A DNA stretch of 48,089 nt from a virus (lineage: Duplodnaviria > Heunggongvirae > Uroviricota > Caudoviricetes): the IMG/VR virus record IMGVR_UViG_2648501149_000023; one strand, 5' to 3'. The position numbers were made by a program, and so were the translations under genes. The notes below the pieces were generated by a model. The model had not been told where the DNA came from. It saw only the letters and a list, made by a program, of their open reading frames with translations, and did not search any database. This document shows, piece by piece, positions 1 through 48,089 of this stretch; within the stretch, counting starts at the first letter, position 1; each line of letters opens with the position of its first letter.

Positions 1-192
1 TCAGGAGCATTTCTGATTAACGCCACCGTTAAGAATCCACCCTTCAACAGCTTCACGAAGGTATGATTTGGGGTGGGTTCTGACTGGCTTCGGAAATCCG
101 TGCCGTTTGGTATAGTTCCAGATTGTCTGACGTGATGAAACACCGAGCTTGTTCATCACTTCTTTCTCAGGAATCAGGCTGGTATCGGTCAT
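1..192 (-). CDS. AlpA/Xis-family excisionase-like DNA-binding protein (63 aa)
   Basis: ORF MTDTSLIPEKEVMNKLGVSSRQTIWNYTKRHGFPKPV... ; ATG at 192 preceded by GGAGA; stop at 1-3; leftmost position in a lambdoid early-left operon where xis sits next to int (int expected beyond the window edge). Confidence 0.6.
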   Translation of the reverse strand: MTDTSLIPEKEVMNKLGVSSRQTIWNYTKRHGFPKPVRTHPKSYLREAVEGWILNGGVNQKCS

Positions 193-207
193 CTTAATTC
201 TCCAGGC

Positions 208-230
208 AAAAAAAACCGCCATCAGGCGGC
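208..230 (-). terminator. Putative intrinsic terminator (CCGCC/GGCGG stem followed by a U-run on the minus strand)
   Basis: Plus strand reads aaaaaaaaCCGCCatcaGGCGGc; on the minus strand the hairpin is followed by 8 T; overlaps the stop of the upstream minus-strand ORF. Confidence 0.5.
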
Positions 231-389
231 TTGGTGTTCTTTCAGTTCTTCAATTCGAATATTGGTTACGTCTGCATGTGCTATCTGCGCCCATATCATC
301 CAGTGGTTATAGCAGTCGTTGATGTCCTCTGCTTCGATAACCCTGTCGAATGGCTCTCCATTCCATTCACCTGTGACTCGGAAGTGCAT
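222..389 (-). CDS. Hypothetical small phage protein (55 aa)
   Basis: ORF track 222..404; the first ATG (at 389) is preceded by GGAGA; the track start at 404 is a TTG. Confidence 0.4.
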   Translation of the reverse strand: MHFRVTGEWNGEPFDRVIEAEDINDCYNHWMIWAQIAHADVTNIRIEELKEHQAA

Positions 390-424
390 TTGTGATTTCT
401 CCAAAAGATGCTTGAGTGCGCTTC

Positions 425-736
425 TTATTCGATTCGCACACCTGGTATTTCGCCTTTTGAAATGGCTAAGTCATAAATTTGCGCAGCACTATACCCATCT
501 CGCATCCATGAATCTAAGGCGCGAATAGCCTCGCTACGCTTTTTATCTTCTCTTTCATTTTTGATATCAACGAGGACATCAACGCAATTAAGGCAAATGT
601 GGATTTTGTCCTTACATTCGATCATGGCGGCTTTGCCATGATTTCCGCCACACAGTGAGCATAAATCTTCAGGGTCTGGCTGGTATTTCTGTAACGTTAG
701 AGGGTTGAATGTTGAACAGGCCATAATCATCTCCAT
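425..736 (-). CDS. Small zinc-ribbon-like protein (CxxC ... CxxC)
   Basis: Translation contains CSLCGG and CLNC cysteine pairs; several in-frame ATGs (736, 730, 724), the one at 724 has GGAG at a good spacing. Confidence 0.45.
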   Translation of the reverse strand: MEMIMACSTFNPLTLQKYQPDPEDLCSLCGGNHGKAAMIECKDKIHICLNCVDVLVDIKNEREDKKRSEAIRALDSWMRDGYSAAQIYDLAISKGEIPGVRIE

Positions 737-794
737 AAAACAAAACCCGCCGTAGCGAGTTCAGATAAAAGAAATCCCCGAGAGTGCGAGGATT

Positions 795-914
795 GTTAGT
801 TGCGCTCTGCTGCTGCCTTAGCCATTACCATATCCACCCAATTTCACCAGACATGATTCTCGCAATCACTATCATCACCAAAGTGATAATCACAACTTTA
901 ACTGGCGGCATCAT
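795..914 (-). CDS. Possible 39-aa hydrophobic peptide, translationally coupled to the upstream gene
   Basis: Hand translation MMPPVKVVIITLVMIVIARIMSGEIWVDMVMAKAAAERN; its ATG overlaps the TGA stop of the 911..1537 gene (ATGA); below the ORF-track size cutoff. Confidence 0.25.
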
Positions 915-1537
915 TTGCCATCCTGCTGCGGCGGTTCTGGTAGCGGCATCCAGTGTGACGGCTCACATACCCCCTCAACACCATTCATGTAAAAGAATTG
1001 AAATAACCCTTTACCTTTGTGAAACCCTACCATCTGCTCTTTTGTGTCTGAGCAATAAACCAAAACATCTTCTTCGCTTGGCATTCGCTCACTACAGCTT
1101 ATCCAACCATCCGGAGTTACCGGAGAGTTGCCGGGTTCTTTAATGTGCAAGCGAGGCTCACCATCTTTTGGTTCAGGCCACTGGCGCTCCATGTTGATCT
1201 TCAATTTATTTTCCATAGCAGCGGTAATTTCAGCATCACTGATACCAGCACGGCGCTGTGCATCCCACAACAGGAACTGCATATCAGCCCACTCGCTGAG
1301 ATCGTCAGGTTCGGCTGCGGCTTCCAGAGCCTCTTTTGAGAGGTGTTTCAGTGGACCAATGGGGCCAACGCAGCCAAATGTGGAGTCAGACCATTTGGCA
1401 TGCTCGTGGCGAATCTGTTCGCGTTCCAGTAATGCCAGTGCAATTCGTGCCAGTTCCATTTGTTCGCCACGAGTAAGCCCGTTATCAAGCGGATTTTTAA
1501 TGAATAATTCGATACGTTCTTTGGTAATAGTGGTCAT
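911..1537 (-). CDS. DUF551-domain (Eaa-like) early protein
   Basis: C-terminal region with ...CSERMPSEEDVLVY...HWMPLPEPP typical of DUF551 proteins of lambdoid early-left regions (from recall); start overlaps the upstream stop (ATGA). Confidence 0.55.
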   Translation of the reverse strand: MTTITKERIELFIKNPLDNGLTRGEQMELARIALALLEREQIRHEHAKWSDSTFGCVGPIGPLKHLSKEALEAAAEPDDLSEWADMQFLLWDAQRRAGISDAEITAAMENKLKINMERQWPEPKDGEPRLHIKEPGNSPVTPDGWISCSERMPSEEDVLVYCSDTKEQMVGFHKGKGLFQFFYMNGVEGVCEPSHWMPLPEPPQQDGK

Positions 1538-2049
1538 GCCGCGTTTCCTTCTTTCTTATTAACAATTACACCGTCATATATTTCATTAAGGTGCCCTCTC
1601 AACTCCATCCGCCTTAATGCAGATAACATGTAATCGCATTCAACCTGCTTATTCCCGGTAAATGGCTTATCGTCAGGATTACCCCAACAGCAATTACCCC
1701 TGGGCCATCCATGTACTTTCCGAACTCTTCCGTTAACAACGTGAAGTAATCCCCAGCCAGGAGGTAAATCCTCAACTGAAATAATTCCCGGCTCACTAAT
1801 AAAGAATCGCCAGTCGCCCATTCCAAGAGACGGATTTTTACGAAAACGCTTTTTTCTATCTGCCAACAAGTCAGCACGAGAACACTTCGCCTCTATCAGG
1901 CATGATGCTGAATTTCTGAATCCCATAGCATCTGGCTGCTCTCCGGTACTGGTTACAGCAACAAAGCGGTCATGAAAGCAAACCTTGAACCCGTTGCGCT
2001 TAAGGAACTTGTACGCAATCTGACAGAGTTCGCGGTGTGTTAACGCCAT
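1534..2049 (-). CDS. Putative PD-(D/E)XK-fold nuclease-like protein (171 aa)
   Basis: ATG at 2049 with GGAGAG RBS; translation contains ...GEQPDAMGF...CLIEAKCSRADL, which fits a D...E-x-K nuclease motif; the longer ORF-track start (2211) overlaps the upstream gene. Confidence 0.4.
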   Translation of the reverse strand: MALTHRELCQIAYKFLKRNGFKVCFHDRFVAVTSTGEQPDAMGFRNSASCLIEAKCSRADLLADRKKRFRKNPSLGMGDWRFFISEPGIISVEDLPPGWGLLHVVNGRVRKVHGWPRGNCCWGNPDDKPFTGNKQVECDYMLSALRRMELRGHLNEIYDGVIVNKKEGNAA

Positions 2050-2050
2050 A

Positions 2051-2758
2051 TCACTCTCCTTTGATGCGAATGCCTGCGGCGCGCTCGGCTTCGCTTTGTT
2101 CCCAAAACCACTTGTGAAGCTCCATAAGCTTTTCGTCAATCGGTGCATATTTGCAATTAAAGTAGGCCTGAGCATCTTTCTCAGATTCGTCCGGCAATTC
2201 GCCTGGGCCAAACAGTGTGTTATAAATCCATGCCAGTCCGCTCTTAGCGTCGCCAGTTGCCTGCCATTCGATAATGGCAGCCTGCATGACCAGAATGTTT
2301 TTCCCGATTAACAGGTCCAGTTCTTTGTACCGGTTGCGGATGTATGCATTCTCGCTTTGTAATTTTGCGTTGCGCTTTTCTGAGGCTTCAAGTAACGCCT
2401 GCTTATCGCGTAGCGCTTCTTCCAGTTCAGCAACATGGCATTCGCTATCAATAAGGTTGTTCTCTGCTGCTTCAAGCTCAACTCTCAGCTTCCCTACCGT
2501 TAGCGCAATATCCTCGTTCTCCTGATCGCGGCTTTTGATGTATTGCAGGTTTCTTTCCCGTTCATCCAGCAGTGCCAGCACGGTTTCTGGTCCGGTCAGA
2601 AATTTGAAGGCGTTGAGCGCATCAATATCCACACCGTAATCTTTAAGTTCCTGTTCACTTAACAAGTCATCATCAGCTGGCAACATTAACAGGCGTTCCA
2701 TTGCTGGAATTGCACGTTCCGCCACCTCACGCAGTGCCTGGTAATTAATTTCGCTCAC
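2051..2758 (-). CDS. Ead/Ea22-like coiled-coil early protein
   Basis: 235-aa acidic, coiled-coil-rich ORF in the early-left accessory region; GTG start overlapping the upstream TGA; family assignment from recall only. Confidence 0.45.
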   Translation of the reverse strand: MSEINYQALREVAERAIPAMERLLMLPADDDLLSEQELKDYGVDIDALNAFKFLTGPETVLALLDERERNLQYIKSRDQENEDIALTVGKLRVELEAAENNLIDSECHVAELEEALRDKQALLEASEKRNAKLQSENAYIRNRYKELDLLIGKNILVMQAAIIEWQATGDAKSGLAWIYNTLFGPGELPDESEKDAQAYFNCKYAPIDEKLMELHKWFWEQSEAERAAGIRIKGE

Positions 2759-3186
2759 TGGTTGCCTCCTTTGCGAAGCTCAGCGGCGAAGGCTACTGCG
2801 TGATCATGATGTTCAAGTGTGTATGCACACTCCGCAAACATCTCCACGCCCTGCGCACGAATTTCAGCCAGGAAAGCATCGGTGGCTGGGGTTTCAGTAA
2901 CATCATCTTCCCATTCGCTAAACTCCTCACGACAAAAGTCATTAAATTCCTTCTCAGATTGCTTAAGCGAGGTATTTTCAGCAGCCATCTTCGCGCACTT
3001 GGCCTCAAGGTTATCAATCGTGATTCCAGCAGAACTACACTCCCGCAACGCCGTTTCTAGTTTTGATTCAAGTTCACCGAACTTACGCACAAGATATTCA
3101 GCGTTTGTTTCGTTAACCTTTAAATCACATGGGATGCATTTACCTTTCAGAAATCCATCCATCTCAATTAGTGTCATTTGTTTCAT
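2755..3186 (-). CDS. Ea22-like early protein
   Basis: ORF track 2755..3204 (GTG start); the ATG at 3186 ([12 protein letters not shown]...) overlaps the stop of the upstream small gene (ATGA). Confidence 0.4.
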
Positions 3187-3347
3187 TTTTTCCCACTCCG
3201 CCACATCGCATTCAGATATTTGTTTTGATTCACTGATGGAAAAGAATTTCTCTTAAGCAATCCCTCTCTCGATGGCATTGGCTTTACTCGTTGGCGAATA
3301 ATCATTTCTGCCGGAAGAATGCCGGGATTGTATGCAAGTCCTCTCAT
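3183..3347 (-). CDS. Small basic protein (54 aa)
   Basis: [54 protein letters not shown]; ATG at 3347 preceded by GAGGA; fills the gap between flanking genes. Confidence 0.3.
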
Positions 3348-3357
3348 GGTAAATTCC

Positions 3358-3654
3358 TCAGTCATTACTGATAGCGCCATAGCGTGAGCGGTAATTACGC
3401 AGGCGCGGGTCGATATATTCAGGGAAGTGGGTATATGTGGCTTTGCGGAATGGTCGGATTGATGTCTGGTAAATTCGCTCGCGTTCTTCTTTCTCTGCAA
3501 GCCATATACAGTGGCGAAATTCCTTTTCCTCTTTCGTTTCCTGCGGTAGCGACATTATCCGATCGTAGTTTTTTCTGAATTTATCCAGCACCTCCGATAC
3601 GGAATTGCCGGAACAGCGGCGCGGGTCATCCACACCATACAGAGGCACTGGCAT
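3358..3654 (-). CDS. Hypothetical phage protein (98 aa)
   Basis: ORF immediately downstream of ssb on the same strand; no recognisable motif. Confidence 0.4.
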
Positions 3655-3677
3655 GATTAAATCCTTATGTTGCTAAT

Positions 3678-4061
3678 TTAGAAGGGAATTGAATCGTCGT
3701 GTTCAGGATGATTTTGATGATTGCTACTTTGTTGCTGTTGGCTGTTTCCTGAAGTTGCAAATCCAATCTTTGCATTCAGTAATTCAAGAGTGATTGATTG
3801 ACCATTTTGCCCCTGATAAACATCAACCCTGATGTTTTCTCCGGTAATTTCAGCAATGCCACCTTCAACAAGAACACTACGGTAGTAATCCGCTTGCGCT
3901 CCCGGCTTGGCAAATACAACGGCGCTGTAGTTTGTCCATTCTTTCTTTTTTGTCTGGCGATCGTAATACTGAACGCCAGCACGGATGTTGAATCCGATAT
4001 TTTCCCCGGCCTGAAACTCTCTTGCGGGCTTGTTTAGTCTTACAGTAATCGAATGTGCCAT
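3678..4061 (-). CDS. ssb: Phage single-stranded DNA-binding protein
   Basis: 127-aa product MAHSITVRLNKPAREFQ... ending in the acidic SSB tail ...EHDDSIPF; ATG overlaps the erf stop (TAATG). Confidence 0.8.
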   Translation of the reverse strand: MAHSITVRLNKPAREFQAGENIGFNIRAGVQYYDRQTKKKEWTNYSAVVFAKPGAQADYYRSVLVEGGIAEITGENIRVDVYQGQNGQSITLELLNAKIGFATSGNSQQQQSSNHQNHPEHDDSIPF

Positions 4062-4666
4062 TAAGCAGCCGCTCCTTCTAATTCGTCTCGTCTGATGTTG
4101 TAAACGTCCTGCGCTTTGTGCTGCTCCGGTGTGCCTTCGAGCATCTTCCACGCTTTGGCGAACGCCTGTTTAAGCTCTTCTACGGTGTTTTTCTGCATTG
4201 CTGCGTCAGTGAATGCTTTTAGAACCTGTTCAGGTGTAGGTGATGGTTTTGATTGCTTTGCTGCTGCGTTCTGCTGATGTTTATGCTCGTCGGTATCTGC
4301 ATCTTTCGCATCATCAATGCCGAACAAACCATTGAGGCAATACTTGCGTGCATAAGAGCTTGTAGCTCCCGTAACTTGTGCAGAATCCATTCCTTTCTTG
4401 CTTTCTTCCTCTCGTGCAAGAGCGGTTGCCGTATGACTGTTTTCGCCATCGGTAATAGTTGCCGTGGCTTTCACATAATACCGATCACCAATCAACACAA
4501 CTTCATCGCTGATTGATAAAAACAGGCCATTCAGTAACGGCTTAACGCCTTCAAGAATGTCTTCGCAGCTTCTGTATTTATATTTACCGAATGAGTTGTA
4601 CTGATTCTTTGGCGCATTCAGATTCTCCTGAATAGCTGCCAGTCTTGCGTAAAATTCTTTGCTCAT
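4061..4666 (-). CDS. erf: Erf-family single-strand annealing recombinase (P22 Erf-like)
   Basis: MSKEFYARLAAIQENLNAPKNQYNSFGKYKYRSCEDILEGVKPLL... matches the P22 Erf N-terminus from recall; ATG at 4666; the ORF track extends to 4696. Confidence 0.7.
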   Translation of the reverse strand: MSKEFYARLAAIQENLNAPKNQYNSFGKYKYRSCEDILEGVKPLLNGLFLSISDEVVLIGDRYYVKATATITDGENSHTATALAREEESKKGMDSAQVTGATSSYARKYCLNGLFGIDDAKDADTDEHKHQQNAAAKQSKPSPTPEQVLKAFTDAAMQKNTVEELKQAFAKAWKMLEGTPEQHKAQDVYNIRRDELEGAAA

Positions 4667-4755
4667 ATGATTGTTCTCAGAATGGACACGGCCCAAGGAA
4701 ATAACGCTGATTTAATACTTCAGTCTTTGCCGCATTTAAAAATACGCGAACACCT

Positions 4756-4926
4756 TCACGATCTCCCTTCTGGCGATACATTAACGCCTGCTGCGTGTAC
4801 ATGCGTCTCTGTAACTTGCTTTCCTTCACTGTGGTTGCAAGTGACATGAATATCTCCTTCGTTACCGATTAATTCTTTCATCTGACGAATGAATTCTTCG
4901 TCTGACCAGTTATCTGTGAAACTCAT
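4756..4926 (-). CDS. Small protein at the Arf position (56 aa)
   Basis: MSFTDNWSDEEFIRQMKELIGNEG...; ATG overlaps the kil stop (ATGA); position between kil and erf as for P22 arf. Confidence 0.4.
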   Translation of the reverse strand: MSFTDNWSDEEFIRQMKELIGNEGDIHVTCNHSEGKQVTETHVHAAGVNVSPEGRS

Positions 4927-5075
4927 TTCCTGCGATACCACGGAAGGTTGATAGCTGATTTCATCGCTTTATTTGCTTCAAGCCACATTTTGGAATCACC
5001 AATAAATCTGGCTATTACTGCTTTGTTTTGTGCCGCACGAAGCATCTGGTGATTAATGGCTATTTCATTGCGCAT
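4923..5075 (-). CDS. kil: Kil-like host-killing protein (50 aa)
   Basis: Hand translation MRNEIAINHQMLRAAQNKAVIARFIGDSKMWLEANKAMKSAINLPWYRRK; the FIGD-K-M core resembles lambda Kil (from recall); overlaps the cIII stop; below the ORF-track cutoff. Confidence 0.45.
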   Translation of the reverse strand: MRNEIAINHQMLRAAQNKAVIARFIGDSKMWLEANKAMKSAINLPWYRRK

Positions 5076-5191
5076 AATAAGACCTCAACTCTTTTCCATC
5101 CGTCACGTAATTTACGGGTGATTCGTTCAAGTAAAGATTCATTTAATTGGAAGGCACCCATGCGAGCGCCTCCCGCGATTGCGTAAATCAT
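5060..5191 (-). CDS. cIII: CIII-like FtsH-inhibitor protein (43 aa)
   Basis: Hand translation MIYAIAGGARMGAFQLNESLLERITRKLRDGWKRVEVLLCAMK contains the conserved cIII core ESLLERITRKLRDGWKR; below the ORF-track cutoff. Confidence 0.75.
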   Translation of the reverse strand: MIYAIAGGARMGAFQLNESLLERITRKLRDGWKRVEVLLCAMK

Positions 5192-5215
5192 GGGTGGTTC
5201 CTTATGTTGGTTTTA

Positions 5216-6184
5216 TTAGTAGGTTATTTTTGTTGCGAATACTTCGCCTTTTACGATGGCTGTTATGATATTTTTAGCAACATCTTCTGATGCACCAACC
5301 TTGATAAGGTCAGCAAGTATTTTGTTATTTACTTCTTTCCGGTGAGCTTTATCCTTTGCTCTACGCTCTTCTTCGTCCTTGATTCTTTTTTCTTCTGCTA
5401 TTCTGGCTTGCTCTTTTGCTTCAGCCTCGCGACGGATTCGTTCAGCCTCCTCATGTGCTTTTCTGCGTTCTGCTTCAATTGCTGCCTGCTTTTCTCTTTC
5501 AGCTCGTTCTGCTGCCTCTTTTGCTTCGCGCTGTGCTCGTTGCTCGGCTTCAATGCGTTCACGCTCTGCACGTTCCGCTGCGGCCTTAGCTTCTGCTTCT
5601 CGCCTTGCTGCTGCTTCAATTTCGGCTTTTGCCTTTGCTTCGGCTTCTGCTCTGGCTTTCTCTTTAGCTTCTCTTTTTAATCGTTCTTCATGCTCTCGCT
5701 TTTCCTGCTCCGCTTTGAGTCTTGCCTCTTCTCTTTGGCGGTCAAATTCGCGATCCATCAAAATAGCTATTTCATGGTCATACTCAATTTGCTTTGCGAG
5801 AGCTTCAGCTGCTGCCTTAGCTTCTTCTTCGGCTTTAATCCGCGCCTGTTCTTCCTCATAATCAGTAAGAGGCTGGCGCGCCTTGGTTTTCAGTTCATCA
5901 AGGCGATCGCGCACTGTCTTGCGGTTAGCATCAATTAGCTTTGGAATTTCCTTCAGTTCAGCAACAAGGTCTTTGCCAAGACCATCGAGATATGTTTTCG
6001 TCTGCGCAACTTTATACGCCAGAGAAGCGATCTCCTTTCTGCCCTTTGCCGTTGTGATATCAGGCACAAAGGACATAACTTCACGTTCAACCTTTTGAAG
6101 GATTTCTTCAATCTGGTCGGCAGACTGAAATACAGTCATTGCATTTGCTTTTTCAATAACAACTAAATCTGTTACTTCACTCAT
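5216..6184 (-). CDS. Coiled-coil protein with a long E/K/A/R-rich repeat region (322 aa)
   Basis: ATG at 6184 preceded by GGAGGA; N-terminal globular part then about 150 aa of ...EAEAKAKAEIEAAARREAEAK... ; possibly DUF1351-like (recall, unverified). Confidence 0.6.
   Translation of the reverse strand: MSEVTDLVVIEKANAMTVFQSADQIEEILQKVEREVMSFVPDITTAKGRKEIASLAYKVAQTKTYLDGLGKDLVAELKEIPKLIDANRKTVRDRLDELKTKARQPLTDYEEEQARIKAEEEAKAAAEALAKQIEYDHEIAILMDREFDRQREEARLKAEQEKREHEERLKREAKEKARAEAEAKAKAEIEAAARREAEAKAAAERAERERIEAEQRAQREAKEAAERAEREKQAAIEAERRKAHEEAERIRREAEAKEQARIAEEKRIKDEEERRAKDKAHRKEVNNKILADLIKVGASEDVAKNIITAIVKGEVFATKITY
5390..5800. repeat. Low-complexity GC-skewed coding repeat (encodes the KAEAE-type region)
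   Basis: Degenerate reiteration of gcttc/gcctc/ttctgc units on the plus strand; produces several spurious ORFs on both strands. Confidence 0.6.
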
Positions 6185-6195
6185 ATATCCTCCGT

Positions 6196-6222
6196 CAAAA
6201 AATTGCCCTCACATTGGAGGGC
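6196..6222 (-). terminator. Intrinsic terminator (GCCCTC/GAGGGC hairpin plus U-run on the minus strand)
   Basis: Plus strand aaaaaattGCCCTCacattgGAGGGC; sits just upstream of the 5216..6184 gene start. Confidence 0.6.
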
Positions 6223-6339
6223 AAAGAAGATTTCCAATAATCAGAACAAGTCGGCTCCTGTTTAGTTACGAGCGACATTGCTCCGTGTATTCACTCGTTG
6301 GAATGAATACACAGTGCAGTGTTTATTCTGTTGTTTGTG

Positions 6340-6366
6340 CCAAAAATAAAGGCCGACTATGCGGCC
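6340..6366 (-). terminator. Intrinsic terminator after the 6357..6980 gene
   Basis: GGCCGactatgCGGCC hairpin with the stop codon in the loop, followed on the minus strand by TTTATTTTTGG. Confidence 0.55.
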
Positions 6367-6980
6367 TCGGAAGGAAGTCCAATCATCTTATTCAAATCTT
6401 CTACCCGTAAAGCAGGAAGTGCTGCACTTGCTTTATCTGCTTCTTTTGGTAGCAACTCTTTGCTTTCAGGCCAGACCTCAATAAGTCGCTTAACTGTTGT
6501 GACTGAGTTCAAAGCAGCCCATACATTTGATTCGATATCCTTTTTCCTGGCTTCAAGTTTTTGTTGCAATGCGCAGATTTCATCAAACCTTTTTGTTATT
6601 TTGTGTTCTGCGTCAAACATGCATTTATCTTTGTCGGGGGTAGGGAGCAATATATCTTCACCGTTGCCGTCTTTTCCGTATGAATGCCAGCCAACCCTTC
6701 TTCCAGATACAGTCAGATAAATCGAACTTGAACTGACATCGCATGAGTAAAATGAACATCCAAGCTTTTGAAGTTCCTCACTTGCAGCCATTAACTTTGA
6801 TGCCAGCTGGTCCACTTCTTCGGTTTTCTTTTTCCCGCCAAACGCAATAACTCTGGCGTCAAGTGCAAGCTGGTTCTTTAACTTTGTTACTTCTTCAAGT
6901 TCAGTGAAAACCCCAGACTTAATTAAAGCGTTACGAGCGATTTCCTCTTTCATTCTCGTAGTTAAGCGGATTGATGACAT
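6357..6980 (-). CDS. Hypothetical accessory protein (207 aa), own RBS and terminator
   Basis: ATG at 6980 (MSSIRLTTRMKEEIARNALIKSG...) preceded by GAGAGGA; no recognisable domain; occupies the sieB/esc position of P22-like genomes. Confidence 0.55.
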   Translation of the reverse strand: MSSIRLTTRMKEEIARNALIKSGVFTELEEVTKLKNQLALDARVIAFGGKKKTEEVDQLASKLMAASEELQKLGCSFYSCDVSSSSIYLTVSGRRVGWHSYGKDGNGEDILLPTPDKDKCMFDAEHKITKRFDEICALQQKLEARKKDIESNVWAALNSVTTVKRLIEVWPESKELLPKEADKASAALPALRVEDLNKMIGLPSEAA

Positions 6981-7116
6981 ATTAATTCCTCTCAAATAAG
7001 TGGTTTGCTGCCTAATTTCATTTTCTGGCGACCAACACAAGTCACACCCATTTCACTGCGTGGCTTGCGGTAGTAAATACGGTTATTTATGTCATTAAAA
7101 ACCAGCGTGAGCGTGG

Positions 7117-7383
7117 TTATTTTTTCTTTCCAAGAGATGGAAGCCCTCCAGAATAATCTGGACCACTTGAACGATGCATTTGATACAATATTGCGTTTTT
7201 GTTGGCGTTTAGTGGCTTTGTTGCGAAAGAAATTTTTTCTCGTTTTACATCTCTTATCATCATCAACTCACGTTCTGATGCTTTTGGATGATAATCATTG
7301 ATATGCTTCCATGCTGCCTTGGCGCTGAATTTTCTTCCACATAAAGGGCAATAGCATTTATATGATACTTGTTTGCTAGTCAT
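7117..7383 (-). CDS. Small C2H2-like zinc-finger protein (88 aa)
   Basis: YKCYCPLCGRKFSAKAAWKHINDYH has C-x2-C-x11-H-x4-H spacing; ATG lies 2 nt after the N stop; occupies the ral position. Confidence 0.55.
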   Translation of the reverse strand: MTSKQVSYKCYCPLCGRKFSAKAAWKHINDYHPKASERELMMIRDVKREKISFATKPLNANKNAILYQMHRSSGPDYSGGLPSLGKKK

Positions 7384-7385
7384 TT

Positions 7386-7694
7386 CTATCTCGCCGTAAT
7401 TGATTTCATTGACCTGTAACCAGCAGCATACAGTGCAACTTCAGGCAAACAAACGCTTCCGCCATTCGCATCTGTATTTGATTTACTGATGATGCCGAGT
7501 GATATTGCTTTTTCAGAAAGACTTAAACGCTTTCTCGGTTCTTCCTGAACAGCTTCCTCACTGTCTGTGCCGAAGATCGAATCGATGATGTTGCAGATGG
7601 AATCACGCTCGATAGCCAGCTTTCTGCGCCGCTCATGACGGCGAGTTTTGGCATTTCCTGCAAATGTTGATTTTCCGTACACGATTACCGTCAT
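7386..7694 (-). CDS. N: Antitermination protein N (P22 gene 24 type)
   Basis: MTVIVYGKSTFAGNAKTRRHERRRKLAIERD... contains the P22 N arginine-rich motif GNAKTRRHERRRKLAIER; ATG at 7694 preceded by GAGGA; the ORF track extends upstream to a non-ATG start. Confidence 0.85.
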   Translation of the reverse strand: MTVIVYGKSTFAGNAKTRRHERRRKLAIERDSICNIIDSIFGTDSEEAVQEEPRKRLSLSEKAISLGIISKSNTDANGGSVCLPEVALYAAGYRSMKSITAR

Positions 7695-7813
7695 GATGTT
7701 TTCCTCATGTGAAATGGCTTTGGTGGTGATGCGCCAGGTGCTGATCTTCTGGTTGCTGTCGTTGCAGCTGCAATTCACATCACCGCCAAACCCATCTCGT
7801 TTGGTATCTGTTT

Positions 7814-7848
7814 GCGCTTTGTCAGCGCCCCATCGAAGTTAAAGAGCC
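7814..7848 (-). promoter_or_regulatory. nutL (boxA GGCTCTTTAA and P22-type boxB GCGCTGACAAAGCGC)
   Basis: Minus-strand reading gives boxA GGCTCTTTAA at 7839-7848 and the boxB hairpin GCGC-UGACAAA-GCGC at 7814-7828, upstream of N. Confidence 0.8.
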
Positions 7849-7849
7849 T

Positions 7850-7987
7850 GCCAATCTGTTCCGTTTGGCTTCCAGCTTCCTGCTGATGGCTAAATAGTAC
7901 GATGTGTGCTTTATTGAGTCAATACAAAATGTTCTAAATGCGGTTAGTTTTTTATAACACTTTGTATTTTATTGATTTATATTTTGG
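7850..7987 (-). promoter_or_regulatory. pL / OL region (approximate)
   Basis: AT-rich interval between the cI terminator and nutL containing AGTAC-type motifs also seen in the OR region; individual operators not resolved. Confidence 0.35.
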
Positions 7988-8015
7988 AAAAAGAAAACCC
8001 GACGCTAAGGTCGGG
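7988..8015 (-). terminator. Intrinsic terminator downstream of cI
   Basis: CCCGACgctaagGTCGGG hairpin; on the minus strand it is followed by TTTTCTTTTT; the plus strand also has a T-rich tail, so it may be bidirectional. Confidence 0.6.
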
Positions 8016-8047
8016 TTATTGTTGTGTGTTTTAGAGTGGTGAGGCTG

Positions 8048-8701
8048 TTAACTAAATGTCTCTTCAGGCCACTGGCTGGCGATAACTTTCCCTACTACGG
8101 AACAGCTATCATTGCATGGGATCATTGGATATTGCGGGTTTAGTGGTTGTAGGAACACCTGACCGCTATCCCTGATCAGTTTCTTGAAGGTAAACTCGTC
8201 ACCACCAAGTCTGGCTATGCAGAAATCACCTGGCTCAACAGCCTGCTCAGGGTCAACGAGAATTAACATCCCGTCAGGAAAGCTTGGCTTGGATCCTGTT
8301 GGTGCGGTCATGGAATTACCTTCAACTTCAAGCCAAAACGCACAATCACTGGCTTTTTTGGTTGTGCTGACCCATCTCTCCGCATCGCCTTTGGTAAAGG
8401 TTCTAAGCTCAGGCGAGAACATCCCGGCCTGAACATGAGAAAAAACAGGGTACTCATATTGTTTTTTAACGGGGGCAGATGAGTATTCGCCAACAGGTGA
8501 AAATGTACCGTCGTGGTTGAATGAGACGTTATCAATACCAAGGTATTTAAACACCACACCAATCTCGTCAAGAGATGGATGACGAGATCCGCGCAACCAG
8601 TGACCAATTCCACCCTGCGTCATACCAAGCTCTTCAGCTAACTTCTCTTGAGTTATGCCGAGTTCTTTCATTCTGGATCTAGCCAGTTCATACCATTTCA
8701 T
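8048..8701 (-). CDS. cI: CI-type prophage repressor (HTH plus S24 LexA-like autocleavage domain)
   Basis: N-terminal HTH (...[21 protein letters not shown]...) and C-terminal S24 domain with G-N-S-M and F-K-K-L catalytic motifs (...[10 protein letters not shown]...[28 protein letters not shown]...); ATG at 8701 with AGGA at 7 nt spacing. Confidence 0.9.
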
Positions 8702-8818
8702 TTTCATATCCTTATTATTACGCTCTGTACTAAAACCATCCATGCACAAGATGTATTTTTTGTTTGCATTCCAAAAGTACATGTCGTATTATTGTTTCAT
8801 GGTTACTATGGAGGGCAT
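8702..8818. promoter_or_regulatory. OR / pR / pRM divergent control region
   Basis: 117-bp interval between divergent cI and cro starts with repeated AAAAGTACA-type elements; operators not individually resolved. Confidence 0.5.
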
Positions 8819-9034
8819 ATGAGCAACCTACGAAAATATCGAGAGTCACTGAATATCTCTCAAACAACACTTGCTAAGGCGGTTGGATGCACACAGGGAG
8901 CTATCGGACATTGGGAATCTGGTCGTCGCTTCCCAGACCTTAAAACATGCCGTGCTCTTGTTGCGTGCCTAAACAAGTTAGGCGCAAAAGTCAGTCTTGA
9001 TGACGTGTTCCCACCGGAACACAAAGCCGCTTAA
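8819..9034 (+). CDS. cro: Cro-like HTH regulator (71 aa)
   Basis: MSNLRKYRESLNISQTTLAKAVGCTQGAIGHWESGRRFPD...; ATG at 8819 preceded by GGAGGG; divergent from cI. Confidence 0.8.
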   Translation: MSNLRKYRESLNISQTTLAKAVGCTQGAIGHWESGRRFPDLKTCRALVACLNKLGAKVSLDDVFPPEHKAA

Positions 9035-9044
9035 TAAGCGGATC

Positions 9045-9079
9045 CGCTCTTTATCAATCTGCACCGCCGACAACGCGGT
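9045..9079 (+). promoter_or_regulatory. nutR (boxA CGCTCTTTA and boxB ACCGCCGACAACGCGGT)
   Basis: boxA at 9045-9053 and a P22-type boxB hairpin at 9063-9079 just downstream of cro. Confidence 0.8.
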
Positions 9080-9095
9080 AACTAATTAATCACTC

Positions 9096-9132
9096 ATCGA
9101 AAGATGAGTATTAGTGATTATTTACCTATGGA
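9096..9132 (+). terminator. tR1-position hairpin (possible weak terminator)
   Basis: Nested inverted repeat AATCACTCATC-GAAA-GATGAG...AGTGATT followed by a T-rich stretch, between nutR and cII. Confidence 0.3.
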
Positions 9133-9143
9133 AATAGTAAGAA

Positions 9144-9443
9144 ATGGAACAAACAAGTTACAGCAAACTATCACAGAGCGACGTTGATCGCGCAGAAACA
9201 GATTTACTCATCAACCTGTCAACGCTTACCCAGCGCGGTCTGGCAAAGATGATTGGCTGTCATGAATCGAAGATAAGCAGAACGGACTGGAGATTTATTG
9301 CTTCGGTCTTGTGTGCTTTTGGAATGGCATCAGACATCAGTCCAATTAGCAGGGCTTTTAAGTATGCGCTTGATGGACTCACCAATAAAAAACGCCCGGT
9401 GTGCAAGACCGAGCGTTATGAACAAATCCAGATGGAATTTTAA
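9144..9443 (+). CDS. cII: CII transcriptional activator
   Basis: 99-aa product ending ...TNKKRPVCKTERYEQIQMEF, matching the lambda CII C-terminus (...TNKKRP...EQIQMEF). Confidence 0.85.
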   Translation: MEQTSYSKLSQSDVDRAETDLLINLSTLTQRGLAKMIGCHESKISRTDWRFIASVLCAFGMASDISPISRAFKYALDGLTNKKRPVCKTERYEQIQMEF

Positions 9444-9465
9444 CAACATCCAACGAGGTAATTAT

Positions 9466-9609
9466 ATGCGAAAAACGCAGGAAAATAAACGCGTTAATCA
9501 CCGAAAAGATGTGCTACGTGACCAGTTTTATCAGGGGGTTAATCCAGCAATAGCTGTGCCACTGAGAGAAATACTTAACAGGTACAAAACTTCGGAGAAG
9601 TCAAAATGA
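9466..9609 (+). CDS. Small basic protein (47 aa)
   Basis: MRKTQENKRVNHRKDVLRDQFYQGVNPAIAVPLREILNRYKTSEKSK; ATG preceded by GAGGTAA; its stop overlaps the next gene's start (ATGA). Confidence 0.4.
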   Translation: MRKTQENKRVNHRKDVLRDQFYQGVNPAIAVPLREILNRYKTSEKSK

Positions 9610-10409
9610 GCATGAATCTTATGGCTAAGGCCATGAATATAAAGGTTGGCAACCCACTGAGAAAACTGGTTCTGATTAAACTTGCCGATAACGCCAATGA
9701 TAATGGCGAATGCTGGCCTTCATATCAACATGTCGCTGACCAGTGTGAGGTGAGCAGATCGACAGTAAAAAGTCACATTAGGGCACTGGAAGAGATGGGG
9801 CTTTTGAAAAGGGAATTCAGAAGAAAAGGAGAGCTTAACCAGTCAAACGTTTTTTATCTGACGCTGGATAATGCACAACAAATCCAACCAGAATCAGGTG
9901 GGGCAGGAGCTGCCCTAGGGGGTGGGGCAGGAGCTGCCCTAGGGGGTGGGGCAGGAGCTGCCCTAGGGGGTGGGGCAGGAGCTGCCCCCAGAACCTATCA
10001 CTCTTTTGAACCAGTCAATAAACCTAAAAACATTATGTTCGAACATGTCCGAACGGAGTGTGAAAAAACTCCTGACCGTCACGAAGAAACCGACAAGGCA
10101 TTCGAGGAAATATTCTGGTGTGCAGGCATGCGGAAAGCCGGGAAGAAAAACGCAGCTTCAGCATTCAGAACACAGTTCAGGGAATGGCGTAAAACTACCA
10201 GGGGTACGGCAAGCGAGTTTGCCACGATGCTGGCAGAAGACATCGCATGCAGGAATGGTAAGCAGTTCGGATTCGACAGGTTGTTACCATCGAGCTACCT
10301 GAACGGTCAGCGCTGGAACGACGAGAAGCCAGAAACCATTCAACCACAATCCAAACCATCATCCGCAATCACCGTATCGAAAACTGGCTACGTGTTTTTC
10401 GACAGGTGA
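9606..10409 (+). CDS. Replication initiator (O-like; N-terminal HTH domain, internal iterons)
   Basis: N-terminus ...LIKLADNANDNGECWPSYQHVADQCEVSRSTVKSHIRALEEMGLLKRE is a winged-HTH initiator-type domain; the gene contains the 24-bp tandem repeats and is followed by the primase-helicase gene. Confidence 0.7.
   Translation: MSMNLMAKAMNIKVGNPLRKLVLIKLADNANDNGECWPSYQHVADQCEVSRSTVKSHIRALEEMGLLKREFRRKGELNQSNVFYLTLDNAQQIQPESGGAGAALGGGAGAALGGGAGAALGGGAGAAPRTYHSFEPVNKPKNIMFEHVRTECEKTPDRHEETDKAFEEIFWCAGMRKAGKKNAASAFRTQFREWRKTTRGTASEFATMLAEDIACRNGKQFGFDRLLPSSYLNGQRWNDEKPETIQPQSKPSSAITVSKTGYVFFDR
9897..9987 (+). repeat. Four tandem 24-bp iterons (putative replication origin)
   Basis: GGTGGGGCAGGAGCTGCCCTAGGG repeated perfectly 3 times plus a partial fourth copy; each unit holds the inverted repeat GGCAG-gag-CTGCC; followed by an AT-rich stretch (about 9988-10045). 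Confidence 0.7.
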
Positions 10410-10515
10410 ACCATGAAATCAAAAATAAATCGCTACTGGTCGCTGGTTATAACCACGGCTGGTTAAGTATTTCGTTTGTCGATTTCTGGTTTAAAAATCT
10501 CAATCTGAGGGAATC

Positions 10516-12396
10516 ATGACACCAAGTGAACTTAGCGACCTGCTTTGGGCGCAGGTTGACAGGGTGGCTCCGCACCTGTTGCCAAACGGCAAGAAAGAGG
10601 GGCATGAGTGGGTTGCCGGTAACGTCAACGGTGACAAGGGAAACAGCCTTAAGGTCAACCTTAGCGGCAAGAAAAAATGGGCTGATTTCGCTGAGGGAGA
10701 CGGCGGTGACATGCTTGATTTGTGGATGGCATGTCGTGGAATTAACCTGCATCAGGCTATGCAGGAAGCGAAAGCCTTTCTCGGTATCAAGGATGACGAT
10801 CACCATTTCGATGCCAAACGTGAGAAAAAATTCTCCAGACCTGATCGCAAGAAAATCGCCCGCTACGTTACCAGAACAGAATCCCATCTTGAGTACCTGC
10901 AATCGCGTGGCATATCGCCAGAAATCGTAAAGCGCTACGAGGTTGTCAGCGGCAAGGTGTGGAATGGAGAGCTGGAACTGGATGCTCTGGTGATTCCGTA
11001 CAAACGCGATGGTGAGTTGTTGCAGGTCAAGCGAATCAGCACTGAGCGCCCGGACGGGAAGAAAGTCATTATGGCAGAAGGTGATTGCGAACCTTGTCTG
11101 TTCGGATGGCACGCTCTGGACGCTGGCGTGAGGGCGGTTGTACTTTGCGAAGGCGAAATTGATTGTATGAGCTATGCGCAATACGGCATCTCGGCGTTAT
11201 CCGTGCCGTTTGGTGGCGGGAAAGGCGCTAAGCAGCAGTGGATTGAGTTTGAGTATCACAATCTCGACAGGTTTGAGGAAATATTCATCTCGATGGACGT
11301 TGATGATGTTGGTCGTGAAGCCGCAAGGGAAATCGCAAGCCGACTCGGTGAACATCGTTGCCGTCTTGTTACTCTGCCGTACAAAGACATCAACGAATGC
11401 CTGATGAACGGTGTTACCGAGGATGAAATCTGGCAGTACATCGGCACGGCATCCTACTTCGATCCTGAAGAACTCTACAGCGCGCGAGAGTTTTACCAGG
11501 ACACTATCAACGCTTTCTACGGCAAGCAGCAGTATCTGTTTAATCCACCGTGGGAATCTCTGGCAGATAAATTCCAGTTCCGTGAGGCCGAGTTGACGCT
11601 GGTCAATGGTGTGAACGGTCACGGAAAAACGGAGGTTGTCGGGCATATGGCACTTGAGGCAATGCGTCAGGGTGTGAAGACGTGCATCGCGTCACTTGAG
11701 CTGAAGCCTGGTATTCTCCTTAAGCGCCTTACCCGTCAGGCGACGTGCTGCAAGATGCCGCCAGTGCTGGAAATTGACTCTGCATTTAAATTTTATGACG
11801 AAAGACTTTGGGTGTTTGGTCTGACCGGAACGGCGAAAGCCGACAGGCTGATCGAAATATTCGACTACGCTCGCCGCCGATACGGGATCCAGTTATTCAT
11901 CATCGACAGCCTGATGAAATGCGGCATAGGTGACGATGACTATAACGGGCAGAAAGCATTTGTTGACTCGATTTGTGACTTCAAAAACAAAACAAACTCC
12001 CACGTCATTCTCGTTACTCACTCCAGAAAAGGAGACAGCGAAGAAAAACCAACCGGGAAAATGGACGTAAAAGGCTCTGGAGCGATAACAGACCTGACAG
12101 ACAACCTTTTCATCATCTGGCGTAACAAGGCTCGCGAGAGAGCGTTACAAAGAGTTCAGAGTGGTGAAAAGATGTCAGAGAAGGACGAACAGCTACTGGC
12201 GTCTCCTGCATCTGTTTTGATGCTTGAAAAACAACGTAACGGCGAAGGTTGGGAAGGTGGTGTCCCGTTGTTCCTTGACGAGCAATCGCACCAGTTCCTG
12301 CAACTTGAATCAGGATCGCCATATAGCTACATCGCCAATATGCCGAAATCGGAATATAACGAGGCGTGGCGACAGGAAAACGTGACGGAGTATTAA
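10516..12396 (+). CDS. Bifunctional primase-helicase (TOPRIM primase plus DnaB-like helicase)
   Basis: 626-aa ORF with TOPRIM-like motifs (...VVLCEGEIDCMSYAQ..., ...FISMDVDDVG...), Walker A (NGVNGHGKTE) and Walker B (LFIIDSLM); ATG preceded by GAGGGA. Confidence 0.8.
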   Translation: MTPSELSDLLWAQVDRVAPHLLPNGKKEGHEWVAGNVNGDKGNSLKVNLSGKKKWADFAEGDGGDMLDLWMACRGINLHQAMQEAKAFLGIKDDDHHFDAKREKKFSRPDRKKIARYVTRTESHLEYLQSRGISPEIVKRYEVVSGKVWNGELELDALVIPYKRDGELLQVKRISTERPDGKKVIMAEGDCEPCLFGWHALDAGVRAVVLCEGEIDCMSYAQYGISALSVPFGGGKGAKQQWIEFEYHNLDRFEEIFISMDVDDVGREAAREIASRLGEHRCRLVTLPYKDINECLMNGVTEDEIWQYIGTASYFDPEELYSAREFYQDTINAFYGKQQYLFNPPWESLADKFQFREAELTLVNGVNGHGKTEVVGHMALEAMRQGVKTCIASLELKPGILLKRLTRQATCCKMPPVLEIDSAFKFYDERLWVFGLTGTAKADRLIEIFDYARRRYGIQLFIIDSLMKCGIGDDDYNGQKAFVDSICDFKNKTNSHVILVTHSRKGDSEEKPTGKMDVKGSGAITDLTDNLFIIWRNKARERALQRVQSGEKMSEKDEQLLASPASVLMLEKQRNGEGWEGGVPLFLDEQSHQFLQLESGSPYSYIANMPKSEYNEAWRQENVTEY

Positions 12397-12426
12397 ATGA
12401 CCATCTACATCACTGAGCTAATAACA

Positions 12427-12456
12427 GGGGCTATTTATACAGTAGCCCTTTTTTAT
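12427..12456 (+). terminator. Intrinsic terminator after the primase-helicase gene
   Basis: GGGCTatttatacagtAGCCC hairpin followed by TTTTTTAT. Confidence 0.6.
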
Positions 12457-12481
12457 TGGATTAAGAACGAGGGGGATCCTG

Positions 12482-12694
12482 ATGGACACCGTTAACGGAA
12501 TGTGTTCAGACGCACCGCGTGCCAAAAAATGTAAATGCGGAAAATCACCGACAATATTCGACATGGAGAACGGGTGCCAAATCTACTGCGCTAACCACGC
12601 CGCTGTGGCGGCCGCGAATTATAGCAGTGCGGTAACGGAGTGGAATAACCTGAAATCTGTTAGAGAGGGAAGTCATGAAAAAACTAACCTTTGA
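12482..12694 (+). CDS. Small Cys-rich protein (70 aa)
   Basis: MDTVNGMCSDAPRAKKCKCGKSPTIFDMENGCQIYCANH...; ATG preceded by GAGGGGGA; sits between the replication genes and ninB. Confidence 0.35.
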   Translation: MDTVNGMCSDAPRAKKCKCGKSPTIFDMENGCQIYCANHAAVAAANYSSAVTEWNNLKSVREGSHEKTNL

Positions 12695-13115
12695 AATTCG
12701 ATCTCCAGCACATCAGCAAAACGCTATTCACGCAGTACAGCAAATCCTTCCAGACCCAACCAAACCAATCGTAGTAACCATTCAGGAACGCAACCGCAGC
12801 TTAGACCAAAACAGGAAGCTATGGGCCTGCTTAGGTGACGTCTCTCGTCAGGTTGAATGGCATGGTCGCTGGCTGGATGCAGAAAGCTGGAAGTGTGTGT
12901 TTACCGCAGCATTAAAGCAGCAGGATGTTGTTCCTAACCTTGCCGGGAATGGCTTTGTGGTAATAGGCCAGCCAACCAGCAGGATGCGTGTAAGCGAATT
13001 TGCGGAGCTATTAGAGCTTATACAGGCATTCGGTACAGAGCGTGGCGTTAAGTGGTCAGACGAATCGAGACTGGCTCTGGAGTGGAAAGCGAGATGGGGA
13101 GATCGGGCTGCATGA
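12675..13115 (+). CDS. ninB: NinB recombination protein
   Basis: MKKLTFEIRSPAHQQNAIHAVQQILPDPTKPIVVTIQERNRSLDQNRKLWACLGDVSRQVEWHGRWLDAESWK... matches lambda NinB essentially throughout (recall). Confidence 0.95.
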   Translation: MKKLTFEIRSPAHQQNAIHAVQQILPDPTKPIVVTIQERNRSLDQNRKLWACLGDVSRQVEWHGRWLDAESWKCVFTAALKQQDVVPNLAGNGFVVIGQPTSRMRVSEFAELLELIQAFGTERGVKWSDESRLALEWKARWGDRAA

Positions 13116-13639
13116 CTATCAAATCAAATACGCCAGCACACGACAAGGACTGCTGGCAAACGCCGCTTTGGCTTTTTGATGCACTGGATATTGAGTTTGG
13201 ATTCTGGCTGGATTCGGCAGCGAGCGACAAAAATGCTCTGTGCGCTCACTGGCTAACTGAGGCCGACGACGCGCTCAATTCTGAGTGGGTAAGCCACGGT
13301 GCAATCTGGAATAACCCACCGTACAGCAATATCAGGCCGTGGGTGGAAAAAGCCGCTGAGCAGTGCATACAACAGCGACAGACGGTAGTTATGCTTGTGC
13401 CAGAGGATATGTCAGTCGGATGGTTCAGCAAGGCTCTGGAGAGTGTCGACGAAGTTCGTATTATCACTGATGGACGGATTAATTTTATCGAGCCATCGAC
13501 AGGGCTGGAGAAGAAGGGGAACAGCAAAGGTTCCATGCTGCTGATTTGGCGACCGTTCATCAGTCCTCGACGGATGTTTACTACCGTATCCAAAGCGGCA
13601 TTGATGGCGATCGGGCAGGGCGTCAGGAAGGCGGCATGA
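13112..13639 (+). CDS. Phage N6-adenine DNA methyltransferase (Dam-like)
   Basis: ATG overlaps the ninB stop (ATGA); product [26 protein letters not shown]... with the NPPY catalytic motif; the ORF track has a longer non-ATG start at 13052. Confidence 0.8.
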
Positions 13640-13818
13640 GACGACAGCGACGAAGTATCACCGACATCATCTGCGAAAACTGCAAATACCTTCCAACGAA
13701 ACGCTCCAGAAATAAACGCAAGCCAATCCCAAAAGAATCTGACGTAAAAACCTTCAATTACACGGCTCACCTGTGGGATATCCGGTGGCTTAGAGAACGT
13801 GCGAGGAAAACAAGGTGA
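13636..13818 (+). CDS. ninE: NinE
   Basis: [52 protein letters not shown]... matches lambda NinE (recall); ATGA overlap with the upstream gene. Confidence 0.9.
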
Positions 13819-13985
13819 TTGACCCAAATCGAAGTTACGAACAAGAAAGCGTCGAGCGAGCTTTAACGTGCGCTAACTGCGGTCAGAAGCTGCATGTGCT
13901 GGAAGTTCACGTGTGTGAGCACTGCTGCGCAGAACTGATGAGCGATCCGAATAGCTCAATGTACGAGGAAGAAGACGATGAGTGA
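13815..13985 (+). CDS. ninF: NinF (GTG start)
   Basis: Hand translation (V/M)[55 protein letters not shown] matches lambda NinF (recall); below the ORF-track cutoff. Confidence 0.8.
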
Positions 13986-14190
13986 TTACCTGAAATGGTA
14001 TCTCTGCCACCGCTGGTTAATTAAGTTTGCTGTAAAAGACTGGATGACAGCGGATGCCAACAAGCTTAAGCAAAGAAAAGACTATTACTACGCCAGAATG
14101 AAGGAAAACTACTGCTCAATTCGCACTCGCATATTTATTAAAAAAGACCTTCAGTCAATTCTTCAATTGCGAGGGAAGGTAAATGGCTAA
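13978..14190 (+). CDS. Hypothetical protein (70 aa) at the position usually held by ninG
   Basis: [45 protein letters not shown]...; overlaps the ninF stop and the next gene's start. Confidence 0.45.
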   Translation: MSDYLKWYLCHRWLIKFAVKDWMTADANKLKQRKDYYYARMKENYCSIRTRIFIKKDLQSILQLRGKVNG

Positions 14191-14473
14191 CCTACGCAAA
14201 GAAGCGCGCGGCAGAGAATGCCAGGTACGTATTTACGGCGTATGCAATGGCAATCCTGAAACTACAGTTCTGGCACATTACCGGATGGCTGGAATTTGCG
14301 GAACTGGAATGAAACCTGACGACCTGATCGGTGCATGGGCTTGTAGTGACTGCCACGCGGAGATCGACCGACGCACAAGGATTCTCGACAACAAAGACGC
14401 CAGACTTTACCACCTCGAAGGCGTGATCAGGACGCAGGCGATACTGCTGAAGGAGGGGAAGATTAAGTCATGA
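14183..14473 (+). CDS. DUF1364-family protein (YbcO-like)
   Basis: MANLRKEARGRECQVRIYGVCNGNPETTVLAHYRMAGICGTGMKPDD...CSDCHAEIDRR... resembles DLP12 YbcO (recall). Confidence 0.7.
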   Translation: MANLRKEARGRECQVRIYGVCNGNPETTVLAHYRMAGICGTGMKPDDLIGAWACSDCHAEIDRRTRILDNKDARLYHLEGVIRTQAILLKEGKIKS

Positions 14474-14832
14474 ACGAATATCAGTTTGTGCTTCCTTACC
14501 CGCCGTCGGTGAATACCTACTGGCGAAGACGGGGAAGCCAATACTACATCAGCGATAAAGGTCAGAAATACCGAAAAGACGTTCAGCAAATCATCCGCCA
14601 ACTCAAGTTAGACATTTTCACCAAATCACGACTCCGCATCAAAGTCATCGCAGACGTTCCAGACTCCCGCCGCCGCGACCTCGATAACATCCTGAAAGGT
14701 TTACTCGACTCACTTATCCACGCCGGATCTGCGGAAGACGACGAGCAATTCGATGACATTCGCGTAATTCGTGGTGTGAAAGTACCAGGCGGAAGGCTTG
14801 GAATAAAAATCACCGAACTGGAGAACGTATGA
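14470..14832 (+). CDS. rusA: RusA Holliday-junction resolvase
   Basis: 120-aa product with ...VPDSRRRDLDNILKGLLDSL...GGRLGIKITELENV, the conserved RusA catalytic region. Confidence 0.9.
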   Translation: MNEYQFVLPYPPSVNTYWRRRGSQYYISDKGQKYRKDVQQIIRQLKLDIFTKSRLRIKVIADVPDSRRRDLDNILKGLLDSLIHAGSAEDDEQFDDIRVIRGVKVPGGRLGIKITELENV

Positions 14833-15017
14833 ACGCCACAATTCAAACGATACCAGAGCTTCTTATCCAGACACGAGGAAATCAGACCGAAGTGGCGAGG
14901 ATGCTTTCCTGTGCAAGAGGAACGGTGCTCAAGTACAACCGAGACAGCAAAGGCGAACGTCACGTAATAGTTAACGGCGTCCTGATGGTCAAACAGGGCA
15001 AGAGGGGAAGACGATGA
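14829..15017 (+). CDS. ninH: NinH-like protein
   Basis: ...IPELLIQTRGNQTEVARMLSCARGTVLKYNRD...NGVLMV... resembles lambda NinH (recall). Confidence 0.7.
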   Translation: MNATIQTIPELLIQTRGNQTEVARMLSCARGTVLKYNRDSKGERHVIVNGVLMVKQGKRGRR

Positions 15018-15637
15018 GACTCGAAAGCGTAGCTAAATTTCATTCGCCAAAAAGCCCAATGATGAGCGACTCACCACGGGCTACGGCTTCTGACTCTCTT
15101 TCCGGTACTGATGTGATGGCTGCTATGGGGATGGCGCAATCACAAGCCGGATTCGGAATGGCTGCATTCTGCGGTAAGCATGAACTCAGCCAGAACGACA
15201 AACAAAAGGCTATCAACTATCTGATGCAATTTGCACACAAGGTATCGGGGAAATACCGTGGCGTTGCAAAGCTTGAAGGAAATACTAAGGCAAAGGTACT
15301 GCAAGTGCTCGCAACATTCGCTTATGCGGATTATTGCCGTAGTGCCGCGACGCCGGGCGCAAGATGCAGAGATTGCCACGGTACAGGCCGTGCGGTTGAT
15401 ATATCAAAAACAGAGCTGTGGGGGAGAGTTGTTGAGAAAGAATGCGGAAGATGCAAAGGTGTCGGCTATTCAAGAATGCCAGCAAGCGCCGCATATCGCG
15501 CTGTAACGATGCTAATCCCAAACCTTACTCAACCCACCTGGTCACGCACTGTTAAGCCGCTGTATGACGCTCTGGTGGTGCAATGCCACAAAGAAGAGTC
15601 AATCGCAGACAACATTTTGAACGCGGTCACACGTTAG
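15014..15637 (+). CDS. Q: Late-gene antiterminator Q (lambda type)
   Basis: 207-aa product MRLESVAKFHSPKSPMMSDSPRATASDSLSGTDV... matches lambda Q almost residue for residue (recall). Confidence 0.95.
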   Translation: MRLESVAKFHSPKSPMMSDSPRATASDSLSGTDVMAAMGMAQSQAGFGMAAFCGKHELSQNDKQKAINYLMQFAHKVSGKYRGVAKLEGNTKAKVLQVLATFAYADYCRSAATPGARCRDCHGTGRAVDISKTELWGRVVEKECGRCKGVGYSRMPASAAYRAVTMLIPNLTQPTWSRTVKPLYDALVVQCHKEESIADNILNAVTR

Positions 15638-15679
15638 CAGCATGATTGCCACGGATGGCAACATATTAACGGCATGATA

Positions 15680-15708
15680 TTGACTTTTTGAATAAAGTTG
15701 GGTAAATT
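15680..15708 (+). promoter_or_regulatory. Late promoter pR' (-35 TTGACT, 17-bp spacer, -10 TAAATT), with qut expected to overlap
   Basis: TTGACTttttgaataaagttgggTAAATT, the same elements as lambda pR' (recall). Confidence 0.8.
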
Positions 15709-15848
15709 TGACCCAACGATGGGTTAATTCGCTCGTTGTGGTAGTGAGATGAAAAGAGGCGGCGCTTACTACCGATTCCGCCTAGTTGGTCACTTCGACG
15801 TATCGTCTGGAACTCCAACCATCGCAGGCAGAGAGGTCTGCAAAATGC

Positions 15849-15908
15849 AATCCCGAAACAGTTCGCAGGTAATAGTTAGAGCCTGCACAACGGTTTCGGG
15901 ATTTTTTA
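15849..15908 (+). terminator. tR' terminator (end of a 6S-like short late leader RNA)
   Basis: Long hairpin ATCCCGAAAC...GGTTTCGGGAT followed by TTTTTTAT, about 190 nt downstream of the pR' start region. Confidence 0.75.
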
Positions 15909-16446
15909 TATCTGTGCAACAGGTAAGAGCATTGCGCGCCTGACGAGTCCATGAGGGACGAAACGCATTAGCGTCGCGCGGAGTATCCCCAGCCGGGGAA
16001 TAACTGGATACCAGGGGAGTCAACCCTAAGCGCATTTACGAGTGTGTTTAGGGCGTGGGTCGGCAATGACTCCCTGTGCAGCCGACATCTGGCCCGGCAA
16101 CATACAGTGCTCTTTCCGTTGTGCTGAATTAAGCGAATACCGGAAGCAGAACCGGATCATCAAATGCGTACAGGCGTCATCGCCGCCCAGCAACAGCACA
16201 ACCCAAACTGAGCCGTAGCCACTGGCTATCCTGAATTCATCAGTGATAGTTACGCTGCGGCCTTCTACACATGACCTTCGTGAAAGCGGGTGGCAAGAGG
16301 TTGCGCTAACAACCTCCTGCCGTTTTGCCCGTGCACATCGGTCACGAACAAATCTGATTACTAAACACAGTAGCCTGGATTTGTTCTATCAGTAATCGAC
16401 CTTATTCCTAATTAAATAGAGCAAATCCCCTTATTGGGGGTAAGAC

Positions 16447-16770
16447 ATGAAGATGCCAGAAAAACATGACCTGTTAGCCGCCATTCTCGCGGCAAAGGAA
16501 CAAGGCATCGGGGCAATCCTTGCGTTTGCAATGGCGTACCTTCGCGGCAGATATAATGGCGGTGCGTTTACAAAAACAGTAATCGACGCAACGATGTGCG
16601 CCATTATCGCCTGGTTCATTCGTGACCTTCTCGACTTCGCCGGACTAAGTAGCAATCTCGCTTATATAACGAGCGTGTTCATCGGCTACATCGGCACTGA
16701 CTCGATTGGTTCGCTTATCAAACGCTTCGCTGCTAAAAAAGCCGGAGTAGAAGATGGTGGAAATCAATAA
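16447..16770 (+). CDS. S: Holin S (lambda class I holin; dual-start S107/S105 arrangement)
   Basis: [64 protein letters not shown]... matches lambda S, with Met1-Lys2-Met3. Confidence 0.95.
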
Positions 16771-17230
16771 TCAACGTAAGGCGTTCCTCGATATGCTGGC
16801 GTGGTCAGAGGGAACAGATAACGGACGTCAGAAAACCAGAAATCATGGTTATGACGTCATTGTAGGAGGAGAGCTATTCACTGATTACTCCGATCACCCT
16901 CGCAAACTTGTCACGCTAAACCCAAAACTCAAATCAACAGCAGCCGGGCGCTATCAGCTTCTTTCCCGTTGGTGGGATGCCTATCGTAAGCAGCTTGGCC
17001 TGAAAGACTTCTCTCCGAAAAGCCAGGACACTGTGGCATTGCAGCAGATTAAAGAGCGTGGCGCTTTACCGATGATTGATCGCGGTGATATCCGTCAGGC
17101 TATCGACCGTTGCAGCAATATATGGGCTTCACTTCCGGGCGCTGGTTATGGTCAGTTCGAGCATAAGGCTGACAGTCTGATTGCAAAATTCAAAGAAGCA
17201 GGCGGAACGGTCAGAGAGATTGAGGTATGA
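16754..17230 (+). CDS. R: Endolysin R (lambda-type lytic transglycosylase)
   Basis: [50 protein letters not shown]... matches lambda R. Confidence 0.95.
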
Positions 17231-17664
17231 GCAGAGTAACCGCGATTATTTCCGCTCTGGTTATCTGCATCATCGTCTGCCTGTCATGGGCTGTTAATCA
17301 TTACCGTGATAACGCCATCGCCTACAAAGCCCAGCGCGACAAAGCCACATCCATCATCGCTGACATGCAGAAGCGTCAACGTGACGTAGCAGAACTCGAC
17401 GCCAGATACACAAAGGAGCTTGCTGATGCTAACGCGACTATCGAAAGTCTCCGTGCTGATGTTTCTTCTGGTCGTAAGCGCCTGCAAGTCGCCGCCACCT
17501 GTGCAAAGTCAACGACCGGAGCCAGCGGCATGGGCAATGGAGAAACCCCAGGACTTACAGCAGATGCTGAACTCAATTATTACCGTCTCCGAAGTGGAAT
17601 CGACAAGATAACCGCGCAGGTTAACTACCTGCAGGAGTACATCAGGACGCAATGCCTGAAATAA
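17227..17664 (+). CDS. Rz: Rz i-spanin
   Basis: [31 protein letters not shown]... shares the lambda Rz N-terminal transmembrane region, with a diverged periplasmic coiled coil. Confidence 0.85.
17420..17611 (+). CDS. Rz1: Rz1 o-spanin lipoprotein, embedded in the +1 frame of Rz
   Basis: ...[32 protein letters not shown]... has a lipobox (VVSAC) and a Pro-rich mature part, entirely inside Rz in another frame. Confidence 0.75.
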
Positions 17665-17695
17665 TTTTTTTGCAAATCACAAAGTCAATTTAATG

Positions 17696-17720
17696 AGCCT
17701 CGCGATGCGGGGCTTTTTTA
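17696..17720 (+). terminator. Intrinsic terminator after the lysis cassette
   Basis: AGCCTCGC-gat-GCGGGGCT hairpin (one G-U pair) followed by TTTTTT. Confidence 0.6.
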
Positions 17721-17862
17721 TGTCCGCAGTAAACGCGCATCTCACGCGCATATTAACGAGAGCCTTTCAGTAAGCGAGCCTGAGAAATGCCGTTATAGGT
17801 GGCGACCTCTCTCGGGCGGCTTTTCTGTGAGACAGGCTCACTTTCTAAAAGGTAAAGACGCT

Positions 17863-18387
17863 ATGAATAATCATTCAGTTATTCCAGCCTTCGACTTCCG
17901 AGAAATGGTGCAAGCCAAAAACGGAGAGGTCGTTACCACATCCAGAAAAATTGCCAAGTACTTCGGCAAGCGACACGGTGATGTTCTCAGGAAAATCGAG
18001 CAGGTTAAGGCTGATTGCTCGCGTGAGTTTAGCCAACGCAATTTTGCGTCGGCTGATTATATCGATGAGCAGGGCAAGGTTCGCCCGATGTACAGCCTGA
18101 CGAAAGATGGCTGGATCATGGTTGTGATGGGGTTCACCGGGAAAGCTGCTGCGGCAATCAAGGAGAGCTATATCGCAGCATTCAACTGGATGGCAGAGCA
18201 ACTGAGCCGCCGCATGGCAATTGGCGAAGAAATGCAGCACCGCTACGCCATCAAAGAAACACGCTCAAAGCTGAAAGGTACGATCGGCAGTCGGTTAATG
18301 AACGAACGGAAGAAAGAGAAGCGTGTCCTGGCTGTCGAGCATGAATACATTTTGCAGGTGACACAGCCTGAACTGCTGATTAATTGA
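17863..18387 (+). CDS. Rha-family phage regulatory protein
   Basis: ATG at 17863; ...TTSRKIAKYFGKRHGDVLRKIEQV...YIDEQGKVRPMYSLTKDGWIMVVMGFTGKAAAAIKESYIAAFNWM... fits the Rha signature (recall). Confidence 0.65.
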   Translation: MNNHSVIPAFDFREMVQAKNGEVVTTSRKIAKYFGKRHGDVLRKIEQVKADCSREFSQRNFASADYIDEQGKVRPMYSLTKDGWIMVVMGFTGKAAAAIKESYIAAFNWMAEQLSRRMAIGEEMQHRYAIKETRSKLKGTIGSRLMNERKKEKRVLAVEHEYILQVTQPELLIN

Positions 18388-18491
18388 AGATGTCATTACA
18401 AAGCCTATCTACGGGTGGGCTTGATAATGGCTTATACCCTACACGGGATAACTTAACTGATATCCCTTTTAACGGATAAACGGAGCCAACA

Positions 18492-18734
18492 ATGGCAGAG
18501 ATTATTCCCATGACTGAAGAACAGAAATTCCAGTTAGAGATTTACAAACTGGTCATGAACCAGAACGCAGCCGCAGAAGAAGCATTTCAGTTCATTGGTA
18601 CTGACGAGTTGAAGCTTGAGCTATTCAAAATTCACTTCCAGTCAGGCGGCGCTAATTCAGATATCACGATCCGCACATTTGAAGCGGTGCGTAAATCGAA
18701 GGAAGTGTTAGACCTGTTCACCACCGGAGCATAA
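18492..18734 (+). CDS. Hypothetical small acidic protein (80 aa)
   Basis: ORF with RBS GGAG; no recognisable motif; lies upstream of the terminase genes. Confidence 0.45.
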   Translation: MAEIIPMTEEQKFQLEIYKLVMNQNAAAEEAFQFIGTDELKLELFKIHFQSGGANSDITIRTFEAVRKSKEVLDLFTTGA

Positions 18735-18813
18735 ACATGGCAACTCAAGGTTTCGACAACCCATCCAAATTCCGCGATGAATGGGATAAGCAAGCAGAAG
18801 GGAAATAATCAAT

Positions 18814-19239
18814 ATGGCGACTGAGAAAAAGAAAGGTGGTCGCCCCTCTGATTATATGCCGGAGGTGGCTAATGACATTTGCGCATTGCTTTCCTCCGGT
18901 GAGAGTCTGCGCAAAGTTTGCGAACGCCCAGGAATGCCGAGCAAAACATCAGTTTTTCGCTGGCTGGCTGAACATCAGGAGTTTCGTGACCAGTACGCGA
19001 AGGCAACAGAGACTCGGGCCGACTCTATTTTCGAAGAGATATTCGAAATTGCTGACGACGTAATCCCTGATGCCGCTGAGGTGGCAAAGGCAAGACTTCG
19101 CGTTGATACCCGCAAATGGGCGCTGGCCAGAATGAATCCCCGTAAGTATGGCGACAAGGTAACTAACGAGCTTGTCGGTAAGGACGGCGGCGCAATTCAG
19201 ATTGAAACATCACCGATGAGCACTCTATTCGGAAAATGA
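18814..19239 (+). CDS. Terminase small subunit
   Basis: 141-aa ORF immediately upstream of and overlapping the large terminase gene; N-terminal HTH-like segment ...SLRKVCERPGMPSKTSVFRWLAEH... Confidence 0.7.
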   Translation: MATEKKKGGRPSDYMPEVANDICALLSSGESLRKVCERPGMPSKTSVFRWLAEHQEFRDQYAKATETRADSIFEEIFEIADDVIPDAAEVAKARLRVDTRKWALARMNPRKYGDKVTNELVGKDGGAIQIETSPMSTLFGK

Positions 19240-20651
19240 CCTCGATTAATCCTATCTTTGAACCGTTCATTGAGGCGCATCGCTACAAAGTCGCCAAAGG
19301 CGGTCGAGGTAGCGGTAAGTCATGGGCAATTGCGAGGCTGCTTGTTGAAGCGGCGCGTCGTCAGCCTGTGCGTATTCTCTGCGCTCGTGAACTGCAAAAC
19401 AGTATCAGCGATTCGGTAATCCGGTTGCTTGAAGATACCATCGAGCGTGAAGGGTATTCGGCTGAGTTTGAAATTCAGCGTTCAATGATTCGTCATCTCG
19501 GAACGAATGCTGAGTTCATGTTCTACGGCATCAAAAACAACCCGACGAAGATTAAATCGCTCGAAGGCATTGATATATGCTGGGTGGAAGAAGCGGAAGC
19601 GGTAACGAAGGAATCATGGGATATCCTGATTCCAACCATCCGTAAGCCGTTCTCTGAAATATGGGTGAGCTTTAACCCGAAGAACATCCTCGACGATACC
19701 TATCAGCGATTCGTCGTAAATCCTCCCGATGATATTTGCCTGCTGACGGTGAACTACACCGACAACCCGCACTTTCCTGAAGTTCTCCGTCTGGAGATGG
19801 AAGAGTGCAAACGCAGAAATCCGACACTGTATCGTCACATCTGGCTTGGTGAGCCGGTAAGCGCAAGTGATATGGCAATCATCAAACGAGAATGGCTTGA
19901 AGCTGCAACCGATGCGCACAAGAAACTCGGATGGAAAGCGAAAGGCGCTGTTGTCTCTGCGCATGACCCATCAGATACAGGGCCAGATGCTAAAGGTTAT
20001 GCATCGCGTCATGGTTCGGTAGTTAAGCGCATTGCCGAAGGTCTGCTGATGGACATCAACGAGGGTGCTGACTGGGCTACTTCGCTGGCGATTGAAGACG
20101 GCGCTGACCATTACCTGTGGGATGGTGATGGTGTTGGTGCAGGTCTACGCAGACAGACAACGGAAGCGTTCTCCGGTAAGAAAATCACCGCCACGATGTT
20201 CAAGGGCAGCGAATCGCCATTCGATGAAGATGCACCATATCAGGCCGGAGCATGGGCTGATGAAGTCGTGCAGGGCGACAACGTTCGCACTATTGGCGAT
20301 GTGTTCCGCAATAAGCGAGCACAATTCTATTACGCGCTGGCTGACAGGCTGTATCTGACATATCGGGCGGTTGTTCACGGTGAGTATGCAGACCCAGACG
20401 ACATGCTGAGTTTCGACAAAGAAGCGATAGGCGAGAAGATGCTGGAGAAGCTGTTTGCAGAACTGACGCAGATTCAGCGCAAATTCAATAACAACGGGAA
20501 GCTGGAGCTTATGACTAAGGTCGAAATGAAGCAGAAGCTCGGTATTCCATCTCCTAACCTGGCTGATGCGTTGATGATGTGTATGCATTGTCCGGAGTCG
20601 GCTGCGCAACCCGACTATTCCAGTTACTCAATTCCTTGTGGTGTAGGTTGA
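19236..20651 (+). CDS. Terminase large subunit
   Basis: 471-aa ORF with Walker A (KVAKGGRGSGKSWA) near the N-terminus and a C-terminal nuclease-type region. Confidence 0.9.
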   Translation: MTSINPIFEPFIEAHRYKVAKGGRGSGKSWAIARLLVEAARRQPVRILCARELQNSISDSVIRLLEDTIEREGYSAEFEIQRSMIRHLGTNAEFMFYGIKNNPTKIKSLEGIDICWVEEAEAVTKESWDILIPTIRKPFSEIWVSFNPKNILDDTYQRFVVNPPDDICLLTVNYTDNPHFPEVLRLEMEECKRRNPTLYRHIWLGEPVSASDMAIIKREWLEAATDAHKKLGWKAKGAVVSAHDPSDTGPDAKGYASRHGSVVKRIAEGLLMDINEGADWATSLAIEDGADHYLWDGDGVGAGLRRQTTEAFSGKKITATMFKGSESPFDEDAPYQAGAWADEVVQGDNVRTIGDVFRNKRAQFYYALADRLYLTYRAVVHGEYADPDDMLSFDKEAIGEKMLEKLFAELTQIQRKFNNNGKLELMTKVEMKQKLGIPSPNLADALMMCMHCPESAAQPDYSSYSIPCGVG

Positions 20652-20652
20652 T

Positions 20653-22851
20653 ATGGCAGAAAAAAAGATGACTGACTGGCATCGCAAGGTGCTGTGCAAC
20701 TTTGATAATGCCTGGTCAGCAACGCAGGATATGCGTGAGCAGATTATTGAGGCTCAACGTTTCGTCCGGGTGTCCGGCGCACAGTGGGAAGGCAGCACAA
20801 ACGCTGGTTACTCATTTGATGAAGGCAGGTTTGAGCATTACCCGCGCTTTGAACTGAATAAGATTGCCCGTGAATGTGATCGCATCATTGGCGAGTATCG
20901 ACAGAATCGCATCAGCGTTAAATTCAGGCCGAAGGATGACAAGGCATCGGAAGCGTTAGCCGAAAAGATGAACGGCAAATTCCGCGCTGATTATCAGGAA
21001 ACATCCGGTGGCGAAGCGTGTGATAACGCATTTGATGATGCTGTAACGGGCGGATTCGGTTGTTTCCGCATGTGTGCTGATTACGAAGATGAAATGGATC
21101 CGAGTAACGAGCAGCGACGCATCAGCCTTCTTCCTGTTTACGACCCGGCGACATGCGTCTTCTTCGATCAGGACAGCAAGCAATATGACCGCTCTGATGC
21201 TATGTGGGCTATGGAAATGTTCTCCATGACGCCTAAAGCGTTCGAGGCTGAATACCCTGATTCCATCGCGGCAAGCCTTTCTCGTGATGACACTGGTACT
21301 CAGTATGACTGGTCAACGCCTGACGCCATCTATGTTGGACGCTACTACGAAGTCCGCATAGAGAAGGTGAAGCTCACAGCATGGCGTAACCCTGTCAGCG
21401 GAGAAACGGCAATCTATGATGAAGAGCAAATCAAAGATATTGTCGACGAGCTGACCGATGGTGCATTCGAACTGATTGGCGAGCGAACGGTGAAGAAACG
21501 CCGAGTTTATTGCGGTCTTCTGTCTGGCGCTGAATGGCTGGAAGAACCGAAGCGTATTCCGGGCGAACATATTCCTCTCATCCCGGTATATGGGCGTCGT
21601 TCATTTGTTGATAATCAGGAGCGAATCGAAGGCCACGCAGCAAAAGCGATGGATGCACAGCGTCTTGAGAACCTGATGGTTTCCATGATTGCAGATAACG
21701 CCACTCAGGCTGGCGGTGATGGCATTCCTATCGTGGATGTTGATTTCATTCCCGGCCCATTAATGAACCACTGGGCAGAGAGGAATAAGAAAAGACCTGC
21801 AGTTCTTCCTATGACCAGCAAGAAGGACAAAAACGGAACGGTCATTTCAGAGGCTCAGGTTGCTGGCTGGACACCTCCGACACAAATGCCTCCAGCTCTT
21901 GCAGGGCTATTGCAGTACACCGGAACGGCTATTCAGCAAATTACAGGTGCGTCGCAGCTTGAGAACATGCCGAGCAACGTCGCTACCGATACCGTTGATA
22001 GCATCTTTAACCGGATGGACACGCAGTCCTATATCTACATGGACAACATGGCTAAATCCATGCGCCGTGCTGGCGTCGTGTGGCTTTCTATGGCTCGTGA
22101 AGTCTATGGCAGCGATACGCCAATGCGCATCGTTAATGAGGATGACAGCGATGACGTGGCGCTGATGACTGGTGAAGTGGTTGACCGTCAGACAGGGCAG
22201 GTTATCGCGCTTAACGACCTTTCGCAGGGTAACTATGAAGTGACTGTCGATGTCGGTCAGTCGTTCGCTACTCGCCGTGATGCAACGGTTAAGTCGTTAC
22301 TTTCCATGCTGGCACTTATCCCGCCAGGAACGCCGAAGCATGACCTTGTATCGTCGATGATTCTCGACAATATGGACGGCGAAGGGATGGACGACCTGAA
22401 AGAATACAACCGCAATCAGTTGCTTCTGTCTGGCGTTATCAAGCCGAGAACGCCTGAAGAACAGCAAATGGTTGAGCAGGCGAAACAACAACAGGCCAGT
22501 CAGCCAGATCCGGCTATGGTTGCAGCGCAAGGTCAGCTTCTGGCTGGTCAGGCTGAATTGCAGAAAGCGCAGAACGAACAGGCAGCCATTCAGGTTAAAG
22601 CATTCCAGGCACAGACTGATGCTCAGGTTGCAGCGGCAAATGTTGTGAAAATCCTCGCATCTGCCGATAGCCAGCAGAAATCTGATATCCGCGAGGCTCT
22701 GAAACTGCTCGGACAGTTCCAGCAACAGCAAGGAGACAATGCCCGTGCTGATGCAGAGCTTGTCCTGAAAAGTCAGGCACAGGGCCATGCGCAGCGCATG
22801 GACATCAGCAGCATCCTGCAAAAATCAACTCAGCAACAACCACAGCAGTAA
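20653..22851 (+). CDS. Portal protein (P22 gp1-like)
   Basis: 732-aa ORF; segments such as ...GEHIPLIPVYG... and a Gln-rich C-terminal barrel ...TPEEQQMVEQAKQQQASQPDPAMVAAQGQLLAGQAELQKAQNEQ... parallel P22 gp1 (recall). Confidence 0.9.
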   Translation: MAEKKMTDWHRKVLCNFDNAWSATQDMREQIIEAQRFVRVSGAQWEGSTNAGYSFDEGRFEHYPRFELNKIARECDRIIGEYRQNRISVKFRPKDDKASEALAEKMNGKFRADYQETSGGEACDNAFDDAVTGGFGCFRMCADYEDEMDPSNEQRRISLLPVYDPATCVFFDQDSKQYDRSDAMWAMEMFSMTPKAFEAEYPDSIAASLSRDDTGTQYDWSTPDAIYVGRYYEVRIEKVKLTAWRNPVSGETAIYDEEQIKDIVDELTDGAFELIGERTVKKRRVYCGLLSGAEWLEEPKRIPGEHIPLIPVYGRRSFVDNQERIEGHAAKAMDAQRLENLMVSMIADNATQAGGDGIPIVDVDFIPGPLMNHWAERNKKRPAVLPMTSKKDKNGTVISEAQVAGWTPPTQMPPALAGLLQYTGTAIQQITGASQLENMPSNVATDTVDSIFNRMDTQSYIYMDNMAKSMRRAGVVWLSMAREVYGSDTPMRIVNEDDSDDVALMTGEVVDRQTGQVIALNDLSQGNYEVTVDVGQSFATRRDATVKSLLSMLALIPPGTPKHDLVSSMILDNMDGEGMDDLKEYNRNQLLLSGVIKPRTPEEQQMVEQAKQQQASQPDPAMVAAQGQLLAGQAELQKAQNEQAAIQVKAFQAQTDAQVAAANVVKILASADSQQKSDIREALKLLGQFQQQQGDNARADAELVLKSQAQGHAQRMDISSILQKSTQQQPQQ

Positions 22852-22941
22852 TTAACCCATAACGTGCAATGGCTGTCTTTATGAGGCCTGGCACCCTATT
22901 GCCTTCCGATGGGCTGAACATCGAGTAAACAGGGGTAACAA

Positions 22942-23835
22942 ATGGACCAGATGGCAGAAAACACACCAGAAGTTGAAATCGAAACCGACGCGTCAGAGCA
23001 GATTCCTGATGATGTCGAACTGGCTGAAGAAGTCGAAACAGCAGATGGCAGTGAGTCCTCAGGAAATGATGCAGAGGAAGCTACTGACACTGATGACGAC
23101 GAATCAGAACAGGAATTCTACTTTGGTGACGAAAAGCTGGATTCGCCAACCAGCGAAGATGGCGCAGAGCATGGACTGGTAAAACACCTGCGCAAGACGA
23201 TTAAAGAGAAAGACCGTGAGCTGAAAGAGCTGATGCGTCAGTCTCAGAAACCCGTCGAGCAGCAGCCGGTAATCACTCAACCACCGCGAATGCCAAAACT
23301 GGATGATGAGGACATCGGTTTCGATGAAGAAATCTATCAGCAACGCATGGCTAAGTGGGCAGAGGATAACGGCAAATACCAGGAGCAAGTACGAGAGCGG
23401 AAACGAGAGGAAGAGGCGCGTACCGCAACGCTTCAGCAGAAAGCAGCCAATTACATGCATAGAGTAAAAGCACTGAAAGTGGCTGGTTACCAGGATGCAG
23501 AGCAGGCTGTACGCGAAGATGTTCCTGTTCACATTCAGGACATGATCCTTCTTGAGTCAGAGAAGCCGGAAATCGTTGTTCTGGCACTCGGTCGCAACGC
23601 TGAACTGCGCAAGCAACTGGCAGAAGCTACCAACTCCGTAGCAATTGGTCGTCTGCTGGAACGTATCGAATCGAAGGCCAGAATCATGCCAAAAGCAAAA
23701 ACCACGGCAGCCACAACCCCGACAGTTAAGGGGAGCAACGGCGCAGTAATCAATAACCTCGACAAATTGAAAGCCAAGGCGCTGGAAACTGGTGACTGGA
23801 CGCCGTATTTCGCCGCTAAAAAGGCAAAAAAATAA
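22942..23835 (+). CDS. Scaffolding protein (P22 gp8-like)
   Basis: 297-aa acidic/helical ORF between the portal and coat genes; C-terminal ...KLKAKALETGDWTPYFAAKKAKK resembles the gp8 coat-binding helix-turn-helix region. Confidence 0.75.
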   Translation: MDQMAENTPEVEIETDASEQIPDDVELAEEVETADGSESSGNDAEEATDTDDDESEQEFYFGDEKLDSPTSEDGAEHGLVKHLRKTIKEKDRELKELMRQSQKPVEQQPVITQPPRMPKLDDEDIGFDEEIYQQRMAKWAEDNGKYQEQVRERKREEEARTATLQQKAANYMHRVKALKVAGYQDAEQAVREDVPVHIQDMILLESEKPEIVVLALGRNAELRKQLAEATNSVAIGRLLERIESKARIMPKAKTTAATTPTVKGSNGAVINNLDKLKAKALETGDWTPYFAAKKAKK

Positions 23836-23853
23836 CCTATCGGAGCATTAAGC

Positions 23854-25107
23854 ATGGCTAACCAATTAGCAAAAGACCTTGAAATCATGTTCGAAAACTA
23901 CGTTGAAGGCTTTGAGGCCGCCTGCGTAGTTTCCCGTAACGCTAAAAAATTCCGTCCCGGTGATACAGCAATGCAGCGAGCAGGTGATGTTCTGTATCGT
24001 CCGCAGCATTACCACATGAATATTGAGGAAGGCCTCGACCTCAGCAGCAAAACGCCAACAGCACTGGTTCAGCGCCTTGTTCCTTCTGTGTTCAAGGAGC
24101 CGAAAAACATTCTGTACACTCTGGATGCGCGTGAAATGCGTGACCCGGAACATAAAACTGAAGCTGGTCGCGCCGCAGGTATGCGCCTTGCTGCACAGAT
24201 TGACTCTGACCTGATTTCCATGGTCACGCAGCGTGCTACTAACGTGATCACAATGGCTGACTCAACCACTGGTTCACAGGGCCGTGATTTGTGGAACTGT
24301 GCGGCAGGTATTGATGCCACCATGACGGCGATTGGTGTACCACAGGGTATCAACCGCCGCTCTTTCTGGAACCCCTTCAACTACAAAGACCTTGCTGGCG
24401 AGCTTGGTCACCGTGCCTATGCTCAGGGCGCAACCCTGACAGCATACGAAAAAGCGCAGATCCCTCCGGTTGCGTCCTTCGATAGCTACAAGACCGATAT
24501 TTCTGGTCGTGTTCCGAAGGGTACAGCAACTTCCCTGACGCTGGCGGCTGAACCTGCGCACAAGGTTGAAGCGAAAGATGCCAACGATATGCCAGTGGAT
24601 AACCGACAGGGGACTATTACGGTATCTGCATCTGGGTTGCAGGTTGGTGATGCGTTCACCATTGCTGGCGTGAATTCTGTACACCAGATCACCAAAGACA
24701 CCACCGGGCAGCCGCAGGTATTCCGCGTTCTGGCAGTAAGCGGAACGACAGTGACTATCTCCCCGAAAATTCTGCCGCCTGACAACGCAGATGTCGCCAG
24801 CCGTCCATATGCAAACGTTGATGCTAACGCGGCAAATGGTGCAGCAATCACCATTCTCAACAAAAATGCCGCACCGGCTAACCTGTTCTGGGCCGATGGT
24901 TCTGTTGAGCTGATGTACGGCAAACTGGCGTTCCCGACTGGTCAGGGTCCACAGGTAATGACAGCAACCACCGAGCAGGGCGCTACGCTGATCATGTCTT
25001 ACGCCTTCGACCACATCAAAGGCGTAACCACTGCTCGTTTCACCACTCTGTACGGTTGCTCTGTACTTGTTCCTGAATATACGGGCATCGTTATTGCCGG
25101 GCAGTAA
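23854..25107 (+). CDS. Major coat protein (P22 gp5-like)
   Basis: 417-aa ORF in the coat position with P22-coat-like segments (e.g. ...NLFWADGSVELMYGK...). Confidence 0.85.
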   Translation: MANQLAKDLEIMFENYVEGFEAACVVSRNAKKFRPGDTAMQRAGDVLYRPQHYHMNIEEGLDLSSKTPTALVQRLVPSVFKEPKNILYTLDAREMRDPEHKTEAGRAAGMRLAAQIDSDLISMVTQRATNVITMADSTTGSQGRDLWNCAAGIDATMTAIGVPQGINRRSFWNPFNYKDLAGELGHRAYAQGATLTAYEKAQIPPVASFDSYKTDISGRVPKGTATSLTLAAEPAHKVEAKDANDMPVDNRQGTITVSASGLQVGDAFTIAGVNSVHQITKDTTGQPQVFRVLAVSGTTVTISPKILPPDNADVASRPYANVDANAANGAAITILNKNAAPANLFWADGSVELMYGKLAFPTGQGPQVMTATTEQGATLIMSYAFDHIKGVTTARFTTLYGCSVLVPEYTGIVIAGQ

Positions 25108-25148
25108 TTTTGGTGGGGCTTCGGCCCCATTTTTATTGGGAGAAGACA

Positions 25149-25337
25149 ATGGCACGAACAATGCTCTATAAGCCTGGAAACATGATCACCTGTGGTCAGT
25201 TTGCTGTCGATTACATCATTGTTGATGACGAAGAAGTTAAATCTCACCTGAAAAAAGGCTGGGTAAAAACCCCTGAAGAAACCGCAACGAAGCAAAAAGT
25301 GGCTAAGGCGGAAGAAGATGGCGAAAACGAAGGGTGA
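25149..25337 (+). CDS. Small hypothetical protein after the coat gene (62 aa)
   Basis: ATG at 25149 preceded by GGGAGAAGA; MARTMLYKPGNMITCGQFAVDYIIVDDEEV... Confidence 0.4.
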   Translation: MARTMLYKPGNMITCGQFAVDYIIVDDEEVKSHLKKGWVKTPEETATKQKVAKAEEDGENEG

Positions 25338-25779
25338 TCTCGTTCTTAAGGCTTTACGAAAAGCCGGGCTGTATTCCAATGCCACGTTGACAGATGCCGA
25401 CCCTCAGGCAATAGAAGATGCCATTAATGACCTCGAAGACATGATGGCAGCATGGCAGGCGAAAGGTATCGAGCTTGGATATCAGTTTGCGGATACAGAA
25501 AACGGCATCATGCCGTTACCTGACGATGATTCAGGTATCCCTGCATGGGCAAATGATGGCGTCGCTTTGAAACTCGCTGTGCAAGTGTGCATGGATAACG
25601 TCATTCAGCCGTCAGACGCTCTCCTTACCGCTGCTGACAGTGCATATCAGACAATCTGTATCGCTTTAACCAAAATACCACCACTTGAGCGACGAAATGA
25701 CATGCCTCGCGGGGCGGGGTTAAAAAGCGCGTTTACGTGGAATCGGTTTTACATCGAGAAAGATGATCCGAGTACGTGA
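25318..25779 (+). CDS. Head-completion / tail accessory factor (P22 gp4-like)
   Basis: MAKTKGDLVLKALRKAGLYSNATLTDADPQAIEDAINDLEDMMAAWQ... parallels the P22 gp4 N-terminus (recall). Confidence 0.75.
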   Translation: MAKTKGDLVLKALRKAGLYSNATLTDADPQAIEDAINDLEDMMAAWQAKGIELGYQFADTENGIMPLPDDDSGIPAWANDGVALKLAVQVCMDNVIQPSDALLTAADSAYQTICIALTKIPPLERRNDMPRGAGLKSAFTWNRFYIEKDDPST

Positions 25780-25788
25780 GGTGAATAA

Positions 25789-27207
25789 ATGCCGATTCAG
25801 CAACTTCCGCTTATGAAAGGTGTCGGCAAAGACTTTCGAAACGCCGACTATATCGACTATCTGCCAGTGAATATGCTGGCTACGCCCAAAGAAATACTCA
25901 ACAGCAGCGGATATCTTCGCTCATTCCCGGGCATTGCCAAACGTTCTGATGTGAATGGTGTATCGCGCGGTGTCGAGTACAACATGGCGCAGAATGCTGT
26001 TTATCGCGTTTGCGGTGGCAAGCTGTACAAAGGAGAAAGTGAAGTCGGTGACATTGACGGAAGTGGTCGTGTATCAATGGCGCATGGTCGGACATCACAG
26101 GCGATAGGCGTTAATGGTCAACTGGTCGAGTATCGCTATGATGGCACGGTTAAAACCGTCTCAAACTGGCCTACAGACAGCGGATTCACACAGTACGAGT
26201 TAGGTTCAGTTCGCGACATTACGCGCTTACGTGGGCGCTATGCGTGGTCAAAAGACGGAACTGATTCATGGTTTATCACTGACCTTGAAGACGAATCGCA
26301 TCCTGACCGCTACAGCGCACAATATCGCGCAGAGTCTCAGCCTGACGGCATCATCGGCATCGGAACATGGCGAGATTTCATCGTCTGCTTTGGTTCATCG
26401 ACGATTGAATATTTCTCCCTGACTGGTGCAACCACCGTTGGTGCCGCTTTGTATGTTGCACAACCATCGCTGATGGTGCAGAAAGGTATTGCCGGAACCT
26501 ACTGTAAAACGCCATTCGCTGATTCCTATGCGTTCATCAGCAATCCGGCAACAGGTGCGCCATCTGTATACATCATCGGATCCGGTCAGGTTTCACTAAT
26601 CGCCAGCGCGAGCATTGAGAAAATTCTCCGCTCCTACACTGCTGATGAACTGGCTGATGGTGTGATGGAATCGCTGCGATTTGATGCTCATGAGTTGCTG
26701 ATTATCCACCTTCCGCGCCATGTTCTCGTGTACGACGCATCTTCAAGCGCCAATGGTCCGCAATGGTGTGTGTTGAAAACTGGCTTGTATGACGATGTGT
26801 ACCGCGCTATCGACTTCATTTACGAAGGCAATCAGATAACGTGCGGCGATAAGCTGGAATCCGTGACCGGGAAATTGCAGTTCGATATCAGCAGCCAGTA
26901 CGACAAGCAGCAGGAACACCTGCTGTTTACTCCGTTGTTCAAAGCGGATAACGCCCGGGTGTTCGACCTTGAGGTTGAATCTTCAACTGGCGTTGCGCAG
27001 TACGCTGACCGCCTGTTCCTCTCTGCAACCACTGACGGCATCAATTACGGGCGTGAGCAGATGATTGAGCAGAATGAACCGTTCGTTTACGACAAACGCG
27101 TTTTGTGGAAGCGTGTCGGGCGCATCAGGAAAAATGTCGGCTTCAAATTGCGCGTTATCACGAAATCACCTGTCACTCTGTCTGGCGCTCAGATAAGGAT
27201 TGAGTAA
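25789..27207 (+). CDS. Tail accessory factor (P22 gp10-like)
   Basis: 472-aa product [49 protein letters not shown]... closely matches P22 gp10 (recall). Confidence 0.9.
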
Positions 27208-28055
27208 TGGCTGATTCGAATCTCAACACCCCTGTTATTGTGCAGGCGACGCGGCTCGATACATCAATCCTTCCACGCAATATCTTCTCGCAGTCGTATC
27301 TGCTTTACGTTATCGCACAGAGCACTGATGTTGGTAACGTGGCTAACAAGGCCAACGAGGCCGGACAGGGCGCTTATGATGCACAGGTCAGGAACGATGA
27401 GCAGGATGTGATTCTCGCTGACCATGAGCAGCGAATTTCTGCTGCGGAAGCAACGCTTGTTAATCATGAGGAGCGAATCAGCCAGGCAGAATCAACTCTT
27501 CAGGAACATGAAACGCGAATCGCTCAGAATGAAAGCGATATTGCGTCGCTTGATACCAGAGTTCAGTCGCTGGAGTCGCAGGTTTCAGACCATGAATCGC
27601 GCATCGATTCTCTGGAGTATGCCACTACTCGCAAGAAGTCAGAGGTTGTTTACTCTGGCGTATCAGTAACCATCCCGACAGCGCCGACCAACCTTGTTAG
27701 CCTGCTGAAAACGCTCACGCCGTCATCCGGCTCGTTGGCACCATTCTTCGACACCGTTAACAACAAGATGGTTGTGTTCAACGAGAACAAAACCTTGTTC
27801 TTCAAGCTGTCGATCGTCGGGACGTGGCCCAGCGGAACCGCCAACAGGTCAATGCAGCTAACCTTTTCCGGCTCTGTTCCTGACACACTGGTAAGCAGTC
27901 GCAACTCGGCGACAACAACCGACAACATCCTGTTAGCTACGTTCTTCAGCGTGGATAAAGACGGATTTCTTGCCACAAATGGCAGTACGTTAACCATCCA
28001 GTCAAATGGTGCGGCGTTTACTGCCACAAACATCAAGATAATCGCGGAGCAGTAA
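27207..28055 (+). CDS. Tail needle (P22 gp26-like N-terminus with an extended C-terminal domain)
   Basis: N-terminus [43 protein letters not shown]... matches gp26; heptad-repeat coiled coil; about 100 extra C-terminal residues suggest an Sf6-type knob. Confidence 0.8.
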
Positions 28056-28510
28056 TGATTCAGTTCAAACCAACGCGAAACATCGACCTGATCGAAGCAG
28101 TCGGAAATCACCCTGACATTATTGCCGGAAGCAACAACGGTGATGGATACGACTACAAGCCTGAATGCCGTTACTTTGAGGTGAACGTGCACGGTCAGTT
28201 TGGCGGCATTGTTTACTATCAGGAGATTCAGCCGCTGACATTCGATTGCCACGCCATGTACCTGCCAGAGGTTCGTGGATTCAGCAAGGAAATAGGGCTG
28301 GCGTTTTGGCGATACATTTTGACCAAGACCACCGTTCAGTGCGTCACATCATTTGCTGCACGCAAATTCCGCCACGGTCAGATGTACTGCGCAATGATTG
28401 GCCTTAAGCGTGTCGGAACCATCAAGAAATACTTTAAAGGCGTGGATGACGTGACGTTTTACAGCGCCACACGCGAAGAACTAATCGACTTCCTGAATCA
28501 CGGGAGATAG
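28055..28510 (+). CDS. gp14-like head/ejection-associated protein
   Basis: 151-aa ORF at the position of P22 gene 14; assignment by synteny only. Confidence 0.45.
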   Translation: MIQFKPTRNIDLIEAVGNHPDIIAGSNNGDGYDYKPECRYFEVNVHGQFGGIVYYQEIQPLTFDCHAMYLPEVRGFSKEIGLAFWRYILTKTTVQCVTSFAARKFRHGQMYCAMIGLKRVGTIKKYFKGVDDVTFYSATREELIDFLNHGR

Positions 28511-28512
28511 CC

Positions 28513-29205
28513 ATGTTATATGCATTTAAGCTGGGCAGAAAACTGCGCGGCGAGGAACCTTATTGCCCTGAAAAAGGCGGGAAAGGTGGCAGCTCTGATA
28601 AAAGCGCAAAGTATGCAGCAGAAGCCCAGAAGTATGCCGCAGACCTGCAAAATCAGCAGTTCAACACCATCATGAACAACCTGAAGCTGTTTACTCCTCT
28701 GGCTGATAAGTATGTCGGCAGCCTCGAGAACTTATCGTCTCTGGAGGGGCAAGGTCAGGCGCTAAACCAGTATTACAACTCTCAGCAGTACAAAGATCTT
28801 GCTGGTCAGGCTCGCTATCAGAGTCTGGCGGCAGCGGAAGCAACAGGTGGATTGGGTTCCACTGCAACCGGTAATCAGTTAGCAACAATCGCACCAACGC
28901 TTGGTCAGCAGTGGCTGTCTGGTCAGATGAACAACTACCAGAATCTGGCAAACATTGGTCTTGGCGCACTGCAAGGTCAGGCAAACGCCGGGCAGACATA
29001 TGCCAACAACATGAGTCAGATTTCGCAGCAAAGTGCGGCTCTTGCAGCGGCAAATGCCAACAGACCATCAGCAATGCAATCTGCTATTGGCGGAGGTGCG
29101 TCTGGTGCTATTGCTGGGGCTGGACTTGCGAAATTAATCGGTTCATCAACTCCGTGGGGGGCTGCGATCGGCGGCGGTCTTGGTCTGCTTGGCTCGTTGT
29201 TTTAA
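28513..29205 (+). CDS. Ejection protein (P22 gp7-like)
   Basis: 230-aa Gln/Ala/Gly-rich ORF at the gp7 position and of the gp7 size. Confidence 0.6.
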   Translation: MLYAFKLGRKLRGEEPYCPEKGGKGGSSDKSAKYAAEAQKYAADLQNQQFNTIMNNLKLFTPLADKYVGSLENLSSLEGQGQALNQYYNSQQYKDLAGQARYQSLAAAEATGGLGSTATGNQLATIAPTLGQQWLSGQMNNYQNLANIGLGALQGQANAGQTYANNMSQISQQSAALAAANANRPSAMQSAIGGGASGAIAGAGLAKLIGSSTPWGAAIGGGLGLLGSLF

Positions 29206-29214
29206 GGGGTAATC

Positions 29215-30564
29215 ATGGCTACGTGGCAACAGGGTATTAATTCTGGTGGTTTTCTGGCTGGCATCGGTACGCAAAATGAGAATGCGCCAAAGGCAAGCGA
29301 CATTAACGCAACGCTTGGTCTGATCCGCGAAAACAATGAACTGGCTCGCTCAGGTGCAAATAACGTTGGTCTGACCGCGTTACGTGGTCTGGCTGGAGTT
29401 GCTGATATTTACAATCAGGAACAGCAACAGAAAGCGATTAGTGCGTTCAATAAGGTTCACGCTGATGCATGGGCTTCTGGTGATCCATCGGGACTATTTA
29501 AGTTTGCCCAGGAAAATCCAGCGTTTGTTGCACAGGCACAACAGGCGTTTTCTGGTCTTAATGATCAGCAACGCAACGATATGGGCGATTTAGCCATGAG
29601 GGCTAACGTCGCTCTTTCTCAGGGACCGGAAGCCTACAGTAAATTCATTACTGACAACAAGGACAGGTTAAATCGCGTTGGTGCTAATGCTGACTGGATG
29701 ATTCAGACAGGTATCCAGAATCCAGAGCAGCTATCACACATGCTGACTACTATGTCTCTCGGTGCGCTTGGGCCAGAAAAGGCGTTTGCTGTTCAGGACA
29801 AGATGGTTGGTCGCCAGCAGGAGCAGCAAAGAATTAACGAAACCATTCGCAATAATGACATGACGAATGCGAGGGCTATTAGGGGGCAGGATCTTTCCTA
29901 TAAGGCTCAAATGGCAAGACTGAATCACGACAAGTATGTGTTTAAGCAGTCACAGGCGGCCCTTGAAAGAGCAGGACAACTTCAGGATATGGATGTTTTG
30001 TCTCTTAACTCACAGATAGCAGCGACGGGAATTGATCCTCTAACCGGTAAAGCTGCAACGTCAGCCAGAATGTCTCAGGCTAAGAGATGGCTTGATGGCA
30101 ACAATAATTACAACAATGCGTTGATTACTGGTGAGCGAGGGATAGAGAAAATAGATTCTTTGCTTGGTAAGAAGGAGCTTGAAGGTATCGGTCGCTTCGA
30201 AGGAAGAAATATAGATGGCTTCACAAGTGCTGAAGGGCTTGCAAACCGTAATGCGATAGAAGAATTAAAGTCGGGTGCGTTTGTCCAGAACGTGCAGACT
30301 ATGCGAGGTATGGGTAGCCTCTCCAATGCTGAAGGCCAAAAACTGGAAAACCTGATCGCGAAACTCGATATAACACAGCCTGAAGAGGTCGTCAGAAAAC
30401 AGTTATCTGAAATACGATCTCAATATTCTGTATTTCAAAAGGTTGCAGCAAGGGAGGCTGAATCAATGGGATACAGTTCATCAGGTTATGACACATATGT
30501 TAGTGAGCGAAAATCAGGAAGCGACAGCAATAAGTCCGGTTTCTCGTCTTTATGGGGTGATTAA
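29215..30564 (+). CDS. Ejection protein (P22 gp20-like)
   Basis: 449-aa ORF at the gp20 position; synteny and size. Confidence 0.6.
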
Positions 30565-32438
30565 TGGCTAAAGCATGGAAAGATGTTATCGCTTCTCCAC
30601 AGTATCAGGCGTTAACTGAAGAACAGAAAGCACAGGCTCAAGCGCAATATTTTGATGAGGTTGTTGCCCCTAAGGCTGGTGACAAATGGGCTGAAGCAAG
30701 AGATCAGTTTTATGCAGCATACCCTCCGCCTCAGCAGCAGAAAGAAGAACCATCATTGATGCAACAAGCTGGCGATTGGCTCACTGGTGGTCAAAGTGCA
30801 GGGCAAATTGCAGAGCAGGCTGGTCGTGGTCTGGTAAACATACCATTTGACGTATTGCAGGGTGGCGCAAGTCTGATTAATGCAATCAGCCAGGGGCTTG
30901 GTGGCTCCAAGGTTTTGGATGATGTTTATCGCCCTGTCGAGCGGCCGACAGACCCTTATGCGCAAGCTGGAGAAACAATTGGCGGGTATTTAGTTCCAGG
31001 AGTTGGAACGGCAGGAAGCATGGCTATTGGATCACTGGCAGAGGCCGCAAATCAGAAAGGCGATTTCGCACAAAATGCAGCCAAAAATGCCGGAGTTAAC
31101 CTTGCCGCTCAGGGTGTTCTTTCCGCAGCAGCAAAGGGAATAGGGCGTGGAATAACGGCTATAAAAGGTGATATTGCGCCAGAAGTGGCGAAGAAAATTG
31201 CCACATCAGAATCGATGGGCGTGACACCAATGACATCTGATGTTATCCCGCCGAAAAATGCTTTCACTCGTGGCCTTACTCAGGATGCCGAGGGGGCTTT
31301 GCTCGGGACAGGCTCAAAGAGAGCGGAGCAATATGCAACGCGTAGTAAACTGGTAAGCAATTATTTTGACCGTTTTGGTGAGTACAACCCTGATGATGTG
31401 GTGAAATCTCTTACCACCACGTTAAGGGGGCGGAAGGATGCCGCTGGCGCTGTTATCAATGACGTCACCAATAAAATGGGTAATGCCGCAGTTGATACCA
31501 CAAATACCATGAATGCTCTGAATACAGCGATCGCAAGACAGGAACGGCTTGGGACGTCTGCCAATCAAAGCCTGCTTACATCCTTGCGTAACCTACGTGA
31601 AGAATTAGCAAACCCTGCAACTGATTTGGATGTTACGTTTGATCTCTTGCGTCAGCACAGAACAGCATTTAGATCTAATGTTCAGGGAGATGCTATGGTC
31701 TTCCCCAACCAGGCAAAAGCAGCTACCAATATGGTAGAGAATGCAATGTCAAAAGACCTTCGTAACGCAGTTGCTAAAAACCTCGGTGCATCAGACGCAG
31801 CAAAATACCTTAAAGCAAATTCCGATTATGCAAACGTTTATAATAAGGTGCTTAATAAAAACATTGCCAACAAGCTCAACAAGGCAAGCAGTGAAGCCAG
31901 TCCTGAACTTATAAATACCGTTGTATTAAGCAGAAAACCATCTGACGTGAAACGAATCTGGAGCGCACTGGATGATAAAGGGAAAGATGCTATGCGTGCA
32001 GCTTACGTCAGCAAAATAGCGGAAAAGGCCGGCGACTCTCCAGCCAAGTTCATCACTGAAGTTAATAAGCTGAAATCTCAGTCAGGAGGTGAAATTTACA
32101 ACACTATTTTTTCTGGAAAGCACATGAAAGAACTTGATGCTCTTAATGAAGTTCTACAGCAAACAGCAAGGTCAGACACCGCAAATGTAGTAACTCAGAC
32201 GGGGCAATCGCAAGCCAACAGGATAAGGACGATTGGCGCAACTGCGACTCTTGGCGTATCAATGGGGCTTGAGGCTGGTTTCGGTGCAATGATGCGCTTG
32301 TATGAGTCCAAAGCAGCAAGGAATGCGCTCTTACGTCTGGCAAACACTAAAGCTGGAACGCCAGCCTATGAAAGAGCGCTGAATAACGCCGCAAATGCCA
32401 TCAGACCAATACTTGCCAATGATGCAACTGATCGCTAA
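30564..32438 (+). CDS. Ejection protein (P22 gp16-like)
   Basis: 624-aa ORF at the gp16 position; synteny and size. Confidence 0.6.
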
Positions 32439-32459
32439 GGGTTGATGTCATGGATGTTG

Positions 32460-33098
32460 TTAATTGCGAATGGAATCGCGGAACTCTTTGCTTGATAGAA
32501 AAGGATCTGTTCTCCTTAACTCATCATAGTTTTTATTAAACTTTCTTGCTTCACCTGGGTATCTGTTGAACAAAACATTGCAGAAAAAAGAGAGCAATAA
32601 CTCACATATGAATGCTAATACCCTGAAAAATAAAGGTATAAAAAGAAGGGAAGGTTCATTGAAGTCTCTATTCCAAACAAAATAGACAATCATCCCGACA
32701 TACCAAATTGATATCCCTATACTGATGATTGTTCCAACAGAGGTAACTACGATCCCGATTAAGTCGGACAGTCTGTTTGCCAGTAACTCATTTGAGTATC
32801 TTGCAATCATATACCGCCAACATTTTGCAATATCATCCTGATCTGTAGAGTCTTCTGGAATAGCTAGGCTTCTACATATTGAAGTAGCTCTTTTTTTCTC
32901 AACTCTTTTTGAGATCCATCCATTAAAGAGATACATCAACACCTGCGTTGCTATTCCTGCACCAAGTGATATCAAAGACATCCCCAAAAATCTCCATCCT
33001 GGAGATAGTGACTGGTACTGCCAAACAAAAAAAATTAAAAAACCCAATGAGCCTATGACATAGGCTGATGTATCGCTATATATATCTATTTTTTTCAT
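32460..33098 (-). CDS. Four-TM inner-membrane protein (SieA position; possible superinfection-exclusion or Abi effector)
   Basis: ATG at 33098 preceded by AAGGAG; four hydrophobic segments (YVIGSLGFLIFFVWQY, FLGMSLISLGAGIATQVLMYLF, LIGIVVTSVGTIISIGISIWYVGMIVYFVW, LLFIPLFFRVLAFICELLLSFFC); downstream of and co-oriented with the S24-like gene. Confidence 0.6.
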   Translation of the reverse strand: MKKIDIYSDTSAYVIGSLGFLIFFVWQYQSLSPGWRFLGMSLISLGAGIATQVLMYLFNGWISKRVEKKRATSICRSLAIPEDSTDQDDIAKCWRYMIARYSNELLANRLSDLIGIVVTSVGTIISIGISIWYVGMIVYFVWNRDFNEPSLLFIPLFFRVLAFICELLLSFFCNVLFNRYPGEARKFNKNYDELRRTDPFLSSKEFRDSIRN

Positions 33099-33162
33099 TG
33101 AGTAGCCACTCCTTAGTTTTGAGCAGAACACCGGATGATAATGTGTCGCTTCCTAAAGGATA

Positions 33163-33804
33163 TCAAAGCAACGGGATTTCAAGGTAAACTGCGGTTGCCA
33201 AAATACTAACATCTTCATTTCTAACAAGAATATTAGGATACATTGGGTTTAGGGATACTAAGTTTGTCTCTATTTCACCAATGTAAACCTGCTTGAAGCT
33301 CAATATTTGCTCTTTATCCAATGATGCTATTACATAATCTTTGCTTTTAGCTTTTACTAGAGGGCTGAACGTGACAACTGATCCTCTGGGAAAGCTAATA
33401 CCTGAACTTGTAGTCATAGCTTCACCTTCAATAGTCAATGCAAATGCAGAGTCACCAACATTGTATATTGCCGGATGAAATCTAGACGATGAATGTTCAC
33501 CTGTGTTTAGGTAATGCATAACTTCATCTAGTTTGAGGATTGGTATTTGCTTTACCAGAACGTCAGGCATGACGTTTTTTGTTCCAGGCCCCTGACCTTC
33601 ACCCAGAGCTAACCACTCAGCCGTAGTGCCTAATGCGTTGGCTAATGCCTGCAATACACGAAGCCGTGGTTTAGCCTCACCACCCTCGTATGCAGCTATT
33701 TGACGTTGAACAACACCAGCTAATTTTGACAACTGCGCCTGCGTCATACCCCTGGACTGTCTTGCCAGAGATACTCTTGATGGGAATTGATCGTCAAAAT
33801 TCAT
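33163..33804 (-). CDS. Repressor-like HTH plus S24 LexA-like domain protein with the catalytic Ser replaced by Ala
   Basis: N-terminal XRE-type HTH (...MTQAQLSKLAGVVQRQIAAYEGG...); C-terminal domain aligns with this window's own cI: IEGEAMTTS versus VEGNSMTAP (Ser to Ala) and LSFKQV versus FTFKKL (Lys kept); ends ...NPMYPNI like cI ...NPQYPMI. Confidence 0.75.
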   Translation of the reverse strand: MNFDDQFPSRVSLARQSRGMTQAQLSKLAGVVQRQIAAYEGGEAKPRLRVLQALANALGTTAEWLALGEGQGPGTKNVMPDVLVKQIPILKLDEVMHYLNTGEHSSSRFHPAIYNVGDSAFALTIEGEAMTTSSGISFPRGSVVTFSPLVKAKSKDYVIASLDKEQILSFKQVYIGEIETNLVSLNPMYPNILVRNEDVSILATAVYLEIPLL

Positions 33805-33903
33805 TAGTTCACCATAAAAAATTCATTGACTCATACTGAGTGTGAGTGAATAATCAAACTACAAAAAGTGAGATTATGAGTTTTTCAAAAACAGGAGTGC
33901 ATA
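33805..33903. promoter_or_regulatory. Divergent promoter/operator region between the S24-like gene and the arc-like gene
   Basis: 99-bp AT-rich interval with inverted/direct repeats (GACTCATA...TATGAGTT; ACTCA-tac-TGAGT). Confidence 0.4.
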
Positions 33904-34077
33904 ATGACTGAAAAGATATCTTCCATCAAGCCGCGTCAGGTTCGTTTTACAGAAAAGGTTGATTCACATATCCGCGAATCAGCAAAAAGATGCCATAGGT
34001 CAATTCAGGCAGAGATAGCTTATCGAATGGAGTTATTGATGAAACTTGAGGCAAAGGGCGATGTTGTCATCCAATAA
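33904..34077 (+). CDS. Arc/Mnt-family ribbon-helix-helix repressor (Arc-like, 57 aa)
   Basis: Hand translation MTEKISSIKPRQVRFTEKVDSHIRESAKRCHRSIQAEIAYRMELLMKLEAKGDVVIQ has an RHH-type pattern (beta strand, then ...RS...EI...); below the ORF-track cutoff. Confidence 0.55.
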   Translation: MTEKISSIKPRQVRFTEKVDSHIRESAKRCHRSIQAEIAYRMELLMKLEAKGDVVIQ

Positions 34078-34160
34078 AAATAGTGAAGCCCGGCAGTGCG
34101 CGAACACAAACCGGGCCTCTATGTCAGTAACCGTATGCAAGGAAACTAACATGAATATTG
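34078..34160 (-). ncRNA. Possible sar-like antisense RNA across the ant RBS (hairpin plus U-run on the minus strand)
   Basis: GCCCGG...CCGGGC hairpin at about 34084-34112 is followed on the minus strand by TTCACTATTTTTATTGG; the transcript would be complementary to the ant RBS and start codon; a TACAAT -10-like hexamer lies on the minus strand inside the ant 5' end. Start is not mapped. Confidence 0.3.
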
Positions 34161-34777
34161 TAGCAAAATCAGATTACAACTTCCACGGAGTTGAGTTGGT
34201 GCCCACCCGTGATATGCATGGTGTTTGGTTTACATCATCTAATATTGCATCTGCACTTAAATATGCAAATAGCCGTGCAGTAACAATGATTTATAACAAG
34301 TATAGCGATGAGTTTAGCGCCGGAATGACTCAGGTACTCGAAGTGAGTACCTCAGGAAATTATCGCAAAAAAGTGCGAGTTTTCTCACTACGCGGTGCCC
34401 ACCTAATCGCGATGTTTGCTCGCACTCCGGTAGCCAAAGAGTTCCGCCGCTGGGTGCTGGATATTTTGGATCGGCAGGCAGAATGCTCACCGATTGCAAA
34501 ACAGTTTACTGACGAAGAACTGGTTAATCTCTGCTACTTACAATTGTGGATGGAGAAGAGTCAACAAATGTGCAAACACATCTACCCAGGAATGAAGCAA
34601 ATTGGTTCTGAGCTTTCAGGAAGAATTTACGATATTGCATATGAGACTCGCTATATGTCAGAAGAAACCAAGAAATCACTTCTTCGTGAAATGAAGAATC
34701 TTGATACCAACAATTTTGTCGTAAAGAACGCTCAGCCAATGCTGACAAAACTGCGCGGCGAGGAATGGATTCATTGA
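34151..34777 (+). CDS. Antirepressor with Bro-N/AntA-type N-terminal domain
   Basis: ATG at 34151 preceded by AAGGA; ...FHGVELVPTRDMHGVWFTSSNIASALKYANSRAVTMIYNKYSDEF...KVRVFSLRGAHLIAMFARTPVAKEFRRWVLDIL... fits the Bro-N pattern (recall). Confidence 0.65.
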   Translation: MNIVAKSDYNFHGVELVPTRDMHGVWFTSSNIASALKYANSRAVTMIYNKYSDEFSAGMTQVLEVSTSGNYRKKVRVFSLRGAHLIAMFARTPVAKEFRRWVLDILDRQAECSPIAKQFTDEELVNLCYLQLWMEKSQQMCKHIYPGMKQIGSELSGRIYDIAYETRYMSEETKKSLLREMKNLDTNNFVVKNAQPMLTKLRGEEWIH

Positions 34778-34865
34778 TTGGTGCGCCGGACGGCGCAAAA
34801 AGAAAACCGCCAGTGTGCTGCTGGCGGCCTATGTCACACCCTTACTACCACATAAGGAATGCCTA

Positions 34866-35591
34866 ATGACTTTGAAGAATGTAGCAAACATCGGATCCGT
34901 TGTCACGGATAAAACCATTGACAGCCAAAGTCTTCTGATGATGGTTAATGAAGCTCGCAAGTTATGTGGAGAGCCATCAGTACGTAACAACAAATTCATC
35001 GAGAAAATTGAGGATGAATTGGAGGGCGAGACCTACACAAAAAGTGTAGGTCGGAAAAACGGGGCTGACATTGATGTTATCTCCATGACTATCAAGCAGG
35101 CGCTTCGTGTTGCTGCTCGCGAATCTAAAGCAGTTCGCCGAACACTTGTAGACAAACTTGAAAGTATGCAAGAAGCGCACATTAAAAGCGGTAAATCGTC
35201 GAGTGGACTTGTTGAGTATCGCCAGGCTCGAACATTGAAAATGACGGTTGAAGCTGTTACCAATCTGTTAGATTTGATGCCAAATCTTGCGCCGGAAGCA
35301 AAGCAGACTGCGGCAGCAAGCATAATCAACCCGATAGTTGGTTTTAATGCAATACCTCTTCCAGCAATAGAAGAGCATTACTACTCAGCAGGGGAGGTTG
35401 CAGAGCAGCTTGGAGTAACGGCAAACAAGATTGGTCGCATTGCTAACGCAAACAACCTCAAAACTGAGCAGTACGGGAAGTTCTTCTTGGATAAATCTGC
35501 GCATTCAAGCAAACAGGTGGAAGCATTCCGCTACAATGCGGAGGGTGTTAAAGCACTACAACACCTGATTCATGGGAGCAATGTTGCATAA
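34866..35591 (+). CDS. Hypothetical immI-region protein (242 aa; possible antirepressor-associated or Rha-like)
   Basis: ATG at 34866 preceded by AAGGA; weak resemblance of ...EARKLCGEPSVRNNKFIEKIE... to Rha-type N-termini; function unassigned. Confidence 0.45.
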   Translation: MTLKNVANIGSVVTDKTIDSQSLLMMVNEARKLCGEPSVRNNKFIEKIEDELEGETYTKSVGRKNGADIDVISMTIKQALRVAARESKAVRRTLVDKLESMQEAHIKSGKSSSGLVEYRQARTLKMTVEAVTNLLDLMPNLAPEAKQTAAASIINPIVGFNAIPLPAIEEHYYSAGEVAEQLGVTANKIGRIANANNLKTEQYGKFFLDKSAHSSKQVEAFRYNAEGVKALQHLIHGSNVA

Positions 35592-35812
35592 TGGCAAAGA
35601 AAAGATATGGCATTATGCCGCCAAGAATCAAAGGAAGAGCCAGGGTAAAAGGAGATGCTGGAAGGTATCACATTCTTGGAGTTCTGTGGCATGAGAGAGC
35701 TTTAATTTTAAGTAGACCTCATGGGTACATTGAAAAGGTATCTATAGATAGAGTAGAGATTCTTCCCCTTACACCTGAAGAAGAAGAAACGTACGGACTT
35801 TTTGATAACTAA
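35591..35812 (+). CDS. Hypothetical small protein (73 aa)
   Basis: ORF overlapping the upstream stop; followed by a strong terminator. Confidence 0.4.
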   Translation: MAKKRYGIMPPRIKGRARVKGDAGRYHILGVLWHERALILSRPHGYIEKVSIDRVEILPLTPEEEETYGLFDN

Positions 35813-35821
35813 CCAACTAAA

Positions 35822-35850
35822 CCCGCTTAATTGCGGGTTTTTTCTTTTCT
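35822..35850 (+). terminator. Intrinsic terminator (ACCCGC/GCGGGT hairpin plus T-run)
   Basis: ACCCGCttaattGCGGGTTTTTTCTTTTC just after the 35591..35812 ORF; the minus-strand Mnt-like gene ends within it. Confidence 0.7.
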
Positions 35851-36084
35851 AAGGATATCAGCCACAACTTCTTTTACTCGTTCCGAGATTAATGAGGCCA
35901 GCCTCTCTTCTTCATCACGATACCCGCTTACAGGTGATGGTTTGGAGAGTGATTCTTCCATCGTAGCCACAATTTCGGAATTGATAGACCTGTTATTCAT
36001 TTTTGCACGTTGCTTAATCTTAGCGTGCAACTCGTGCGTAAGCCTCAAGTGGAACTGCGCCTCATCGTATTTGCTGTACATCAT
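35827..36084 (-). CDS. mnt: Mnt-like ribbon-helix-helix repressor (85 aa)
   Basis: ...AQFHLRLTHELHAKIKQRAKMNNRSINSEIVATMEESLSKPSPVSGYRDEEERLA... parallels P22 Mnt (...RSMNSELLQIVQDALSKPSPVTGYRND..., recall); ATG at 36084 with GGTGAGG RBS. The longer ORF-track version (to 36558) runs antisense into the tailspike gene start. Confidence 0.7.
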   Translation of the reverse strand: MMYSKYDEAQFHLRLTHELHAKIKQRAKMNNRSINSEIVATMEESLSKPSPVSGYRDEEERLASLISERVKEVVADILRKEKTRN

Positions 36085-36216
36085 CAATGCCTCACCAAAT
36101 GGGTGGAATGGCATCGTAAAACCTACTGTACAAATCAACAATCGTACCATTTCGGTATGCAACAAACACCAACCGTAGCCATGCTTCGGTGATTCCTTGT
36201 ATCTGGAGCAAATTAA

Positions 36217-38382
36217 ATGACAGATTCGATAAATGCCAATGTTGTAGTGAGTATGCCTTCGCAACTCTTCACTATGGCGCGTTCTTTTAAAGCCGTAGCC
36301 AATGGTAAAATTTATATCGGTAAAATTGACACTGACCCGGTAAACCCTGAAAACCAGATTCAGGTTTATATAGAGAACGAAGACGGCTCTCACGTTCCTG
36401 TTTCGCAACCAATCATCATTAACGCTGCTGGTTATCCGGTATATAACGGACAAATTGCCAAATTCGTTACTGTACAGGGCCATTCTATGGCTGTTTATGA
36501 TGCATACGGTGCGCAGCAGTTTTATTTCCCTAATGTGTTGAAGTATGAGCCGGATCAATTAAGGTTGGAGCTTGAATCATCTGGTGGAGCAGGATTGATA
36601 GGTGGTGTTTCGAAGCCTATTACTTTTTTTGGTGCTATTGGTGATGGATTAACAAACAATACGCAGGCATTTAACGATGCAGAGATATTAGAATTCAATG
36701 ACATCTACATTCCTGATGGTGTTTATAATGTAAATAATATTAACTTAAATAAGAGATATTGGGGGCCTGGCATAGTAGTGATTAATTACCAGACTGAATA
36801 TTCTGGCTCTGGTGTTAACGACATGACCGTGTCAGGAATATACAATGGACAGCAAGATCTAAATGCAATTGTAAGAATAAAAGAAGCTTCAAATCCTGAT
36901 AAGCTTGAATTCAGTACAGATAATGGAGTTACATGGCATGACACGATAGACGTGTACAATCCAATCGATGACAGTGTATCTCCGCAACCAATCGTAATAC
37001 TTGCAGGCGGGGTGGATTTTTTCGTGAGTGGATTGAAGATAAACTTTTCTTCAACCACTGGACATACAGTAAATGACTCATGGTCATTTTTCATTCCTTC
37101 CAATCCATCAGTAATAAACACGGGAAGTGGCAGCATCGTTAAATCAGGAAGCGTTATTTTTAATGTTAGCGGAAACAATGATACTAATACTTCCGCTGGA
37201 AAAGACTCATTAGGCGGTGGAAACGTAGGAGCTAACAATACCGCATATGGGTGGAAGAGTTTGCACTCAAACACTACAGGATACGCAAATACCGCGTCTG
37301 GGATTCAGTCTATGGAAAACAATAAGACTGGTAAAAACAATTGTGCATACGGTGCTGATTCTCTAAGAGCTAACGTATCTGGTTCTGATAACGTAGCGGT
37401 TGGGGTCTTTGCGTCCGGAGCAAACACAACCGGGTACGGTAACACTGGACTTGGTAACGATGCCAATAGGTACAATGAAACAGGATTCGGAAATACCGCA
37501 GCGGGTGTGCAGGCACTGTACCACAACAAGGCCGGTAATGAGAACACAGCTTTCGGTGAATACGCATTACGCGGAGGAAATTCCAGCCTACCTACGGGAA
37601 CATCCATTCAGTATTCCGTCGCTGTAGGAGCTAAAGCCGGTTTCAACGCGTTAGGTAATAATAATACAGCTATAGGTTACGAGGCGCTATATTCTGCATC
37701 AGGATCTGATAATGTTGGTATTGGATTCGATGCAGGGTTTAAAGTAACGGCTGGTGCTTTCAATGTATTTTTAGGTTCTAATTCTGGTAACGGGTCAGAG
37801 CAGGCTACAGATGTGACAAACTGCGTCCTTATCGGAGATAATACAAAATCAACCGGAAGTAACGCAGTAGCTATCGGTAGTGGGGTAATTGCCGCTCAGA
37901 ATACTGTAGCTATAGGTAATAGTGAGCATGAATTATTCTTGCATTATGGGAAATTTATACCACAAATTGATAATGCTTTTGATATTGGTGGGCCGGATGC
38001 GAGATATAAAACAATATATGCAACTACAGGAATGATAAATACATCAAATGAAATGTTGAAAACAAAACTAACAGACATTGATGTTGCTGAAAAAAAAGCT
38101 GCACTAGAAATAAAAGATAATATTAAAAAGTTTAAGATGCTGGATTCTGTTGAGGTAAAGGGATTTGATGGTGCTAGGTGGCATTTTGGTGTTGGAGCTC
38201 AAACTGTTGGTAATATAATGAGGAAGCACGGACTTGATCCTAGTAAGTATGGGTTTTGGTGTCACGATAAAACGCATCGCGAACACATGACTGGAAATAT
38301 AGATATCTTTTGTGAAAGTTATGGTATAAGATATGACGAACTTGCAATGTTTATATTGGCATCAATATCTTTATGTGAATAA
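36217..38382 (+). CDS. Tailspike protein (P22 gp9-type head-binding domain, distinct receptor-binding domain)
   Basis: Residues 1 to about 110 ([60 protein letters not shown]...[13 protein letters not shown]...NVLKYEPDQ) match the P22 gp9 N-terminus (recall); the rest is N/G/T-rich repeat sequence (GNTxxG...); C-terminal SNEMLKTKL... segment could be an intramolecular chaperone module. Confidence 0.85.
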
Positions 38383-38408
38383 ACTTTGTAAATGAAGTGA
38401 ATTGCAAA

Positions 38409-38478
38409 TCCTTGTACTTGATTGCAAGGCTTTGTGCTCTTCGATAATGGTTAAGGTGGATCACTCCACCTTTTCATC
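38409..38478 (+). terminator. Two hairpins downstream of the tailspike gene (candidate late-operon terminators)
   Basis: CCTTGtacttgattgCAAGG followed by CTTTGTGCTCTT, then GGTGGAtcactCCACC followed by TTTTCATC. Confidence 0.45.
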
Positions 38479-39105
38479 AATCCAGTCCGCCCACCACTGC
38501 ATCATTTCTCTGCGCTTAACGTAGCGGATGCCTCACTATCACACGGTGATAGTCCATTGCTGCTTTGAAGAATGGATAGAGAACTGAGGATAAAAAGATA
38601 TCCCAAAACCCAAAATCTCATCTTTAGGATTTGCAGAAAGGTAGGCGTGAACAAATACCTGCGCATGAAAACGGAACTAGTCCAGATGTGATGTTTGTGG
38701 TGATCACATACATCATTAACGATGCTCGTTATGGTGAGTTTGATGACTACCCGCTGAAGTGAAAATTGTGTTGTGTACCAAATTGCGTACCAAACTAAAA
38801 TCACAAATCATGAAACCCTTGTTCATGGCGGTTCTTAGGGGTGTTGCGCGTAATCGTGAAACAAAAAGGTAGATTGTTGCTTACCGTCATTCATCATTAG
38901 GTTAAATCCGTTATTTCTGCTGTCTGCCAGAGTATCAAATATCACCGTGCTAATCAGCTTTAGCGCGACAATTTGGCAGCGAGTGGCAACAGATCATGTC
39001 AGATAAAAATGAGGTAGTAGTCACATTTTCTTGCACTTTATTCCAGCCAGTTCATAAGTATTTCCGTAAAAAGAACAGCTATTTGAAACACCTGAGGGTT
39101 TGCTG

Positions 39106-40272
39106 TTGAAACGCCGTCTTATTATTGCTGCTTCTTTGTTCGTTTTTAATTTATCGTCTGGTTTTGCGGCGGAAAACATTCCTTTTTCACCTCAGCCTCC
39201 AGAGATTCATGCCGGGTCCTGGGTATTGATGGATTACACCACCGGTCAGATTCTCACCGCGGGTAATGAGCATCAACAGCGCAATCCCGCCAGCCTGACA
39301 AAGCTGATGACGGGCTATGTCGTGGATCGTGCTATCGATAGTCATCGCATTACGCCAGACGATATTGTCACCGTGGGGCGCGATGCGTGGGCGAAAGATA
39401 ATCCGGTGTTTGTCGGTTCTTCACTGATGTTTCTGAAAGAGGGCGATCGCGTATCGGTACGTGATTTAAGCCGTGGTTTAATTGTGGATTCCGGAAATGA
39501 CGCTTGTGTTGCTCTGGCTGACTATATTGCCGGTGGGCAACGGCAGTTTGTTGAAATGATGAACAACTATGCCGAGAAGCTGCATCTCAAGGATACGCAT
39601 TTTGAAACAGTGCATGGTCTGGATGCACCTGGCCAGCATAGCTCGGCTTATGATTTAGCTGTGCTTTCTCGCGCTATCATCCACGGCGAGCCCGAGTTTT
39701 ATCATATGTACAGTGAGAAAAGCCTCACCTGGAACGGTATCACTCAGCAAAACCGTAACGGGTTATTGTGGGATAAAACCATGAATGTTGACGGCCTGAA
39801 AACGGGTCATACTTCTGGTGCCGGGTTTAATCTCATTGCTTCGGCTGTGGATGGGCAGCGTCGTCTCATTGCAGTGGTAATGGGGGCTGACAGTGCAAAA
39901 GGTCGTGAGGAAGAGGCAAGAAAATTACTGCGTTGGGGGCAACAAAACTTTACTACGGTGCAAATTTTGCACCGTGGGAAAAAGGTCGGAACGGAACGCA
40001 TCTGGTATGGCGATAAAGAAAATATCGCCCTGGGAACGGAACAAGAGTTCTGGATGGTGCTACCGAAAGCCGAAATTCCACATATCAAAGCCAAATATAC
40101 CCTTGATGGTAAAGAACTCACCGCGCCAATTAGCGCCCATCAGCGGGTAGGGGAAATTGAACTTTATGACCGTGATAAACAGGTGGCGCACTGGCCGCTG
40201 GTTACCCTGGAATCTGTCGGGGAAGGCAGCATGTTTTCCCGGCTGAGTGATTATTTCCACCATAAGGCCTGA
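39106..40272 (+). CDS. dacD: D-alanyl-D-alanine carboxypeptidase DacD (PBP6b)
   Basis: MKRRLIIAASLFVFNLSSGFAAENIPFSPQPPEIHAGSWVLMDYTTGQILTAGNEHQQRNPASLTKLMTGY... with the SxxK motif; TTG start at 39106 after GAGGG (the ORF track starts at an upstream TTG, 39100). Confidence 0.9.
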   Translation: MKRRLIIAASLFVFNLSSGFAAENIPFSPQPPEIHAGSWVLMDYTTGQILTAGNEHQQRNPASLTKLMTGYVVDRAIDSHRITPDDIVTVGRDAWAKDNPVFVGSSLMFLKEGDRVSVRDLSRGLIVDSGNDACVALADYIAGGQRQFVEMMNNYAEKLHLKDTHFETVHGLDAPGQHSSAYDLAVLSRAIIHGEPEFYHMYSEKSLTWNGITQQNRNGLLWDKTMNVDGLKTGHTSGAGFNLIASAVDGQRRLIAVVMGADSAKGREEEARKLLRWGQQNFTTVQILHRGKKVGTERIWYGDKENIALGTEQEFWMVLPKAEIPHIKAKYTLDGKELTAPISAHQRVGEIELYDRDKQVAHWPLVTLESVGEGSMFSRLSDYFHHKA

Positions 40273-40358
40273 CCTTTCTTTTGCAGCAGACTGGCAGGAG
40301 TGCGAGTCTGCTCGCATAATCAACACTCATTCCTTGTGGTTTTAATATTGCAACTATA

Positions 40359-40374
40359 CTGTATATAAAAACAG
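40359..40374 (+). promoter_or_regulatory. LexA (SOS) box upstream of sbmC
   Basis: CTGTATATAAAAACAG fits the CTGT-N8-ACAG LexA consensus, about 20 bp upstream of the sbmC start. Confidence 0.7.
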
Positions 40375-40390
40375 TGTTAGTGGAGGCGTT

Positions 40391-40864
40391 ATGAACTACG
40401 AGATTAAGCAGGAAGATAAACGTACCGTTGCAGGTTTCCATCTTGTTGGCCCGTGGGAGCAGACGGTAAAGAAAGGTTTTGAGCAGTTGATGATGTGGAT
40501 AGATAGCAAAAATATTGTGCCGAAGGAGTGGGTTGCTGTCTATTACGACAATCCGGATGAAACACCCGCCGAAAAATTACGCTGCGACACCGTCGTGACG
40601 GTACCGAATAACTTTACGCTCCCCGAAAACAGTGAGGGCGTCATTCTGACAGAAATTTCAGGTGGTCAGTATGCGGTGGCGGTGGCTCGTGTAGTCGGTG
40701 ATGATTTTGCTAAACCCTGGTATCAGTTCTTTAATAGCCTCTTGCAGGACAGTGCCTATGAAATGTTACCAAAGCCCTGCTTCGAGGTTTACTTGAACAA
40801 TGGCGCGGAAGATGGGTACTGGGATATCGAAATGTATGTTGCGGTGCAGCCAAAACATCACTAA
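40391..40864 (+). CDS. sbmC: DNA gyrase inhibitor SbmC (GyrI)
   Basis: 157-aa product [47 protein letters not shown]... matches E. coli SbmC (recall). Confidence 0.95.
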
Positions 40865-41061
40865 TTCATCTCAGGGCGGTGTGTTGACGCGAAGACCACT
40901 CTTTTTTTGAAAGTGAAAAGAGTAAGATGCGCCTTTCAATTTTTTCGCTCCTGCCGGGAAATTACACTGTTCCCGGTTTGTCCGTCGGATAATTCAGAGG
41001 CGCGCCTTCTGGCCGACAGATGAGTTATGAGCGCTTTTAATCTTCATTACGGAGTTTCTGT

Positions 41062-42120
41062 GTGCGTGCCGATAAGTCATTAAGCCCGTTTGAAATCTGG
41101 GTATACCGCCATTACCGCATTGTGCATGGTACTCGGGTCGCGCTGGCATTCCTGCTCACTTTTCTCATTATCCGCCTGTTTACTATCCCGGAAAGCACCT
41201 GGCCGCTGGTCACCATGGTGGTGATTATGGGGCCAATCTCGTTCTGGGGGAACGTTGTCCCTCGTGCCTTCGAACGTATTGGCGGTACGGTGTTGGGTTC
41301 GATTTTAGGTCTTATCGCTCTGCAACTGGAGTTAATTTCGTTACCGCTGATGTTAGTCTGGTGCGCGGCGGCGATGTTTCTTTGCGGTTGGCTGGCGCTG
41401 GGCAAGAAACCGTATCAAGGATTATTGATTGGGGTGACGCTGGCAATTGTTGTGGGTTCCCCGACAGGTGAAATTGATACGGCGTTATGGCGAAGCGGCG
41501 ATGTGATCCTCGGCTCTTTACTGGCAATGTTGTTTACCGGTATCTGGCCACAACGCGCGTTCATCCACTGGCGCATTCAACTGGCGAAAAGTCTGACCGA
41601 GTATAATCGGGTCTATCAATCGGCATTCTCACCGAACTTACTCGAACGCCCACGTCTGGAAAGCCATCTACAAAAACTGCTGACCGATGCCGTGAAAATG
41701 CGTGGGCTGATTGCGCCCGCCAGCAAAGAAACCCGTATTCCAAAATCGATATATGAAGGTATCCAGACCATTAATCGCAATCTGGTTTGTATGCTGGAGT
41801 TGCAAATCAATGCATACTGGGCCACGCGCCCCAGCCATTTCGTGTTATTGAACGCGCAAAAACTTCGTGATACCCAGCACATGATGCAGCAAATACTGCT
41901 GAGCCTTGTTCATGCGCTGTACGAAGGTAATCCGCAGCCGGTTTTTGCCAATACGGAAAAATTGAACGATGCTGTGGAAGAGCTGCGTCAGTTGCTGAAT
42001 AACCACCATGACCTGAAGGTTGTGGAAACACCAATCTATGGTTATGTGTGGCTGAACATGGAAACGGCACATCAGCTTGAGTTGCTATCGAGTCTGATTT
42101 GCCGGGCCTTGCGCAAATAA
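41062..42120 (+). CDS. yeeA: Inner membrane protein YeeA
   Basis: 352-aa product MRADKSLSPFEIWVYRHYRIVHGTRVALAFLLTFLIIRLF... ; GTG start after GGAG; matches E. coli YeeA (recall). Confidence 0.9.
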   Translation: MRADKSLSPFEIWVYRHYRIVHGTRVALAFLLTFLIIRLFTIPESTWPLVTMVVIMGPISFWGNVVPRAFERIGGTVLGSILGLIALQLELISLPLMLVWCAAAMFLCGWLALGKKPYQGLLIGVTLAIVVGSPTGEIDTALWRSGDVILGSLLAMLFTGIWPQRAFIHWRIQLAKSLTEYNRVYQSAFSPNLLERPRLESHLQKLLTDAVKMRGLIAPASKETRIPKSIYEGIQTINRNLVCMLELQINAYWATRPSHFVLLNAQKLRDTQHMMQQILLSLVHALYEGNPQPVFANTEKLNDAVEELRQLLNNHHDLKVVETPIYGYVWLNMETAHQLELLSSLICRALRK

Positions 42121-42291
42121 TTCCTGAACTTCAGAATCATCTTGCTGCTGCTTCGATTCAGCAAGGATAAAGGGTATGATAGTGAAAAGGGATAAAAGCA
42201 TTGTCATCTGCGGCAGCTATGAGTAATGTTGGCCCTAACGAATAGCGGTTGCTTAAACGAATCCGACTCTCACATTATCAGGGGTATAAAA

Positions 42292-42621
42292 ATGGAAACT
42301 ACCAAGCCTTCATTCCAGGACGTACTGGAATTTGTTCGTCTGTTCCGTCGTAAGAACAAACTGCAACGTGAAATTCAGGACGTTGAGAAAAAGATCCGTG
42401 ACAACCAGAAGCGCGTCCTGTTGCTGGACAACCTGAGCGATTACATCAAGCCAGGGATGAGCGTTGAAGCAATCCAGGGCATCATCGCCAGCATGAAAGG
42501 TGACTATGAAGATCGCGTTGACGATTACATCATCAAAAATGCCGAGCTCTCCAAAGAACGCCGCGATATCTCCAAAAAGCTGAAAGCTATGGGCGAAATG
42601 AAAAACGGCGAAGCGAAGTAA
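42292..42621 (+). CDS. yeeX: YeeX (DUF496 / UPF0265 protein)
   Basis: [57 protein letters not shown]...; ATG at 42292; the ORF track extends upstream to 42226. Confidence 0.9.
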
Positions 42622-42721
42622 TTCCTGTTTTATTCAATGAGGGTTGCCCGGCAACCCTCAGTGCTCATTGATTCTTATCTGTGTATCACCGTCATCATTC
42701 TCATCTGAGAACCTATCGAAA

Positions 42722-42904
42722 TTAGCGACAGCCTTCTTCTGTATGCAGCAAGGCAAAAAGTTCTGTAACTCCATTGTTATTAACCGCACTGGTTACTAAC
42801 ACGTTGTGCGCTCCAGCTTCCCGTAACCAACATTTCACCAAAGATGTTTGTTCCATACTGGCTAAATCTGCTTTGGTTACTACTCCAATGACCGGGTGAT
42901 TCAT
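42722..42904 (-). pseudogene. yoeF: Truncated EutP/PduV-like GTPase C-terminal fragment (yoeF-like)
   Basis: ...NHPVIGVVTKADLASMEQTSLVKCWLREAGAHNVLVTSAVNNNGVTELFALLHTEEGCR resembles the C-terminus of EutP-family proteins; the upstream part of the ORF (to 43078) is antisense to the IS66-like fragment and is not genuine coding sequence. Confidence 0.5.
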
Positions 42905-43131
42905 GGCCCGGTAGGGCGTTTTTACCTCTAATTCCTGCTTCAGCGCTGAGATTCCTGCTTGTTGCCGGAAAAGCAGGCACCTGCCGTCTGAACGGTATCG
43001 ATCCGGAAGCGTATCTGCGCCATATTCTGAGCATACTGCCGGAATGGCCCTCCAACCGTGTTGACGAACTCCTGCCATGGAACGTAGTTCTCACCAATAA
43101 ATAAGCGTCAATACGGTGCTCCGTTGACGCT
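42905..43131 (+). mobile_element. IS66-family element remnant (3' end of transposase ORF plus terminal inverted repeat)
   Basis: Plus-frame translation ...GKAGTCRLNGIDPEAYLRHILSILPEWPSNRVDELLPWNVVLTNK* resembles IS66 transposase C-termini; followed by AGCGTCAATACGGTGCTCCGTTGACGCTTAC, ending in a GTAAGCG-type terminus on the opposite strand. Left boundary is approximate. Confidence 0.5.
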
Positions 43132-43518
43132 TACTTTAATCCGTTTTCTGAGCTTAGATTTTTCTGTTCCTACCCAGACCGTGGATTTGGAATTCATTTT
43201 TTGTCAGGTCAATGCTAATCGTTAAAACGGCCATAACGCACCTCCACTGGAAGGTTTATCAGTAATATCCTACCGTTGCTTCATGGTCGGGGCGTCCATT
43301 CCATTATTATCGGTTTTCCTTTCTGTTTATAAATGAAAACGCCAGCTGTATTCAGGCTGGCGTCAGGGGAAATGAAGCCTGTTGAGTGAGATTCACCGGT
43401 TCTGGTGCAGAAGCTGCAGATGGCGCAGGGTAAGGACATCTTCTCTTGCCTGCTTAATACAGGACAACAGTGCTGTTTCTGTGGTTAATGGCACTATACC
43501 CTGCATCACTGCATTGTC

Positions 43519-43713
43519 TTACAGCAACTGGTGAGGGCTGGCATAAGTTGCCGGTGTTTCGGTAGAGTCACGGTCATCCACCACGCGGAGTGAATAACCG
43601 TTTTCAGCGGCCTTATTAATCAGCTCAGTGATATTAACACCATCAATGTCAACGACAATGTGCCCCATATCCAGCGCCTGTACGTTAACGCTGTCGGCTT
43701 CCAGTGTCATCAT
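43519..43713 (-). CDS. yeeW: YeeW (CP4-44-type small protein)
   Basis: MMTLEADSVNVQALDMGHIVVDIDGVNITELINKAAENGYSLRVVDDRDSTETPATYASPHQLL; its ATG overlaps the cbtA-frame stop (ATGA). Confidence 0.7.
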   Translation of the reverse strand: MMTLEADSVNVQALDMGHIVVDIDGVNITELINKAAENGYSLRVVDDRDSTETPATYASPHQLL

Positions 43714-44083
43714 TTCGCCTCCGGATACTTACCCAGGGTAATGTTATTTACCGTTCTGTAATTGTCGCGGGTCATCAGGCCGGTCGCCCTGCGAGCCCGG
43801 AGGATATCGATGCTGTTTATTAACTGAGAGCGGGTACAGGCGCTGAATCCCGGCTGGTCGGTAGCACCAGCGCGTATTTTTCCACGAGAAAGTTCACCGC
43901 ATCACACAGTGAAATGCCTGCCTCAATATGCTGCTCAATCACACGTTCATCGGCAAAAGGTGTGTCATTCTGTGTGAGGCCATAGTGCTGGTCCAGCAGT
44001 CGGGACAGCAGTATCTGCCAGATTTCAACAGGAGACGGGCGAGAACTGGCCGCCTGCCCGGGTAATACAGGTAATGTTTTCAT
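43710..44083 (-). pseudogene. cbtA: cbtA (yeeV) toxin gene disrupted by a frameshift
   Basis: N-terminal 71 codons ([73 protein letters not shown]) then frame change near 43858-43868; the remaining CbtA-like sequence ([49 protein letters not shown]) continues in the -1 frame to 43710. Confidence 0.75.
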
Positions 44084-44171
44084 ACTGAAGATTTTCCTGA
44101 TATGCAGATATAAAAATGGAAAAGTGGCGTGGTGAAAACACCAGGCCGTAGCAGAAGGCTATTCTGGAGAG

Positions 44172-44540
44172 TTAATTTTTCATTTCGGGCGTCGGATAAA
44201 CAGCCAGATAAACGTAACCACAACTGCTGAGGGTATCGGCTTTGCAGGTCAGCCCTTTTGCATACAGCGTGACGGTATGCTGATGGCGGGGATTCAGTTC
44301 ACCGCTGGTGAGCATGAGTTCCAGTTGTTTCATCAGCAGCGGAAAGGCCTGGTCCAGGTGGTACGCATCTGCATCGCTGAACAGGCCTCTGATACCGGCG
44401 CGGTCGGCAAGGTAATGCAACCGGTTACCCTCCTGCACCAGACGTGCCCCGAAACAGGGCGTCACGGTGCAGGGCAGCCCCCACCAGGGGCGGTCGTGAT
44501 TGTCGTCGGGAAGTGTTGTCCCGGGGAGTGTGTCTGACAC
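44172..44540 (-). CDS. cbeA: CbeA (YeeU) antitoxin
   Basis: 122-aa product MSDTLPGTTLPDDNHDRPWWGLPCTVTPCFGARLVQEGNRLHYLADRAGIRGLF... matches YeeU/CbeA (recall). Confidence 0.9.
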   Translation of the reverse strand: MSDTLPGTTLPDDNHDRPWWGLPCTVTPCFGARLVQEGNRLHYLADRAGIRGLFSDADAYHLDQAFPLLMKQLELMLTSGELNPRHQHTVTLYAKGLTCKADTLSSCGYVYLAVYPTPEMKN

Positions 44541-44613
44541 GATAAAATCCTTACAGAAAATCGGCTAAGAATGGTCCGGTAGTGGCGATAATTCTGCTCA
44601 TCAGAATTCCCAC

Positions 44614-44835
44614 TCAGTTCAGGGTGACGCTCATCAGCCGGACATACGGACCAAAACTGTCCTTACGGCGTTCAGCAAACACGGCCAGCACACCGGGAAT
44701 ATCCTGCACTTCACGACCGGTATACGCTTCAGCACTGCCGTGCCAGCGGTATTTACCGGTACAGAACGGAAAAAGACGGGATGTCGGATGTTGTTGGTGA
44801 ATACGCATGGCTTCACCACGGGTGATAATTTTCAT
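44614..44835 (-). CDS. yeeT: YeeT (DUF987)
   Basis: 73-aa product MKIITRGEAMRIHQQHPTSRLFPFCTGKYRWHGSAEAYTGREVQDIPGVLAVFAERRKD... Confidence 0.85.
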   Translation of the reverse strand: MKIITRGEAMRIHQQHPTSRLFPFCTGKYRWHGSAEAYTGREVQDIPGVLAVFAERRKDSFGPYVRLMSVTLN

Positions 44836-44897
44836 AATGGGATACCTCTGAAGACAGAAGATAAAAGTGAAAACAGGTGTGATGTGGTTGTGAAGGG

Positions 44898-45374
44898 TTA
44901 AAGCAGACTATGTTCGGCAAAGGAGAAAACCTGGTTGCCACCGACTATCAGATGGTCCGGCACCCGGATATCCACCAGGCCCAGTGCCTGTACCAGACGT
45001 TCGGTGATAAGCCGGTCTGCCTTACTGGGTGTGACTTCACCGGACGGGTGATTGTGTGCCAGTACCACGGCAGCGGCATTGTGGTACAGGGCGCGTTTAA
45101 TCACTTCCCGGGGATGGACTTCCGTGCGGTTGATGGTGCCGGTGAAGAGGGTTTCACCGGCAATCAGCTGATTCTGGTTGTTCAGATACAGCACCCGGAA
45201 TTCTTCACGCTCCAGTCCCGCCATGTTCAGAATCAGCCATTCCCGTGCTGCACGGGTGGAGGTGAAGGCCACGCCGGGTTCATGAAGATGGCGGTCCAGG
45301 GTTTTCAGGGCCCGTTGAATGAGGCTGCGCTCGCCGGGCGTCATCTCTCCGGGCAGAAAGGAAAGTTGTTGCAT
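44898..45374 (-). CDS. yeeS: RadC-like JAB-domain protein YeeS
   Basis: MQQLSFLPGEMTPGERSLIQRALKTLD...VVLAHNHPSGEVTPSKADRLIT... (JAMM H-x-H...S...D motif); ATG at 45374 with GGAGAG RBS. Confidence 0.85.
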   Translation of the reverse strand: MQQLSFLPGEMTPGERSLIQRALKTLDRHLHEPGVAFTSTRAAREWLILNMAGLEREEFRVLYLNNQNQLIAGETLFTGTINRTEVHPREVIKRALYHNAAAVVLAHNHPSGEVTPSKADRLITERLVQALGLVDIRVPDHLIVGGNQVFSFAEHSLL

Positions 45375-45389
45375 TGTGCTTCTCTCCAT

Positions 45390-45869
45390 TCAGTCGATGA
45401 TGCGCATAATGGCGCTGCATTCCGGATGCTGCAGGGCGTAATCCCGCAACCGGTAATAATGAACCGTCATGGCATAATTCTCCGTACGACAGGCATGATG
45501 ACTGTACGTCATCAGACAGGCGGTAATACCGGCGGCTTCCGGGCTCATTTCTGCGCGGTTACCGTTCATGGCATTGAACAGTACCCATGTTTCGTCATCA
45601 TCATCATCCGGTTCGGGTGCCATAAATGCCCCGCCGTTGTTCAGGGTGTACAGATTCCAGATACCACCGCAGTAGTCTTCGCACAGACGGTCCATCCAGC
45701 CGAAGACACGGGGCTCCAGGGTCACCCACTGTGGAATGAGGCCAAAATGCTGCGGCCAGAAGCTGATGCGCTGTTCATCAGGGACGAGGCTGGCAACCAA
45801 CTGAGGCGGATTATTCTCTGGTGTTGTAGCTGAATAAATTGTGGGGGTATTCTGAGAAACGGTTTTCAT
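45390..45869 (-). CDS. Antirestriction protein (ArdB/KlcA family)
   Basis: 159-aa ORF ...ISFWPQHFGLIPQWVTLEPRVFGWMDRLCEDYCGGIWNLYTLNNGGAFMAPE... matches YfjX/KlcA-type antirestriction proteins (recall). Confidence 0.8.
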   Translation of the reverse strand: MKTVSQNTPTIYSATTPENNPPQLVASLVPDEQRISFWPQHFGLIPQWVTLEPRVFGWMDRLCEDYCGGIWNLYTLNNGGAFMAPEPDDDDDETWVLFNAMNGNRAEMSPEAAGITACLMTYSHHACRTENYAMTVHYYRLRDYALQHPECSAIMRIID

Positions 45870-45950
45870 GAGATAACTCCTTAAATAACAAATAAATGTG
45901 TGTTTTTCAGGAACGAAAGCTGAATGATTCCCTCACTCAGGGAAACGGCA

Positions 45951-46769
45951 TCAGCGCAGGCTCTCCAGCATCGTTTCTGCCATCACCCACAATGCGCGAT
46001 TGAGCTTAATGTCGGTATCAATGCTGTGAATGGCCCGGGTATGGATACGTTTTCCTTTTGCACTGCGACCGGAAATCCCGCCTTTCAGCATATTCTCCTG
46101 GATGGTCTGATATGCGCTCCACAGGTCCTTACCGTAATCCTCCCGGCGTCGCGGCGTCAGAATGTCGGCGGTGGTGACGGGCTGATGTTCGTCACCATAA
46201 CGGTAAGTCAGTGCCGCCTGTGCCAGCGCCTGGCGTGCCGGTGGCGGCAGGACCAGCGACTGCATGGCATCACGCTTCTCCTCTATCCGGTCAAACACGC
46301 CCACCACCTCGTAAGCCCCTTCGATAACTTTCTCCACTACATTTCCCCGGTGTGGAACACGCACTTCCCCCAGAGACTGGCCACAGACGCCCCCGTTCTG
46401 GCAGACGAACCTGAAGTAACCCGGCAGCATCTGGTAGCTGGAGGTACCGTCATGAGAGTTGAGCAGAATAATTTCAGGGACATGTTCTCCGTTTATCTCT
46501 CCGGCCCGCCGCAGACGCAGCATGTGTTTTGTGTATCCCCGGCGGCCCGGGTCGCGCACACGGGTCTGGCAGGCGAAGAACGGCTGAAAGCCTTCCCGCT
46601 GCAGATTTTCCAGGACGGTAATGGTGGGAATGTACGCATACCGTTCACTGCGGGAGGTATGCCGGTCTTCCCCAAAAATACTGGGTACATAGTGCATCAG
46701 TTCTTCGTGTGTCAGCGGACGGTCACGGCGTATCTGGTTTACATGACCAAAACGACTTGCTAATCGCAT
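45951..46769 (-). CDS. DUF932-family protein (YfjQ/YafZ-like)
   Basis: 272-aa ORF at the usual position upstream of the antirestriction and radC genes in CP4-type elements; family from recall. Confidence 0.65.
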   Translation of the reverse strand: MRLASRFGHVNQIRRDRPLTHEELMHYVPSIFGEDRHTSRSERYAYIPTITVLENLQREGFQPFFACQTRVRDPGRRGYTKHMLRLRRAGEINGEHVPEIILLNSHDGTSSYQMLPGYFRFVCQNGGVCGQSLGEVRVPHRGNVVEKVIEGAYEVVGVFDRIEEKRDAMQSLVLPPPARQALAQAALTYRYGDEHQPVTTADILTPRRREDYGKDLWSAYQTIQENMLKGGISGRSAKGKRIHTRAIHSIDTDIKLNRALWVMAETMLESLR

Positions 46770-46979
46770 GATTTGCTCCTTATGAATGAGTTAGCGGTAT
46801 AAATGAAAAAGCTGCGTCTCCCGGAGAAGACGCGGCCTGACGGGTGAAATGAATAAGGTTTATTGTCTGAGAGGCCTTTCACTGGCGAGCCACGCATTAA
46901 GCGGCTTTCCGGTAACAATGGCTGGGGCTGTATTTACCTTTGATATTAATAATGTGCAGAGAAACGCATGGTTTACTCC

Positions 46980-47390
46980 TTAGATTTTAAGTTTGTCCTG
47001 GGCTACAACGACAGGTTTTCCGGATGTGTCGATGACTCCTACCGTCGGTACGCCATTTTTGATTTCGAAGAACGGTTTGTTGCTACCTGAGCACAGTTGA
47101 TTGTCCCCGTATTCAATCATTTGTGCTTTCCCGGTTTTCAGGTTAACTACCGAGACAGTGTAGTCGTAGCACCAGGCACCACCACGTTCAAGCACGAAAA
47201 CATAGCTGTTATCTTTATAGTTGAACTGATTCTTTGTCTGGCAATTCATACCGTCAATTTCGGTACAGGAAAACGCTTCTGTAGTATTAACGTATTTGAT
47301 GTTATTTGGCAGTTTTACTTGTTTCGCAGTAGCGAAGACAGAGAACAGAATAGTTACAGCAACGAGTAAAGTTTTGATAAAAGTTTTCAT
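46980..47390 (-). CDS. Secreted Cys-containing protein of unknown function (136 aa)
   Basis: N-terminal signal peptide MKTFIKTLLVAVTILFSVFATA; four Cys in the mature part; no recognisable domain. Confidence 0.55.
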   Translation of the reverse strand: MKTFIKTLLVAVTILFSVFATAKQVKLPNNIKYVNTTEAFSCTEIDGMNCQTKNQFNYKDNSYVFVLERGGAWCYDYTVSVVNLKTGKAQMIEYGDNQLCSGSNKPFFEIKNGVPTVGVIDTSGKPVVVAQDKLKI

Positions 47391-47405
47391 GATAGACTCC
47401 TTAAA

Positions 47406-47892
47406 TTAGTTAACCGCAGCTACGTAGTTTTTCACCAGATACGCGAATTCATGCACGCCAATTTCACCGAACCAAACCAGGTAGGCCGGGTCATCTAAAC
47501 CAAAGTAACGGTAGCCAACAACTTCATGGGTTTTTGGGTTATAGAGTGTTACGATAAAGTCCCAGCCGCAGGTATTGGCTTTGCAACCGTCGCCCTGGAA
47601 CCAGACTGTACCGTTAATGTTTACTGGCGTGATACCTCCACCAGGGCCATCCATATAGCCGCCTTTACCGAACATGCCGCTCAGTCCGACCGGTTTTAAT
47701 GCTTTGTCGATAGCGGCTTTGTAGGTAGCGTCACCTTCGTACAACTCGTACGTTGATGGACACGCTCCAGGTTGTTCAGCCCAGGCTTCTGGGTTACAAC
47801 TAAGAGCTTGTTTTACGGTAGCCGCTTCTGCGTTAAAGTTAAAGCCCGTGAACAGAACCGCCAGAAATAACATAAGGGTATGTAAACGTTTC
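47406..47892 (-). CDS. Secreted protein of unknown function (about 162 aa)
   Basis: ATG at 47892 (MKRLHTLMLFLAVLFTGFNFNAEA-AT, signal peptide) preceded by GGAAG; the ORF-track version extends in frame to the window edge (48089), so the true start is uncertain. Confidence 0.45.
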
Positions 47893-48089
47893 ATTGTAAA
47901 TATTCTTCCGTTGTAAATGGCGCTGGAAAATTTCTCATCAGTGAAACCTTCCGGAAGTTTCCCCCCCTTGTATGATGTATATCGCCAGTATTTTATTTCA
48001 TCCCGGCTGTAATTTTTATATTCCCCGGCACGTGCAATAACGCTGACCAGAGATATAAGGCTCATTAATAACTTTACAGGTAATTTCAT

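Follow-up and report, generated by a model that had tools for sequence, protein, structure and literature searches.

The gene at positions 36217 to 38382 of the window (the entire 48,089-nucleotide stretch of DNA analysed here, IMG/VR virus record IMGVR_UViG_2648501149_000023, which is a segment of an Escherichia coli chromosome) encodes, as judged from its sequence, the functional-looking receptor-binding spike of a P22-like (Lederbergvirus-type) prophage that is intact and lies next to dacD, and comparison with other phage genes provides evidence of a four-piece mosaic with an apparently very recent exchange. Dozens of genomes already list the product under the name 'phage tailspike protein', and it belongs to a familiar class of modular proteins. 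We consider it likely that it is a functional, trimeric, anchored spike that is folded by an S74 chaperone, cleaves itself, binds glycan and probably lacks canonical depolymerase activity. The gene and its immediate surroundings are as follows:

36217..38382, plus strand: complete tailspike (receptor-binding protein) gene, 721 aa plus stop, ATG start
36205..36208, plus strand: Shine-Dalgarno-like GGAG, 8 nt 5' of the tailspike ATG, read from the sequence
35827..36093, minus strand: Arc/Mnt-like repressor gene of an immI-type region (Pfam Arc, E 1.1e-14), adjoining the tailspike gene upstream
38405..39099, plus strand: right prophage end, where sequence common to other E. coli restarts 22 nt past the tailspike stop and is followed by dacD

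Upstream of the tailspike gene, an intact P22-type virion module is present in the P22 order (terminase, portal, coat, gp10, Sf6-type needle and ejection protein), with Pfam matches to P22_portal, P22_CoatProtein, gp10 (Phage_stabilise), the needle knob and Inj_translocase, and the tailspike gene stands at the end of this module. The gene follows an immI-like region, as it does in P22, Sf6 and HK620; a gene call for the Arc/Mnt-like gene is present in L009 as well. Downstream, dacD, sbmC and yeeA are found, and Ecol_AZ146 and other E. coli have, at the same dacD site, a P22-like prophage whose tailspike shares the anchor but has another receptor body. Antisense ORFs overlapping the tailspike gene were set aside as spurious, and a scan for promoters and terminators at this gene yielded nothing beyond shuffle expectation.

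The full gene, at about 96% nucleotide identity, was found in 2 of the 5426 complete E. coli genomes, APEC O2-211 and GPEC60-33-648, both from chickens; the anchor-encoding 5' end (roughly the first 345-370 nt) is present in 1084 genomes of the complete E. coli set. This rarity, and a GC content of 0.40 that is low relative to the prophage (0.50 in the virion module), might suggest a decayed, non-functional remnant, or repeats that are a compositional artefact. Such a reading is effectively excluded by the unbroken frame of 721 codons with its Shine-Dalgarno sequence, the intact virion module, the 47 near-identical sequences from E. coli and Escherichia albertii, mostly of 720-721 aa, that form the 90%-identity protein cluster, the conservation of the core in replicating lytic phages (96-100%) and a repeat periodicity far above that of shuffled sequences, the last two of which are described below.

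The N-terminal part of the protein is the tail anchor:

36217..36558, plus strand: P22-type head-binding (tail-anchor) domain, residues 1-114, identified by Pfam PF09008 and PDB matches

The PF09008 (Head_binding) match scores 219 bits (cut-off 24; E 1.3e-65) and aligns residues 4-114 with positions 3-113 of the 113-position profile. The PDB matches of the anchor, confined to residues 1-120, include Sf6 gp14 (7sg7, E 1e-62), HK620-type chains and, at E values of about 1e-48 to 1e-50, constructs of P22 gp9, 2vky and 2xc1 among them. In alignments, the anchor is 72% identical to residues 3-118 of P22 gp9 and 87% identical to Sf6 gp14; its identity is 91.5% to HK620 gp9 over residues 1-129 (tblastn) and 76% to the CUS-3 tailspike over residues 1-154, and the anchor DNA is 95% identical to the Ecol_AZ146 prophage tailspike gene up to position 36560 (blastn). 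Homology indicates that residues 1-114 attach the trimeric spike to the tail hub in the manner of P22, Sf6 and HK620. The endorhamnosidase-type beta-helix body of P22 gp9 (gp9 residues ~125-666) is absent, the matches to 2xc1, 8tvr and 5gai ending at residue 120, in agreement with the first-pass annotation of this DNA, which had limited the resemblance to gp9 to about the first 110 residues. The P22, Sf6 and HK620 spikes share the head-binding domain with the tailspike described here but are wide right-handed beta-helices that carry a defined endoglycosidase site and lack an S74 domain, and no homology to them extends past residue ~120-130.

Two features mark the mosaic structure of the gene:

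36560..36585, plus strand: recombination junction, residues 115-123 (LRLELESSG), delimited by blastn end points
37372..37672, plus strand: putative conversion tract in the repeats, 100% identical to the metagenomic siphovirus allele but only 80-86% to those of the APEC O2-211 and GPEC60 prophages

In blastn comparisons, homology to P22-like anchors stops at 36560, and homology to lytic-type receptor-binding protein (RBP) genes, namely those of ST4, P817 and a metagenomic siphovirus, starts at 36585. Nucleotide identity to these lytic-type genes is ~70% across the cap, 96-100% from ~36885 to 37585 (to 37885 in the case of the siphovirus contig) and drops in the chaperone. It is these sharp anchor and cassette boundaries, together with the stepwise course of nucleotide identity along the gene, that indicate the four-piece mosaic, and the 300-nt patch at 37372-37672 looks like a conversion tract, judging from its identity to the different alleles.

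At the protein level, the body from residue 114 is 77% identical to a 742-aa ORF of ST4 (a G7C-like podovirus) and to the 833-aa 'tail fibers protein' of P817 (a T1-like siphovirus of Nouzillyvirus; UAV84693.1), and 84% identical to a 720-aa protein with a Tail_spike_N anchor encoded on the ~58-kb metagenomic siphovirus contig L007. Core residues 205-570 differ at 31 aa in P817, 23 aa in ST4 and 6 aa in the metagenomic siphovirus protein P0003. All three proteins have the receptor-binding cassette in common with the tailspike, whereas their anchors are unlike its own: the body that follows Head_binding in the prophage is fused in ST4, P817 and the siphovirus contig to Tail_spike_N or to anchors of other types; their caps are ~70% identical, and their chaperones belong to another lineage (40-63% identical). 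Pas et al. (2023, PMC10408124, Table S1) place the P817 RBP in subtype 'X49', without a serogroup assignment. With the membership threshold for X49 taken from the same paper (at least 30% amino acid identity across the receptor-binding domain, RBD), the tailspike belongs to this subtype, its identity to the P817 RBP being 76.9% over residues 115-717. In the same study, each genus was found to keep its anchor, while RBDs moved between Lederberg-, Gamaleya-, Nouzilly- and other viruses (Pas et al., 2023). The receptor-binding body (residues 123-609) would be a cassette that was moved by recombination between unrelated phages sharing a host.

Receptor-binding cassettes determine the strains that a phage infects. 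The occurrence of this one, at 96-100% nucleotide identity in the core, in a temperate P22-like prophage and in three lytic phage types is a clean natural case of anchor/cassette swapping, and the cassette is a ready-made part for retargeting phages or tailocins. The combination of a P22 anchor with a foreign body and an S74 chaperone, for which CUS-3 is the precedent, and the exchange of cassettes across phage genera are already known. What is new is the occurrence of the X49 RBD in P22-like prophages, the precise location of the junctions, the adhesin-like solenoid with its 17-residue repeat and the recognition of the uncurated Asp-box/TTGHT domain.

Residues 115-721 were partitioned using a 36-sequence family alignment, two AlphaFold2 models and fold searches; the two monomer models are of only moderate quality (pLDDT 71 and 75) and do not fix the handedness of the solenoid or the packing of the trimer. 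Following a linker (residues 115-134), the body opens with two domains:

36619..36795, plus strand: N-terminal cap and first rungs of a pectate-lyase-type beta-helix, residues 135-193 (including IYIPDGVY and KRYWGPG)
36796..37128, plus strand: uncurated Asp-box / 'TTGHT..W' beta-sandwich domain of ~100 aa, residues 194-304

The second of these is modelled with pLDDT 82-91 as a compact beta-sandwich that contains an Asp-box-like hairpin (S233-T-D-N-G-V-T-W) and an invariant T-G-H-T...W motif; the invariant residues are G197, D202, I221, D228, S233, G237, G272, G282, H283, T284 and W289. Beyond the Asp-box motif, residues 194-304 have no sequence match in Pfam, PHROG or PDB. An exhaustive HMMER search identified 311 clusters at 50% identity, in settings that include small stand-alone proteins and tandem arrays of up to 14 copies, and this distribution shows the beta-sandwich to be an independent, mobile domain.

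The next part of the body is a solenoid:

37180..37926, plus strand: beta-solenoid of 17-residue repeats, residues 322-570, with a 23-aa insertion at residues 458-480

Eight copies of the repeat (consensus xxNTAxGxxSLxxNxTG) are exactly in phase (residues 322-457), and at least three more follow the insertion. Compared with shuffled sequences, the identity autocorrelation of residues 321-575 peaks at lags 17 and 34 (z=7.3 and 7.0, respectively), and NxxxG occurs 13 times as against 5.9 +/- 2.1; the composition of residues 331-600 is 13% N, 16% G, 13% A and 8% T. The Asn/Gly/Thr-rich repeat domain of the first-pass annotation is real, as the lag-17 signal indicates, but the 'many GNTxxG units' ascribed to it amount to two literal occurrences, the actual unit being 17 residues long. 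Likewise, the non-P22 part is unrelated to P22 as proposed but does not consist of a single repeat domain, since the beta-helix cap and the Asp-box beta-sandwich precede the repeats. Several polar residues in turns 6-8 (D415, R418, Y419, Q432, Y435 and R452) are conserved family-wide and could form a hitherto unrecognised active site.

The Pfam YadA_head family matches 20 of the 36 relatives, the tailspike itself falling below the Pfam threshold, and the sole non-phage PDB profile matches of the repeats are weak ones to EibD (E 0.01) and YadA (E 0.39). At the level of sequence profiles, the only detectable relatives of the repeats point to the YadA-like heads of trimeric autotransporter adhesins (UspA1 3PR7, EibD 2XQH, YadA 1P9H). 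The repeat period of adhesin heads is ~14-16 residues, compared to 17 in the tailspike, and, in contrast to these adhesins, the tailspike is phage-encoded and has no neck, coiled-coil stalk or membrane anchor; searches with the Pfam models of the autotransporter membrane anchor and coiled-coil stalk gave no match. Because the C-terminus is an S74 domain, without a YadA-type anchor, the protein would be adhesin-head-like at most and not a trimeric autotransporter adhesin. A literature search for YadA-like phage fibres gave no direct precedent.

The same repeats have to be weighed as part of a conventional active depolymerase, in which the cap (residues 135-193) would open a right-handed beta-helix to which the 17-residue rungs also belong, the Asp-box domain would loop out of it, and an unrecognised site would cleave or deacetylate the O-antigen or capsule, as in P22, HK620 and G7C gp63.1. 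We regard this as possible but somewhat improbable. The solenoid can be aligned with AlgE4, Pel9A and several phage depolymerases, but at 6-13% identity to the enzyme helices as against 21% to the UspA1 head, and its 17-residue rungs are far narrower than those of depolymerase beta-helices, which comprise ~22-25 residues. Acidic, basic and aromatic residues are kept on successive rungs, and PF12708 matches 5 of the 36 relatives; yet no catalytic family of glycosidases, lyases or esterases was matched by the tailspike in Pfam, NCBIfam or PDB, and adhesin heads are the only relatives of the repeats at the sequence level. To our knowledge, the P22-like podoviruses characterised to date (P22, Sf6, HK620 and CUS-3) all have enzymatically active spikes, which is well established and renders a purely binding spike less likely a priori. 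Furthermore, exchanged RBDs of this kind are taken as O-antigen-specific tailspikes by Pas et al. (PMC10408124).

The C-terminal part comprises the end of the stalk and the chaperone:

37828..38043, plus strand: distal stalk, residues 538-609, homologous to the C-terminal end of endosialidase stalks (PF12219) and not to the catalytic propeller
38044..38379, plus strand: Peptidase_S74 C-terminal intramolecular chaperone domain, residues 610-721, identified by PF13884, PDB and Foldseek matches
38044..38061, plus strand: predicted autocleavage site, Ser610 (38044-38046) and Lys615 (38059-38061), located by alignment

The PF12219 (End_tail_spike) match to residues 538-609 covers only profile positions 90-160 of 160 (E 1.8e-6), and the segment also matches residues 650-683 of 4hiz; in the model-based partition, the solenoid takes up residues 322-570, the stalk end 571-609 and the chaperone 610-721. 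PF13884 (Peptidase_S74) matches residues 610-673 (23.4 bits, cut-off 22) and is found in 35 of the 36 family members. Residues 574-717 match the chaperone-bearing ends of PDB entries 7y5s (1e-18), 6eu4 (2.5e-15), T5 pb1 4uw8 (1.9e-13) and endosialidase K1F 3gw6 (5.5e-9). Foldseek assigns probability 1.00 to 4uw8, which is the best match, 3gw6 and 3gud; in the whole-model search, chaperone matches dominate and beta-helix matches are generic. In the S74 family, self-cleavage at a Ser-Lys dyad frees the domain once it has served as the template for trimer folding. The corresponding residues of the tailspike lie at the domain start in S610-N-E-M-L-K615 (S-x4-K), are each more than 90% conserved in the 36-sequence family, and coincide in the alignments with the Ser->Ala position and the Lys of the constructs crystallised as 4uw8 (INTADARLK) and 3gw6 (IVTANGERK). 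An intramolecular chaperone had been suspected in the C-terminal part starting with SNEMLKTKL, and this suspicion is borne out by Ser610 being the first residue of the Peptidase_S74 domain, by the intact dyad and by the PDB matches (1e-18 to 5e-9). The S74 domain would nucleate trimerisation of the preceding stalk and then remove itself; we infer autoproteolysis at Ser610/Lys615 that would release a predicted fragment of 12.8 kDa and leave a mature chain of 609 aa (63.8 kDa).

Similar architecture is seen in the tailspike of CUS-3, a P22-like prophage of E. coli K1 RS218, which likewise combines a P22-type anchor, a non-P22 body, an endosialidase-type stalk end and an S74 chaperone; both tailspikes come last in a P22-like prophage. 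In principle, the protein might then be a K1-specific endosialidase like that of CUS-3, given the End_tail_spike and Peptidase_S74 matches, the Asp-box, the 76% identical anchor and the frequency of K1 among APEC O2 strains (as taken from strain names). This reading is extremely improbable and was rejected. The End_tail_spike match, restricted to profile positions 90-160, and the similarity to 3gw6 and 4hiz are limited to the stalk end and the chaperone; End_beta_propel, End_beta_barrel and End_N_terminal are not matched in Pfam, by which the GH58 six-bladed sialidase beta-propeller with its beta-barrel insertion is not present; and the lone Asp-box lies in a beta-sandwich of ~100 aa and not in a propeller. 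Where CUS-3 has the GH58 propeller, the tailspike has the cap, the Asp-box sandwich and the solenoid of 17-residue repeats instead. The L-shaped tail fibre pb1 of T5 (PDB 4UW8) has a homologous distal stalk and S74 chaperone with the same Ser/Lys site. It differs in being a long siphovirus fibre with another receptor-binding domain, and the homology does not extend further upstream than the stalk end. O-antigen is bound by pb1 without enzymatic action, and a functional analogy with it is favoured for the tailspike.

In our preferred reading, that of a glycan-binding spike, the body would consist of a short beta-helix cap, a lateral Asp-box beta-sandwich, a YadA-head-like solenoid of ~13-14 turns of the 17-residue repeat and an endosialidase-type stalk end. 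The spike would use the solenoid, the Asp-box domain, or both to bind a surface polysaccharide of E. coli or E. albertii. In its action it would resemble binders of the T5 pb1 or adhesin type more closely than the canonical P22 endoglycosidase, because no recognisable catalytic module is present, and depolymerase activity is probably lacking given the absence of catalytic family matches and the adhesin-like rungs; a cryptic enzymatic activity is possible. If the spike is non-enzymatic, the assumed way in which P22-like phages cross the O-antigen layer would need revising; if not, it is one more ordinary representative of a class that has been described in detail. A more far-reaching proposal is a strictly adhesin-type, non-hydrolytic P22-like spike built from the YadA-head-like solenoid and the Asp-box/'TTGHT' domain, of which the latter would be a new glycan-binding module; the receptor of the spike would be something other than a single O-antigen type, given that O2 and O119 E. 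coli as well as E. albertii are among the lysogens. We consider this proposal unlikely.

The O-antigen clusters of the two complete lysogens are different, with O2/O50 wzx/wzy in APEC O2-211 and an O119 cluster in GPEC60-33-648, and among the 136 O2/O50 genomes the spike gene is found only in APEC O2-211. Assignment of the receptor by lysogen serotype was dropped because of this disagreement. The Gnd and Ugd proteins are identical between the two lysogens, so that a switch of O-antigen after lysogeny is possible. This leaves two possibilities: a receptor other than a single O-antigen type, or a change of O-antigen in the lysogens after they had acquired the prophage. The close phage homologues of the receptor domain are the ST4 and P817 proteins only, and no homologue of characterised specificity, which would have spoken against the first-pass annotation, was found. 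The paper on ST4 describes two RBPs on the phage and a host range determined by spot test only; a literature search for phage P817 found no dedicated paper. The specificity different from that of P22, which had been predicted from the divergence of the body, is borne out through the host, since the prophage resides in E. coli. Finally, avian sources recur in this family: the two prophage-carrying isolates are from chickens, and P817 comes from poultry-farm sewage.

The tailspike gene is a composite. The chaperone domain (window 38044-38379), which was compared with the counterparts in P0003 (the receptor-binding protein of a ~58-kb metagenomic siphovirus contig) and in the related proteins P0005 and P0007, shows 40-63% identity to alleles with a 96-100% identical core. 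Conversely, residues 625-684 within this domain are 73-86% identical to P0007, the core of which is merely ~25-65% identical, indicating that the chaperone domain and the core differ in ancestry. A smaller patch of 300 nt within the repeat region (window 37372-37672) shares 80-86% identity with the alleles of the lysogens APEC O2-211 and GPEC60-33-648 but 100% with that of the metagenomic siphovirus; it looks like a gene-conversion tract between prophage and lytic phage.

A further domain lies N-terminal to the repeats:

36796-37128 (residues 194-304), Asp-box or 'TTGHT..W' beta-sandwich domain of ~100 aa

No sequence match to this domain was detected in Pfam, PHROG or PDB. It is contained in 311 representative clusters. 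Among these are small stand-alone proteins, proteins with as many as 14 copies in tandem, and one protein with a match to a head-tail adaptor family in its C-terminal part. The proteins noted for this domain are P0123, P0128, P0132, P0138, P0161, P0173, P0193 and P0216. A word-index protein search with a 136-aa query (window 36799-37206) returned no match even though 98-100% identical proteins are present in the same database; this empty result is a sensitivity limit for that query and not biology.

Upstream of the tailspike gene, the following features were delineated:

34046-36093, immI-like region
35827-36093, minus strand, Arc/Mnt-like repressor gene within the immI-like region

Besides the repressor gene, this region encompasses a Bro-N/P22_AR_C antirepressor-like ORF, a 258-aa ORF (the second one), for which no Pfam match was found, and a 73-aa ORF. 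A 243-aa minus-strand ORF listed at 35827-36558 was rejected as an over-extension of the small Arc/Mnt-like gene.

The tailspike cluster (P0001; 47 members at >=90% identity) is represented in genomes of Escherichia albertii and E. coli. Among the lysogens, APEC O2-211 (L004, 3232115-3250000) and GPEC60-33-648 (L006, 4893562-4914969) encode identical GndA and Ugd proteins but differ in their O-antigen clusters, namely O2/O50 with ISAs1 remnants and O119, respectively, which suggests an O-antigen switch within one genomic background.

The tailspike-bearing prophage of GPEC60-33-648 appears to be tandemly duplicated (L005, NZ_CM142764.1 4482419-4524548): the tailspike gene is followed by intS, early genes and a second, identical lysis/KilA-N block, and the record contains two matching places.

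What the first reader, a model, noticed from the sequence alone, without database searches (positions are those of the whole stretch)
38383..39100. Prophage-chromosome junction upstream of dacD with an operator-like palindrome
The roughly 700 bp between the tailspike stop and dacD carry no convincing ORF, have two hairpin terminators, and contain the perfect palindrome ACTATCAC-acg-GTGATAGT (about 38546-38566), which resembles lambda-type operator half-sites (TATCAC...GTGATA). The right attachment site must lie in this interval; the integrase and left junction are outside the window.
Basis: partly seen in the sequence, partly recalled or inferred. Interest (0 to 1): 0.45.

Follow-up and report, generated by a model that had tools for sequence, protein, structure and literature searches.

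The report
Prophage right end in sbcB
This stretch is the well-known right end of a phage that inserts into the start of the E. coli sbcB gene, and the "operator-like" palindrome is a chance feature of a dead DNA-repair gene, perfected by one mutation seen only in this strain.

Summary
The palindrome ACTATCAC-acg-GTGATAGT exists at 38535-38553, not 38546-38566.

The prophage/chromosome junction does lie in the interval. Homology to prophage-free E. coli starts at 38849. [quoted passage not shown]

Between tailspike and core there are two gene wrecks rather than empty DNA:
- a 60-bp 3' remnant of an IntS-type integrase gene (38461-38520, minus strand);
- a HumD (UmuD'-like) pseudogene that lacks its LexA box and its first ~48 codons (38521-38762, plus strand).

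Next come two arm-type integrase repeats, TGYGTACCAAA (38772-38794).

The palindrome is codons L-S-H-G-D-S of the HumD pseudogene. All nine relatives examined have GTGATgGT, giving arms that match at 7 of 8 positions. None of 5,426 complete E. coli genomes carries the window's version, while 257 carry the imperfect one. Intact humD genes have no dyad at this position. No similar site occurs elsewhere in the prophage. The spacing of the hexamers differs from lambda operators (3 bp against 5 bp).

Verdict: an ordinary, already described attR, with a chance palindrome.

The parts
36217..38382 (+). Tailspike gene, the last late gene of the P22-like prophage. It has a P22 head-binding N-terminus and an endosialidase-like / S74 chaperone C-terminus.
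   Evidence: ORF list; Pfam Head_binding 1.3e-65, End_tail_spike, Peptidase_S74
38410..38429 (+). Hairpin 1 (7 pairs, 6-nt loop, T-rich tail). Likely an intrinsic terminator for late transcription.
   Evidence: Terminator scan; RNA fold; a similar stem is present in relatives
38453..38472 (+). Hairpin 2: AAGGTGGA-tcac-TCCACCTT followed by TTTCA. It overlaps the stop codon of the integrase remnant.
   Evidence: The stem is weakened in mEp234, so terminator function is inferred only.
38405..38521 (.). Block shared with P22-like phages that carry an IntS-type (argW) integrase directly after their tailspike. This is the left edge of the integration-module swap.
   Evidence: Window 37400-38521 is 94.6% identical to the tailspike-intS junction of APEC O2-211. 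The same 38405-38521 is found in phages JEP4, vB_EcoP-683R2 (annotated 'putative integrase'), HZ41 and Gally.
38461..38520 (-). 3' remnant (about 19 codons plus stop) of an IntS-type tyrosine integrase gene: ...KRREMMQWWADWIDEKVE*
   Evidence: Translation; DNA identity with the 3' end of intS in APEC O2-211; PGAP pseudogene fragment at the same place in GENOMIC22-004
38521..38762 (+). HumD (UmuD'-like, S24-fold) pseudogene. It lacks its promoter, LexA box and first ~48 codons, and carries an in-frame TGA (38566-38568) and a frameshift.
   Evidence: Conceptual translation hits NCBIfam NF051876 HumD, profile positions 49-128 of 129, E=1.5e-13. Codon-by-codon alignment with intact HK140 and FT130 genes. 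PGAP annotates the same stretch as a HumD/S24 pseudogene in E54 and VG38-53E1.
38535..38553 (.). The palindrome ACTATCAC-acg-GTGATAGT. It corresponds to codons (S)-L-S-H-G-D-S of the HumD pseudogene. A at 38551 (GGT to AGT) is private to this window and is what makes the dyad perfect.
   Evidence: Exact 40-mer: 0 of 5,426 genomes. The GTGATgGT version: 257 genomes.
38772..38794 (+). Two direct arm-type repeats, TGTGTACCAAA and TGCGTACCAAA, in the P arm of attR. They are presumed integrase N-domain binding sites.
   Evidence: The only two matches in the window, 0.11 expected. Three more copies lie in the P' arm of mEp234 attP and in VG38 attL.
38849..38861 (.). 13-bp common core CGTAATCGTGAAA (crossover region) of attR. 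Chromosomal homology begins at 38849.
   Evidence: Alignment with the prophage-free locus and with attL/attR of VG38-53E1. Invariant in 10 of 10 copies. Annotated attP 'type 2851' in mEp234. Published for 2851 and Sf101 (PMC4159516).
38835..38897 (-). Orphaned 5' stump of sbcB: start codon at 38897-38895, 16 native codons down to the core, then reading into phage DNA to a TAA at 38837-38835 (MMNDGKQQSTFLFHDYAQHP*).
   Evidence: K-12-like annotation mapped onto the window; sequence read directly
38898..39105 (.). Native sbcB-dacD divergent intergenic region. dacD starts at the TTG at 39106.
   Evidence: 97-99.6% identical in about 5,400 E. coli genomes; annotation of L003
1..192 (-). Excisionase (AlpA/HTH_17 type) of the 2851-type integration module. 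The first ~20 nt of the window are the end of int, and attL lies beyond the window.
   Evidence: 100% identity to mEp234 and VG38-53E1 int-xis; phrog_66 excisionase

Best explanation
Window 38383-39100 is the right end (attR, arrangement P-O-B') of a P22-like prophage. The prophage uses the phage-2851/Sf101-type tyrosine integrase module and is inserted at codon 17 of sbcB, the gene divergent from dacD.

How it works. Recombination happened within the 13-bp identity CGTAATCGTGAAA (38849-38861). Int would bind the arm-type repeats TGYGTACCAAA at 38772-38794, with three more in the P' arm at attL. Together with the AlpA-type Xis (window 1-192, minus strand) it would excise the phage. The phage's P' side carries a surrogate sbcB 5' end, so sbcB is rebuilt at attL. 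A 16-codon stump with the native promoter region stays next to dacD.

The 465 bp between tailspike and core are the scar of an integration-module exchange:
- two hairpins and the last ~19 codons of an IntS-type int gene;
- fused to them, the 3' two-thirds of a once SOS-regulated humD gene.

The palindrome is part of that dead humD coding sequence (L-S-H-G-D-S). It has no function, and a private G-to-A change at 38551 made it perfect.

Shown: the junction, the core, the arm repeats, the identity of both pseudogenes, the rarity of the perfect dyad, and sbcB reconstitution in a relative. Inferred: Int binding to the repeats, terminator activity of the hairpins, and the historical order of events.
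For: Junction and core:
- About 4,900 of 5,420 matching genomes match only 38849-39100, and 485 carry the whole block.
- The pairwise alignment puts the breakpoint at 38848|38849.
- attL and attR of VG38-53E1 share exactly CGTAATCGTGAAA.
- sbcB is a known Stx2c-phage insertion site.

The block belongs to the phage: 38405-38861 lies between the tail genes and int in the phage genomes mEp234, Sf101, 2851, EC.P3 and E212.

Arm repeats.

sbcB rebuilt at attL: 474 aa, 98% identical to K-12 SbcB, with the new N-terminus MTDTDKQP.

Int remnant.

HumD pseudogene. Intact copies with LexA boxes.

Palindrome is not functional:
- 9 of 9 relatives have arms matching at 7 of 8 positions, the centre varies (ACG, ATA, ACT), and one copy has a 1-nt deletion in the left arm.
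- Variable columns are 4 of 19 in the palindrome against 29 of 171 in the surrounding pseudogene.
- 0 genomes carry the perfect version and 257 the imperfect one.
- There is no second copy, and no half-site enrichment, in the window.
- The intergenic regions next to the two prophage repressors show no related sequence.
- No Rfam family matches.
Against: - The imperfect (7 of 8) dyad is present in every copy of this pseudogene lineage examined. That is expected from shared descent at 92-97% identity, but it does not by itself exclude a function.
- The RNA hairpin on the plus strand folds somewhat better than shuffles (z = -2.2).
- The int'/humD' scar is widespread in otherwise unrelated lambdoid, Stx and P22-like phages. 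This could hint at some selected role for the block, but recent spread together with the int module explains it equally well.
- No binding, transcription or excision experiment was possible here.
- attL of this very genome is outside the window, so sbcB reconstitution is shown only in a relative.
Confidence: 0.93

Rival explanations
1. The palindrome is an operator: a dimeric helix-turn-helix repressor (lambda-cI-like, the second S24 repressor at 33163-33804, or a host factor) binds it to control transcription entering attR, dacD or sbcB.
For: Perfect 8-3-8 dyad. The TATCAC/GTGATA hexamers equal the outer hexamers of lambda operators and nearly those of tetO (own knowledge). The prophage encodes two CI/LexA-type repressors.
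Against: - It is a single copy, and no related site lies in either repressor's control region or anywhere else in 48 kb.
- The hexamer spacing is 3 bp, against 5 bp in lambda and 1 bp in tetO.
- No promoter-like site is nearby.
- It lies inside a pseudogene and aligns codon for codon with intact humD genes that lack the dyad.
- It is perfect only here, with 0 of 5,426 genomes sharing it, and is no more conserved than its flanks.
- Phages with the same int/attP but an intact humD (HK140, HK544, FT130 prophage) lack the site altogether.
Confidence: 0.03
2. The dyad acts at the RNA or DNA structural level, as a hairpin that terminates or stabilises a transcript, or as an extra recombination or architectural site of an extended attP P arm.
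For: The plus-strand RNA hairpin has a free energy of -16 kcal/mol, z = -2.2. It lies on the P-arm side of the core.
Against: - No T-run follows it on either strand, and the minus strand gives z = -0.6.
- It is 296 bp from the core, while the arm repeats are 55-77 bp away.
- The sequence shared by all 2851-type attP phages starts only at about 38681-38694, so the dyad is dispensable for integration.
- A left-arm deletion in GENOMIC22-004 and the right-arm mismatch in all relatives are not compensated.
Confidence: 0.03
3. 38405-38848 is not part of the prophage. It is the relic of an older element that sat at sbcB, and the present phage inserted beside it.
For: The block consists only of gene wrecks (an int 3' end and a humD fragment), as expected of a decayed island.
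Against: - The identical block lies inside the genomes of isolated, induced phages (mEp234, Sf101, 2851, EC.P3, E212), between tail genes and attP-int.
- It is absent from every prophage-free sbcB-dacD locus.
- Chromosomal homology starts only at the published core.
Confidence: 0.01

Closest known systems
[quoted passage not shown]
   Same: Identical 13-bp core CGTAATCGTGAAA. Same P-arm sequence (92-95% identity over 38405-38861), same arm repeats, and an identical xis and int 3' end at the other end of the window. Same chromosomal target next to dacD.
   Different: Nothing essential. The tail module to the left differs (a different tailspike from Sf101, and tail fibres in mEp234 and 2851). 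This copy of the humD scar has extra private mutations, including the one that perfects the palindrome.
Phage lambda attP (POP') with arm-type and core-type Int sites and Xis-dependent excision
   Same: Tyrosine integrase plus small excisionase. Direct arm-type repeats lie on both sides of a short common core (two in P, three in P'). The prophage order is attL-int-xis...tail genes-attR.
   Different: The core lies inside a protein-coding gene (sbcB), whose 5' end the phage replaces. int is transcribed away from attP and converges with xis. The arm consensus TGYGTACCAAA is unrelated to lambda's. IHF, Fis and Xis sites were not identified.
Lambda OL/OR operators (17 bp, TATCACCGC half-sites) and tetO (TCCCTATCAGTGATAGAGA)
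   Same: The outer hexamers TATCAC/GTGATA (lambda) and CTATCA/TGATAG (tetO) occur in the palindrome (sequence; operator sequences from own knowledge).
   Different: The spacing between hexamers is 3 bp here, against 5 bp in lambda. For the tetO-type hexamers it is 5 bp here against 1 bp. It is a single site rather than a tandem operator set, with no adjacent promoter or regulated gene, and no lambda-cI or TetR gene in the window.
HumD of phage P1 / UmuD'-like S24-fold proteins encoded next to attP in HK140 and the FT130 prophage
   Same: The plus-strand translation of 38521-38762 aligns with residues 49-129 of the family, including the C-terminal VITYIINDARxGEFDDYPLK.
   Different: Here it is a pseudogene. 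The LexA box, start codon and 48 codons are lost, and there is a stop and a frameshift.

Membership tests
attR of a 2851/Sf101-type sbcB-integrating prophage | 13-bp common core CGTAATCGTGAAA at the phage-chromosome boundary | tested here: met
   38849-38861. It lies at the exact start of homology to the prophage-free locus and is identical at attL and attR of a relative. Published core: PMC4159516.
attR of a 2851/Sf101-type sbcB-integrating prophage | Insertion within the 5' end of sbcB, adjacent to dacD | tested here: met
   The sbcB start codon and 16 codons remain at 38897-38849 (minus strand), followed by the native sbcB-dacD intergenic region.
attR of a 2851/Sf101-type sbcB-integrating prophage | Cognate 2851-type integrase and excisionase at the other prophage end | tested here: inconclusive
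   xis and the last ~20 nt of int are in the window and are 100% identical to mEp234 and VG38-53E1. The body of int and attL lie outside the window.
attR of a 2851/Sf101-type sbcB-integrating prophage | The phage-side arm is the same DNA as in free phage genomes of this type | tested here: met
   38405-38861 is 92-95% identical to EC.P3, E212, mEp234, 2851 and Sf101, and lies between tail genes and int in each.
attR of a 2851/Sf101-type sbcB-integrating prophage | Excision regenerates attP and attB (functional site) | not testable with these tools
   This needs PCR for the circular form or for the empty site in this strain.
Lambda-type (cI) operator | 17-bp site with two TATCACCGC-like half-sites, the outer hexamers 5 bp apart | tested here: not met
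   The hexamers match but are 3 bp apart, giving a 15-bp site (lambda operator sequences from own knowledge).
Lambda-type (cI) operator | Several adjacent operators overlapping a promoter next to the repressor gene | tested here: not met
   There is a single site and no match with 2 or fewer mismatches in either immunity region. No promoter-like site is nearby. The repressor genes are 5 and 30 kb away.
Lambda-type (cI) operator | Conservation of the site among phages that share the region | tested here: not met
   All nine relatives have an imperfect dyad. Variability in the site equals that of the flanks. 0 of 5,426 genomes carry the perfect site.
HumD / UmuD'-like S24 family (as an intact gene) | Full-length ~129-aa ORF matching NF051876 above its cut-off | tested here: not met
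   Only profile positions 49-128 are matched, at 50.8 bits against a cut-off of 120, with an internal stop and a frameshift. It is a pseudogene of the family.
Intrinsic terminators after the tailspike | GC-rich stem-loop followed by a T-run | tested here: inconclusive
   Hairpin 1 passes the consensus scan. Hairpin 2 has 8 perfect pairs but only four T's after it. Its stem is degraded in mEp234. No transcript data are available.

The most novel reading that the evidence does not exclude
The int'-humD' scar (38405-38762), including its near-palindrome, is kept in many unrelated sbcB-integrating phages because it does something. It might act as an insulator or protein-binding element that shields attP/int, or the adjacent chromosomal dacD, from late-operon read-through. 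In that case the dyad would be a genuine binding site for an unidentified factor.
Probability: 0.03. Interest if true: 0.35.

Novelty: already known. Interest (0 to 1): 0.08.

Why it matters
It matters little beyond correct annotation. The analysis places this prophage's attR to the base pair. It identifies sbcB, not the dacD upstream region, as the insertion target. It also assigns the prophage to the 2851/Sf101 integration type, which is also used by Stx2c phages.

The analysis shows that the apparently empty spacer is a fossil record of phage mosaicism: an IntS-type integration module was replaced by the sbcB-type module, which destroyed an SOS-regulated humD gene in the process.

It also illustrates that perfect dyads with familiar half-sites can arise by a single mutation in dead coding sequence.

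Tried and rejected
- Related operator sites. I searched the whole window for TATCAC-N3-GTGATA with up to 3 mismatches and for the half-site CTATCAC. Counts were at chance level and nothing lay in the immunity regions. I read both repressor control regions directly and found no similarity.
- The minus-strand 100-aa ORF 38502-38804 (annotated as hypothetical in Sf101). I rejected it because its translation is implausible, it is antisense to clear HumD homology, and its frame is not preserved in relatives.
- A second copy of the core in the window, which would mark attL. There is none, and attL is outside the window.
- Rfam at a permissive threshold on 38200-39200. No family matched.
- Pfam on the pseudogene translation. 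Nothing significant; only NCBIfam HumD detects it.
- The source genome among 5,426 complete E. coli genomes. It is not present. The best matches are mosaics covering either the tailspike side or the attR side.
- The idea that the block is a relic of an older island. Rejected because the block is inside free phage genomes.

Full report
**1. What is in the sequence**

The tailspike ORF ends at 38382, and dacD begins with the TTG at 39106. The palindrome ACTATCAC-acg-GTGATAGT is real but lies at 38535-38553, about 11 bp left of the coordinates given.

Two hairpins follow the tailspike stop:
- 38410-38429: 7 pairs, flagged as terminator-like by the consensus scan.
- 38453-38472: 8 perfect pairs followed by TTTTCA.

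A perfect 8+8 dyad is not rare. The window contains 29 such inverted repeats with loops of 10 nt or less (about 20 distinct sites), against about 10 in simulated sequence. A 718-bp stretch of this composition has at least one in 14% of simulations.

**2. Where the prophage ends**

I compared 38383-39100 with 5,426 complete E. coli genomes. Of these, 5,420 match, but about 4,900 match only 38849-39100, where the annotated feature is the start of sbcB. A further 485 carry nearly the whole interval.

Alignment with a K-12-like, prophage-free locus puts the breakpoint at 38848|38849. On the minus strand, the sbcB start codon is at 38897-38895. Sixteen native codons (MMNDGKQQSTFLFHDY) run down to the breakpoint and then read into phage DNA, ending at a stop at 38837-38835. 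So the insertion target is codon 17 of sbcB, the gene divergent from dacD. The region 38898-39105 is the untouched sbcB-dacD intergenic region.

In a related lysogen (VG38-53E1), attL and attR share exactly CGTAATCGTGAAA, which is 38849-38861 in the window. Beyond the core, the phage side of attL carries a degenerate copy of the sbcB 5' end. This rebuilds a full-length SbcB (474 aa, 98% identical to K-12) with a new N-terminus, MTDTDKQP.

This 13-bp sequence is annotated as 'prophage attachment site (type 2851)' in phage mEp234. [quoted passage not shown]

Two direct repeats, TGTGTACCAAA and TGCGTACCAAA, lie at 38772-38794. They are the only matches in the window, with 0.11 expected by chance. 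Three more lie in the P' arm between the core and int. This is the classical layout of arm-type integrase sites.

The first 230 bases of the window are 100% identical to the int 3' end and xis of mEp234 and VG38-53E1.

**3. What fills the space between tailspike and core**

The block 38405-38861 is 92-95% identical to DNA between the tail genes and int in isolated phages with quite different tails: EC.P3, E212, mEp234, 2851, several Stx phages and Sf101. It is therefore phage DNA, not an older chromosomal relic. It consists of two gene wrecks.

*(a) An integrase remnant.* Window 37400-38521 is 94.6% identical to the end of a P22-like prophage in APEC O2-211, where the tailspike is followed directly by intS and argW. 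The minus strand of 38461-38520 encodes ...KRREMMQWWADWIDEKVE*, the C-terminus of that integrase type. PGAP marks a fragment at this position in another genome.

*(b) A HumD pseudogene.* From about 38521 the plus strand reads VADASLSHGDSPLLL*RMDRELRIKRY..., and after a frameshift...VITYIINDARYGEFDDYPLK*. This translation matches the NCBIfam HumD model (UmuD'-like) over profile positions 49-128 of 129, with E=1.5e-13. It aligns codon for codon with the intact genes of phage HK140 and of the FT130 prophage. Both intact genes sit next to the same attP and are preceded by a canonical LexA box. PGAP annotates the same stretch as a HumD/S24 pseudogene in two relatives.

The simplest history is an illegitimate join. 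It replaced an IntS-type integration module with the sbcB-type module, leaving 60 bp of the old int gene fused to the inside of humD.

**4. The palindrome**

It spans the codons (TC)A CTA TCA CAC GGT GAT AGT, which read S-L-S-H-G-D-S, in the HumD pseudogene. The evidence against a function is as follows.

- Intact HK140 has ...TCA ATG TCT CCA TGT GAT GGT... at this position, and FT130 has ...TCA CTG ACA CCG AAA GAC GGT... Neither forms a dyad.
- In all nine other copies of the pseudogene that I aligned, the right arm is GTGATgGT, so the arms match at 7 of 8 positions. The centre varies (ACG, ATA, ACT), and one copy has lost the first base of the left arm.
- The 19 columns of the palindrome are as variable as the surrounding pseudogene: 4 of 19 against 29 of 171. 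The 13-bp core, by contrast, is invariant.
- A 40-nt query with the window's version finds no complete E. coli genome. The same query with G at the position corresponding to 38551 finds 257.
- The perfect dyad is thus created by a private G-to-A substitution (Gly to Ser) in a decaying pseudogene. The window's copy also has private TCA-to-CCA and TGT-to-TGA changes nearby.
- No related site exists elsewhere in the window, including the control regions of the two CI/LexA-type repressors.
- No promoter-like site is adjacent, and no Rfam family matches.
- Phages that share the same int/attP but keep an intact humD lack the dyad.
- The resemblance to lambda operators is limited to the outer hexamers. 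They are 3 bp apart here, against 5 bp in lambda's 17-bp operators (own knowledge). The same letters equally resemble tetO half-sites at the wrong spacing. Such resemblance is therefore not diagnostic.

**5. Verdict**

This is a prophage-chromosome junction, the att site lies in the interval, and int and attL are outside the window. It can now be made base-exact. The operator interpretation is not supported.

The whole arrangement is an already described attachment-site type. The only mildly new detail is the explicit reading of the spacer as an int'/humD' module-swap scar.

Interest is low. A residual probability of about 3% remains that the conserved scar or its near-dyad has some function.

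Noticed in passing
window 32460-36558: The immI-like region left of the tailspike is unusual for a P22-like phage. It holds a SieA-like gene (32460-33131, minus strand), then a LexA/CI-type repressor (HTH_3 + Peptidase_S24, 33163-33804, minus strand) where P22 has Mnt. This repressor is divergent from two antirepressor genes (34046-34777, Bro-N + P22_AR_C; 34815-35591, phrog_1726). An Arc-like gene lies in the 3' third of ORF 35827-36558 (minus strand). A cleavable S24 repressor guarding the antirepressors would couple them to SOS.
   Followed up: partly
window 33805-33904: The divergent control region between the second repressor and the first antirepressor contains the dyad ACTCA-tac-TGAGT next to a TTGACT-like hexamer. 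It is a candidate operator and is unrelated to the 38535 palindrome.
   Followed up: no
L007 9180-9530 (VG38-53E1 attL); outside the window: At attL the phage supplies sbcB with a new N-terminus (MTDTDKQP in place of MMNDGKQQS) and new upstream DNA shared with the int promoter region. Exonuclease I expression in lysogens presumably depends on phage-borne signals.
   Followed up: partly
L002 about 3640-3660; L009 1899-1918: Intact humD genes next to the same attP (FT130 prophage, phage HK140) are preceded by canonical LexA boxes: TACTGTATACATACACAGTA and TACTGTATTCATATACAGT. In HK140 the box sits between a divergent dinI and an orf-humD operon. This is an SOS-regulated mutagenesis/RecA-modulation moron at the attP-proximal end.
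   Followed up: partly
window 36217-38382: The tailspike combines a P22-type head-binding domain with an endosialidase-like catalytic segment and a C-terminal Peptidase_S74 intramolecular chaperone. Its 3' 1 kb is 94.6% identical to tailspikes of argW-integrated prophages in avian pathogenic E. coli.
   Followed up: no
window 38405 (left edge of the shared block): The identity breakpoint between different tail modules and the common attP-proximal block falls in hairpin 1 (38410-38429) in every phage compared. This suggests the terminator stem is a recurrent recombination joint between modules.
   Followed up: no
L004 3739-4967: Strain E54 carries an IS2 inserted between attR and dacD, in the sbcB-dacD intergenic region. 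The Sf101 paper also reports frequent IS disruption of this locus in Shigella.
   Followed up: no
whole window: No complete RefSeq E. coli genome contains this exact combination of tailspike and attR block. The best hits cover one side or the other, so the source is a mosaic not represented in that collection.
   Followed up: no

Follow-up and report, generated by a model that had tools for sequence, protein, structure and literature searches.

The minus-strand cbtA gene at 43710-44083 of the 48,089-nucleotide stretch of DNA analysed here (the window) has lost a single base and is frameshifted, and it lies beside an intact cbeA antitoxin gene. This arrangement very probably represents a genuine, inherited loss-of-function allele of cbtA, situated in a remnant of a CP4-44-type island beside tmaR-yeeA-sbmC, which has left cbeA as a locally orphan antitoxin and which, as a common polymorphism of E. 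coli, has probably been moved between lineages and paralogous islands by recombination. The intact counterpart is the cbeA-cbtA pair of K-12 MG1655 (yeeU-yeeV, b2004/b2005), a type IV toxin-antitoxin module of the cryptic prophage CP4-44. The frameshift and the orphan antitoxin at this locus are real, but the allele is already annotated and very common, and the module to which it belongs has been well studied.

The cbtA lesion and the flanking genes

The whole CbtA-homologous span of the window measures 374 nt instead of 375, and nucleotide alignment with the K-12 MG1655 allele places the missing base, the G of codon 74 (Arg74), between 43864 and 43863, where GTG CGT ACC has become GTG C-T ACC. 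This is the one gap within cbtA in an alignment that otherwise shows 4 substitutions over the 1061 nt of cbeA-cbtA-yeeW, and the same G is missing in comparison with four further intact alleles. Translated in frame 0 from the ATG at 44083, the gene encodes a product of 87 amino acids (ORF 43820-44083), consisting of 73 native residues (MKTLPV...VEKYALV) and 14 out-of-frame residues that precede a TAA stop at 43822-43820. The frame two bases later encodes the remaining 50 residues of CbtA as far as a TGA at 43712-43710, this portion (residues 75-124 and the stop) occupying 43710-43862.

The same division is seen in homology searches. With K-12 CbtA as a tblastn query, residues 1-73 are found at 44083-43865 and residues 75-124 at 43862-43713 in the other frame, the latter with 100% identity. 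The PF06755 domain is likewise split, with profile positions 1-73 of 112 in frame 0 (E=1e-36) and positions 74-112 in the -1 frame (E=2e-13), both matches lying above the 25-bit cut-off. An uninterrupted reading frame of about 124 amino acids over the whole PF06755 domain, as would be expected of a functional family member, is absent; because the ORF ends at 87 codons and the domain is distributed over two frames, the gene is classed as a CbtA-family pseudogene. Its limits coincide exactly with the boundaries of the RefSeq pseudogene in ATCC 11775, and RefSeq gives the same boundaries in APEC O1.

An earlier note on this DNA, made from the letters of the window, had proposed a one-base deletion that frameshifts cbtA beside an intact cbeA, with the remainder of the toxin continuing in the -1 frame to a stop that overlaps the yeeW start. 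Both proposals are borne out by the MG1655 alignment, the Pfam matches and the tblastn search, and the single gap found on comparison with intact cbtA lies within the interval 43850-43875 that the note had marked for inspection. The note had also placed the break after codon 71. The break itself is confirmed, but its position is not: the frame is lost after codon 73, inside codon 74.

The genes upstream of cbtA, all on the minus strand, had been described as intact, and their Pfam matches agree with that description. The cbeA gene (yeeU, 44172-44540) encodes 122 amino acids that match PF06154 over its full length (positions 1-100 of 101, E=4e-53), and it is separated from cbtA by a spacer of 88 nt (44084-44171), the length also reported for the K-12 pair (PMC5371832). 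Further upstream, yeeT (44614-44835) matches DUF987 over positions 1-65 of 65 and yeeS (44898-45389), which encodes a RadC-like JAB domain, matches the RadC profile over positions 2-120 of 121. Downstream of cbtA, yeeW (43519-43713) encodes 64 amino acids that comprise the N-terminal domain of DUF5983 only, as judged from its ORF, Pfam matches and the RefSeq comparison, and its ATG (43713-43711) shares a 4-nt overlap with the TGA of cbtA.

In its architecture the locus closely resembles the CP4-44 module: the order yeeS-yeeT-cbeA-cbtA-yeeW followed by tmaR-yeeA-sbmC-dacD, the 88-nt spacer and the Pfam families are the same in both. The two differ in that the window lacks the G of codon 74, retains only 73 native residues of CbtA and carries L38Q. 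The A at 43971 that underlies L38Q is common only to the window, ATCC 11775 and APEC O1 among the compared strains. The genes upstream of yeeS differ also, being antirestriction and DUF932 genes in the window and yeeR and flu in K-12.

The deletion is a common, inherited allele

The frequency of the lesion was assessed by exact short-sequence matches among 5426 complete E. coli genomes. A 71-nt query that spans the deletion matches exactly in 1499 chromosome records and the corresponding 72-mer with the G restored matches in 1784 records, while a control query in which the run of five A residues located 20 nt upstream of the lesion is shortened to four matches in at most 2 of the 5426 genomes. 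Taken together, these counts identify the deletion as an inherited and common allele. Over longer distances the agreement is similarly close, in that the 1061-nt cbeA-cbtA-yeeW segment aligns with one mismatch and no gaps to many complete E. coli chromosomes. The nearest relatives of the window over 5 kb, ATCC 11775 (99.76%) and APEC O1, both carry the deletion, and their lone difference from the window within the 1061 nt is at 43624, in yeeW.

The allele is annotated in RefSeq as 'cbtA, frameshifted' in ATCC 11775 (EAS44_RS10510), APEC O1 (APECO1_RS11150) and O157:H7 PV15-279 (ECpv15279_RS14500), as well as in several isolates from pigs, ducks and humans. Compared with the first three, the window has the identical allele, deletion, boundaries and neighbours; it differs in a private synonymous G at 43624 and in the presence of an upstream P22-like prophage, neither of which is substantial.

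It could be argued that the missing base reflects a mistake in the sequencing or assembly of the window and that the real gene is intact. The window is known as an assembled sequence, and single-base indels are the commonest assembly error. Nevertheless, this explanation is so improbable as to be the least credible of those considered here: the deletion site, GTGC|TACC, lies outside any homopolymer run, and 1499 complete chromosomes, sequenced independently in many laboratories and on many platforms, share the same deletion, that of the type strain ATCC 11775 among them. The true error-prone site, the A5 run 20 nt upstream, is the one that is deleted in at most 2 genomes, and both of the closest relatives of the window have the lesion. 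The assembly artefact that the earlier note had asked to be excluded is thereby excluded by these chromosomes and by the 'frameshifted' annotation in RefSeq.

A second class of 87-residue CbtA truncations, with the sequence ...FLVENT(R/H)W(C/Y)VPTSRDS..., is found in the protein database and results from the loss of one A from the run corresponding to 43877-43881. These proteins end at the same out-of-frame stop and mostly form singleton clusters (P0011, P0012, P0015-P0018, P0048, P0052 and P0055). Given this distribution, and the occurrence of the A5 loss in at most 2 genomes in the haplotype of the window, the class probably reflects sporadic mutation or homopolymer sequencing error. Annotated frameshifts were also encountered in yeeA of 95JB1 (fetched locus L010, 5781-6840) and in yeeS of BL12 (L008, 2528-3003), which may be real lesions or assembly errors.

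No literature on the frameshifted cbtA allele or on its population frequency was found, the search returning generic mentions of yeeV/yeeU only, and the frequency is the only mildly new point here. Taken alone, the locus is of little importance, as a further case of a toxin-antitoxin module whose toxin was the first part to decay. At the level of the species, cbtA has the appearance of a balanced polymorphism of function, with about 1500 disarmed and about 1800 intact copies in the same haplotype among the 5426 genomes. Because disarmed copies are common, gene-hit counts that score 'cbtA/cbeA present' overestimate the number of functional toxins.

Absence of recoding signals

A frameshifted gene might still yield full-length toxin, at low output, through programmed or adventitious -1 frameshifting or through transcriptional slippage. 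Several features of the locus are compatible with this: the -1 frame contains no stop codon between a point 11 codons ahead of the lesion and the native terminator, the zone in which the two frames overlap includes an A AAA site (GAA AAA, codons 68-69, 43877-43881) at which tRNA-Lys could occasionally slip, and the nine carriers of the allele that were compared all have an undamaged 3' part of the gene. However, a scan of the sequence for an X XXY YYZ slippery heptamer in frame 0 found none anywhere in cbtA, the A5 run being the only feature of this kind, and an Rfam scan of the whole window detected no RNA element. A run of five A residues is not known to be long enough for efficient transcriptional slippage.

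Moreover, apart from the deletion itself, no sequence differences around the lesion distinguish the carriers from intact alleles. The A5 run and its flanks are identical in intact alleles (the flanks are those of the 1784 intact records), and nothing has therefore co-evolved with the deletion. Nor is the frameshift conserved in the family, since the homologues are single-ORF proteins of about 125 amino acids and a single species contains both the deleted and the intact form (1499 versus 1784 records). Judged from these features, programmed frameshifting, which the earlier note had named as a circumstance that would undo its reading, is unlikely and finds no support here, and rare adventitious slippage at the deletion allele is possible; that the full-length toxin is still made by any of these routes is very unlikely, only slightly less so than a sequencing error.

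In the downstream direction, a 2026 paper (PMC13294457) discusses whether a programmed frameshift may occur downstream of DUF5983 genes adjacent to cbtA. The yeeW product is the 64-residue DUF5983 N-terminal domain in K-12 as it is in the window, and a full-length DUF5983 protein of 162 amino acids is encoded downstream of the cbtA copy near the LEE of O111:H2 12A (fetched locus L006, 4191-4679). The private G of the window at 43624 occupies the third position of yeeW codon 30, where it is synonymous; the base is A in all 13 compared strains.

Predicted consequences for the toxin

Loss of the codon 74 G shifts the frame, and on the reading preferred here, that of an inherited loss-of-function allele, translation yields an 87-residue polypeptide that lacks the conserved C-terminal 51 residues and most probably is neither stable nor toxic. 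In a family alignment, intact members show little or no variation over residues 74-112; R74, T75, D76, F80 and S81 are invariant and a stretch of 18 residues is nearly so. No solved structure of CbtA was identified, a sequence search of the PDB giving two chance-level matches (E=0.11). An AlphaFold2 model of an intact homologue, of moderate confidence (mean pLDDT 72.9, pTM 0.60) and built from a shallow alignment of 23 sequences, is all-helical, with five helices at residues 18-34, 46-54, 59-74, 82-101 and 106-116. In this model the break falls at the end of the third helix and removes helices 82-101 and 106-116. The missing conserved C-terminus thus makes a loss of toxicity likely, as far as sequence conservation and a predicted fold can indicate.

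As read from the sequence, no separate translation of the C-terminal part of CbtA is possible; the -1 frame offers no start codon before Met104, which opens an ORF of only 21 amino acids. Ribosomes that translate the frameshifted cbtA terminate 107 nt short of the yeeW ATG, and any translational coupling to yeeW is therefore probably lost.

The fragment does retain R15 and F65 among its 73 native residues, and these are the residues genetically needed for binding of MreB and FtsZ, respectively (PMC5624674); with both kept, residual activity is possible. Data on truncations of CbtA were not found in Heller 2017. An alternative proposal is accordingly that the 87-residue N-terminal fragment has a function of its own, binding or modulating FtsZ and MreB in attenuated form, and that the allele is kept by selection. 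In addition to the retained residues, the high frequency of the allele in several lineages and islands and the complete lack of secondary lesions in nine carriers speak for such a function. Against it, few parts of the family are as conserved as the segment that is lost, which contains two of the five predicted helices, RefSeq classes the gene as a pseudogene, and the low diversity extends over the whole module, cbtA being statistically no different from dead remnants nearby (see below). Since the diversity is low module-wide, youth and recombination suffice to explain the low diversity of cbtA, and a functional fragment appears improbable, although less so than continued synthesis of the complete toxin.

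The orphan antitoxin

The window contains one copy of cbeA and of cbtA, as determined by tblastn. Its CbeA differs from K-12 CbeA at one residue, and its cbeA is identical in nucleotide sequence to the cbeA of ATCC 11775, which encodes WP_001285585.1. In WP3-W18-ESBL-08 and VTB96815v this protein is paired with intact cbtA genes, and the CbeA of the window is therefore presumably functional.

In K-12, CbeA bundles FtsZ and MreB without binding CbtA, the mode of action that defines the module as type IV (PMC5624674; PMC5371832); it stabilises the assemblies of both proteins and protects against other FtsZ inhibitors as well (PMC5624674). An antitoxin that counteracts its partner through bundling of FtsZ and MreB, rather than through binding of the toxin, would make loss of that toxin harmless, and cbeA would simply remain. 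It may still buffer paralogous toxins of the CbtA family, together with other inhibitors of FtsZ or MreB. The suggestion of the earlier note that the orphan CbeA could neutralise paralogous CbtA-family toxins is consistent with published work on K-12, where each of the antitoxins CbeA, YafW and YfjZ neutralises all three toxins CbtA, YkfI and YpjF (PMC5371832). Places matching the module number 4 in the ATCC 11775 chromosome and 3 in that of APEC O1.

The concept of an orphan antitoxin is not new to this family, YagB of the K-12 prophage CP4-6 having been proposed as one (PMC5371832). Like the cbeA of the window, yagB belongs to the CbeA antitoxin family and has no working CbtA-family toxin gene as a neighbour. 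The two differ in the state of the toxin gene, for which a homologue is wholly absent next to yagB, whereas in the window it is recognisable and bears a single lesion.

A somewhat wider proposal is that the disarmed module as a whole is kept by selection, with either cbeA acting as an anti-addiction or immunity factor or the 87-residue product acting as an FtsZ/MreB modulator. In its anti-addiction version, cbeA would give protection from the CbtA-family toxins of P4-like islands, whether these are incoming or already resident. If true, either version would explain why the allele reaches about 28% across phylogroups, why it has passed into other islands and why secondary lesions are lacking. 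We regard this proposal as improbable too, if marginally the least so of the alternatives. Since CbeA-family antitoxins cross-neutralise paralogous toxins, strains that carry the allele offer natural material for the question whether orphan type IV antitoxins serve as anti-addiction factors.

Diversity and spread of the allele

Variation was compared among nine carriers, namely seven fetched at even steps through the ranking of the 71-nt matches together with ATCC 11775 and APEC O1, and against five intact alleles. In six of the seven stepped carriers (O157:H7 PV15-279, 95JB1 and isolates from pigs, ducks and humans) the allele occupies the site adjacent to tmaR-yeeA-sbmC, and ATCC 11775 and APEC O1 also have it at the tmaR-adjacent site. 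The seventh, O111:H2 12A, carries it in another island, beside the LEE effector gene espF (L006, 3818-4194), and this copy too is marked as frameshifted by RefSeq.

Many 87-residue clusters with an identical 14-residue out-of-frame tail exist in the protein database (236, 151 and 65 members, among others), and some of them have N-termini resembling YpjF or YkfI (P0020, P0025, P0040 and P0049). N-termini of this kind on clusters with the same lesion indicate mosaicism, with the lesion recombined into other members of the family. The presence of the G deletion in copies of paralogue type and in a copy that flanks the LEE suggests that paralogous P4-like islands have exchanged sequence by recombination or gene conversion.

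The module of the carriers varies less than the flanking core gene yeeA. Relative to the window, they show 1-6 substitutions in the 1022-nt cbeA-yeeW module and 1-18 in 1059 nt of yeeA, and variable sites number 8 of 1027 in the module against 28 of 1060 in yeeA (p=0.001; 27 when substitution sites are counted). Within the module, 2 of 375 sites in the pseudogene vary among the nine carriers, neither of them in the 156 nt that follow the break, and cbeA has 3 in 369, two of which look non-synonymous from the RefSeq protein accessions. Outside it, 10 of 474 sites vary in sbmC and 16 of 897 in the dead remnants that separate yeeW from tmaR. The lower variability of the pseudogene compared with these remnants falls short of significance (2/375 versus 16/897, p=0.12).

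No secondary lesions were seen in the pseudogene of any of the nine carriers, and the G is the sole difference between the intact K-12 allele and the alleles of most carriers. The simplest reading of these sequences is that the deletion is recent by comparison with the lineages that carry it and has spread by recombination, leaving too little time for further lesions to accumulate, although the absence of secondary lesions could also reflect constraint instead of youth. The proposed recombinational spread is drawn from a comparison of the nine carriers.

The island and its surroundings

The assignment to a CP4-44-type island follows from the tmaR(yeeX)-yeeA-sbmC-dacD neighbours, the yeeS-yeeT-cbeA-cbtA-yeeW block and the junction remnants, all of which are present in the window. 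Gene order at the island matches that of MG1655 and ATCC 11775, including degraded remnants resembling yoeD/yoeF. At the junction between the island and tmaR (42640-43518), these consist of fragments of a DUF957 gene, a transposase and an EutP/PduV-like gene, all of them dead (yoeD/yoeF in K-12), and the same remnants are annotated by RefSeq in ATCC 11775.

Upstream of dacD-sbmC, at approximately 23100-38400, the window contains a P22-like prophage with genes for a tailspike, gp10, a major capsid protein and DNA-transfer proteins. The region 23100-48089 reaches a maximum coverage of 81% at about 96.5% identity in any complete E. coli genome, so that this particular combination of prophage and island is absent from the complete-genome collection.

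Follow-up and report, generated by a model that had tools for sequence, protein, structure and literature searches.

The nearest known relatives of one of the proteins described here, ORF2, are the Ivy proteins, inhibitors of vertebrate lysozyme (E. coli YkfE/Ivyc and P. aeruginosa Ivyp1; PF08816 and NF007443; structures 1gpq, 1xs0 and 1uuz), which carry the inhibitory loop CKPHDC, whose His enters the active site of lysozyme. Why Gram-negative bacteria should maintain such inhibitors in the periplasm, which the animal enzyme seldom reaches, is an old puzzle. Lytic transglycosylases are a further target of Ivy proteins in vitro (PMC10139938). In the case of phage T4, the periplasmic protein Spackle (gp61.3) inhibits the tail lysozyme gp5, and superinfection exclusion is conferred (PMC7677548, PMC7650644). 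The second protein described here, ORF1, resembles gp084 of the Salmonella jumbo phage SPN3US, which has the paralogues gp085 (phrog_17072) and gp083 (phrog_5248). An Ivy-like gene with a phage phenotype is already known from a 2024 preprint: the PHAGEPACK study describes "hypo_04657" of E. coli O121 as Ivy-like (bioRxiv 10.1101/2024.04.20.590424).

The DNA analysed here is a stretch of 48,089 nucleotides (the window). The first-pass annotation had reported two adjacent ORFs on the minus strand at 46980–47892, and both are present there. ORF2 (47406–47894, minus strand) encodes 162 residues of a predicted secreted, divergent Ivy-superfamily protein, and ORF1 (46980–47390, minus strand) encodes 136 residues of a predicted secreted four-cysteine β-protein of phrog_8968. 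The ORF2 ATG occupies 47894–47892, so that the end coordinate given earlier, 47892, falls on the G of this codon. The stop codon of ORF2 and the start of ORF1 are separated by 15 nt. Read from the sequence, a Shine–Dalgarno element of ORF1, AAGGAG, is located at 47397–47402 (minus), 6 nt before the ATG. The Shine–Dalgarno-like GGAAG of ORF2 is located at 47905–47909 (minus), 10 nt upstream of the ATG, and the DNA alignment of the island and phage upstream regions identifies it as the counterpart of the GGAG of the phage gene. The dN/dS values for ORF1 and ORF2 are 0.13–0.25 whenever island and phage alleles are compared pairwise (0.14–0.25 for ORF1 alone), and four cysteines are conserved in each protein. 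ORF1 and ORF2 are genuine genes and not chance ORFs, because of these dN/dS values and because 44% of complete E. coli genomes (2409 of 5426) carry the 954-bp block that contains them.

The RefSeq/PGAP model of ORF2 is longer, with 227 residues (47406–48089). The additional 65 codons (47895–48089, minus strand), which are in frame with ORF2, are what is left of a third gene for a secreted protein. The intact form of this gene in other islands encodes 180 residues, and the remnant shows 49% identity to residues 1–63 of one such protein (L004:7098–7640). In the allele L008, an in-frame stop codon and many substitutions are found within the remnant, and some ORF2 alleles are called from MKRL onward. 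Judged by these alignments, the 227-aa RefSeq model is a chimera in which ORF2 is fused to the remnant of the third gene. The 227-aa protein was thus rejected as the main product, since its extension is homologous to the N-terminus of another gene and is interrupted in L008; for the same reasons the 162-aa ORF2 is the better model. A very common "hypothetical protein" entry of E. coli therefore turns out to be chimeric.

Sec-type signal peptides had been proposed for both small cysteine-containing proteins, and the features of the N-termini agree with this prediction. The N-terminus of ORF1 is MKTFIKTLLVAVTILFSVFATA, followed by KQ after the predicted cleavage site, and the signal peptide comprises approximately residues 1–22 (encoded at 47325–47390). 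The N-terminus of ORF2 is MKRLHTLMLFLAVLFTGFNFNAEA, followed by AT, and the signal peptide comprises approximately residues 1–24 (encoded at 47823–47894). Both N-termini have basic residues, a 12-residue hydrophobic core (mean Kyte–Doolittle value of 2.5–2.9) and an A-x-A cleavage motif. In the case of ORF2, the n-region is basic, the core value is 2.53, and the site reads AEA before the cleavage point and A after it. A lipobox cysteine is absent from both N-termini, as read from the sequence. ORF1 and ORF2 are thus presumed to be exported to the periplasm.

ORF2 did not match any Pfam family at E ≤ 1, and the NF007443 profile gave E = 0.19 and 11.6 bits, which is under the cut-off of 180. Direct searches with ORF2 and ORF1 against Pfam, NCBIfam, PADLOC and PDB sequences gave nothing significant, and only sub-threshold matches to Ivy were obtained. 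These weak direct matches of ORF2 place its CKANTC segment onto CKPHDC. According to the HMMER and hhalign alignments, CKANTC (C104–C109, encoded at 47568–47585, minus strand) falls on CKPHDC of 1gpq and 1xs0 and is the counterpart of the inhibitory loop of Ivy. Using a family profile built from eight ORF2 alleles, 57 proteins were found among 1.84 billion representatives, and the distant proteins were reached at E values of 1e-21 to 1e-4. All of the 20 distant full-length proteins tested matched PF08816 Ivy. In the hhalign comparison, the ORF2 family was aligned with Ivy over 142 columns (99.8%, E 6.7e-28), and the nearest relatives of ORF2, from Pectobacterium and Salmonella, are named Ivy family by NCBI. 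The resemblance of CKANTC to the Ivy loop, which had been called speculative before, is thus real, judged by the weak direct alignments and by the profile that reaches members of Pfam Ivy. Taken together, ORF2 belongs to the Ivy family at the superfamily level only, via intermediates. The best PDB profile match of ORF2 was the β-mannanase 3vup (E = 0.018), and this candidate was rejected for its short aligned stretch and lack of structural support.

The cysteines of ORF2 are located at positions 33, 45, 104 and 109. Cys104 and Cys109 are invariant in 23 relatives and align with both cysteines of CKPHDC, and a putatively disulfide-closed C-x4-C loop would therefore lie at the inhibitory position as in Ivy. 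The predicted structure of ORF2 (AF2, pLDDT 71.7, medium confidence, based on eight close sequences) shows the five-stranded antiparallel sheet and flanking helices of the Ivy fold. ORF2 differs from Ivy in several features. It stays below the family thresholds in direct search, it has an additional N-terminal cysteine pair (Cys33/Cys45) that is common to the CExHNC subfamily, and its gene lies in jumbo phages and CP4-type islands, whereas that of Ivy occupies the chromosomal ivy locus. The CKANTC loop lacks the His, Pro and Asp of CKPHDC, with Asn in the position of the loop His. Other ORF2 alleles have CKANAC, CKSNAC, CKSDAC and CKAHAC, with N, D or H at this position, while the distant CExHNC relatives retain the His with a conservation of at least 90%.

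The first-pass annotation had found no motif that could be placed. For ORF1 this is no longer correct, as the phrog_8968 HMM matches it over almost the full length (E = 2.6e-45; residues 1–131 on profile positions 1–133 of 135). By tblastn, ORF1 matches 40 jumbo phages, with orthologues across Salmonella, Erwinia and Proteus jumbo phages, and the identity to SPN3US gp084 is 37%. Judged by these matches, ORF1 is an orthologue of gp084 and a member of phrog_8968. ORF1 shares with gp084 the signal peptide, the four-cysteine pattern (Cys42, Cys50, Cys74 and Cys100) and the slot between gp085 and gp083; unlike gp084, it resides in a bacterial island and not in a phage. In the contigs L010, L012 and L022–L025, the ORF1 orthologue is located between Ivy-like and gp083-like genes, upstream of an SMC gene, and this position is the position of gp084 in SPN3US. 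The AF2 model of ORF1 is all-β (pLDDT 63.6). phrog_8968, phrog_17072 and phrog_5248 carry no known function, and the membership thus assigns no activity to ORF1. A phage-only family is now seen with a predicted export signal and kept in bacteria.

The two genes lie within a jumbo-phage-homologous block of 954 bp (46948–47901, no strand assigned), which spans ORF2 and ORF1 and takes in the opening codons of the phage gene that follows. In the blastn comparison of the window with the phage contigs L012 and L010, the block shows 77.5% nucleotide identity to L012. Sources of the L012 type are uncultured SPN3US-like phages of approximately 225 kb, in which the pair sits in an array of secreted-protein genes. 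The order of the pair and its 15-nt spacing are kept in jumbo-phage contigs of 107–225 kb, which are syntenic to SPN3US gp080–gp092, and the gene order is identical in the IMG/VR jumbo-phage contigs L022–L025. YfjT-like proteins are present in the same array. In the window, the start of a gp083-like gene remains as MRFSAHY followed by a stop codon (46946–46969, minus strand, read from the sequence); it is preceded by its own GGAG and aligns to the start of a 129-aa phage gene (MRLICAL.../MRFICAL...). A gp086-like pseudogene is found in the island L004. The direction of transfer is from phage to island, because the islands retain truncated flanking phage genes. Phage copies of ORF2 were found only in uncultured contigs: tblastn with ORF2 as the query gave no match among 50,697 deposited phage genomes, and Foldseek against BFVD gave no Ivy-fold viral protein. 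According to the alignments and synteny, ORF1 and ORF2 were captured together as one block from a jumbo phage, and we regard the identity and the origin of the gene pair as very probable.

The pair had also been interpreted as cargo of a CP4-44-type island. This is borne out by the genes directly downstream (43519–46769), which are, in order, DUF932, antirestriction, RadC/YeeS, YeeT, CbeA, a frameshifted CbtA and YeeW. The same neighbourhood as this arm is found in the islands L003–L009. Only 38849–48089 of the window is colinear with ATCC 11775, without gaps, and the remainder is a P22-like prophage. Among 185,579 species representatives, Shigella flexneri is the only holder of the block. The commonest island allele carries ORF2 without ORF1, and thus ORF1 is dispensable for the role of ORF2. 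An obligate pair, such as a toxin with its immunity protein or a two-component inhibitor, was considered and rejected, since both proteins have export signals, no enzyme domain is present and ORF2 often occurs without ORF1. CP4-type islands seem to collect phage-derived periplasmic genes.

The preprint guide for CRISPRi of "hypo_04657", taken from its supplement, has a single exact match within the window (48006–48025, minus strand), and an NGG PAM follows. Judged by sequence, "hypo_04657" of the preprint is the same gene as ORF2. The knockdown in E. coli O121 gave a T7 efficiency of plating (EOP) of 1.0–1.5, compared with 0 in the control, and knockdowns of rclR, csgD, coaE and many other unrelated genes gave an EOP near 1 in the same assay (bioRxiv 10.1101/2024.04.20.590424). 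The T7 effect may thus be non-specific. As the target is upstream of ORF2, the guide is expected to exert polarity on both ORF2 and ORF1 and perhaps on genes further on. The preprint authors independently saw the superposition with Ivy and the CKANTC loop (bioRxiv 10.1101/2024.04.20.590424). They used the long gene model, and the additional helices were taken for a transmembrane domain. T7 lysozyme was proposed as the target. ORF1, the chimeric model and the jumbo-phage origin are not mentioned in the available passages of the preprint.

The gp16 transglycosylase of T7 is dispensable under standard conditions, and the T7 lysozyme gp3.5 is an amidase. Complete rescue of T7 is therefore hard to ascribe to Ivy-type inhibition alone.

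The best explanation of these results, to which we give about an even chance as a whole, is that the block was captured from a phage and that ORF2 inhibits the wall enzymes of incoming phages. A 954-bp piece of an SPN3US-like jumbo-phage array entered the cargo slot of E. coli/Shigella CP4-44-type islands. ORF2 would then be exported to the periplasm, where it would adopt an Ivy-type fold with a disulfide-closed C-x4-C loop, and it would most likely inhibit a peptidoglycan glycosidase of the lysozyme fold in a stoichiometric manner. The likeliest targets may be the wall-cutting enzymes of incoming phages, either virion lysozymes or lytic transglycosylases, because the gene occurs in lytic phages and the loop His that serves against C-type lysozyme is replaced. 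The outcome would be superinfection exclusion or another anti-phage function at the envelope, similar to that of Spackle on the scaffold of Ivy. Spackle and ORF2 are both phage-encoded, small, signal-peptide-bearing and periplasmic (predicted for ORF2), and Spackle may by analogy serve as the functional model, in which the incoming phage is excluded by blocking its wall-cutting enzyme. Taken separately, the anti-phage mechanism of ORF2, for which we infer the inhibitor activity, the target and the mode of exclusion, is a tentative assignment with slightly less than an even chance. ORF1, which comes from the same array, would be a second periplasmic protein that is independent of ORF2 and has a disulfide-stabilised, β-rich fold.

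In the classical role of Ivy, ORF2 would be an accessory for colonisation or virulence that, after a breach of the outer membrane, shields peptidoglycan against the C-type lysozyme of animals. The predicted Ivy fold and the homology are consistent with this role, the annotation of its nearest named relatives reads 'Ivy family c-type lysozyme inhibitor', and the widespread allele P0014 retains the loop His (CKAHAC). However, Asn and not His occupies the key position in the window allele and in all phage alleles, and the lytic jumbo phages that carry the gene gain nothing by resistance to animal lysozyme. E. coli already has chromosomal ivy and mliC. Moreover, the sole phenotype recorded is related to phage, and we consider the classical role unlikely. 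ORF2, and perhaps ORF1, might instead be an orphan immunity protein against the muramidase toxins of competitors, such as T6SS glycoside-hydrolase effectors or pesticin-like lysozyme bacteriocins. A small, disulfide-bonded periplasmic inhibitor fold (predicted) on a mobile element would suit this role, and positions 101–103, which adjoin the loop, rank with the most variable ones of ORF2 (entropy of 1.3–2.0), as would be expected of a conflict interface. T6SS immunity proteins such as Tgi2 likewise plug the active-site cleft (as cited in PMC7650644). The ancestral setting is, however, a phage array and not an immunity island, the locus has no recorded link to interbacterial competition, and its surroundings contain neither an effector gene nor a T6SS, Rhs or CDI context. 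Orphan immunity is thus improbable.

The proteins may also modulate the wall enzymes of their own cell or of the jumbo phage itself, for example by restraining host lytic transglycosylases, premature lysis or lysis from without during jumbo-phage infection; in the island, they would then persist as a leftover whose housekeeping effect is mild. In agreement with this proposal, protection against lysis from without is a further effect of T4 Spackle. The in vitro inhibition of lytic transglycosylases by Ivy proteins and their induction by peptidoglycan stress agree with it as well, although the inhibition by E. coli Ivy is weak (PMC10139938). Purifying selection and the presence in 44% of E. coli genomes, where the genes sit in islands outside any jumbo phage, point to a benefit for the bacterium, and such self-modulation is as improbable as the immunity role. 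Finally, the block could be functionless hitch-hiking phage DNA and the T7 phenotype an artefact of polarity, off-target binding or secondary O-antigen mutants. Decay of the neighbouring captured pieces (the gp083-like stub, the gp086-like pseudogene and the remnant of the 180-aa gene), the deletion of ORF1 in the commonest island type and the same EOP from many unrelated knockdowns are in line with this. While these neighbours decay, however, ORF1 and ORF2 are intact with dN/dS of 0.13–0.25, the four cysteines and the core motifs are all invariant, and several diverged alleles are maintained. Of the explanations considered, hitch-hiking is the least probable.

The anti-phage reading can be extended to the whole block, which might be a domesticated superinfection-exclusion array of a jumbo phage whose Ivy-like and phrog_8968 proteins neutralise virion wall-cutting enzymes; we regard this extension as doubtful. 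If it is true, the phrog_8968 protein would be a new class of periplasmic inhibitor, and an envelope-level anti-phage defence, widespread in approximately 44% of E. coli, would have been missed by current defence catalogues. The extended reading would also point to the conflict between phages and bacteria, and not to animal lysozyme, as the main driver in the evolution of Ivy-type inhibitors. At E ≤ 1e-3, no PADLOC-DB v2 model matched ORF1, ORF2 or the 180-aa protein. An Ivy-type protein that is encoded in lytic jumbo phages, has been repeatedly copied into E. coli islands and is linked to T7 resistance by one CRISPRi experiment offers a concrete test of phage and bacterial wall-cutting enzymes as the targets of Ivy-type proteins.

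No RNA family of Rfam was found in the gene-pair region or elsewhere in the window. Between ORF1 and the DUF932 gene, a consensus scan detected a terminator-like hairpin with a T-run (46814–46833, minus strand), which is a pattern match only.

Two adjacent open reading frames are located at the right end of the window on the minus strand, as the first-pass annotation had claimed. ORF1 (46980-47390, 136 aa) and ORF2 (47406-47894, 162 aa) are separated by 15 nt. The annotation placed the end of ORF2 at 47892; the gene is the same, and it ends at 47894, position 47892 being the last base of the start codon (ATG, 47894-47892). By sequence reading, AAGGAG is located 6 nt 5' of the ORF1 ATG. The classical signal peptides claimed for both genes are recognizable. 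The N-termini, MKTFIK-TLLVAVTILFSVF-ATA/KQ for ORF1 and MKRLH-TLMLFLAVLFTGF-NFNAEA/AT for ORF2 (slash, cleavage site), are of the Sec/signal peptidase I type, with hydrophobic cores of mean Kyte-Doolittle 2.5-2.9, and no lipobox is present in either. Both products would be exported via these predicted Sec signal peptides. Each mature protein has four cysteines, which are invariant across its alleles. Because dN/dS is 0.13-0.25 (Nei-Gojobori) for every pair of island and phage alleles, ORF1 and ORF2 are genuine genes and not chance ORFs. They are small proteins of exported and disulfide type under purifying selection.

ORF2 has no match in Pfam by direct search. The NCBIfam model of Ivy (periplasmic inhibitor of vertebrate lysozyme) gives only E=0.19, and the ORF2 family profile reaches the E. 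coli Ivy structures only at E of about 1, with CKANTC aligned on the inhibitory loop CKPHDC. A search of 1.84 billion representatives with the family profile detected 57 proteins, and PF08816 (Ivy) is matched by 20/20 distant full-length relatives of ORF2 (20-30% identity). When eight ORF2 alleles were aligned to these 20 proteins by hhalign, the probability was 99.8% (E=6.7e-28, 142 columns). The independent and stronger tests, profile search and profile-profile comparison, agree where direct searches fail, and by these comparisons ORF2 is a divergent Ivy-superfamily protein. The faint likeness of CKANTC to Ivy, called speculative in the first-pass annotation, is borne out by the PF08816-matching intermediates and the hhalign alignment. 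Its view that neither protein has a placeable motif is right for the direct Pfam search of ORF2; it does not survive the profile searches, which place ORF2 in the Ivy superfamily and ORF1 in the phage protein family phrog_8968. The nearest relatives in the profile search are proteins of 314-316 aa from Pectobacterium and Salmonella, named "Ivy family c-type lysozyme inhibitor" at NCBI. Those nearest to ORF2 outside E. coli (P0088 and P0090, from Pectobacterium and Salmonella enterica) carry the Ivy domain at the N-terminus, followed by a long C-terminal extension that matches DUF7908 weakly. Among the Salmonella copies, some bear the label 'prophage protein'.

The Ivy fold and the predicted closed loop are present in ORF2. 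The loop cysteines C104 and C109 never vary in ORF2 and its relatives, and C33 and C45 are almost always kept. The loop of the distant relatives is C-E/K/Q-x-H-N-C, in which the His is at least 90% conserved. This His does not carry over to ORF2: the window allele has CKANTC, without the loop His, and the loops of the other alleles are CKANAC, CKSNAC, CKSDAC or CKAHAC. The three residues preceding the loop belong to the most variable positions of the ORF2 alleles, and the subsequent CGW and TLYNP motifs are invariant.

ORF1 matches phrog_8968, a family without functional annotation, along its whole length (E=2.6e-45). Using tblastn, matches of 30-37% identity were detected in 40 deposited phage genomes of 233-249 kb, namely the Salmonella SPN3US group, Erwinia phiEaH2 and Asesino, Proteus phage 7 and two E. 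coli phages. The counterpart in the jumbo phage SPN3US is gp084. The SPN3US genes gp086 to gp083 form a run of small signal-peptide-bearing genes upstream of an SMC-like gene, and gp085, gp084 and gp083 are weak paralogues with the common skeleton F...C...G..C...C. A profile search of 5.8 billion proteins detected nothing beyond the copies in E. coli islands and these phage proteins, and all of them are without a name or a Pfam domain. According to these matches, ORF1 belongs to the jumbo-phage protein family phrog_8968.

Long contigs, of 64-221 kb in ENA and Logan and of 107-225 kb in IMG/VR, carry ORF2 alleles of 59-75% identity, and an ORF1 orthologue is present 11-15 nt after each of them. 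The gene order on the phage contigs is YfjT-like, gp086-like, Ivy-like, gp084-like (ORF1), gp083-like, gp082-like, gp081-like and SMC. It is syntenic with SPN3US, except that the gp085 slot is filled by the Ivy-like gene. The DNA match between the window and the phage contig L012 is confined to 47901-46948 (77.5% identity), from 7 nt 5' of the ORF2 ATG to 23 nt inside the phage gp083-like gene. The window keeps a gp083-like stub on the minus strand (46969-46946; MRFSAHY and a stop codon) and also the GGAG of the phage gene. The commonest ORF2 allele (864 contigs) is carried by a second island type, L004, in which ORF1 is lost. There, a frameshifted gp086-like pseudogene (L004:7687-7979) is located 5' of the Ivy-like gene, after an intact gene for a putative secreted, Cys-containing protein of 180 aa (L004:7098-7640), which has no family in Pfam, PHROGs or PADLOC. 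As truncated phage neighbours persist in the islands while the phages hold full-length copies, and as ORF1 orthologues span a whole phage lineage, the direction of transfer is from phage to island. The block is a captured piece of a jumbo phage, and ORF1 and ORF2 come from a lytic jumbo phage's array of predicted periplasmic proteins. ORF1 would be an independent member of the same array; ORF2 does not require ORF1 alongside, because most L004-type islands are without it.

The exchange happened more than once, because ORF1 of the island L008 has a dS of 0.64-0.72 to the phage alleles and of 1.45 to that of the window, and the ORF2 N-terminus on one phage contig is 93% identical to that of the window. 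In the comparison of L008:5806-6912 with window 46980-48089, ORF2 of L008 is closer to the window ORF2, and its ORF1 is closer to the phage alleles. Such discordant allele histories point to repeated phage-island recombination inside the block. The jumbo-phage array also has one or two putative secreted proteins of the YfjT family (PF27224; L012:5106-5567 and, on a second phage contig, L010:4598-5551). YfjT takes its name from a gene in CP4-57, an E. coli element; more than one family of periplasmic proteins may thus be common to CP4-type islands and these phages.

In cellular genomes, E. coli/Shigella alone have the block, which is present in 2409/5426 complete E. coli genomes. Among 185,579 species representatives, a pattern-based scan, with its limits, detected it in Shigella flexneri only. 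The Ivy-like gene is absent from all deposited phage genomes searched, and the BFVD structures gave no Ivy-like match.

The end of the window coincides exactly with the start of the RefSeq gene model of ORF2. This PGAP model has 227 aa from 48089, and over the first 65 residues it shares 49% identity with the N-terminus of the 180-aa protein, the gene of which is located between the patatin gene and the Ivy-like gene in L004-type islands. Judged from these sequences, the 227-aa model is a chimera. In the L008 allele, the extension has an in-frame stop and many radical substitutions, and the 161-aa Ivy-like ORF is intact. The phage alleles and several island alleles start with MKRL, and GGAAG, the counterpart of the phage GGAG, is kept 10 nt 5' of the ORF2 ATG. 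These features speak for a functional product of 162 aa. If the long form is made, the ORF2 signal peptide would follow an exported segment and probably act as a stop-transfer anchor, leaving the Ivy domain cytoplasmic.

In a preprint, hypo_04657 of a T7-non-permissive E. coli O121 is described as Ivy-like, with a CKANTC loop and a helical "transmembrane" part, and its PHAGEPACK validation guide is GGGAATATAAAAATTACAGC (bioRxiv 10.1101/2024.04.20.590424). Because this guide has a single match in the window (48006-48025), within the 65-codon extension and beside an NGG, hypo_04657 is, on this match, the ORF2 gene in the 227-aa model. According to the same preprint, the T7 EOP on knockdown was 1.09, 1.5 and 1.0 relative to K-12 (control 0), the same EOP was reached by many unrelated knockdowns in that table, and T7 lysozyme was proposed as the target (bioRxiv 10.1101/2024.04.20.590424). 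The guide blocks transcription 5' of ORF2, and thus is polar on ORF2 and ORF1 and possibly on genes beyond. A terminator-like hairpin, GCGTCT-TCTCCGGG-AGACGC with a T-run, is located between ORF1 and the DUF932 gene (46814-46833, minus strand); if it is functional, the published CRISPRi polarity would stop at ORF2 and ORF1. T7 lysozyme, however, has amidase activity and stays in the cytoplasm until lysis. In the periplasm, an Ivy-type protein would be more likely to encounter the transglycosylase domain carried by gp16, a T7 ejection protein. The transglycosylase activity of gp16 is dispensable under standard conditions, so the size of the T7 effect is not accounted for.

We presume that the ORF2 loop binds a peptidoglycan glycosidase of lysozyme fold. 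The gene resides in a phage and the His against C-type lysozyme is lost, and both suggest a phage enzyme as the target. In the phage, the Ivy-like protein would act in superinfection exclusion or in protection from lysis-from-without; in the island, ORF2 would confer resistance to incoming phages at the level of the envelope. T4 Spackle is a precedent for such a mechanism (PMC7677548, PMC7650644), and lytic transglycosylases are inhibited in vitro by Ivy proteins, weakly by that of E. coli (PMC10139938). Rival explanations to a phage target are classical defence against animal lysozyme, immunity to the muramidase toxins of competing bacteria and modulation of autolysins, either the cell's own or the phage's own; a further rival is that the block is a functionless hitch-hiker. 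Ivy-type periplasmic inhibitors are already known as a kind, and this very gene is flagged as Ivy-like in the preprint. New, as far as we found, are the use of intermediates to show the homology, a loop that is altered and differs between alleles, the chimeric gene model, the placement of ORF1 in phrog_8968 and the jumbo-phage origin of the block.

Gapless colinearity with E. coli ATCC 11775 covers window 38849-48089 only (99.3%). It starts with dacD, sbmC, yeeA and tmaR, followed by small remnants (an EutP-like gene, a transposase fragment and a DUF957 fragment). Then the CP4-44-type arm is present, all on the minus strand: yeeW, frameshifted cbtA, cbeA, yeeT, yeeS (RadC/JAB), antirestriction and DUF932, and then ORF1 and ORF2. 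The earlier placement of the two genes as CP4-44-like cargo, upstream of the DUF932/antirestriction/radC/TA block, agrees with this conserved arm, which they adjoin. The ORF of the toxin gene cbtA (43710-44083, minus strand) ends after 87 aa, and the antitoxin gene cbeA (44172-44540) is intact. RefSeq flags the same cbtA frameshift in ATCC 11775 and an O111:H8 strain. The first ~38.8 kb (1-38848) is a lambdoid prophage of P22 type, inserted beside dacD. A wca/O-antigen/his identity for this part was rejected, as the colinearity starts at 38849 and the prophage is located there. The prophage has genes for portal, P22-type capsid, gp4/gp10 head-completion, ejection proteins, tailspike and acyltransferase. 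Its best match is to E. coli O111:H8 genomes (96% identity over 80% of a 24-kb query), and the related O111:H8 prophage has tRNA-Asn and tRNA-Thr genes. Rfam detected no RNA family in the full 48 kb at gathering thresholds, and in 46600-48089 there was no match even at E<=1. Past the ORF2 end of the window, related genomes continue on the same strand with genes for a patatin-like phospholipase, a YjcZ/RdcB-family protein, a dynamin-like GTPase and a further GTPase. In ATCC 11775, the region just past the right end of the window (L001:13526-20216) has same-strand genes for a GTPase, a dynamin-like protein (798 aa), a YjcZ/RdcB-family protein and a patatin-like phospholipase, weakly matched in PADLOC by LeoBC (a dynamin-type defence system) and by a phospholipase effector. 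Lying immediately 5' of the secreted-protein genes, this region may represent a candidate defence operon.
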